NCBI RefSeq assembly: GCF_000007145.1
Contig: NC_003902.1
Location: 3,746,497 to 3,778,496 of the forward strand
Origin: Xanthomonas campestris pv. campestris str. ATCC 33913
GTDB lineage: Bacteria > Pseudomonadota > Gammaproteobacteria > Xanthomonadales > Xanthomonadaceae
Direction of reading: 5' to 3'
DNA: 32,000 bases
Position numbers and translations under genes: made by a program
Part shown: positions 1 through 32,000 of the stretch, piece after piece
Layout of the letters: every line of letters begins with the position of its first letter
How positions within the stretch are numbered: position 1 is the first letter of the stretch
The notes under the pieces: generated by a model
Databases searched by the model: none
Told to the model about the DNA's origin: nothing
Seen by the model: the letters and a program-made list of their open reading frames with translations, nothing else

Positions 1-2730
1 CTTCGTCCACAACTGCGCGTTGAACCCTTCGAAGATGGCGCGGTAGGTTTCGTAATTGAGCAGCTGCGCCTTGCGTTCGAAATCGTCCAGACTGGTTGGT
101 GCGCCAAGCTTGTCGCTGAGTGAGCGCATGAAGCTGGCGGTATCGCCGTTGCCGGACTGATGCCAGTCGTGATACGCCCAGCTGTCACTGATCGGCCATT
201 GATCCTGCACCGCAGGTACCGACGCCTTGAAGGACTCCAGGGTGGAGAACGACGGTGTACCCACTTCCACCGAGAAGCCCTGTGCCAGCTTGTTGAAGTA
301 CGCCACCGGCTCGCGATAGTTGTACGGGCCGCTGCCTTGCAGATTCACTTCGTTGGAACTGGCGGTGTACCAGCGTGTGCCATCGAGCGCGGCGACCAGC
401 GCGTCCAGGCCCTCGTTGAGGATCGGCGCGGGAACGCCTTCGTTGCGGCCGAACCACAGCACAATCGAAGGGTGGTTGCGGAAGCGCGTGATGACCTCGG
501 CGGCATTGGCCAGGAACAGCGCCGCGTCGGCCGGCTCCATGTTGTAGTTCTGCGTGGATTGCCAGAAGTCGTTCAACACCAACATGCCGTATTCGTCGGC
601 CAGGTCGAAGAAGCTCGCTCCGGTGTTCTGCCCCACCCAATTGCGCACCACGTTGAAGTGCGCATCGCGCTGCAGGCGGAAGTACGGCTCCAGGCGCTCG
701 CGTGAGACGCGCTTGCGCCAATCGTCCATACCCCAATTACCGCCCTTGATCGCAATCCGCACACCGTTGATGCGCAGCACCAGATGCGGGGCCAACGTAC
801 TGTCATCCAGCTGCGTCACCGCTGGCGACGCGAGTGCGCCGGGATACAGCGATTGCGCATTGCCACCGGGCACCGGGCGAATGGCGGCGTGCCGCACATC
901 GACGATGCGCTCGCCACGCTGCCGGGCCTGATTGAGATCCACCAGCACACGACGCAGTGCGCCACGTTCGTCGAACAACGACAGCTCGTAAGTGACCTCG
1001 CGAATACCGAACCGCAGTTGCTGCAGATCCGACTGCACACCGCCCGCTGCGACACCGACCTGCAAGGTGTACAGCGAGGGCTCGCCATACCCATTCGGCC
1101 ACCACAGCCGTGGATTGGTCACCACCAGCTCCGGCGTGTCGGCGGCAGTGAGTGTGAGCGTGGTGCCGCCCGCAGGCACGTTGACCTCACGCTGGATACG
1201 CACATCACCGAAGGCAAGCTGCACTGTGCCCTGCACCGCAGTGCCGCTGGTGTTGCGCAATGGCACGGCAATTTCCAGCTCGGCGCGGCGATGGCCGGGC
1301 GCCAGTTTGGCGGTGACCACGTGCGTGTCGCCGACCGCGAGCGGGCCGGTGGCATGCAGCTGTACATCCTGCCAGAGCCCGGCATTACGGTCGCGCACCG
1401 CCGGGATCCAGTCCCAGCCTTCGCTGGCAATGAAGGTGGGCCCATCCAGTGCCTGCATGCCACCGTTCTCGCCAACGCCGGCGGTCATCGACTGCTCGTG
1501 CGCAATGCCCGGATGCGGCGGCGGCGAAACACGCACGGCAATCGCATTGCGGCCGGGCGTGAGGTAGCTGCTGACATCGAACCGCCCACGCGCGAATGCG
1601 CCACGCGTACGCCCCACCTGCACGCCGTTGACCCAGATCTCGCCGGCGTAATTGATGCCGTTGAACACCAGTTCCAGGCGCTTGCCCTGTGTGCTGGCAG
1701 GCAGCTCAAAGGTGCTGCGGTACCACCAGTCCTGGCGGCTCAGCGATTCGGGAATGGCCATGTTGTTGAGGCCGATATCCGGATCTGGATACACACCGCG
1801 ATCGACCAGCGTGGTGAGTACCGTGCCCGGCACGGTGGCCACATGCCATGCGCTACTGGAAGGTGCAGCGCCACGCGACAGCTCGGCACCACCACGCGTG
1901 CCGAGGTCAGGCGCAGCGGCCAGCTGCCAGCCGCCCACGCGCCATGACAGCGCATCCAGCGGCTGCAATGCGGGCGCATTGGTGACGGGCTTGGCCACCG
2001 GTGCGGAGAACGGTGCGGCGCTGCGTGGCAGCGTGGCGGCCGGTTGCGGTTCGAGCTGCCCAGCCATCTGTTTGGTCTGCACGCGCCAGCCTGGCGACGC
2101 ATCTTCGAAGCGCTGCAATATTTCATTCGGCGCGTGCCGTGCCTGCTGCGCAATAGCTGCTGCATCGAGCGCACCGGCGCGCGCAGTGAAATTGGCGATG
2201 TCGCCACCGAAGTGCAGCGACGCGGCATCGGCCGGCACACGTGGGCCAAAGACCAGCGCCGGCGCCACCGCACGTGACACGCGCGTGCCACTGGCCACCT
2301 GGCGTCCATTGGCATACAGCGTCAGCCGTGCACCTTGCGCCACCGCTGCAATCTGCGTCCACGTAGCTACCGGCAGCGCCTGTTTGCTGCGCAGCACGCT
2401 ATCGCCTTGGGCAAAACCAAGACGGCCGTTGTCGATCACGAAGAAGCGCCCGTCGCCGCGCGCATCACCTAGACCTGCAATGCGCACGGTACCGGGCACG
2501 TCCATGGCAGGACGCACCCAACCGGACACACTCCAGTCTGCGTCGGCCGCCAGCATCGGTGCATCAGCGGCCAGCGTCTTGCTCAAGCCAACGCCGCCTG
2601 CGAGCACGCGCACGTCATAAGGACCGGGCGGATCGACCTTGGCGGGTGCAGCCTCCACTGCAGTCCAGCCCACGCAACCACACAACAGCCACAGCGCTCC
2701 ACGGCGGAACGCCTTGCGAACCATCAGCAT
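1..2730 (-). CDS. Glycoside hydrolase family 2 protein (beta-mannosidase / exo-beta-D-glucosaminidase-like) with signal peptide and an N-terminal LamG/ConA-like module. The C-terminus lies beyond the left window edge.
   Basis: Absent from the supplied ORF track, which has no minus ORF in this frame because no stop falls in the window. My own translation of the minus frame from ATG 2728-2730 (alternative ATG 2722-2724) is open for all 910 codons down to position 1. It starts MLMVRKAFRRGALWLLCGCVGWTAVEA (signal-like). It contains AWHVATVPGTVLTTLVDRGVYPDPDIGLNNMAIPESLSRQDWWYRSTFELP, FNGINYAGEIWVNG, INGVRIAIKGGNWGMDDW, VRNWVGQNT, ADEYGMLVLNDFW and VLWFGRNEG, which are typical GH2 sugar-binding and TIM-barrel blocks. 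Confidence 0.85.
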   Translation of the reverse strand, partial: MLMVRKAFRRGALWLLCGCVGWTAVEAAPAKVDPPGPYDVRVLAGGVGLSKTLAADAPMLAADADWSVSGWVRPAMDVPGTVRIAGLGDARGDGRFFVIDNGRLGFAQGDSVLRSKQALPVATWTQIAAVAQGARLTLYANGRQVASGTRVSRAVAPALVFGPRVPADAASLHFGGDIANFTARAGALDAAAIAQQARHAPNEILQRFEDASPGWRVQTKQMAGQLEPQPAATLPRSAAPFSAPVAKPVTNAPALQPLDALSWRVGGWQLAAAPDLGTRGGAELSRGAAPSSSAWHVATVPGTVLTTLVDRGVYPDPDIGLNNMAIPESLSRQDWWYRSTFELPASTQGKRLELVFNGINYAGEIWVNGVQVGRTRGAFARGRFDVSSYLTPGRNAIAVRVSPPPHPGIAHEQSMTAGVGENGGMQALDGPTFIASEGWDWIPAVRDRNAGLWQDVQLHATGPLAVGDTHVVTAKLAPGHRRAELEIAVPLRNTSGTAVQGTVQLAFGDVRIQREVNVPAGGTTLTLTAADTPELVVTNPRLWWPNGYGEPSLYTLQVGVAAGGVQSDLQQLRFGIREVTYELSLFDERGALRRVLVDLNQARQRGERIVDVRHAAIRPVPGGNAQSLYPGALASPAVTQLDDSTLAPHLVLRINGVRIAIKGGNWGMDDWRKRVSRERLEPYFRLQRDAHFNVVRNWVGQNTGASFFDLADEYGMLVLNDFWQSTQNYNMEPADAALFLANAAEVITRFRNHPSIVLWFGRNEGVPAPILNEGLDALVAALDGTRWYTASSNEVNLQGSGPYNYREPVAYFNKLAQGFSVEVGTPSFSTLESFKASVPAVQDQWPISDSWAYHDWHQSGNGDTASFMRSLSDKLGAPTSLDDFERKAQLLNYETYRAIFEGFNAQLWTK

Positions 2731-2828
2731 TAGAGGCCTCTCCCAAGCTCTACTGCCAAGCAACGGTGAACATCGCTGACGCGATGTTGCCCGTAACTGC
2801 CGCCCCTGTTTTGGTTGCCACGGTGCGA

Positions 2829-2840
2829 GGTAACGTTACC
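2829..2840. promoter_or_regulatory. Perfect 12-bp palindrome GGTAACGTTACC in the divergent GH2/GH97 promoter region; candidate LacI-family-type operator.
   Basis: Read directly at 2829-2840. It has a central CG and AACGTT core, like LacI/GalR-family operators. It lies 63 bp upstream of the GH97 ATG and about 100 bp upstream of the GH2 ATG. No regulator gene is in the window. Confidence 0.35.
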
Positions 2841-2902
2841 CCAGGAGGATATCGACAACAACCGTTCTGCGTTAGGGTTGGCGCACCCAGGAGGAGGGAA
2901 TC

Positions 2903-4867
2903 ATGCGAAACCTGATCCAGTCCGCATTACCGGCAGCGGCGCTGCTGCTGTCTTTGAGCGTTATTCCTGCTGTTGCGCAGCCATTGCGCGTGCAATCACC
3001 CACTGCACGCACGCAAGTGGAGTTCACGCTGAGCGAGGGCGGCGTTCCCACCTATCGCGTGCTGTATCGCAACAAAGTAGTGCTCGACGATGCACCGCTT
3101 GGACTGGATCTCGGCCGCAACAACAAGCTCGGCCACGGCATGACCGTGCAGGGCAGCAGCAGCGAAGATCACGACAGCCGCGTGACGCTGACGGTGGGAA
3201 AAACCCGCCAGGCACGCGACCACTATCGGCAGCTGCGTGTGCAGTTGGTCGACGCCGCACAACACCGGCTTGAGATCGAACTACGCGCCTACGATGACGG
3301 TGTCGCACTGCGTTATGTGCTGCCCAAGGCGGGCAAGCTCGAGATCCGCAACGAACTCACCAGCTTCGCGTTTCCACGCGATTACCCGTGCTGGACCTTG
3401 AACCTGGGCCGCTTCGGCACCAGCCACGAGGGCGAATACGACGCCATTGCCGCGTCGAAACTGCGCCCGCACAACCTGCTCGAACTGCCACTGGTGTGCC
3501 AGACCGATGCACAGGGCACGACACTGGCGATTGGCGAGGCCAATCTGCGCGATTACGCCGGCTTGTATCTCACCGGCCGTGCCGATGGCGGGCTGGGCGT
3601 GTCGGCAAAGCTGTCGCCACGGCTGGATCAACCCGCGCTGGCGGTGAGCATCGATGCGCAGGGCCGCGACTTCGCCACACCGTGGCGCGTGATCATGCTC
3701 GGCGACACGCCGGCATCGCTGATCGACTCCAATCTGATCACGCTATTGAATCCGCCACCTGCCTTCGATGCCAGTTGGGTGCGCCCCGGTAAATCGGCGT
3801 GGGATTGGTGGTCGGGCAGCCTGGCCAGTGGCGTTGCGCAGCCGGGCATGAATACCGCCACCATCCAGCGCTATATCGACCACGCGCATCAGTTGAAGCT
3901 GGAGTACATGCTGATCGATGACGGCTGGTATCACGGCAGTACCGGCGATGGGCAATACAACAGCGATGCGGACATTCGCCGCCCGGTGGAACAACTCGAC
4001 CTGCCCGGCCTGGTGACGTATGGGCGCCAACGTGGTGTCGGCCTGTGGCTATGGGCGCATTGGCGCGCACTGGATGCGCACATGGACGAGGCGCTTGCGT
4101 GGTATCAGCAACTCGGCATCAAAGGCATCAAGGTCGACTTCATGGACCGCGACGACCAGCAGATGGTGGACTTCTACCACCGCCTGCTCGCCAAGGCCGC
4201 CGAACACAAACTGCTGGTGGATCTGCATGGTGCCTACCACCCCACCGGCCTCATCCGCACCTATCCCAACTACCTTACGCAGGAAGGCGTGCTCGGTGCC
4301 GAGTACAACAAGTGGACCACGCGCATCACCGCCACCCACAACCTCACCCTGCCCTTCACCCGCATGTTGCTCGGGCCGATGGACTACACCCCTGGCGGCT
4401 TCCGCAACGTGCGCCCGGCCGCGTTCAAGCCGCAGCACATCGCGCCACAGGTGATGACCACGCGCGCGCAGCAGCTGGCGATGTATGTGGTGTACGAGAG
4501 TCCGTTTGCGGTGGTGTCCGACAGCCCCGAGCAATACGAAAACGTGCCCGCAGCGCAATTTCTGCGCGATGTGCCTGCCAGCTGGGACGAAACCCGCGCG
4601 ATCGAAGGCGCGATTGGCGAGCACATCGTGCTGGCGCGCCGCAGCGGCAAGGACTGGTATGTGGGTGCGATGACCAACGAACAGGCGCGCACGCTGCAAG
4701 TGCCGTTGACGTTCCTGGACAAGGGCACCTGGACAGCGACGATCTATGCCGATGGCGCAGCGCCCACCGAGGTGAACATCGAAACACGCAAGCTGACTCG
4801 CAATGACACATTACAGCTACAGCTGGCGGCAAGCGGCGGCGCGGCGATCCGGCTGCACAAGAAGTAG
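2903..4867 (+). CDS. Glycoside hydrolase family 97 (SusB-like alpha-glucosidase/alpha-galactosidase), secreted.
   Basis: Track ORF of 654 aa. Strong SD AGGAGGAGGG ends 4 nt before the ATG. Signal peptide MRNLIQSALPAAALLLSLSVIPAVAQP. Motifs: LRAYDDGVALRY, GTSHEGEYD, SAWDWW, LEYMLIDDGW, IKGIKVDFMDRDDQQMV, DLHGAYHPTG, LTQEGVLGAEYNKW. Confidence 0.9.
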   Translation: MRNLIQSALPAAALLLSLSVIPAVAQPLRVQSPTARTQVEFTLSEGGVPTYRVLYRNKVVLDDAPLGLDLGRNNKLGHGMTVQGSSSEDHDSRVTLTVGKTRQARDHYRQLRVQLVDAAQHRLEIELRAYDDGVALRYVLPKAGKLEIRNELTSFAFPRDYPCWTLNLGRFGTSHEGEYDAIAASKLRPHNLLELPLVCQTDAQGTTLAIGEANLRDYAGLYLTGRADGGLGVSAKLSPRLDQPALAVSIDAQGRDFATPWRVIMLGDTPASLIDSNLITLLNPPPAFDASWVRPGKSAWDWWSGSLASGVAQPGMNTATIQRYIDHAHQLKLEYMLIDDGWYHGSTGDGQYNSDADIRRPVEQLDLPGLVTYGRQRGVGLWLWAHWRALDAHMDEALAWYQQLGIKGIKVDFMDRDDQQMVDFYHRLLAKAAEHKLLVDLHGAYHPTGLIRTYPNYLTQEGVLGAEYNKWTTRITATHNLTLPFTRMLLGPMDYTPGGFRNVRPAAFKPQHIAPQVMTTRAQQLAMYVVYESPFAVVSDSPEQYENVPAAQFLRDVPASWDETRAIEGAIGEHIVLARRSGKDWYVGAMTNEQARTLQVPLTFLDKGTWTATIYADGAAPTEVNIETRKLTRNDTLQLQLAASGGAAIRLHKK

Positions 4868-5243
4868 TCGTGCCGCGGCACTATCGTGAACCAGGCACGT
4901 GTGCGCACTTCGCCACGTGCACGCTGGCGCGCGCCGGCATTGCGGCCGCATTGCTGTCGCGCTGATTTCGGCCGCGAGGGATTGCGACGCGGCCGTGTCA
5001 GCTACGAGCGAAATTTTCTCAGTGCAACGGACGCTGACAAGCGTTGTAGCGGTGTATTGGCCTCGGCGCCGATGCAAGCTTACGAACACCGCATCGGGAC
5101 ACGTGGGCACTGATCGCTGTTTGCGACCATGCGAAAAACGCGGTGGCATCGTTGCTTCCGCACGTTGCAGAACACGATGGCTCGTCTTGTTCCACATGCA
5201 GCTTGCCGTCATGGCTGGCTGCAGCCTCACCCGCACAACCGCA

Positions 5244-5272
5244 CATCACCGCCCGCAGCGCAGGCGGTGATG
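5244..5272 (-). terminator. Hairpin CATCACCGCC-N9-GGCGGTGATG just downstream of the esterase stop; candidate terminator without a U-tract.
   Basis: Perfect 10-bp inverted repeat read at 5244-5253 and 5263-5272. It lies 7 nt downstream of the esterase stop codon (5280-5282) on the minus strand. No T-run follows. Confidence 0.4.
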
Positions 5273-5279
5273 CGACCGA

Positions 5280-6788
5280 TTACGGCAGATTGATCCCGTC
5301 ACACGTTGCCGGGCGTGCGTCCTTGATGGGCTGCACGCCGCTGGCATCGAAGCGCAGCGCCGCATGTGTCGGCGCGAACGCCGGCCAGGCCGGCAAGCCG
5401 GTCGCGTTGGGATTGCCACCCTGCACGAACGCTGCCCAATAACGCTGCAGGTTCACCGGCGGCGTACCGATCGGCAGGCCCTTGAACAGGAATGGCAACT
5501 CGGCACTATGGGTCACCTGGCCACCGGGTGCGGCGGTATCGAACACGTAATGCCACACCGGCGCGCCGAGTGCTGCCTGCCGCTGCGCGACGGTGACCGC
5601 AGGGCAGCGGAAGGTGAGATCGGTAGACAGCTGCACGGCGGGGCTGCCTTCGCGCGCGGTGCGCTTTGCCTGCGCACGTTGCTGCCGTTGCAGCACGGCG
5701 TGGGCCTGCGCCGGGTAGTCGCGGCGTACACGTGCCTGCGCGCCCTGCTCGCCGCCATAGGTGAGCTCCTGCACCACATACCCGATCAGCAGCGGCACCT
5801 TGGCCTGTTTGCCATCGGCCAGCAGCGCCGCTGGCGCACGCGGCAACACGCGCCCGTCCACCACCGCCTGCAACCAGAGATAGCCATCGTCATCCAGCGC
5901 GGGCACGTCCACACCTTGCGCGGCCTGGATCACACGCTCGGCCGGCAGCGCACGCAGCTGTGCCAGCCGCGTCGCTGCATCGTCGATACCGGCACGTGCG
6001 GCGATGCTGACACCCAGTGCGCGGTTGTCTTGCAGCGACCGCGCCGGCAAGCCAAAGCCGGCGGTGCCGCTCTGTTCGATCGCCGCGGAAAACAGGCCGC
6101 GTGCCAACGGGCTGAGCATCAGCAGGCCCACGTCCTGGCCGCCGGCCGATTGCCCGGCGATGGTCACACGCGCCGGGTCGCCACCGAACTGGGCGATGTT
6201 GTCGCGCACCCACTGCAACGCGGCGATCTGGTCGAGCAAGGCGTAATTGCCGGCGGCAGCATTGTCGCCATCGCGCAATTCCGGCAGCGACAGAAAACCG
6301 AACGCACCCAGGCGATATTGCAGCGTCACCACCAGCATGTCCTGCGCCACCAGGTTGGTCGGCAGATGCCCATCGGCGCCACCGGCCACATTGGCGCCGC
6401 CATGGATCCACACGAACACCGGCAGCGGTTTGGCTGGCTGCAACGCGGGCGTCTGCACCTCTACATACAGGCAGTCTTCGGTGCCGCGCTTGGCCATGGC
6501 GTTGTTCCAGCCCAGTGCAGGCTGCACGCACGGGGTGGCGGCGACTGTGGCATCGCGCACCTCTGTCCAGGCCGGTGCCGGTTGCGGCGGCCGCCAGCGC
6601 AGCGCACCCAACGGCGGGGCGGCAAACGGAATCGCGCGGAACACCGCGCTGCCATCGTCCTGCCATTGGCCGCGCACCGGGCCGTGGTCGGTCTGCACCT
6701 GCGGCGGCGCGACCGGCGAGAGGGCAGCGGCGTTGCCGGCAACGGCCAACGCGCAACTTGCGGCAAACATCCAGACACGCGTGCGCAT
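5280..6788 (-). CDS. Secreted type-B carboxylesterase/lipase (para-nitrobenzyl-esterase-like).
   Basis: Track ORF of 502 aa. Signal peptide MRTRVWMFAASCALAVAGNAAA. Oxyanion-region block PVFVWIHGGANVAGG and nucleophile elbow GGDPARVTIAGQSAGG (G-x-S-x-G). SD AGGAG lies 8 nt upstream, inside the 3' end of the preceding gene. Confidence 0.85.
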   Translation of the reverse strand: MRTRVWMFAASCALAVAGNAAALSPVAPPQVQTDHGPVRGQWQDDGSAVFRAIPFAAPPLGALRWRPPQPAPAWTEVRDATVAATPCVQPALGWNNAMAKRGTEDCLYVEVQTPALQPAKPLPVFVWIHGGANVAGGADGHLPTNLVAQDMLVVTLQYRLGAFGFLSLPELRDGDNAAAGNYALLDQIAALQWVRDNIAQFGGDPARVTIAGQSAGGQDVGLLMLSPLARGLFSAAIEQSGTAGFGLPARSLQDNRALGVSIAARAGIDDAATRLAQLRALPAERVIQAAQGVDVPALDDDGYLWLQAVVDGRVLPRAPAALLADGKQAKVPLLIGYVVQELTYGGEQGAQARVRRDYPAQAHAVLQRQQRAQAKRTAREGSPAVQLSTDLTFRCPAVTVAQRQAALGAPVWHYVFDTAAPGGQVTHSAELPFLFKGLPIGTPPVNLQRYWAAFVQGGNPNATGLPAWPAFAPTHAALRFDASGVQPIKDARPATCDGINLP

Positions 6789-6790
6789 GC

Positions 6791-7693
6791 TTACGCTCCT
6801 GTCAGCGCGCGTGCGCGCCAGGCGGCTTGGAAGACAGCGGTGGCGGAGGCCACGTTGAGGCTTTCCACCAGGCCGCTGCCGTGGATGGATAACTGCAGAT
6901 CGCAGGCGCTGGCGAACTGCCGGTCCATGCCTTCGCTTTCCGCCCCCATCACGTAGACGAGGCGCTGCGGCAACGCGGTGGCAAACACATCCTGCCCGCC
7001 GTCCACCAGCGTGGCGGCCACCGCAAAGCCGGCCTGCCGCAGCTGCGCCATCGCCTGCGCGTTGTCGGGAAGCTGCACCAGCGGCACCGCTTCAGCGCCG
7101 CCCTCGGCCACGCGCGCGGCGGCACCGGACAACCCCAGCGTGGAGCCGGCCGGCAACAACAGGCCGGCCACACCGAAGTGCGCCGACGAGCGCAGGATGG
7201 CGCCGAAGTTGTGCGGGTTGCCCACCCCATCCAGCCACAGCGCCAGCACCGGGCCTTGCGGCAAGGCCGCCAGCCAGTCCTGCAGCGGCTGCGGCGGCAC
7301 CCGCAACACCTCGGCCACGATGCCTTCGTGATGCGTGCTGGACGCCAGCTTGGTGAGGTCGGCCTCTTCCACCACGCGGTAGCCCAGGCGCTGCGCCACG
7401 CACCAGGCCAGCAAGGCCTTGAACTGCGGGATACGCGCTTCGGTCAGGTAGATCTTGCGCAGCGCCTGCGGGCGCGCCTTGAACACCGCCTGGATCGCAT
7501 TGATGCCGTACAGCCGCAGCTCGCGCGCATTGTTGGCGCTGGCCGCGGCCGGCGCCGCAGCGCTGGTGCGTGGCGCCGGTGCAGACGGCGCGGGTGCGCG
7601 TGGCGCCGCACGGCCCCACGGATTGAGCGGCGCTGCGCCGCTGCCGGCGGTGTCGCGCGGCGGCCGTGCGCCACGCCCATCATGCTGTTTCAT
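6791..7693 (-). CDS. SpoU/TrmH-family (RlmB-like) RNA 2'-O-methyltransferase with a Pro/Ala-rich N-terminal extension.
   Basis: In frame with track ORF 6791..7876. Start taken at ATG 7693 because it forms an ATGA overlap with the symporter stop (7690-7692). Motifs: LYGINAIQAV (substrate-binding domain), LDGVGNPHNFGAILRS, VMGAESEGM, ESLNVASATAV (SPOUT knot). Residues 1-58 are low complexity, so the true start is uncertain. Confidence 0.8.
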   Translation of the reverse strand: MKQHDGRGARPPRDTAGSGAAPLNPWGRAAPRAPAPSAPAPRTSAAAPAAASANNARELRLYGINAIQAVFKARPQALRKIYLTEARIPQFKALLAWCVAQRLGYRVVEEADLTKLASSTHHEGIVAEVLRVPPQPLQDWLAALPQGPVLALWLDGVGNPHNFGAILRSSAHFGVAGLLLPAGSTLGLSGAAARVAEGGAEAVPLVQLPDNAQAMAQLRQAGFAVAATLVDGGQDVFATALPQRLVYVMGAESEGMDRQFASACDLQLSIHGSGLVESLNVASATAVFQAAWRARALTGA

Positions 7694-9183
7694 CGTTGTG
7701 TCCAGAAATCCGCGTTCTTGATGCCGAGCGAGACAGGATCGAACACGGGATCCAGCCCCTGGCGTTTCTGCCGTTCGTAATCCTTCAAGGCCAGCATCGC
7801 CGGCTTGTGCAGGATCAGGATGGCGATGATGTTGAGCCAGGCCATGACGCCGACGCCGATGTCGCCCAGCGCCCATGCCAGCTGCGCATTATGAAACGCG
7901 CCGAAGATCACCATGCCCAGGATGCCCAGGCGCAGCAGCAGCACGGTGAGCGGACGCCGGCGGTTGCCGTTGATGTAGCTCAGATTGGTTTCGGCCATGT
8001 AGTAATAGGCCATGATCGTCGTGAAGGCGAAGAAGAACAGCGCGATCGCCACGAAGCCCGCACCCCAGCCCGGCAGCACCGATTCCACCGCGGCCTGCGC
8101 ATAGCCCGGGCCCTCTTCCACGCCGACCAGGCCCGCATACAGCCCCGGCTTGGCGCCATCGGGCGAATACACGTTGTACTTGCCGGTGGTGAGGATCAGG
8201 AAGGCGGTGGCGGTGCACACCATCATGGTGTCGAAGTAGATCGCAAACGCCTGTACGTAGCCCTGCTTGGCCGGGTGCGAGACCTCGGCCGCGGCGGCGG
8301 CGTGCGGGCCGGTGCCCTGCCCGGCTTCGTTGGCGTAGATGCCGCGCTTGACGCCCCATTCCACCGCCAGGCCCAGCAACGCACCGAACGCGGCATGGCT
8401 GCCGAAGGCGCTGCTGAAGATGGTGGCAAACATGTCCGGCACGCGTTCGGCGTTGAGCACCATGATGACCAGCGCCATCAGGATGTAGCCCATGGCCATG
8501 AACGGCACCACGACCTCGGCGAAGTTGGCGATGCGCTTGACGCCGCCGAAGATGATCACCGCCAGCATGCAGGCCACCAGGATGCCGATGCCCAGCTTGG
8601 CGGCATCGCGCATCGGCAGGCCCATCCACTGCCCATCCATCGCGCCGCACAGGCTGGTGCCGCGGCAGGCGTTGATGGCGCTATCGGCGATGGCATTGGC
8701 CTGCACGCCGGGCATCAAAAAGCCGGTGGCGATGATGGTGGCCACTGCGAAGGTGAGCGCGTACCACTTCAGGCCCATGGCCTTTTCGATGTAGTAGGCC
8801 GGGCCACCGCGATAGCGGCCATCGGCATCCTTGATCTTGTAGATCTGCGCCAGCGTCGATTCCACATACGAGGTGGATGCGCCCAGAAAGCCCATCACCC
8901 ACATCCAGAAGATCGCGCCCGGCCCGCCGAAGGCGATGGCGGTGGCCACGCCGGCAATATTGCCAATGCCAATGCGCCCGGCCATCGACATCGCCAGGGC
9001 CTGGAACGACGACACGCCGGCATCGGATTTCTGCCCGCCCACGGTGAGGCGGACCATTTCCACGAATCCGCGCACCTGCATGAAGCGGGTGCGGATGGTG
9101 AAGTACACGCCGGCGCCCAGACACATGAAGATCAGTGCCTTGCTCCAGACGATACCGTTGATGCCATTGATGAGTGCTTCCAC
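7690..9183 (-). CDS. Alanine/glycine:cation (Na+) symporter, AGCS family.
   Basis: Track ORF 7690..9432 trimmed to GTG 9183, which is preceded by GGGGAGA 4 nt upstream. It then begins VEALINGINGIVWSKALIFMCLGAGVYFT, a typical AGCS N-terminus. It has many TM segments plus GPGAIFWMW and ANEAGQGTGPHAAAAAEV. The 83 upstream codons in the track are Arg/Pro-rich and non-protein-like. Confidence 0.85.
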   Translation of the reverse strand: MEALINGINGIVWSKALIFMCLGAGVYFTIRTRFMQVRGFVEMVRLTVGGQKSDAGVSSFQALAMSMAGRIGIGNIAGVATAIAFGGPGAIFWMWVMGFLGASTSYVESTLAQIYKIKDADGRYRGGPAYYIEKAMGLKWYALTFAVATIIATGFLMPGVQANAIADSAINACRGTSLCGAMDGQWMGLPMRDAAKLGIGILVACMLAVIIFGGVKRIANFAEVVVPFMAMGYILMALVIMVLNAERVPDMFATIFSSAFGSHAAFGALLGLAVEWGVKRGIYANEAGQGTGPHAAAAAEVSHPAKQGYVQAFAIYFDTMMVCTATAFLILTTGKYNVYSPDGAKPGLYAGLVGVEEGPGYAQAAVESVLPGWGAGFVAIALFFFAFTTIMAYYYMAETNLSYINGNRRRPLTVLLLRLGILGMVIFGAFHNAQLAWALGDIGVGVMAWLNIIAILILHKPAMLALKDYERQKRQGLDPVFDPVSLGIKNADFWTQR

Positions 9184-9283
9184 GCAATCTCCCCGACGCG
9201 CCGACCGTTGACCCCAGCGAGGTGGGGAGTGCCCCGATTCTGGCCGAAAGCGCTGCACGATGCGACGTGCACGCGCCACAGGC

Positions 9284-9817
9284 TCAGCGTGTGGCCGCGA
9301 ACCGGCTGAAAACGTGCAGATCGTGCGTGCCATCGGGGCGCAGCAGTGCGCCGCGCCGCACGCCCTGGGCCACGAACCCGTTCTTGCGCAATACCTGGGC
9401 AGAGGCCGGGTTGCTGTCCAGTACGGTCGCATCGATGCGTGTGAGCGGCAACGCGTGCAAGGCCCACGCGAGGTAGGTCTGCACGCTGCGGGTCATCCAG
9501 CCGCGCCCCCAATACGCGCGGCCCAGCCAGTACCCCAGTTCAGCGACAGCGTCTGCACCACCGCCCGCACGACGCAGCGCGATGCTGCCGCAGGCCTGGC
9601 CGTCGATCACGATGGCCAGCACCGGGTCGCGCAGATCCACCACTTTGCCGGCCAGAAACGCCTCGCCATCGGCACGCGTATACGGGTGCGGAAAGCGCGT
9701 GCTCAGCCCGCGCGGCACCCACGGGTCGTTGGCATGCATCAACAAGGCGTCCAGGTCGTCCTGGCGCCAGCGTCGCAGCACGAACCCTTCGCCCTGCAAT
9801 TGCAGATCATCGAACAT
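9284..9817 (-). CDS. GNAT-family N-acetyltransferase (RimJ/RimL-like).
   Basis: Track ORF 9284..9862. Preferred start is ATG 9817 (GAGG 9 nt upstream), giving MFDDLQLQGEGFVLRRWRQDDLDAL. Acetyl-CoA-binding-type core ELGYWLGRAYWGRGWMTRSV and NPASAQVLRKNGF. ATG 9862 remains possible. Confidence 0.75.
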   Translation of the reverse strand: MFDDLQLQGEGFVLRRWRQDDLDALLMHANDPWVPRGLSTRFPHPYTRADGEAFLAGKVVDLRDPVLAIVIDGQACGSIALRRAGGGADAVAELGYWLGRAYWGRGWMTRSVQTYLAWALHALPLTRIDATVLDSNPASAQVLRKNGFVAQGVRRGALLRPDGTHDLHVFSRFAATR

Positions 9818-9877
9818 GCACTGGCCTCGCCGTGCAGCAGCGCCGCAACGCTGCTGCACCATTACCGCACGCCAGGC

Positions 9878-12553
9878 TCAGCGCTTGGCGGTCTGCGCCT
9901 GCTTGAGCGCGGCGCACAGGCGGATCGCCTCGCCGGTCTGGGCCAGGCCGCGGTCGGCGCCGCTGAGCGTGGCCAGGCGCGGCTTGAAGAACGCATCCAG
10001 ACGATCGGCTTCCTCCACGCTGCAGCCGTTGGACGCGCCCAGCGACGGCAGGCCGCCACCATCGAACGAGCCACTGCGCTGCACGATGCGGTCGAAGTTG
10101 GCGGTGAACCACGGCCACATCGAGGCATGCGAGGCGTCATAGCTATGCCCACGCGTCAGCAGGCTCTTCATCTCGCCGACCTTGATCGCATCGGTCAATG
10201 CAAAGTCGCGCACCTGGGTGAGCAGCGCCGGATCCTGCACCGCGCCGAGCGCGGCGATCATCGCGTTGCGCTGCGCCGGGTCGGCATGCGTGCGCAGCGC
10301 CTGGATCAGCGTCTGCACGGCCGCGGCGCCGCGCTCCTGCGCGGTCACCGCCAGCACGGTGCCGAGCAGGTCGGGATTGGCCGCGGCGAAGTTCAGGCCA
10401 TTGCCGCCACCTGCCAGCACCGCATCGCCCTGGGCCAGCAGCGCGCTGCGCACCTCCGGGGTTTGTAGCCGCAGGCCGAACAGGCCGGCCAGGGACGCAC
10501 GCAATGTGGTTTCGTCGATCGACTCCTTGGCGCGGCGGGTGTAGCCGAGCTGACGCAGACGCGGCAGGTAGGCCTGCTCGGCCGCCTTGCGCAGGGTGGC
10601 GCGCTGCGCATCGGTGGTGGCCTGGTGGCGCCAGATCCAGACAAAGCGGTCCACCAACGCGGTGGACACATCGGCAGACTCGGCGCCGGCCAGTTGCTTC
10701 ATCGCCGCCAGCACCACCTCGGTGTCGGCATCGCCGTGGCGATACGCCGCATCGATGGCGTCGGCGTAGGAGAGCTTTTCGTTGTCGTCGAGCTGGGCGA
10801 CCTGCTTGCCGAGCGCGGCCAGCTGTTTCTTCGGCAGGCTGAAACGGTAGTAGCCGGCGCCACGCGCATTCGGGAACACCCAGGTGTTCTTGCCGGCACC
10901 TTCCAGCACGATGCTGCCGCTGCCGCTTTCCAGCAGTTGGCAGGCGGTGCCCACCTGATTCTTGCCCTTGCCGTACTTCACGCACACCGGCACGCCCCAC
11001 TGCTGCGCGGTGGAACCGGATGAGCCCAGCGGCAGGTAGCGCTGCTGTTGCAGTTTGACCACGGTCTTGCCGCCTTCGCGCGCCACCTGCGTCTGCAGGT
11101 ACGGCACGCCCGGCTGATTCAGGAAGCTGCGGAACGCGGCCTTGAAATTTTCGCCCTTGCCGGCGGCTTCGGCGATCGCATCGACCAGGCCATCGGCGGT
11201 GGCGCTGCCAAACTTGTGCTTGGCGATGTAGGCGCGCATGCCCTCGCGGAACACGTCCTCGCCGACGAAGCCTTCGAACATCGCCAGCACCGCCGCGCCC
11301 TTCTGGTAGGTGATGCCGTCGAAGGCGGTTTCGATGTCGCCATTGCCGGTGATCGGCTGGCGGATCTTGCGTGCGCTGACCAGGCTGTCGTTATCCATCG
11401 CGTGCTGCGCACCGCCGATGCGATCCAGATTGGCGCGGTATTCCGGGTGCAGCTGCATGGTGATCTTCTGCTGCATCCAGGTGGCGAACGCTTCGTTCAA
11501 CCACAAATCGTCCCACCACGCCATGGTGACGGTGTCGCCGGTCCATTGGTGCGCCAGCTCGTGCGCGTTGGTGTTGAAGGAGCGCTGCACGTTTTCGGCC
11601 GGCGAGTCCTTGTCCAGCAGCAACAGCCAGTCGCGGAAGGTCACAAACCCCGGGTTTTCCATGGCGCCGGCGCTGAAGTCCGGTGCGGCAACCAGGTCGA
11701 GTTTGTCGAACGGGTAACCGAAGGCGTAGTAGTCCTCCAGCGCCGCAATAATCGCCGGAGTCTGATCCAGCGCGGGGGTGATGCGCGGGCCCTGGCCCTG
11801 GGCGGCGATGCCACGTAGCGGTGTGGACGTGGGGCGCTGTGGGGTGGCCGGCATGGCCGGCACATCCACCACATCCCACGGGCCGGCCGCGTAGGCCACC
11901 AGATAGGTGGGCAGCGGCAGCGTCGGTGCGAAGCTCACCGTCTTCCAGCCCTTGCCAGCCGGCTTGGTGGAGGTGGCGATGGTGTTGGCCAAGGCCTGAT
12001 CGTCGGCGGGCACGGTCAGGCTCAGGTCGAAGGGCGTCTTGAACGCGGGCTCATCGAAACTGGGGAACGCGTAGCGCGCACTGATCGGCTCCATCTGCGT
12101 CATCGCATATGCCTTGCCCTGGTACTTCACCTGATACAGGCCCTGCAGTTGCTGATTGAGCGGCGCGCTGTAGGTGATGTCCACGGTGAGCGTCTGCGGT
12201 TTGAGCGTGCGGCCGAAGTCCAGGCGCACCACGCCGGCCTGCGCATCGGCATCGACGTAGCGTGCGGTGAGCGCCTTGCCCTTGGCCGGCTTCACAGTGG
12301 CCTTGCTGACCTTCAGCTCCTTGCCGTGCAGCCAGAGATGGTCCGATGCCTGCTTGAGCTGCACGCGGATGGTGGTGCGGCCGCTGAACTGCGCCTGCTC
12401 CGGATCCACCTTGATCGCCAGACTGTAGTGCTCGGGCACCGCCCAGGTGGGCAGGCGGCCATTGGGCACCAGCTCGCCGGCGGATTGCGCCAGGGCACTC
12501 CCGCAGCACAGCGCAAGGACGGAGGGAGCAAGCAGGCAGGCAAGACGACGCAT
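9878..12553 (-). CDS. pepN: M1-family zinc aminopeptidase (aminopeptidase N-like) with signal peptide.
   Basis: Track ORF of 891 aa. Signal peptide MRRLACLLAPSVLALCCGSALAQSA. GAMEN exopeptidase motif (FSAGAMENPGF). HELAHQWTGD ... WLNEAFA forms the HEXXH-X18-E zinc site. Confidence 0.9.
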   Translation of the reverse strand: MRRLACLLAPSVLALCCGSALAQSAGELVPNGRLPTWAVPEHYSLAIKVDPEQAQFSGRTTIRVQLKQASDHLWLHGKELKVSKATVKPAKGKALTARYVDADAQAGVVRLDFGRTLKPQTLTVDITYSAPLNQQLQGLYQVKYQGKAYAMTQMEPISARYAFPSFDEPAFKTPFDLSLTVPADDQALANTIATSTKPAGKGWKTVSFAPTLPLPTYLVAYAAGPWDVVDVPAMPATPQRPTSTPLRGIAAQGQGPRITPALDQTPAIIAALEDYYAFGYPFDKLDLVAAPDFSAGAMENPGFVTFRDWLLLLDKDSPAENVQRSFNTNAHELAHQWTGDTVTMAWWDDLWLNEAFATWMQQKITMQLHPEYRANLDRIGGAQHAMDNDSLVSARKIRQPITGNGDIETAFDGITYQKGAAVLAMFEGFVGEDVFREGMRAYIAKHKFGSATADGLVDAIAEAAGKGENFKAAFRSFLNQPGVPYLQTQVAREGGKTVVKLQQQRYLPLGSSGSTAQQWGVPVCVKYGKGKNQVGTACQLLESGSGSIVLEGAGKNTWVFPNARGAGYYRFSLPKKQLAALGKQVAQLDDNEKLSYADAIDAAYRHGDADTEVVLAAMKQLAGAESADVSTALVDRFVWIWRHQATTDAQRATLRKAAEQAYLPRLRQLGYTRRAKESIDETTLRASLAGLFGLRLQTPEVRSALLAQGDAVLAGGGNGLNFAAANPDLLGTVLAVTAQERGAAAVQTLIQALRTHADPAQRNAMIAALGAVQDPALLTQVRDFALTDAIKVGEMKSLLTRGHSYDASHASMWPWFTANFDRIVQRSGSFDGGGLPSLGASNGCSVEEADRLDAFFKPRLATLSGADRGLAQTGEAIRLCAALKQAQTAKR

Positions 12554-12907
12554 GGGCGATTCCGGTCAAGGTAACCGCCGAAGTCGACCACAGCCAGGCA
12601 GTGCTGTCATGTGGCCATAGTCATTGCACGGGCGGTGCAGGCAATCGCGGCCACGCACCGCCAAAGTCGGCATGTTGGCTGATGGCTGGGGGCGACACAG
12701 CGCCGGTTGTGCATCACACGCGGGGCAGTGCCGCAGCTCATGAGTCATTGCATGCAGCTTGGCCACATGCATGGGATGGCATGCATTGCAGGGCGCCTGC
12801 GCGCACCACGCGTGCCGCCTGCTCGCACGCGGCGCAGCAGGCTATACGCAGTCACTGGTTCGGTTACGTCACAGGATGCCGAAACGATCGCTCGGCAGCG
12901 CAGTTGT

Positions 12908-12933
12908 TGCCGGCAGCGAAACCGCTGCCGGCA
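12908..12933 (-). terminator. Strong hairpin TGCCGGCAGCG-AAAC-CGCTGCCGGCA 6 nt downstream of the RND pump stop.
   Basis: Perfect 11-bp stem with a 4-nt loop, read directly. It lies immediately 3' of the 12940 stop on the minus strand. No U-tract follows. Confidence 0.55.
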
Positions 12934-12939
12934 CCTGGA

Positions 12940-15900
12940 TTACGCGTGTCCACCCACCGAAGGCGTGCGTGCCTCCAAGGCATCCAGCTCGCGCGCCAGC
13001 GCTTCCGGTGACTTGGTGTACGGGGCAATCAGGCTGTAGAACGCCGGCACCACGTACAGCGACAGCAGCGTGGACAACGACACACCAAAGATCACCACCA
13101 CGCCGATGGTGGCGCGGCTGGCCGAACCGGGCCCGCCGGCCACCACTAACGGAATCGCGCCGACCACCGTGGCGATGGAGGTCATCAGGATCGGGCGCAG
13201 GCGCACCGATGCCGATTCGACGATGGCCGCGTGCACACTGCGGCCTTCGTCGCGCAGCTGATTGGCAAACTCCACGATCAGAATGCCGTTCTTGGCCGCC
13301 AAACCCACCAACATCACGATGCCGATCTGACTGAACAGATTGAGCGTGCCGCCGGTGAGCCACAGGCCGACCAGCGCGCCCAGCACTGCCAGCGGCACCG
13401 TCAGCATGATCACCAGCGGATGGGCGAAGCTCTCGAACTGCGCGGCCAGCACCAGATACACCACCAGCAAGGCCATGCCGAAGGTGAGCAGCACCGCACT
13501 GCCGGATTGCTGGTACTCACGCGATTCGCCCTTCCATTCCACCTGCGCGTACTCGGGCAACTCTTCCTGCGCAGTCTGCTGCGCCCAGGCGATGGCATCG
13601 CCCAGCGGATAGCCCGGCGCCAGGCCGGCACTGATGGTGATTGCGCGCAGCCGATTGAAGCGGTTCAACGTACCGGCTTCAGCCACTTCGCTGAGCGTGA
13701 CCAGGTTGGACAGCGGAATCAGCTCGCCACGGATCGAGCGCACGCGGATGGCGGTGAGGTCTTCGGGCGACATGCGGCCTTCGCGGCCGGCCTGCAGCAT
13801 CACGTCGTATTCTTCGCCGTTGTCGACGAAGGTGGTCACGCGGCGCGAGCCCATCAACGCTTCCAGCGCGCCGCCAATCGCAGTGACCGACACGCCCAGA
13901 TCCGCCGCGCGCAGGCGATCGATATTCACACGCATCTGCGGGCGGGTTTCCTTGTAGTCCGAATCCGCGCCCACCAGGCCGGGATTGGATTCCATGCGCT
14001 GCAGGATGCGGTCGCGCCATTGCGCGATCTCCGCGTAATCCGGGCAGCCCAGCACCATCTGGAACGGTTGGCCGCGGCTGCGTACCAGCCCGCCGCTCAC
14101 CTGGGTGCGCGCACGCACGCCGGTCAGCACGTTGAGTTTCTGCTGCAGCTCGTCGGCAACCTCGGTGGTGGGGCGGTCACGTTTTTCCCAATCCTGCAGG
14201 AACACACTCACGCGGCCGGTGTGCATTTCCTCGCTGCTGCCAAACCCGCCGGGCACGCGCGGATTGGCACGCACGATGGGTTTGTCCGCGCCCACGTACG
14301 GGCGCAGGATGTCTTCCACCTGATGCATCTGGCCAACCGTGTAATCGAAGCCCGCACCTTCCGGGCCGTCGATCATGATCTGGAAGTTGCCGCGGTCCTC
14401 GGCCGGAGCCAGTTCGGACGGAATGCGGCTCATCAACCACGCGCTGGCGCCCAGCGCCAACAGCATCAGTAGCGCGAAGATCCAGGTGCGCTGCACATGC
14501 CGCTCCAGCGATCGCCCGTAGGCGGCCGACACCGCTTGCATGCGCCTGTTGAACCACTGATGGAAACGATTGGGCTTGGCCTGGTCGTGCGCGCGCAATA
14601 GCTTGGACGACATCATCGGCGTGAGCGTCAGCGCCACGAAGGCCGAAATCGCCACCGCTGCCGCCAGTGCCACCGCCAGCTCACGGAACAGCCGCCCGGT
14701 ATTGCCTTCCAGAAAGCCCACCGGCAAAAACACCGCCACCAGCACCGCGGTGGTCGCAATCACCGCGAACGCCACCTGGCCGGTACCGCGCTTGGCGGCC
14801 ACCAGCGGCGGCTCGCCGAGGTCGATGCGGCGCTGGATGTTTTCCACCACCACAATCGCATCGTCGACCACCAGGCCGATACACAGCACCAACGCGAGCA
14901 GGGTGAGCAGGTTGATCGAGAAGTCGAACGCGTATAGCGCAATGAACGCAGCGATCAGACACACCGGCACGGTAACGGCCGGAATCAAGGCCGCGCGTGC
15001 GCTGCCCAAGAACACCCAGATCACCACCAGCACCAGCACCACCGCTTCGATCAGCGTGTGATAGACGCGCTCCACCGCCGCATCGATGAAGGTGGTGGTG
15101 TCGAAGGCAACGAAGATGTTGGTGCCCTGCGGCAGGGTCTTCTGGATTTCTTCGGCCTGCGCGCGTGCTTCGCGTGCTACGTCCAGCGCGTTGGCGGTGG
15201 AGTTGCGCACGATGCCCAGGCCCACGTTGGGTACGCCATTGCTCTGGAAATACGCGCGCCGTTCGGCCGAGGTGAGCTCCACCTTGGCCACGTCGCCCAG
15301 CCGCACCACATAGCCGCCCTCGCCCTTGCTCAGCGGCAGCTTGGCGAAGTCCTCCGGTTTGAGATAGCTGCGCTCCACGCGCAAGGTGAAGTCGCGCTGC
15401 GCCGATTCGATGCTGCCGGCCGGCAACTCCACGTTTTCGTTTTGCAGCGCGGTTTCCACATCGGCCACGGTGAGTGCGCGCGCGGCCAATTGGTCGCGGT
15501 CCAGCCAGATGCGCATCGCGTAGCGCTGCCGCCCGCCGATGCGCACCTGCGCCACGCCGTCCAGGCTGGAGAAGCGGTCAACGACATAGCGTTCGGCGTA
15601 GTCGGACAGCTGCAGCGTGTCCATCGTGCTGGAGCTCATGTTGAGCCACAGAATGGGGTCGGCGTCGGATTCGACCTTGGAAATCTCCGGCGGGCGCGCC
15701 TGATCCGGCATGCGGTCGGACACGCGGCTGACCGCGTCGCGCACGTCGTTGGCAGCCGCTTCCACATCGCGCGTCGGCACGAACTCGATGCTGATGTCCG
15801 ACGAACCATTGCGGCTGCGTGCCTCGATGGTTTCGATCCCCTCGATGCCGGCCAATGCGTCTTCCAGCACCTGGGTGATGCGGCTTTCCACCACTGCCGC

Positions 15901-16065
15901 CGAGGCGCCGGTGTACTCCACGTCCACCGAGACGATGGGCGGGTCGATCGCCGGCAATTCACGCAGCGTGAGCCGGGTGAAGGACATCACGCCCAGCACG
16001 ATCAGCAACAGGCTCATCACCACCGCCATCACCGGGCGGGTAATGGACAGGTCGGAGAGCTTCAT
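12940..16065 (-). CDS. RND (AcrB/AcrD/AcrF, HAE1-type) efflux pump inner-membrane permease.
   Basis: Track ORF of 1041 aa. N-terminus MKLSDLSITRPVMAVVMSLLLIVLG. Twelve-TM, two-large-loop architecture. Blocks VVDDAIVVVENI and AAKNGILIVEFANQLRDEG. Its ATG overlaps the adaptor stop (ATGA at 16062-16065). Confidence 0.92.
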   Translation of the reverse strand: MKLSDLSITRPVMAVVMSLLLIVLGVMSFTRLTLRELPAIDPPIVSVDVEYTGASAAVVESRITQVLEDALAGIEGIETIEARSRNGSSDISIEFVPTRDVEAAANDVRDAVSRVSDRMPDQARPPEISKVESDADPILWLNMSSSTMDTLQLSDYAERYVVDRFSSLDGVAQVRIGGRQRYAMRIWLDRDQLAARALTVADVETALQNENVELPAGSIESAQRDFTLRVERSYLKPEDFAKLPLSKGEGGYVVRLGDVAKVELTSAERRAYFQSNGVPNVGLGIVRNSTANALDVAREARAQAEEIQKTLPQGTNIFVAFDTTTFIDAAVERVYHTLIEAVVLVLVVIWVFLGSARAALIPAVTVPVCLIAAFIALYAFDFSINLLTLLALVLCIGLVVDDAIVVVENIQRRIDLGEPPLVAAKRGTGQVAFAVIATTAVLVAVFLPVGFLEGNTGRLFRELAVALAAAVAISAFVALTLTPMMSSKLLRAHDQAKPNRFHQWFNRRMQAVSAAYGRSLERHVQRTWIFALLMLLALGASAWLMSRIPSELAPAEDRGNFQIMIDGPEGAGFDYTVGQMHQVEDILRPYVGADKPIVRANPRVPGGFGSSEEMHTGRVSVFLQDWEKRDRPTTEVADELQQKLNVLTGVRARTQVSGGLVRSRGQPFQMVLGCPDYAEIAQWRDRILQRMESNPGLVGADSDYKETRPQMRVNIDRLRAADLGVSVTAIGGALEALMGSRRVTTFVDNGEEYDVMLQAGREGRMSPEDLTAIRVRSIRGELIPLSNLVTLSEVAEAGTLNRFNRLRAITISAGLAPGYPLGDAIAWAQQTAQEELPEYAQVEWKGESREYQQSGSAVLLTFGMALLVVYLVLAAQFESFAHPLVIMLTVPLAVLGALVGLWLTGGTLNLFSQIGIVMLVGLAAKNGILIVEFANQLRDEGRSVHAAIVESASVRLRPILMTSIATVVGAIPLVVAGGPGSASRATIGVVVIFGVSLSTLLSLYVVPAFYSLIAPYTKSPEALARELDALEARTPSVGGHA

Positions 16066-17147
16066 TGCACGGCCTGCTTGCCGGCGGTGGCGGTCGCATT
16101 GGCGTTTGCCGGCGCGGCCTGCGCGTCGATCTTCAGGCCCGGGCGCAACTTGCCGGCGCCATCCACCACGATGCGCTCACCGGCTTTGACGCCTTCGAGG
16201 ATTTCCACCTTGCCATCGCGGCGCTCGCCCAGCCGCACGTCGGCGCGCTCCACGCTGCTGTCCGGCTTGACCCGGAACACATACGACTCGCGCCCCACCT
16301 GCACCACCGCAATCTCCGGGATCACCAGCGCCTGCCGCGCCGGCTGGAACAGCCGCACATCCAGCAACATGCCCGGGCGCAGCCGGCGGTCGTCGTTGGG
16401 GAAATCCGCCCGCACGGTGACCGACCGCGTGGTCTCATCGATGCGCGAATCGATCGCCGCCACTTCACCTTCGAACTGCGCGCCCGGGTAGGCGGCGGCA
16501 CTGCCGTTGACCGCGTTGCCAAGCTCGACCAGGCCGAGCTGCGACTCGGGCACCTGGAAATCCACATACATGCGCTCGACATCATCGAGCGTGGTGATCA
16601 CGGTGCTGGCGGTGATCAGCGACCCGGGGCTGACCTGACGGATGCCGAGCACGCCGGAGAACGGCGCGCGCACCTCGCGGTCGGTGATCTCCGCGCGCAT
16701 CTGCTGCACGCGCGCCTCGGCGGCGTCGCGCAGCGCGCGTTGGGTGTCCACGGTGGACTTGGCCACCAGTTGCTGGCCGACCAGGCTCAGCTGGCGCCGA
16801 TACAGCTGCTCGGTTTCCTCGAAGGTGGCCTGGGCGGCGGTCAACGCGGCCTGCTGCGAATTGCCACGCAGGCGCAGCAGCAGCTGCCCGGCCTTGACCT
16901 CGTCGCCACTGTCGAAGTTCACCTGCTCCACCACATCGCTCACCGCGGCGGTCAGCGCCACCGACTCGCGCGCACGCACGGTCGCGATCGACTGCACGGT
17001 CGAATTCCATGGCTGCACGCTCACCGTTTGCACGACGACCGGAATCGGTTTGCTGGCGGCGGGCGCACTGGTCTGGCGGGCGCAACTGGTCAGCCCGACG
17101 GCCAACAAAAGCGCCACGCAAAAACGTGCGCTGGGTCGAACAAGCAT
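16062..17147 (-). CDS. RND efflux periplasmic adaptor (membrane fusion protein), lipoprotein.
   Basis: Track ORF of 361 aa. Lipobox LLLAVGLTSC. Coiled-coil hairpin region (AALTAAQATFEETEQLYRRQ ... RALRDAEARVQQMRAEI) and the beta-barrel block VRAPFSGVLG. Translationally coupled to the pump gene. Confidence 0.9.
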   Translation of the reverse strand: MLVRPSARFCVALLLAVGLTSCARQTSAPAASKPIPVVVQTVSVQPWNSTVQSIATVRARESVALTAAVSDVVEQVNFDSGDEVKAGQLLLRLRGNSQQAALTAAQATFEETEQLYRRQLSLVGQQLVAKSTVDTQRALRDAAEARVQQMRAEITDREVRAPFSGVLGIRQVSPGSLITASTVITTLDDVERMYVDFQVPESQLGLVELGNAVNGSAAAYPGAQFEGEVAAIDSRIDETTRSVTVRADFPNDDRRLRPGMLLDVRLFQPARQALVIPEIAVVQVGRESYVFRVKPDSSVERADVRLGERRDGKVEILEGVKAGERIVVDGAGKLRPGLKIDAQAAPANANATATAGKQAVQ

Positions 17148-17409
17148 CAGAACATCCTGGCGGGGTACGGCGAAAGTTTAACGACCCAGCCGCCATGCGG
17201 TTGACGAAAAGGGCGTGCTTTGCACCATGACCAAAGACCCTTGTCCTCGTCGCCACGATGCGGTGCTCAGGCAGCCACCACAGCGCGCGCACGTCGCTCA
17301 GACCGGCATCACCGGTACCGGAGCGGCCCGTACCTGCGTACGTGCCGGCGCCCATGCACCTGCTGCTGCCCTGTCTGACCACCGCTTAATGCGTTGTTGC
17401 AGCCTGCCC

Positions 17410-19386
17410 TCAGCGCTCCAGGCCCAGGTATTCCAGGACATGCCGCGCCAGCGCCTCTACGTTCTCACCATCGGCGTGAAGATGGATTTCCGGGCGCTCG
17501 GGCGCCTCGTACGGCGAATCGATCCCGGTGAAATTGGGAATCTGCCCGGCGCGGGCCTTGCGGTAGAGGCCTTTCACGTCGCGTGCCTCGGCGACCGCCA
17601 GAGGCACGTCCACAAACACTTCGACGAATTCACCCGAGTCAAAACGCTCGCGTGCCAGCTGGCGTTCGGCACGGAACGGGGAAATGAAGCTCACCAGCAC
17701 GATCAGCCCGGCATCGGCCATCAGCCGTGCGACCTCGGCCACGCGGCGGATGTTCTCCACGCGGTCCTCGTCGGTGAAGCCCAGATCGCGGTTGAGCCCG
17801 TGGCGCACGTTGTCGCCGTCCAGGATGAAGGTGTGATAGCCCAGCGCATGCAGGCGCTTGTCCACCAGGTTGGCCACCGTGGACTTGCCCGCACCGGACA
17901 GGCCTGTGAACCACAGCACACGTGGCGCCTGGCCCTTGATGCGCGCACGCGCGGCGCGGTCCACATCCAGGTGCTGCCAATGCACATTGCCGGCGCGGCG
18001 CAACGCGAACTCCAGCGCACCGGCCGCGACCGTGGCATTGGTCTGCCGGTCGATCAGGATGAAGCCGCCCAACACCCGGTTGCGCGCATACGGGGCAAAC
18101 GCGATCGGCTCGTCCAGCGACAGGTTGCAGTAGCCCACCTCGTTGAGCTCCAGCCGCTTGGCGGCCAGCCGCTCCTGCGTGTTCACATCGACCTTGTGCT
18201 TGATCTCGCTGATGCTGGCGGCGACGGTGCGGGTGCCGATCTTGAGCCAGTACGGGCGGCCCGGCAGCAACGCGGCATCGTCCATCCACAGCACGTGCGC
18301 GGCGAACTGGTCGGCCACTTCCGGCGGGTCGTCCACGGCGGCGATGATGTCGCCGCGGCTGATGTCGATCTCTTCGCGCAAGGTCAGCGTCACGGCCTGC
18401 CCGGCGCGTGCGCTGTCGACCACGCCATTGGCATCCAGCACGCTCGCCACATGCGCGCGGCGCCCGGACGGCACCACCACCACCACATCGCCGCTGCGTA
18501 CCTGGCCGGCAGCAATGGTGCCGGCATAGCCACGGAACTGCGCGTTGGGCCGATTGACCCACTGCACCGGCAGGCGCAATCCACTCACTGCGTCGGGCGT
18601 CTCCAGCTGCACGCTGTCCAGGTGCTGCAGCAGATGCGGCCCCTGGTACCACGGCATGCGCGTGGACGCGCTGGACAGGTTGTCGCCGGCCAGTGCAGAC
18701 AGCGGAATGCACTGCACATCGGCAATGCCCAACTGCGCCGCCAGGGCGCGGTAGCTGTCGACGATGGTGGCGAACACCTGCGCGTCGTAGTCCACCAGGT
18801 CCATCTTGTTGACCGCCAGCACCACGTGGCGAATGCCCAGCAACGAGACGATGTAGCTGTGCCGCCGCGTCTGCACCAGCACGCCCTTGCGCGCATCCAC
18901 CAGCACCACCGCCACATCGGCGGTGGAGGCGCCGGTGGCCATATTGCGCGTGTACTGCTCATGCCCGGGGCAATCGGCAACGATGAACTTGCGTTGGTCG
19001 GTATCGAAGTAGCGGTACGCCACATCGATGGTGATGCCCTGCTCACGCTCGGCGGCCAGCCCATCCACCAGCAAGGCGTAATCGATGCCTTCGCCCTGCG
19101 TGCCATGGCGCTTGCTGTCGCTTTCCAGCGCGGCCAGCTGGTCATCGAACAGCCGCTTGCTGTCGTACAACAACCGCCCGATAAGCGTGCTCTTGCCATC
19201 GTCCACGCTGCCGCAGGTGATGAAGCGCAGCAACGGTTTGGATTCGTGCTGCTGGAGGTAGGTGCTGATGGCGCTGGGATTGGGGAGTGGGGAATCGGGA
19301 ATCGCAAAAGCGGTCTCCTCCCTCATCTCGTTCCCGGCGAACTGCTGTTGCGATTCCCCATTCCCGATTCCCGATTCACTGCCCAT
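17410..19386 (-). CDS. cysNC: Bifunctional sulfate adenylyltransferase subunit 1 / adenylylsulfate (APS) kinase, CysN-CysC fusion.
   Basis: Track ORF of 658 aa. GTPase block [22 protein letters not shown], then [12 protein letters not shown] and NKMD. C-terminal APS-kinase P-loop [14 protein letters not shown] and [16 protein letters not shown] 19386 overlaps the cysD stop (ATGA). The first ~37 codons are encoded by a repeat element, so the start is uncertain; an alternative in-frame ATG is at 19326. Confidence 0.92.
19276..19377 (-). repeat. Palindromic heptamer-built element, copy A (REP/MITE-like), at the cysD|cysN junction.
   Basis: On the plus strand, G-rich arm GGGATTGGGGAGTGGGGAATCGGGAATCG (19276-19304), a 46-nt centre, and C-rich arm CGATTCCCCATTCCCGATTCCCGATTC (19351-19377). 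The arms pair over ~27 nt with mismatches recurring about every 7 nt. Pairing can extend ~9 bp into the centre (CAAAAGCGG / CTGCTGTTG). Confidence 0.85.
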
Positions 19387-20294
19387 CAGAAATACCCCTC
19401 GAGTTTCTTCTGCTCCATCGATGCGCCTGGTGCGTGGTCGATCATGCGGCCCTGGCGTTCGGAGCTGGTGCTGACCAGCATCTCGGCGATCACCGCTTCC
19501 AGCGTGTCGGCGGTGGATTCAATCGCGCCGGTCAGCGGGTAGCAGCCCAGCGTGCGAAAGCGCACCGAGCGCAGTTGCGGGGTTTCGCCGGGGTGCAGCG
19601 GCAAGCGGTCGTCGTCGACCATGATCCAGGCGCCGTCGCGCTGCACCACCGGGCGCGGCGCGGCGAAGTACAACGGCACCACCGGAATGCGTTCGCGGTA
19701 GATGTACAGCCAGATATCCAGCTCGGTCCAGTTGGACAGCGGAAACACGCGCACGCTTTCGCCAGGCTTGGTGCGCGCGTTGTAGAGATTCCACAGCTCC
19801 GGGCGCTGATTCTTCGGGTCCCAGCGATGGCGTGCATTGCGGAACGAGAACACGCGCTCCTTGGCGCGCGATTTCTCTTCGTCCCGGCGCGCCCCGCCGA
19901 TCGCCGCATCGAAGCCGCCCTGCTCCAGCGCCTGCTTCAGGCCCTGGGTCTTCATCACGTCGGTGTGCACCGCCGCGCCATGGCTGATCGGGCCGATGTC
20001 CTGCGCGACGCCTTCCGGGTTGATGTGCACGCGCAGGTCCACCGCGGTCTCGGCCGCGCGACGGTCGCGGAAGGCGATCATCTCGCGGAATTTCCAGCGC
20101 GTATCCACGTGCAGCAGCGGGATCGGCGGTGGCGAGGGGGCAAAGGCCTTGAGCAGCAGGTGCAGCAGCACCGAGCTGTCCTTGCCGACCGAATACAGCA
20201 TCACCGGCGCACGGAACTCGGCGGCGACCTCGCGCAGGATGTGGATGCTCTCGGCCTCGAGACGGTCGAGATGGGAAAGGGGTGGCAGGGTCAT
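19386..20294 (-). CDS. cysD: Sulfate adenylyltransferase subunit 2.
   Basis: Track ORF 19386..20525 trimmed to ATG 20294, giving 302 aa. It begins [27 protein letters not shown] and contains the PP-loop [13 protein letters not shown], plus [29 protein letters not shown] and the C-terminal LEGYF. This is colinear with enterobacterial CysD as I remember it. Confidence 0.93.
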
Positions 20295-20472
20295 CAGCGT
20301 GTCGTTGGCATCGGCGGCGAGACCAGCCGATGGAAGGGCAAGGCAGCGCAGTGTGTGGCAGGCCCATGCCGGGCCGAAATAAGCACCCGGCATAACGCGA
20401 TAACGGCTGATCCTTTCTGGCGGAGCGAACGCTTCCCTAACATCGTTCATCCATTGCCCTCCCTGGAACCGA
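20295..20472. promoter_or_regulatory. Divergent cysDNC / cysJIH control region (178 bp).
   Basis: Called by position between divergent start codons 20294 and 20473. It contains the perfect inverted repeat ATGCCGGG-N12-CCCGGCAT (20366-20393) and the direct repeat ATAACG-CG-ATAACG (20392-20405). No promoter hexamers could be assigned with confidence. Confidence 0.55.
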
Positions 20473-22320
20473 ATGACCGCCGCCAGCCCCGCCGTGCCGC
20501 CCAGCCCCTTGCCCGACGAGCGCAAGGCGCTGCTGGAGCGTCTGGTCGACGGTCTGGATGCCCCGTCCCTGTGGTGGCTGTCCGGGTATACCGCCGGCTT
20601 GGCGCAGGGTCACCCGCCGCGCTCGCTGGCGGTACTGCCGGGTGGCCAGGTGCATGCGGTAGCGCACGAGAGCCAGCGCCTGACCGTGTTGTACGGCAGC
20701 CAGACCGGCAATGCCCGGCGGCAGGCCGAGCAACTGGCCGCCGAGGCCGAGGCCGCCGGAGTGAGCGTGCGCCTGCTGCGTGCCGATGCCTACCCCACCC
20801 GCGAGCTGGCCAGCGAACGCCTGTTGTACGTGGTGATCAGCACCCAGGGCGAAGGCGATCCGCCGGATGATGCGATTGGCCTGGTCGAGTTCCTGAGCGG
20901 GCGCCGCGCGCCCAAGCTGCCGGAGCTCAAGTACGCGGTGCTGGGCCTGGGCGATTCCAGCTACGCCGATTTCTGCGGCATTGCGCGGCGGATCGACGAA
21001 CGCCTGGCCGAACTCGGCGGCAGCCGCGTGCAACCGCGCGGCGAAGCCGACCTGGACATCGACAGCGTCGCCACTCCCTGGCGCACGCATGCGCTGCGGC
21101 ATGCGCGCGAGCAGCTCAAGAGTGCCCAGCCATCGGCCACGGTCACGCCGCTGCGCAGCCAGCCGGCCGCGCCGGTGTGGTCGCAGCAGCACCCGTTCGC
21201 CGCCGAGTTGCTGGCCAACCAGATCATCAGCGGGCGCGATTTCAAGGGCCCGGGCTTCCGTGTCTATGGCCCGGCGATCAAGCGGGTGCGCCACCTGGAG
21301 TTCTCGTTGGACGGCAGCGGGCTCAGCTACGAGCCCGGCGATGCGCTCGGCATCCGTCACCGCAACCCGCCTGCCTTGGTCGATGCGGTGCTGGAAAGCC
21401 TGCGCCTGGATGGTCATGCGTCGGTCACCATCGGCGAGGACACTCTGGCCTTGAACGAGTGGCTTGCCACGCGGCGCGAGCTGACCAAGCTCTCGCGGCC
21501 CTTCCTGGCTGCGCACGCCGAACGTGCCCATGCAGACGATCTGCAGGCGCTGCTCACCCAGACCCAGACTGCCGGCCTGGCGTCGCTGCTCTCCGATCAC
21601 CAGTTGATCGACGTGTTGCGACGCTGGCCGGCGGATTGGGACCACGGCGGCCTGCTGGCCGCCCTGCGTCCGCTCACCCCACGCCTGTATTCCATCGCCT
21701 CCAGCCGCAAGCGCGTGGGCGAGGAAGTACACCTGGTGGTGGATGAACTGCATTACCAGGCGCACGGCCATGGGCACGTGGGTTCGGCCAGCGGATTTCT
21801 GGCGGCACTGGCCGAAGGCGACACCGCGCCGGTGTATATCGAACCGAACGAGCGCTTCCGCGTGCCGGCAGATCCGGATCGCGACATCCTGATGATCGGC
21901 CCGGGCACCGGCGTGGCACCGTTCCGCGCATTCGTGCAGGAACGTGCCGAAACCGGCGCCAAGGGACGCAACTGGCTGTTCTTCGGCGCGCAGCATTTCA
22001 ACACCGACTTCCTGTATCAGGCCGAATGGCAGCAGGCGCTGCAGCGCGGCGAGCTGCATGCACTGGAACTGGCGTTCTCGCGCGACGCGGCAGAGAAGAT
22101 GTACGTGCAACACCGCCTGCGCGCCCGCGGCGCCGAGGTCTATGCCTGGCTGCAAGGCGGCGCGCACGTGTATGTGTGCGGCGCGATCGGCATGGGCAAG
22201 GACGTGCACGCCGCGCTGCTGGACATCGTCGCCACCCACGGCGCACTCGATGCCGAAGCGGCCGCGGCGTATCTCACCCGCCTGCAGGTGGAGGGACGCT
22301 ATGCGCGCGATGTCTACTAG
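20473..22320 (+). CDS. cysJ: Sulfite reductase [NADPH] flavoprotein alpha component.
   Basis: Track ORF of 615 aa. Flavodoxin block [13 protein letters not shown] and [17 protein letters not shown] block [13 protein letters not shown] block [15 protein letters not shown]-terminal GRYARDVY. Confidence 0.93.
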
Positions 22321-22324
22321 TGCC

Positions 22325-22428
22325 GGGAATCGGGAGTGGGGAATCGGGAATGGGTACGGCCTGCACCCGAATTGTCGCGAGCGACCACGCCGCTTTTCAC
22401 GATTCCCCTTTCCCGATTCCCGATTCCC
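22325..22428 (+). repeat. Palindromic heptamer-built element, copy B, filling the cysJ|cysI spacer.
   Basis: G-rich arm GGGAATCGGGAGTGGGGAATCGGGAATGGG (22325-22354), a 45-nt centre, and C-rich arm CGATTCCCCTTTCCCGATTCCCGATTCCC (22400-22428). It shares an identical 20-mer, GGGAGTGGGGAATCGGGAAT, with copy A. The two C-rich arms are 26/27 identical. Confidence 0.85.
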
Positions 22429-24135
22429 ATGACCCACTCCGTCGAAGACATCAAATCCACCAGCCGCCGCTTGCGCGGGTCGCTGGAGCAGAGCCTGGCC
22501 GATCCGGTCACCGGGGCGTTGCGCGAGGACGATCAGACGCTGATCAAATACCACGGCAGCTACCAGCAGGACGACCGCGACATCCGCGATGAGCGGCGGC
22601 GGCAAAAGCTCGAGCCGGCATATCAGTTCATGATCCGCACGCGCACGCCAGGTGGAGTGATTTCGCCCAGCCAGTGGCTGGCACTGGATGGCATCGCCAC
22701 GCGCTATGCCAACCATTCGCTGCGCATCACCACGCGCCAGGCGTTCCAGTTCCATGGTGTGATCAAGCGCGAGCTCAAGGCCACGATGCAGGCGATCAAC
22801 GCCACCTTGATCGACACGCTGGCCGCCTGCGGCGATGTGAATCGCAATGTGCAGGTGGCGGCCAACCCGCTGCGGTCGCAGGCGCATGCCACGCTGTATG
22901 CCGATGCCGCGCGCGTGTCCGAGCATCTGCTGCCCAACACGCGTGCCTATTACGAGATCTGGCTGGATGAAGAGCGCGTGTCCGGTTCGGGCGCCGAGGA
23001 CGAACCGATCTATGGCGACCGCTACCTGCCGCGCAAATTCAAGATCGGCTTTGCCGCGCCACCCCATAACGATGTGGACGTGTTCGCCAACGACCTGGGC
23101 TTCATCGCCATCCTGCGCGAGGGCCAGTTGCTCGGCTACAACGTCAGCATCGGCGGCGGCATGGGCGCCAGCCACGGCGATGCGGAGACCTGGCCGCGCG
23201 TGGCCAACGTGATCGGCTTCGTCACCGGCGATCAGTTGCTGGATATCGCCACGGCCGTGGTCACCACCCAGCGCGACCTCGGCAATCGCGCCGTGCGTAA
23301 GCGCGCGCGCTTCAAGTACACCATCGACGACCACGGCCTGGACACCATCGTGGCGGAGATCGAACGCCGCGCGGGATTCAGCTTGCAACCTGCGCAGCCG
23401 TTTGCATTCGCGCATAACGGCGACCGCTACGGCTGGGTGGAGGGCGAACAGGGCGATTGGCATCTGACGCTGTCGCTGCCGGCCGGGCGCATTGCCGACA
23501 CCGACACCGCCGCGCACCTGAGCGGGCTGCGCGCCATCGCGCAGTTGCAGATGGGCGAGTTCCGCATGACGCCCAATCAGAACCTGGTGATTGCCGGCGT
23601 CCCGGCCGAACAGCGCGCGCAGATCGACCAACTGGTGGCGCAGTACGGCCTGGATGCCGGCAACCTGGCGCCCACCGCGTTGGCGCGCGGCGCGATGGCC
23701 TGTGTGGCCTTGCCAACCTGCGGGCTGGCCATGGCCGAGGCCGAGCGCTATCTGCCGGATTTCAGTGCAGCGCTGCAGCCGCTGCTGGAGCGTCACGGGC
23801 TGGCGCAGACGCCGATCGTGCTGCGCCTGTCCGGTTGCCCGAACGGCTGTTCGCGGCCGTATCTGGCTGAAATCGCATTGGTCGGCAAGGCACCGGGCCG
23901 CTACAACCTCATGCTGGGTGGCGACCGCCGCGGCCAACGCCTGAACACGCTGTACCGCGAAAACATCAACGAGGCCGACATCCTCGCCGCGCTCGAGCCA
24001 CTGCTGGCCCGTTACGCAGCAGAGCGCGACCGACACACCGATGAAGGCTTCGGCGACTTCCTGCATCGCAGCGGCCTGATCGCCCTGCCGCCCTACCCCA
24101 CCCACCGTCATCTCGACCTGGAATTGCTCGCATGA
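22429..24135 (+). CDS. cysI: Sulfite reductase [NADPH] hemoprotein beta component.
   Basis: Track ORF 22336..24135 starts at a GTG inside the repeat. I prefer ATG 22429, giving [23 protein letters not shown]. Blocks: [38 protein letters not shown], and the siroheme/4Fe-4S cysteines [16 protein letters not shown] and [12 protein letters not shown]. No SD is visible before 22429, so the start is uncertain. Confidence 0.92.
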
Positions 24136-24857
24136 CCGCGCTGCCTGCCACATCGATCGCCGCTCCTTCGCTGGACGACCTGGACGCGCTCAACGCGCAC
24201 CTGGAGACGCTGCGCGCCGACGAACGCGTTGCCTGGGCGCTGCAGCACGGCCCGCAGCAGGCGGCGCTGTCGTCCAGCTTCGGCGCGCAGTCGGCGGTGA
24301 CGCTGCACCTGCTCACCCAGCAGCGCCCGGACATCCCGGTGATCCTGATCGACACCGGCTACCTGTTCCCGGAGACCTACCGCTTTGCCGATGCATTGAC
24401 CGAACGCCTTTCGCTCAACCTGCAGGTGTATCGCCCGCTGGTCAGCCGCGCCTGGATGGAGGCACGCCATGGCCGTCTGTGGGAACAGGGCATGGTGGGC
24501 ATCGACCAGTACAACAACCTGCGCAAGGTCGAACCGATGCGCCGCGCACTGGACGAACTCAACGTCGGCACCTGGTTCACCGGCCTACGCCGCAGCCAGT
24601 CCGGTGGGCGTGCGCAGACGCCGATCGTGCAGAAGCGCGGGGACCGCTACAAGATCAGCCCGATCGCCGACTGGACCGACCGCGACGTCTGGCAATACCT
24701 GCAGGCGCACGCACTGCCGTATCACCCGCTGTGGGAACAGGGCTATGTGTCGATTGGTGACTTCCACACCACCCGTCGCTGGGAGCCGGGCATGCGCGAA
24801 GAAGACACGCGCTTCTTTGGGCTCAAGCGCGAGTGCGGCATCCACGAAGACATCTGA
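24132..24857 (+). CDS. cysH: Phosphoadenosine phosphosulfate (PAPS) reductase, thioredoxin-dependent type.
   Basis: Track ORF of 241 aa. ATGA overlap with the cysI stop. Blocks: [35 protein letters not shown]. The C-terminal catalytic motif [10 protein letters not shown] holds the only Cys in the protein, so there is no Fe-S cysteine cluster. Confidence 0.9.
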
Positions 24858-24870
24858 GCCGCGCGCAGCA

Positions 24871-24908
24871 GTGCGCAGGCCAGCGCCTCACCGCCGCAGC
24901 CTGCGCAC
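24871..24908. terminator. Inverted repeat GTGCGCAGGC-N18-GCCTGCGCAC between convergent cysH and the PepSY gene; candidate bidirectional terminator.
   Basis: Perfect 10-bp arms at 24871-24880 and 24899-24908. It starts 14 nt after the cysH stop and overlaps the last codons and stop of the PepSY gene. The loop is long and there is no U-tract. Confidence 0.35.
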
Positions 24909-26459
24909 GCTCCAGTAATGATCGAACGCCCACAACAGCAGTAACGATGCGCCCATCAGCGGGAACAGCAGCCCGCACAGCACCAACAGCGCCAGTACGC
25001 CGCGCAGCGTGCGCGGATCGGCCGGCAATGGCGGCACACCGAGACCGCCAACCGGGCGGCGCTTCCACCACATCACCGCCGCGCTGACACACAGCAACAC
25101 GATGGCCGCACACGCCAGCAGCAAAAGCAGTTGATTGGCGGTGCCGTATTGCTGGCCCAGGTGCACGTTGATGCCCCATTCCAGCGCCTGCGCCAGCGGT
25201 CCGTAATCGCGGTAGCGCATGTCCAGCAACACCGCGCCGCTGTATTGATCCAGGTGGATCACCCGCTGCCGCTGCAGATCGTCCGGATACACCGAAGCGG
25301 TATACACACCGCTGGCACCACGCGGCAGCGCCACGCTATAGCCGGCCGCGATGCCACGCGCATCGAAACGCGCCAGCGCCGCATCCAGCCCCAGTGCACC
25401 GACACCTGGCGCTTCGCCCAAACCGCTGCCGCCACCATGCGCGGCGTGCTCGGCATGCGCGGTATCGGTTTGTGAGGCACGCGCAACGTGTGCGGCATGT
25501 GCAGCGTGTTCGTTGTGTTCGGAATGCGCGGCATGAGCGGCATGCGCCATCGCCGGTGCCATGGCATCCGCTGCGCCCATGGCCATCGGCATTGGCATCG
25601 GCCTGTCAGGTGGCAGCGTCGATTGCGGCAGCCGTGCCTGGCGCAATGACCAGCTCGGCTCGCCGCTGTCGGTGAGCCGCTGTTGCGACATCGGCAACTG
25701 CACGCGCAGCCCGGCCGGGTAACCGAAGTCGTGTCCGTTGACCCAGCGATTGACCTGTGCGCCCCACAGCCACGACCACGGCATGCCGGTCAGGGCCAGA
25801 AACAGCAGCACCGCTCCAACCCCGGCACCGGTGACCGCGTGCAGGTCGCGCCAGAACACCCGCTGCGCGGGACGGCCACGCACGCTCACCACCCCGCTGC
25901 GGCGGCCGCGCGGCCACCACAGGTACACGCCGGTCAGCACCAGCACAATCGCCCACCCCGCGGCCATTTCGATCAGGCCACGCGCGAGGGGACCGAGCAG
26001 ATCCAGGCTGTGCAGCCGGCGAATGGTCCAGGCCAGCGTGCCATGCTCGGGCAGCATGCCCAGCGCACGCCCGCTGTACGGGTCCACGTACACCACCTCG
26101 CGCGCACCATCGGTGCGTAGCACGCCGATCTCGGCGCTGGCATCGGCACGGTCGGGCGTGGTGTAGCGAAACACCGTCCCCGCCTGCGCACGCTGCGCGG
26201 CATCCACCAACTGCTGCGCCGGCAACCGCGCCGGGCCCACCGGCACCACTTTCAATGCGTGATGGGCCGTGCGGTCGATAGCATCGTGATACAGGAATGC
26301 CGCACCGGTCAGCGCCAGCCAGGCAATGAACGGCAGCACCAGCAATCCCGCATAGAAATGCCAGCGCCACACCGCGCGATACAAGCGCCAACGACGCCCT
26401 TGCGCGATCTCGCCGGCAGCGGCCACGGGGGCAACGTGCTGGGTCGCAGAGACCGACAT
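24888..26459 (-). CDS. PepSY-associated TM-helix protein (PiuB/FoxB-like inner-membrane protein) with an internal His/Met/Ala-rich insert.
   Basis: Track ORF 24888..26471 begins at a TTG. ATG 26459 shares one base with the receptor stop (TGATG). TM-proximal blocks: WHFYAGLLVLPFIAWLALTGAAFLYH, WAIVLVLTGVYLWWPRGRR, WRDLHAVTGAGVGAVLLFLALTG, and a C-terminal WWKRRP-type segment. These are characteristic of PepSY_TM proteins. Confidence 0.8.
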   Translation of the reverse strand: MSVSATQHVAPVAAAGEIAQGRRWRLYRAVWRWHFYAGLLVLPFIAWLALTGAAFLYHDAIDRTAHHALKVVPVGPARLPAQQLVDAAQRAQAGTVFRYTTPDRADASAEIGVLRTDGAREVVYVDPYSGRALGMLPEHGTLAWTIRRLHSLDLLGPLARGLIEMAAGWAIVLVLTGVYLWWPRGRRSGVVSVRGRPAQRVFWRDLHAVTGAGVGAVLLFLALTGMPWSWLWGAQVNRWVNGHDFGYPAGLRVQLPMSQQRLTDSGEPSWSLRQARLPQSTLPPDRPMPMPMAMGAADAMAPAMAHAAHAAHSEHNEHAAHAAHVARASQTDTAHAEHAAHGGGSGLGEAPGVGALGLDAALARFDARGIAAGYSVALPRGASGVYTASVYPDDLQRQRVIHLDQYSGAVLLDMRYRDYGPLAQALEWGINVHLGQQYGTANQLLLLLACAAIVLLCVSAAVMWWKRRPVGGLGVPPLPADPRTLRGVLALLVLCGLLFPLMGASLLLLWAFDHYWSVRRLRR

Positions 26460-28486
26460 CAGAAACTCCAATCCCAGGACAGCGACAGTGCACGGCCGTC
26501 ACCCGGCGAATAGCCCGAACTGCCGCTGTCGTACCAGGCATAGACATAGCTGCGGTCGGTGGCATTGCGCAGTTGCAGCGACACCGTATTGCGCGCATCC
26601 ACGGCCCAGCGCGCGCCGAGATTGAGCAGGGCATAGCCACCAGTGCGCCCCAGCGTGTTGGTGCGCTCCAGGTAATAGTCGCCCTGCGCATTGCCCCAGG
26701 CACTGAGTTGCACCGCCGGAGTGAGCTGCCACTCCACGCCCGCGGTGGCCAGCCAATGCGGCACGTTTTCGATCTCGCGGCCGCGCGTGGCTGGCGCGCT
26801 GGGATCGGGCGTGGCGATGCTCGCCTTCTGCCGCGAATACGACAACCACGCACGCCAGTGCTCGGCCGGCTGCAGGTTGAGCTGCGCATCCCAGCCGCGC
26901 CGCAGCGTACGCCCGACATTGGCCACATCGCCCACGCCGGCCACACCATTCACACCCAGAATGGTGGCCACCTCGCCGGACGCGCGTTGTTCCCAATACG
27001 CCAGCCGGCCATCGAGCACGGCGGTGGGCGCGAACTTGAAGCCCGCTTCCCAGCCATCGTTGATCGACGGACCCAGGTTGCCCGGCTGCCGGCGGTACGC
27101 CCCATCACCGGTGCCGATCTGGAAGGTGCGCCCCCAATTCGCATAGGCGCTGCTCTGCCCGGCAAGCCGGTAACTGGCACTGAATTTGGGCTGCTTGATG
27201 GTGCCGTAGTCGTAGCTTGGCGCAGTGATGCCGGCGCGCAGATCCCGCAGCTCGCCATCGACGCGGTCGATGCGGTAGCCGGGCACCAACTGCAATCGCT
27301 CGGTCGGTTTCAGCACCGCCTGCACGTAGGCGCCGCGCATGCGCAGGTCGTAATCCCAGTCGCGCAACTGCGCGCTGCGCACGCGTGCCACGGTGCGGTA
27401 GCGCTGCGACTGGTTGTCCTGCCATTGCGCGTCCAGGCCGGCCTCCAGCGTGGTCGGTAGCGCCTGCCAGCCCGGCTGCCAGTTGCCGCGCAGCAGCATG
27501 CCCTGGTGGGTCTCGTCGGTGTCGCGTTCCTGTTGCTGGCCGGCTTCGGAAAAACGCACCCAGCGCTGGTTGTGGTATTCGTTGCGGTAGGCCTTGGCGC
27601 TCCACTGCGCATCACTGCCGAGCGTGCCGTCCGCATGCAGCGCGGTCTGGCGCAACGTGCGCTCGCTGCGATCGTCCTGCGCATACGCGGGCGAGCTGCG
27701 TGGTGCGGCGCGTGCGCTGGCCGCATCCAGATATCCGGCCTCCAGTGCGTGGTTGTCGTAATAACGGGTGGTCAGCCCGGCACGAAACGCGCCGCCCGGG
27801 TCGGTGTAGAACCATTTACCGGCCACGCTGCGTTTGCGTGCATCGGCGTGATCGCGGTAACCGTCGGAATCGCGCCAGGCCAGCACGTAATTCTGGCTCC
27901 AGGCGCCATGCTCGATACCCTTGCCGAGCTGCACTTCGCGCGCGCCGAAGCTGCCGGCGGTCACGCTCAGTCGCCCGTCGTTGCCACCGGTGCGGGTCAG
28001 CACGTCCACACTGCCGGCGATGGCATGCAGCCCGTAGCGCGCATCGTTGGTGCCGCGCACGATCTCGATAGCCGAAATATCCTGCGGAAACACCGCATCC
28101 AGGTACGGCATGCCGCCGGCATTGTCGTTACTGGGAATCCCGTCGATCAGCAGCTTGACCGCATTGATCCGCCCCTCGCCATTGAAGCCGCGGAACGAAA
28201 ACCGCCCTGCGTCGGTGCCCATGCGGAACGGGGTGACCTGTACGCCGGGCGCACGCATGAGCAGCTCCCAGCTGTAGTCCACATGCTGATCGTGCAGCAA
28301 CGCGCCGCCGATCACGTCCACCGAACTCAACACGCTCGCCGCACTCTGCCCGCGCGTGGTCTGCGCGTTCACCTGCACCTTGCCCAGGGTCAATGCGGCG
28401 TCCTGCGCCTGTGCATGACCCGCCATCCCGCATGCCATCGCCAACGACGGCGCGGACCACATCGCTTTCAACCACCACACTCGCAT
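26459..28486 (-). CDS. TonB-dependent outer-membrane receptor.
   Basis: Track ORF 26459..28528 trimmed to ATG 28486 (AAGGG 8 nt upstream). Signal peptide MRVWWLKAMWSAPSLAMACGMAGHAQA. TonB-box-like TLGKVQV. Plug blocks VDVIGG, GVQVTPF, FRGFNG, IEIVRG. C-terminal beta-barrel signature LSLSWDWSF with terminal Phe. Confidence 0.88.
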   Translation of the reverse strand: MRVWWLKAMWSAPSLAMACGMAGHAQAQDAALTLGKVQVNAQTTRGQSAASVLSSVDVIGGALLHDQHVDYSWELLMRAPGVQVTPFRMGTDAGRFSFRGFNGEGRINAVKLLIDGIPSNDNAGGMPYLDAVFPQDISAIEIVRGTNDARYGLHAIAGSVDVLTRTGGNDGRLSVTAGSFGAREVQLGKGIEHGAWSQNYVLAWRDSDGYRDHADARKRSVAGKWFYTDPGGAFRAGLTTRYYDNHALEAGYLDAASARAAPRSSPAYAQDDRSERTLRQTALHADGTLGSDAQWSAKAYRNEYHNQRWVRFSEAGQQQERDTDETHQGMLLRGNWQPGWQALPTTLEAGLDAQWQDNQSQRYRTVARVRSAQLRDWDYDLRMRGAYVQAVLKPTERLQLVPGYRIDRVDGELRDLRAGITAPSYDYGTIKQPKFSASYRLAGQSSAYANWGRTFQIGTGDGAYRRQPGNLGPSINDGWEAGFKFAPTAVLDGRLAYWEQRASGEVATILGVNGVAGVGDVANVGRTLRRGWDAQLNLQPAEHWRAWLSYSRQKASIATPDPSAPATRGREIENVPHWLATAGVEWQLTPAVQLSAWGNAQGDYYLERTNTLGRTGGYALLNLGARWAVDARNTVSLQLRNATDRSYVYAWYDSGSSGYSPGDGRALSLSWDWSF

Positions 28487-28668
28487 GTCACACCCTTTGC
28501 CGTGCGTGCACGGACAACGCCACCGCACGCGACACCCGCAAGGGCCGCACGGTCAACGGAAGAGAAAGCGCGGCAGCCGCCATCGCGTGCACAGCACGCC
28601 TCGCGCACGCCAGCAGGTGGCGCACGCCAATACGGAAAGAACAGCGGGCGCTCGCGCGTTGCCCAGCC

Positions 28669-29106
28669 TCAGGCGGGCAGCGGCGGCCCGCGTGCGCCCA
28701 GCGCCGGCCAGCGCAGCGCGCGCCATGCATGCGTCCGCGTCGGGGCAGCGGGTTTGCTTGGCCGCAGTTGCAACAGGCATAGCACCACCAGCGCGAGCGC
28801 GCCCAACAGACGCGCTGCCAGCACGCAGTAGTCACACGCGTCCGCATGCGCACCGGCGTCCTGCGCAGGCGCCGCGTGATGAGACGCGGGCGCGTCCATG
28901 GCGTGGTGCTGCGCTGCGCCCATGCCCGGCATCGGGTGGTGCGCGCCATGCACAGATGCCGCAGCGTCACCGGCCTGGCTGGTGCACATCGGCTGCGCCA
29001 GTGGCAGCTGGCACCAGCGGCTGATCAGCGGCGCCACCAACATCAGCGCAACCGCCAGCACGGCAAGCGACTGCAACACGCGGTGGTGGTGGAGAAAACG
29101 GAGCAT
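28669..29106 (-). CDS. Small membrane protein resembling the DUF2946 family (His/Met-rich, C-x-Y-C motif).
   Basis: Track ORF 28669..29229 trimmed to ATG 29106, giving 145 aa. MLRFLHHHRVLQSLAVLAVALMLVAPLISRWCQ is an N-terminal TM segment. It is followed by the His/Met-rich tract HGAHHPMPGMGAAQHHAMDAPASHHAAP, then ADACDYCVLAARLLGALALVVLCLL (C-x-Y-C followed by a second TM). The family assignment is from memory of the DACGYC-type motif. Confidence 0.55.
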   Translation of the reverse strand: MLRFLHHHRVLQSLAVLAVALMLVAPLISRWCQLPLAQPMCTSQAGDAAASVHGAHHPMPGMGAAQHHAMDAPASHHAAPAQDAGAHADACDYCVLAARLLGALALVVLCLLQLRPSKPAAPTRTHAWRALRWPALGARGPPLPA

Positions 29107-29285
29107 CCGGCGAGTGTAAGCCGGTGCATCACAACCGGCGATGGTCGCGGCCGGTGCGCGACGCGATGTCGCACCCTTCACACACGGCCGCCACCGGCAG
29201 CGATCGCCTGGACGGGCTGCGGTGCACACAATCCGGGCACAGCCATAGCCTATGCTTGGCGCCTATCACTTTGACCCGTGCGCGC

Positions 29286-30482
29286 ATGAGTACTGTCCTG
29301 TCCGATCCAGCGGCCGAGCCCCTGCCGTGTGCGCCCAAGCCGCCGAGCGAGGCCTTGCGCCTGCAGGCCCTGCGCAGCTACGGCATCCTCGACACCCCGC
29401 GCGAGGCCGCCTTCGAGGACATCACCAAGCTGGCCTCGATCATCTGCCAGACCCCGATCGCGCTGATCAGCCTGGTGGATGCGGACCGGCAGTGGTTCAA
29501 GAGCGAGCGTGGCATGGGCGAACGCGAGACACCGTTGTTCAAGTCGATGTGCGCGCACGCCCTGCTCGATAACGACGTACTGGTGGTGCCCGACACCCGC
29601 GAAGACGCGCGCTTTTCGCGCAACCCGCTGGTGACCGGCGAATCGCCGCTGTATTTCTATGCCGGTGCGCTGCTCAAGACTCCGGACGGCCTGCCGCTGG
29701 GCACGGTCTGCGTGCTGGACCGGCAACCACGCCAGCTCACCGACGAACAGGTCGATGCACTGCGCGCGCTGGCGCGCCAGACCATGGCCCAGCTGGAGTT
29801 GCGCCGCGCGTTGTTGATCGCCGAAGAGTCCAACCGTTACCGCAGCCGTCTGATGGCCATCGCCGGCCACGATCTCAAGACCCCCCTGCGCACGGCCGCC
29901 TATGCCATCGACAAGATGCGCCGGCATGCCAACGTGGACACCATTCCCACCCTGGTCACCGCACGTGATGCGATCGGCACCGTGGCGCGCAGCCTGGACG
30001 AACTGGCCGCATTGGCGGCGGCCAGCAAGTCGGCCAGCCCGGATCTGCAGCCGCTGGCGCTGGAAGACGTGATCCACGCGGTGCTCGGCGTGTGGCGCCA
30101 GCCGGCCAGGGACAAGTGCCTGTCGCTGCGGCATGTGCCCACCTCCCTGCGCGTGCGCAGCCATTCCACCTTGCTGACCACCTTGATCGGCAATCTGGTC
30201 GGCAATGCAGTCAAGTACACCGAACGCGGCCAGGTGCTGGTGGGCTGCCGGCGCCGTCCCGGCCACGCGGTGGTGGAAGTCATCGACAGCGGCATCGGCT
30301 TGAATCTGGAGCACCCCGAAGACGTGTTCCAGGCGTTCCGCCAGGCCGACCCGGGCAGCGACGGCCTGGGCATCGGCTTGTGGATCGTGCATCGCACCGC
30401 CGAAACGCTGGGCTGCCAGGTCGAAGTGCGCCCGCGCCCGAGTGGCGGCACGCGCTTTTCGGTCACCATTCCGCTGGCCTGA
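29286..30482 (+). CDS. Soluble GAF-domain sensor histidine kinase (no TM segments, no receiver domain).
   Basis: Track ORF 29124..30482 trimmed to ATG 29286, giving 398 aa. GAF block: LRLQALRSYGILDTPREAAFEDITKLASIICQTPIALISLVD ... FYAGALLKTPDGLPLGTVCVLD. H-box: AIAGHDLKTPLRTA. N-box: GNLVGNAVKYT. G1: VIDSGIGL. G2: GLGIGLWIV. Confidence 0.85.
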   Translation: MSTVLSDPAAEPLPCAPKPPSEALRLQALRSYGILDTPREAAFEDITKLASIICQTPIALISLVDADRQWFKSERGMGERETPLFKSMCAHALLDNDVLVVPDTREDARFSRNPLVTGESPLYFYAGALLKTPDGLPLGTVCVLDRQPRQLTDEQVDALRALARQTMAQLELRRALLIAEESNRYRSRLMAIAGHDLKTPLRTAAYAIDKMRRHANVDTIPTLVTARDAIGTVARSLDELAALAAASKSASPDLQPLALEDVIHAVLGVWRQPARDKCLSLRHVPTSLRVRSHSTLLTTLIGNLVGNAVKYTERGQVLVGCRRRPGHAVVEVIDSGIGLNLEHPEDVFQAFRQADPGSDGLGIGLWIVHRTAETLGCQVEVRPRPSGGTRFSVTIPLA

Positions 30483-30484
30483 AC

Positions 30485-30522
30485 AAAAAATGGCGGACCC
30501 GGGCTCCCGTCCCGAATCCGCC
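30485..30522 (-). terminator. Canonical rho-independent terminator on the minus strand (12-bp stem, 7-nt loop, U6 tail).
   Basis: The minus-strand RNA would read GGCGGAUUCGGG-ACGGGAG-CCCGGGUCCGCC-AUUUUUUGUUC. The stem has 6 G/C-rich pairs, 2 G.U pairs and 4 G/C pairs. On the plus strand the two G.U pairs become C/A mismatches and no U-tail follows. The structure is therefore minus-strand specific. Confidence 0.7.
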
Positions 30523-30700
30523 ACCAAGCACGCCAGGCCTCTCCCCAGGGACCCGGGTGCGCCAGTCGTTCAAGTCGCGCAACACGCGATGGCGAACGAC
30601 AGCGCCAGCAACCTCTACGACCTTCCGAACAGACCGGCCAAGCGATGGATGCCGGGCCGGCCCTGCGCCGTCCACCCCTAGACGTCCTGGAGTGTCGTGC

Positions 30701-30847
30701 ATGGTTGCTATAAGGGTTTACGACATCGCCAGGCCCAACTTGATGGCTCTGGCCGACGCCGCCTTGGCGGCCCTGACAGCGCGAGGGGAAATCACCGACA
30801 GTAAGGCTGTGCTGATCCAGCGCGGTGTTTGCAGGCCATTGATTTAG
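30701..30847 (+). CDS. Possible 48-aa small ORF in a locally less GC-rich patch (hypothetical; may be non-coding).
   Basis: ATG 30701 with GGAG 9 nt upstream and stop TAG 30845-30847. Translation: MVAIRVYDIARPNLMALADAALAALTARGEITDSKAVLIQRGVCRPLI. I recognise no family. It is below the size cutoff of the track as an independent ORF. Confidence 0.15.
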   Translation: MVAIRVYDIARPNLMALADAALAALTARGEITDSKAVLIQRGVCRPLI

Positions 30848-30987
30848 AAAGCCATTACGATCCGCCAGTGCGCTGCAGTGCAGCATTCGTAAGGACCGCC
30901 GCGGCCTGATGCGATCGTCGCCAACTGGCCGCGCAATCACTCCACCCGCTGCCGCGACACCCGCAGGCAACGCCTCCTGCTTGCCGG

Positions 30988-31269
30988 CTAGATCTCCGAC
31001 ACGCCCTCATCCTGGCGTGCGAACCACGCCGCCGAATGCACCTCGGCATCGGCGGCCTCCAGTGCCTGGCGCAGGACCACCAACGGCAGTTGCAGGCGCG
31101 TCTCGCTCAGTTGCACGCCCACCCACAGCGATTCGTCCTGCGGATCGGCCAACACCGTCAGCACGGTCTGGTCGCGGCCTTCCACGTGGGCCCACAGCTC
31201 CAGCTGCATGCCGCCGTCCGCATCGGGTGACCACACACGGCTGAGCGCCGGGCGAAGCACTGCTGTCAT
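30988..31269 (-). CDS. Hypothetical small acidic protein (93 aa).
   Basis: Track ORF 30988..31305 trimmed to ATG 31269 with GAGG 7 nt upstream. Translation: MTAVLRPALSRVWSPDADGGMQLELWAHVEGRDQTVLTVLADPQDESLWVGVQLSETRLQLPLVVLRQALEAADAEVHSAAWFARQDEGVSEI. Composition is protein-like but I recognise no motif. Confidence 0.45.
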   Translation of the reverse strand: MTAVLRPALSRVWSPDADGGMQLELWAHVEGRDQTVLTVLADPQDESLWVGVQLSETRLQLPLVVLRQALEAADAEVHSAAWFARQDEGVSEI

Positions 31270-31363
31270 GGCGCACCTCGTTGGTTGAGGCAGCCAGCAT
31301 GCCACCGGCCGCGCGCGTCTGCCGCACTGCGTTCGCGTGCAGCGACACGGCCTTGTTCCAGCA

Positions 31364-32000
31364 TCAGCTGGTGATGGTCTGGGTCAGCGCTTCCCAGGTC
31401 GGCGGCAGCGGCCAGTTCGGCGCCTGGTTGCCGTCCAGCACCCGGCGCAGGTCGCGCTTGTCGATCTGTGGTGCCAACACATGCACCAGGTCCAATGCGT
31501 AATCGCGCAACACGCGGTCGCGCGGCAGCACCGCCCAGGCGATGCACTCGGCGATCGGCGCCGGGGCCGGCCACGCGCGCAGATCCTCGTCGTTGGCACT
31601 GACGGCCATTTCGGCCACCAGCCCCACGCCCAGGCCAGCACGCACGTAGGTCTTGATCAGGTCCGCATCCAGCGCGGTCAGCGCAATGCTCGGCTCCAGG
31701 CCCACCTGCGCAAACGCCCGTTGCAGCGAGGAGCCGGCGCGCGTGGAGGATTCGTAACTGATCAGCGGGTGCGCAGACAGCGCCTGCATGTCCGGCGCCA
31801 CGCGCGTGTCCAGTGCATGCCCGCGCGGCACGACTACCAACCGGCGCCAGCGGTACAGCGGCACCGCGATGCCGGCCGTGGGCTCGCCGCCCGCGGTGCT
31901 GACCACGGCAATGTCCGCATCGCCCTGGCTGAGCAGATCCAGCGCCGCGCTCTCGGCCGCCTGCTGCAGATGCACGCTGACCTGAGGGTAGGCCTGCTTG
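31364..32000 (-). CDS. cysB: LysR-type transcriptional regulator of the CysB/Cbl family, C-terminal effector domain. The N-terminus lies beyond the right window edge.
   Basis: The frame is open from the stop at 31364 to the window end; the track lists it from an internal Met at 31975. LTALDADLIKTYVRAGLGVGLVAEMAV closely parallels the CysB block [25 protein letters not shown] as I remember it. The preceding segments (DADIAV..., PLISYESSTRAGSSLQRAFAQVGLEP) are colinear with CysB domain II. Confidence 0.75.
   Translation of the reverse strand, partial: KQAYPQVSVHLQQAAESAALDLLSQGDADIAVVSTAGGEPTAGIAVPLYRWRRLVVVPRGHALDTRVAPDMQALSAHPLISYESSTRAGSSLQRAFAQVGLEPSIALTALDADLIKTYVRAGLGVGLVAEMAVSANDEDLRAWPAPAPIAECIAWAVLPRDRVLRDYALDLVHVLAPQIDKRDLRRVLDGNQAPNWPLPPTWEALTQTITS

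Follow-up and report, generated by a model that had tools for sequence, protein, structure and literature searches.

The window analysed here is a 32,000-nt stretch of the chromosome of Xanthomonas campestris pv. campestris str. ATCC 33913 (NC_003902.1), in which cysD and the cysN/cysC fusion gene follow each other on the minus strand. The features at their junction are listed below.

17410-19386, minus strand: cysN/cysC fusion gene (cysNC; alias nodQ, raxQ), 658 aa in the ORF listing, with the putative element-encoded N-terminal extension included.
19386-20294, minus strand: cysD, 302 aa, whose translation begins MTLPPLSHL and ends KKLEGYF followed by the stop.
19384-19388, minus strand: TGATG stop/start overlap (translational coupling site), with the cysD TGA at 19388-19386 and the shared base at 19386.
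19395-19400, minus strand: Shine-Dalgarno (SD) sequence GAGGGG of cysN, within the last cysD codons and 8 nt upstream of the ATG.
19234-19269, minus strand: first conserved CysN segment, which directly precedes the LLRF block and has no start codon inside; from here on, the protein is homologous to outgroups and to 1ZUN_B.

The product of cysNC is 90-97% identical to Xanthomonas CysN clusters bearing GTP_EFTU and APS_kinase Pfam domains. Its homology to outgroups and to the solved CysN structure 1ZUN_B (Pseudomonas syringae) begins at residue 38-43, with the match to 1ZUN_B itself beginning at residue 40, and the conserved segment following the element is present in all outgroups and aligns with 1ZUN_B residues 12 onward. 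The end of cysD reads ...AAA CTC GAG GGG TAT TTC TGA, and cysN begins at the A of this TGA. While the initial annotation had described the overlap as a 4-nt ATGA, the junction reads TGATG, with 1 nt shared at 19386. The same TGATG overlap was found in 74 loci across Proteobacteria, the GGAGGGGTATTTCTGATG context around the cysN SD is kept in loci with and without the element, and the coupled ATG with its SD is kept in every lineage, element present or absent. The cysD gene calls at the matching position in the related loci L081-L091 are 302-303 aa long.

Within about codons 2-38 of cysN(C) lies a heptamer-repeat palindrome of 110 nt, denoted as copy A, whose arms of 42 nt each are 79% complementary and are separated by 26 nt (inverted repeat I1). 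A second copy of the same repeat family, copy B, lies elsewhere in the window.

19341-19382, minus strand: 5' arm in the mRNA, G-rich (GTGAATC GGGAATC GGGAATG GGGAATC), cysN codons 2-15, part of inverted repeat I1 and identical to Rehm repeat #139.
19315-19340, minus strand: variable centre (loop), holding the non-conserved internal ATG at 19326-19324.
19273-19314, minus strand: 3' arm in the mRNA, C-rich (GATTCCC GATTCCC CACTCCC CAATCCC), codons 25-38, part of inverted repeat I1; its complement GGGATTGGGGAGTGGGGAATCGGGAATC is Rehm repeat #138.
19265-19274, minus strand: outer-helix strand GCGCCATCAG, pairing with CTGATGGGC (19389-19381), start codon included; helix 1 of the six-species Xanthomonas consensus fold, 96% of cells paired.
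22324-22428, plus strand: copy B, filling the cysJ-cysI spacer (inverted repeats I13 and I18; Rehm repeats #140 and #141).

Each arm of copy A consists of four tandem GGGAATC-type heptamers, the 3' arm reading GGGATTG GGGAGTG GGGAATC GGGAATC on the opposite strand. The G-rich arm begins 4-6 nt past the cysD stop on the coding strand, and the mRNA-sense arm has four G-tracts. In six Xanthomonas species, CUGAUGGGC and GCGCCAUCAG pair to form the outer helix. The palindrome within the cysN frame, as the initial annotation had placed it, was confirmed by the inverted-repeat search, by the motif excess (0.35 matches of GGGAATCGGGAAT with up to 2 mismatches expected in the window and 13 observed, a single one of them outside copies A and B) and by the RNA fold (-65.6 kcal/mol, z = -4.1). 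An Rfam scan of the whole window returned no family at the gathering threshold. The cysN frame from ATG 19386 does run through the palindrome without a stop, its translation matching the one quoted earlier exactly, and the count of residues upstream of the LLRF block is 51, where 53 had been stated.

Rehm et al. 2015 (PMC4692102) described GGGAATC (GGGNATC) heptamer repeats of Xanthomonas, which form quadruplexes in vitro. In X. campestris ATCC 33913 they counted 186 GGGAATC-type arrays, mostly of four units, with 70 cases of convergent inverted array pairs; the arrays lie mostly between co-directional genes, and downstream copies are located 0-50 nt past the stop codon of the upstream gene (PMC4692102). 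Both arms of copy A hold at least 14 nt of tandem GGGANTN heptamers with at least one GGGAATC, and the invariant columns of the arms follow GGGA.T. in six species. The two arrays converge on opposite strands 26 nt apart, and copy A is located within 0-50 nt past the cysD stop in a co-directional gene pair. Judged by all of these sequence-level properties, copy A belongs to the GGGAATC heptamer repeats sensu Rehm et al., as a paired inverted member. The S2 table of that study lists #138 and #139 as partners, 'intragenic: nodQ (XCC3171)', 6 nt from cysD, and places repeats #140 and #141 between cysJ and cysI (PMC4692102). Coding-region repeats were treated there as rare exceptions and left out of the transcript analysis, and the translation, start codon and frame of the nodQ repeat were not addressed (PMC4692102). 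The repeat family and the nodQ locus are thus already catalogued, which the initial annotation had not known.

Among the best 120 Xanthomonas CysN clusters, 91 are 658 aa long. All 91 start with MG or MS and have exactly 51 residues before LLRF, and no indel occurs in these N-termini despite the highly variable sequence between the start and LLRF, an argument from frame that is partly survivorship because out-of-frame alleles would be pseudogenes and missing from protein databases. Since the arms of copy A cannot hold stop codons in any frame, the open frame alone is weak evidence for translation. Met21, corresponding to the internal ATG 19326, was found in 7 of the 92 full-length Xanthomonas sequences, and any internal Met within residues 2-51 in 17 of the 92. 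The DNA of X. oryzae and X. arboricola has no in-frame ATG, GTG or TTG from codon 2 to LLRF. The Xanthomonas DNA comprised five exact-protein look-ups, to which a tblastn genome scan added only 'X. chitinilytica' (84% identical), and the early-branching Xanthomonas (translucens, albilineans, sacchari) lie outside this sample. Twenty-six of the 120 public gene models (637, 638, 650 or 652 aa) begin inside the element, 12 of them at a codon that reads Ile in relatives, and from this comparison the shorter models are probably the misannotated ones. The text of the X. euvesicatoria proteogenomics supplements lists cysN (1977 nt) with no peptides for it, nothing on the protein N-terminus was found in papers on raxQ, and a look for N-terminal peptide, intact-mass or ribosome-profiling records of CysN gave none.

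Considering that the first conserved CysN segment is common to all outgroups, translation must begin upstream of it. As no other start is conserved, the coupled ATG and its SD are ancestral and the conserved helix lies just past the element, ribosomes would have to initiate at the coupled ATG and translate across the palindrome. We infer from the absence of any other start codon that the repeat-encoded peptide is present in the protein.

Outgroup loci were collected from two tblastn-based scans that are independent of gene calling. The initial annotation had given 20-25 residues as the norm before the LLRF block, which is roughly right: in the 74 TGATG-coupled loci the mode is 23 and the median 26, and 88% have 33 residues or fewer. 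Outgroups without the element have 16-33 residues before LLRF with a TGATG-coupled start and SD, and loci L044 and L132 each have an ATG with 23 residues before LLRF. In the nearest element-free relatives (Stenotrophomonas, some Pseudoxanthomonas, Lysobacter), the number is 18-23. Comparing N-termini of relatives without the element had been proposed as a check, and since they are not equally long, the reading in which the element is translated was not refuted. The proposal that CysN carries an element-encoded N-terminal peptide in the manner of the Rickettsia palindromes is strongly supported by the comparison, with 91 clusters in frame at 51 residues and shorter relatives where the element is missing.

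Long N-termini at this junction are not confined to Xanthomonas. In many other Lysobacterales lineages CysN has 49-65 residues before the conserved block, and a hairpin of -67 to -101 kcal/mol lies at the same place. At least 10 structurally different palindromes occupy the cysD-cysN junction, built from GGGATTC, GGGAACG, GGGGACC or GTGATTC units, and all of the variants are in frame and stop-free.

X. oryzae (L081), X. hortorum (L085) and partly X. arboricola (L083): GGGATTC/GGGAGTC paired with GAATCCC.
Metagenomic Stenotrophomonas-like contig (L086): GGGAACG.
Pseudoxanthomonas wuyuanensis (L087): GGGGACC.
P. suwonensis (L089) and '[Pseudomonas] boreopolis' (L090): GTGATTC.
Other contigs (L088, L091, L092, L095): further heptamer variants.

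Largely decayed palindromes with the length of the extension kept were found in X. chitinilytica (L001, 51 aa) and in a Pseudoxanthomonas MAG (L003, 52 aa). The filled or relic loci L001, L003, L092, L093 and L095 came from the gene-caller-independent tblastn scans, and all of them are in frame. In a neighbour-joining tree built on the CysN core, alleles with and without the element are intermingled among close relatives. L091 and L172, the only close filled/empty pair, have nearly identical flanks, between which 123 nt stand in place of 24 nt, and no direct repeat indicating a target-site duplication was seen at the borders of this pair; by its sequence, the difference looks more like allele exchange than simple transposition. 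The less expected point is that, at the sequence level, one gene junction holds in-frame heptamer palindromes of differing sequence in several genera. Heptamer palindromes are also present in the cysJ-cysI spacer of many of these genomes, and P. wuyuanensis has the same GGGGACC unit in three positions within 14 kb.

Constraint on the element was compared in six Xanthomonas species. The fractions of variable columns at codon positions 1/2/3 are 0.43/0.46/0.65 in the element and 0.12/0.06/0.50 in the rest of the gene, and amino-acid identity is 60% in the element against 95% elsewhere in CysN; these figures suggest that the encoded peptide is almost unconstrained. GC3 is 0.59-0.70 in the element against 0.80-0.87 elsewhere in the gene. 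When the centre was taken as CDS nt 41-82 (19346-19305 in the window), variable columns made up 74% of the centre and 38% of the arms (p = 0.0004). The consensus stem across the six species is 92% paired with 4 pairs changed on both sides, and in shuffle controls the observed pairing was reached by 1 of 500 and the covariation score by 13 of 500; coming from six sequences only, this stem conservation and covariation is suggestive. The relic loci indicate that the arms decay where the maintaining force is absent. The AlphaFold2 model from an alignment of 48 sequences is poor (mean pLDDT 55.8); in it, CysNC residues 1-36 appear as coil with pLDDT about 24.

Taken together, copy A very probably lies inside the true coding sequence of cysN(C) and is read in frame from the coupled ATG, as far as comparison of sequences can tell. 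The TGATG-coupled start with the SD inside the end of cysD is the ancestral cysN start, from which ribosomes would decode the palindrome and add a net N-terminal extension of about 30 residues to CysN. The usual landing or retention site of the family appears to be 0-50 nt past an upstream stop codon, and because cysD and cysN overlap, this position past the cysD stop is the beginning of cysN. Only stop-free variants of a length divisible by three would survive there. Slippage by one 7-nt unit would shift the frame; this would account for a length that stays frozen at 51 residues throughout Xanthomonas, in contrast to the intergenic copies, which range from 2 to 26 units. The extension itself would be a tolerated and probably disordered passenger, since the N-terminal tail of CysN, ahead of the first conserved helix, is of variable length in Proteobacteria and so tolerates extra residues. 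Its arms, we infer, are kept at the nucleic-acid level by some force, be it selection acting on the hairpin or conversion with other copies. Initiation would normally be hindered by so stable a hairpin only a few nt past the start codon, and this counts against a translated element.

The same evidence was weighed against other explanations. That the annotated start is wrong and that translation begins at ATG 19326 or a nearby non-canonical codon, so that only the 3' arm is translated, is what the initial annotation had offered as its alternative. An in-frame ATG does stand at codon 21 in the window and the 26 short public models begin inside the element, but the rarity of Met21 and of any internal Met, the lack of an alternative start in X. 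oryzae and X. arboricola, the Ile codon at which twelve of the short models open and the universal coupled ATG with SD make this quite improbable. It is also unlikely that the encoded peptide is functional, say as a flexible tail with a part in the interaction, localisation or turnover of CysNC/RaxQ. Its invariant length in Xanthomonas and the extensions that outlast palindrome decay would fit a function, whereas the low identity, the almost absent codon-phase pattern and the modelled coil (in a poor model overall) speak against it; moreover, the peptides that other lineages encode with other heptamers are unrelated to it, and close relatives have no extension. Bypass of the palindrome by the ribosome (hopping, as in T4 gene 60), or processing of the RNA, could be imagined given a very stable hairpin near the start. 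However, the need for an in-frame, stop-free element would then vanish, yet every variant is both, and no stop codon stands at a take-off site; with the frame always kept, we ruled translational bypass out.

An RNA-level role deserves more weight, although we regard it as doubtful that the hairpin is a selected regulatory device that sets the CysD:CysN ratio with the peptide as its by-product. Such a device could act by making cysN initiation strictly dependent on ribosomes that finish cysD, or by shielding the cysD mRNA at its 3' end. The arms are more conserved than the centre with some compensatory changes, the outer helix including the cysN start codon is formed in six species, and the palindrome is kept genus-wide and recurs at the junction in other genera. 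An assembled X. citri transcript ends within the nodQ repeat, and such repeats coincide with transcript starts or stops more often than controls do (PMC4692102), while transcript ends at hairpins may be reverse-transcription artefacts. Against such a device, very close relatives differ in whether their allele is filled or empty, and the relics decay. The energy needed to open the SD-AUG region, computed over -14 to +6 in 14 junctions with a filled or relic element and in 13 that are empty, is 4-20 kcal/mol with the element, no higher than the 3-14 kcal/mol without it; as the ranges overlap, burial of the ribosome-binding site as a general effect of the element was rejected. An intrinsic terminator at copy A was rejected as well, as no terminator-like site was found and the 3' arm is followed by CAGCACCUACCUC with no U-tract. 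A role of the hairpin in protecting the cysD mRNA 3' end or in limiting CysN output is possible. More speculatively, selection might favour a structured RNA or DNA element at the Lysobacterales cysD-cysN junction, where a long hairpin past the cysD stop is kept over genus-level divergence while its arms co-evolve with the heptamer family of the genome. It might then tune the coupled synthesis of both ATP sulfurylase subunits, or how stable the cysD mRNA is, the enzyme frame being repeatedly bent to fit with different heptamers in each lineage.

If copy A is translated as we propose, it can be compared with known systems. Rickettsia palindromic elements (RPE; Ogata et al. 2000) are reportedly in-frame repeats in protein-coding genes. 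Copy A resembles them as a dispersed palindrome of ~100 nt that sits in frame in a conserved gene and seems tolerated as an extra peptide; it is an in-frame, stop-free repeat in a conserved ORF, and orthologues without the repeat exist. By this analogy, the in-frame palindromic repeat in cysN matches the behaviour of RPEs. It differs from them in that there is no sequence relationship and its arms are tandem 7-nt units, in that it stands at the extreme N-terminus, where two genes overlap, whereas RPEs stand in internal surface loops, and in that the repeat type filling the cysD-cysN site differs from lineage to lineage. REP/BIME elements, which have RAYT transposases, are likewise abundant, short, transcribed and hairpin-forming palindromes between co-directional genes near the upstream 3' end, but REPs are single imperfect palindromes of ~20-40 nt and copy A is made of heptamer arrays. 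Copy A is like MITEs in its size, in its long stem-loop and in having relatives whose sites may be filled or empty; however, it is not a MITE because it has no target-site duplication, and the change of 24 nt to 123 nt between L091 and L172 is a replacement and not a simple insertion. Other repeats fused in frame to ORFs, which copy A also matches in behaviour, include BRE, RUP/BOX and MITE ORF fusions (reviewed in Delihas 2011, PMC3184786). Selfish-looking DNA inside a gene is interesting but not unprecedented, and the novelty is modest, the locus having already appeared in a supplement.

Among gamma-proteobacteria, the heptamer repeats had been reported in Xanthomonas only (PMC4692102). Heptamer palindromes occur outside this genus too, in Stenotrophomonas, Pseudoxanthomonas and other Lysobacterales, and a 7-nt repeat family can apparently live in an ORF if its total length is divisible by three, the frame then freezing the copy number. 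Close relatives in Stenotrophomonas, some with a filled and some with an empty allele, provide a natural test of whether the hairpin has any effect. For annotation, the inconsistency among public Xanthomonas CysN starts would be settled, with the 26 of 120 models that begin inside the element probably wrong. CysNC is RaxQ, the PAPS supplier for sulfation of the RaxX peptide that is recognised by the rice XA21 receptor, and for expression or modelling of RaxQ, residues 2-38 would be regarded as repeat-derived and probably dispensable.

When a filled cysN allele, which carries the heptamer palindrome (locus L091, 6001-6165; 54 residues before the conserved LLRF), was compared with an empty one (locus L172, 1031-1095; 21 residues), the flanks were almost identical, and the filled allele had 123 nt in place of 24 nt. 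In the tree, the element allele of L091 (MKPGTGNGEQG...) was found on differing CysN core backgrounds. Considering that a single element allele occurs on several backgrounds, these sequences suggest that it has spread through homologous recombination.

The palindrome of the window (copy A) lies in the first codons of cysN, directly after its junction with cysD. The initial annotation had described this junction as an ATGA overlap; instead, the sequence reads TGATG, with an overlap of 1 nt (19386-19388). Both TGATG and a GGAGG lying about 8-9 nt upstream are kept at this junction in 74 loci of alpha-, beta- and gamma-proteobacteria. Within 19234-19400 of the window, the SD region GAGGGGTA at the cysD end is complementary to the conserved cysN codons TAC CTC C (Tyr-Leu-Gln), and the two are paired in a fold predicted from the window sequence alone. 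The annotated start of Xanthomonas cysN varies among public records, giving proteins of 658, 652, 650, 638 or 637 aa (P0003, P0055, P0059, P0065 and others), and in 12 public CysN models the codon taken as the start encodes Ile in sister sequences.

A repeat of the same family and a gene pair downstream of cysNC were located as follows.
22324-22435, plus strand: copy B, occupying the entire cysJ-cysI spacer.
12940-17147: RND efflux pair, made up of an ACR_tran pump (1041 aa) and a membrane-fusion protein (361 aa).
The gene order cysH-cysI-cysJ / cysD-cysNC / RND is kept from Xanthomonas to Pseudoxanthomonas and Stenotrophomonas.

The C-rich arm of copy B reaches and overruns the cysI ATG (22429). 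This start adjoins a hairpin of about -50 kcal/mol, and no purine-rich SD was found upstream of the ATG in the window sequence. For X. oryzae and X. vesicatoria, the cysI start chosen by gene callers lies 5 codons earlier, within the arm (573 vs 568 aa).

Comparing the copies at the cysN 5' end and in the cysJ-cysI spacer, we found that the heptamer type tends to agree inside one genome (L081-L087, Xanthomonas and related loci). In the window and in X. citri, and mostly in X. arboricola, both sites are of the AATC-type. X. oryzae and X. hortorum have the ATT/AGT-type at both, and Pseudoxanthomonas wuyuanensis has GGGGACC at three sites; the two sites differ in X. vesicatoria and in a metagenomic Stenotrophomonas-like contig. 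This agreement within genomes hints at concerted evolution of the heptamer family.
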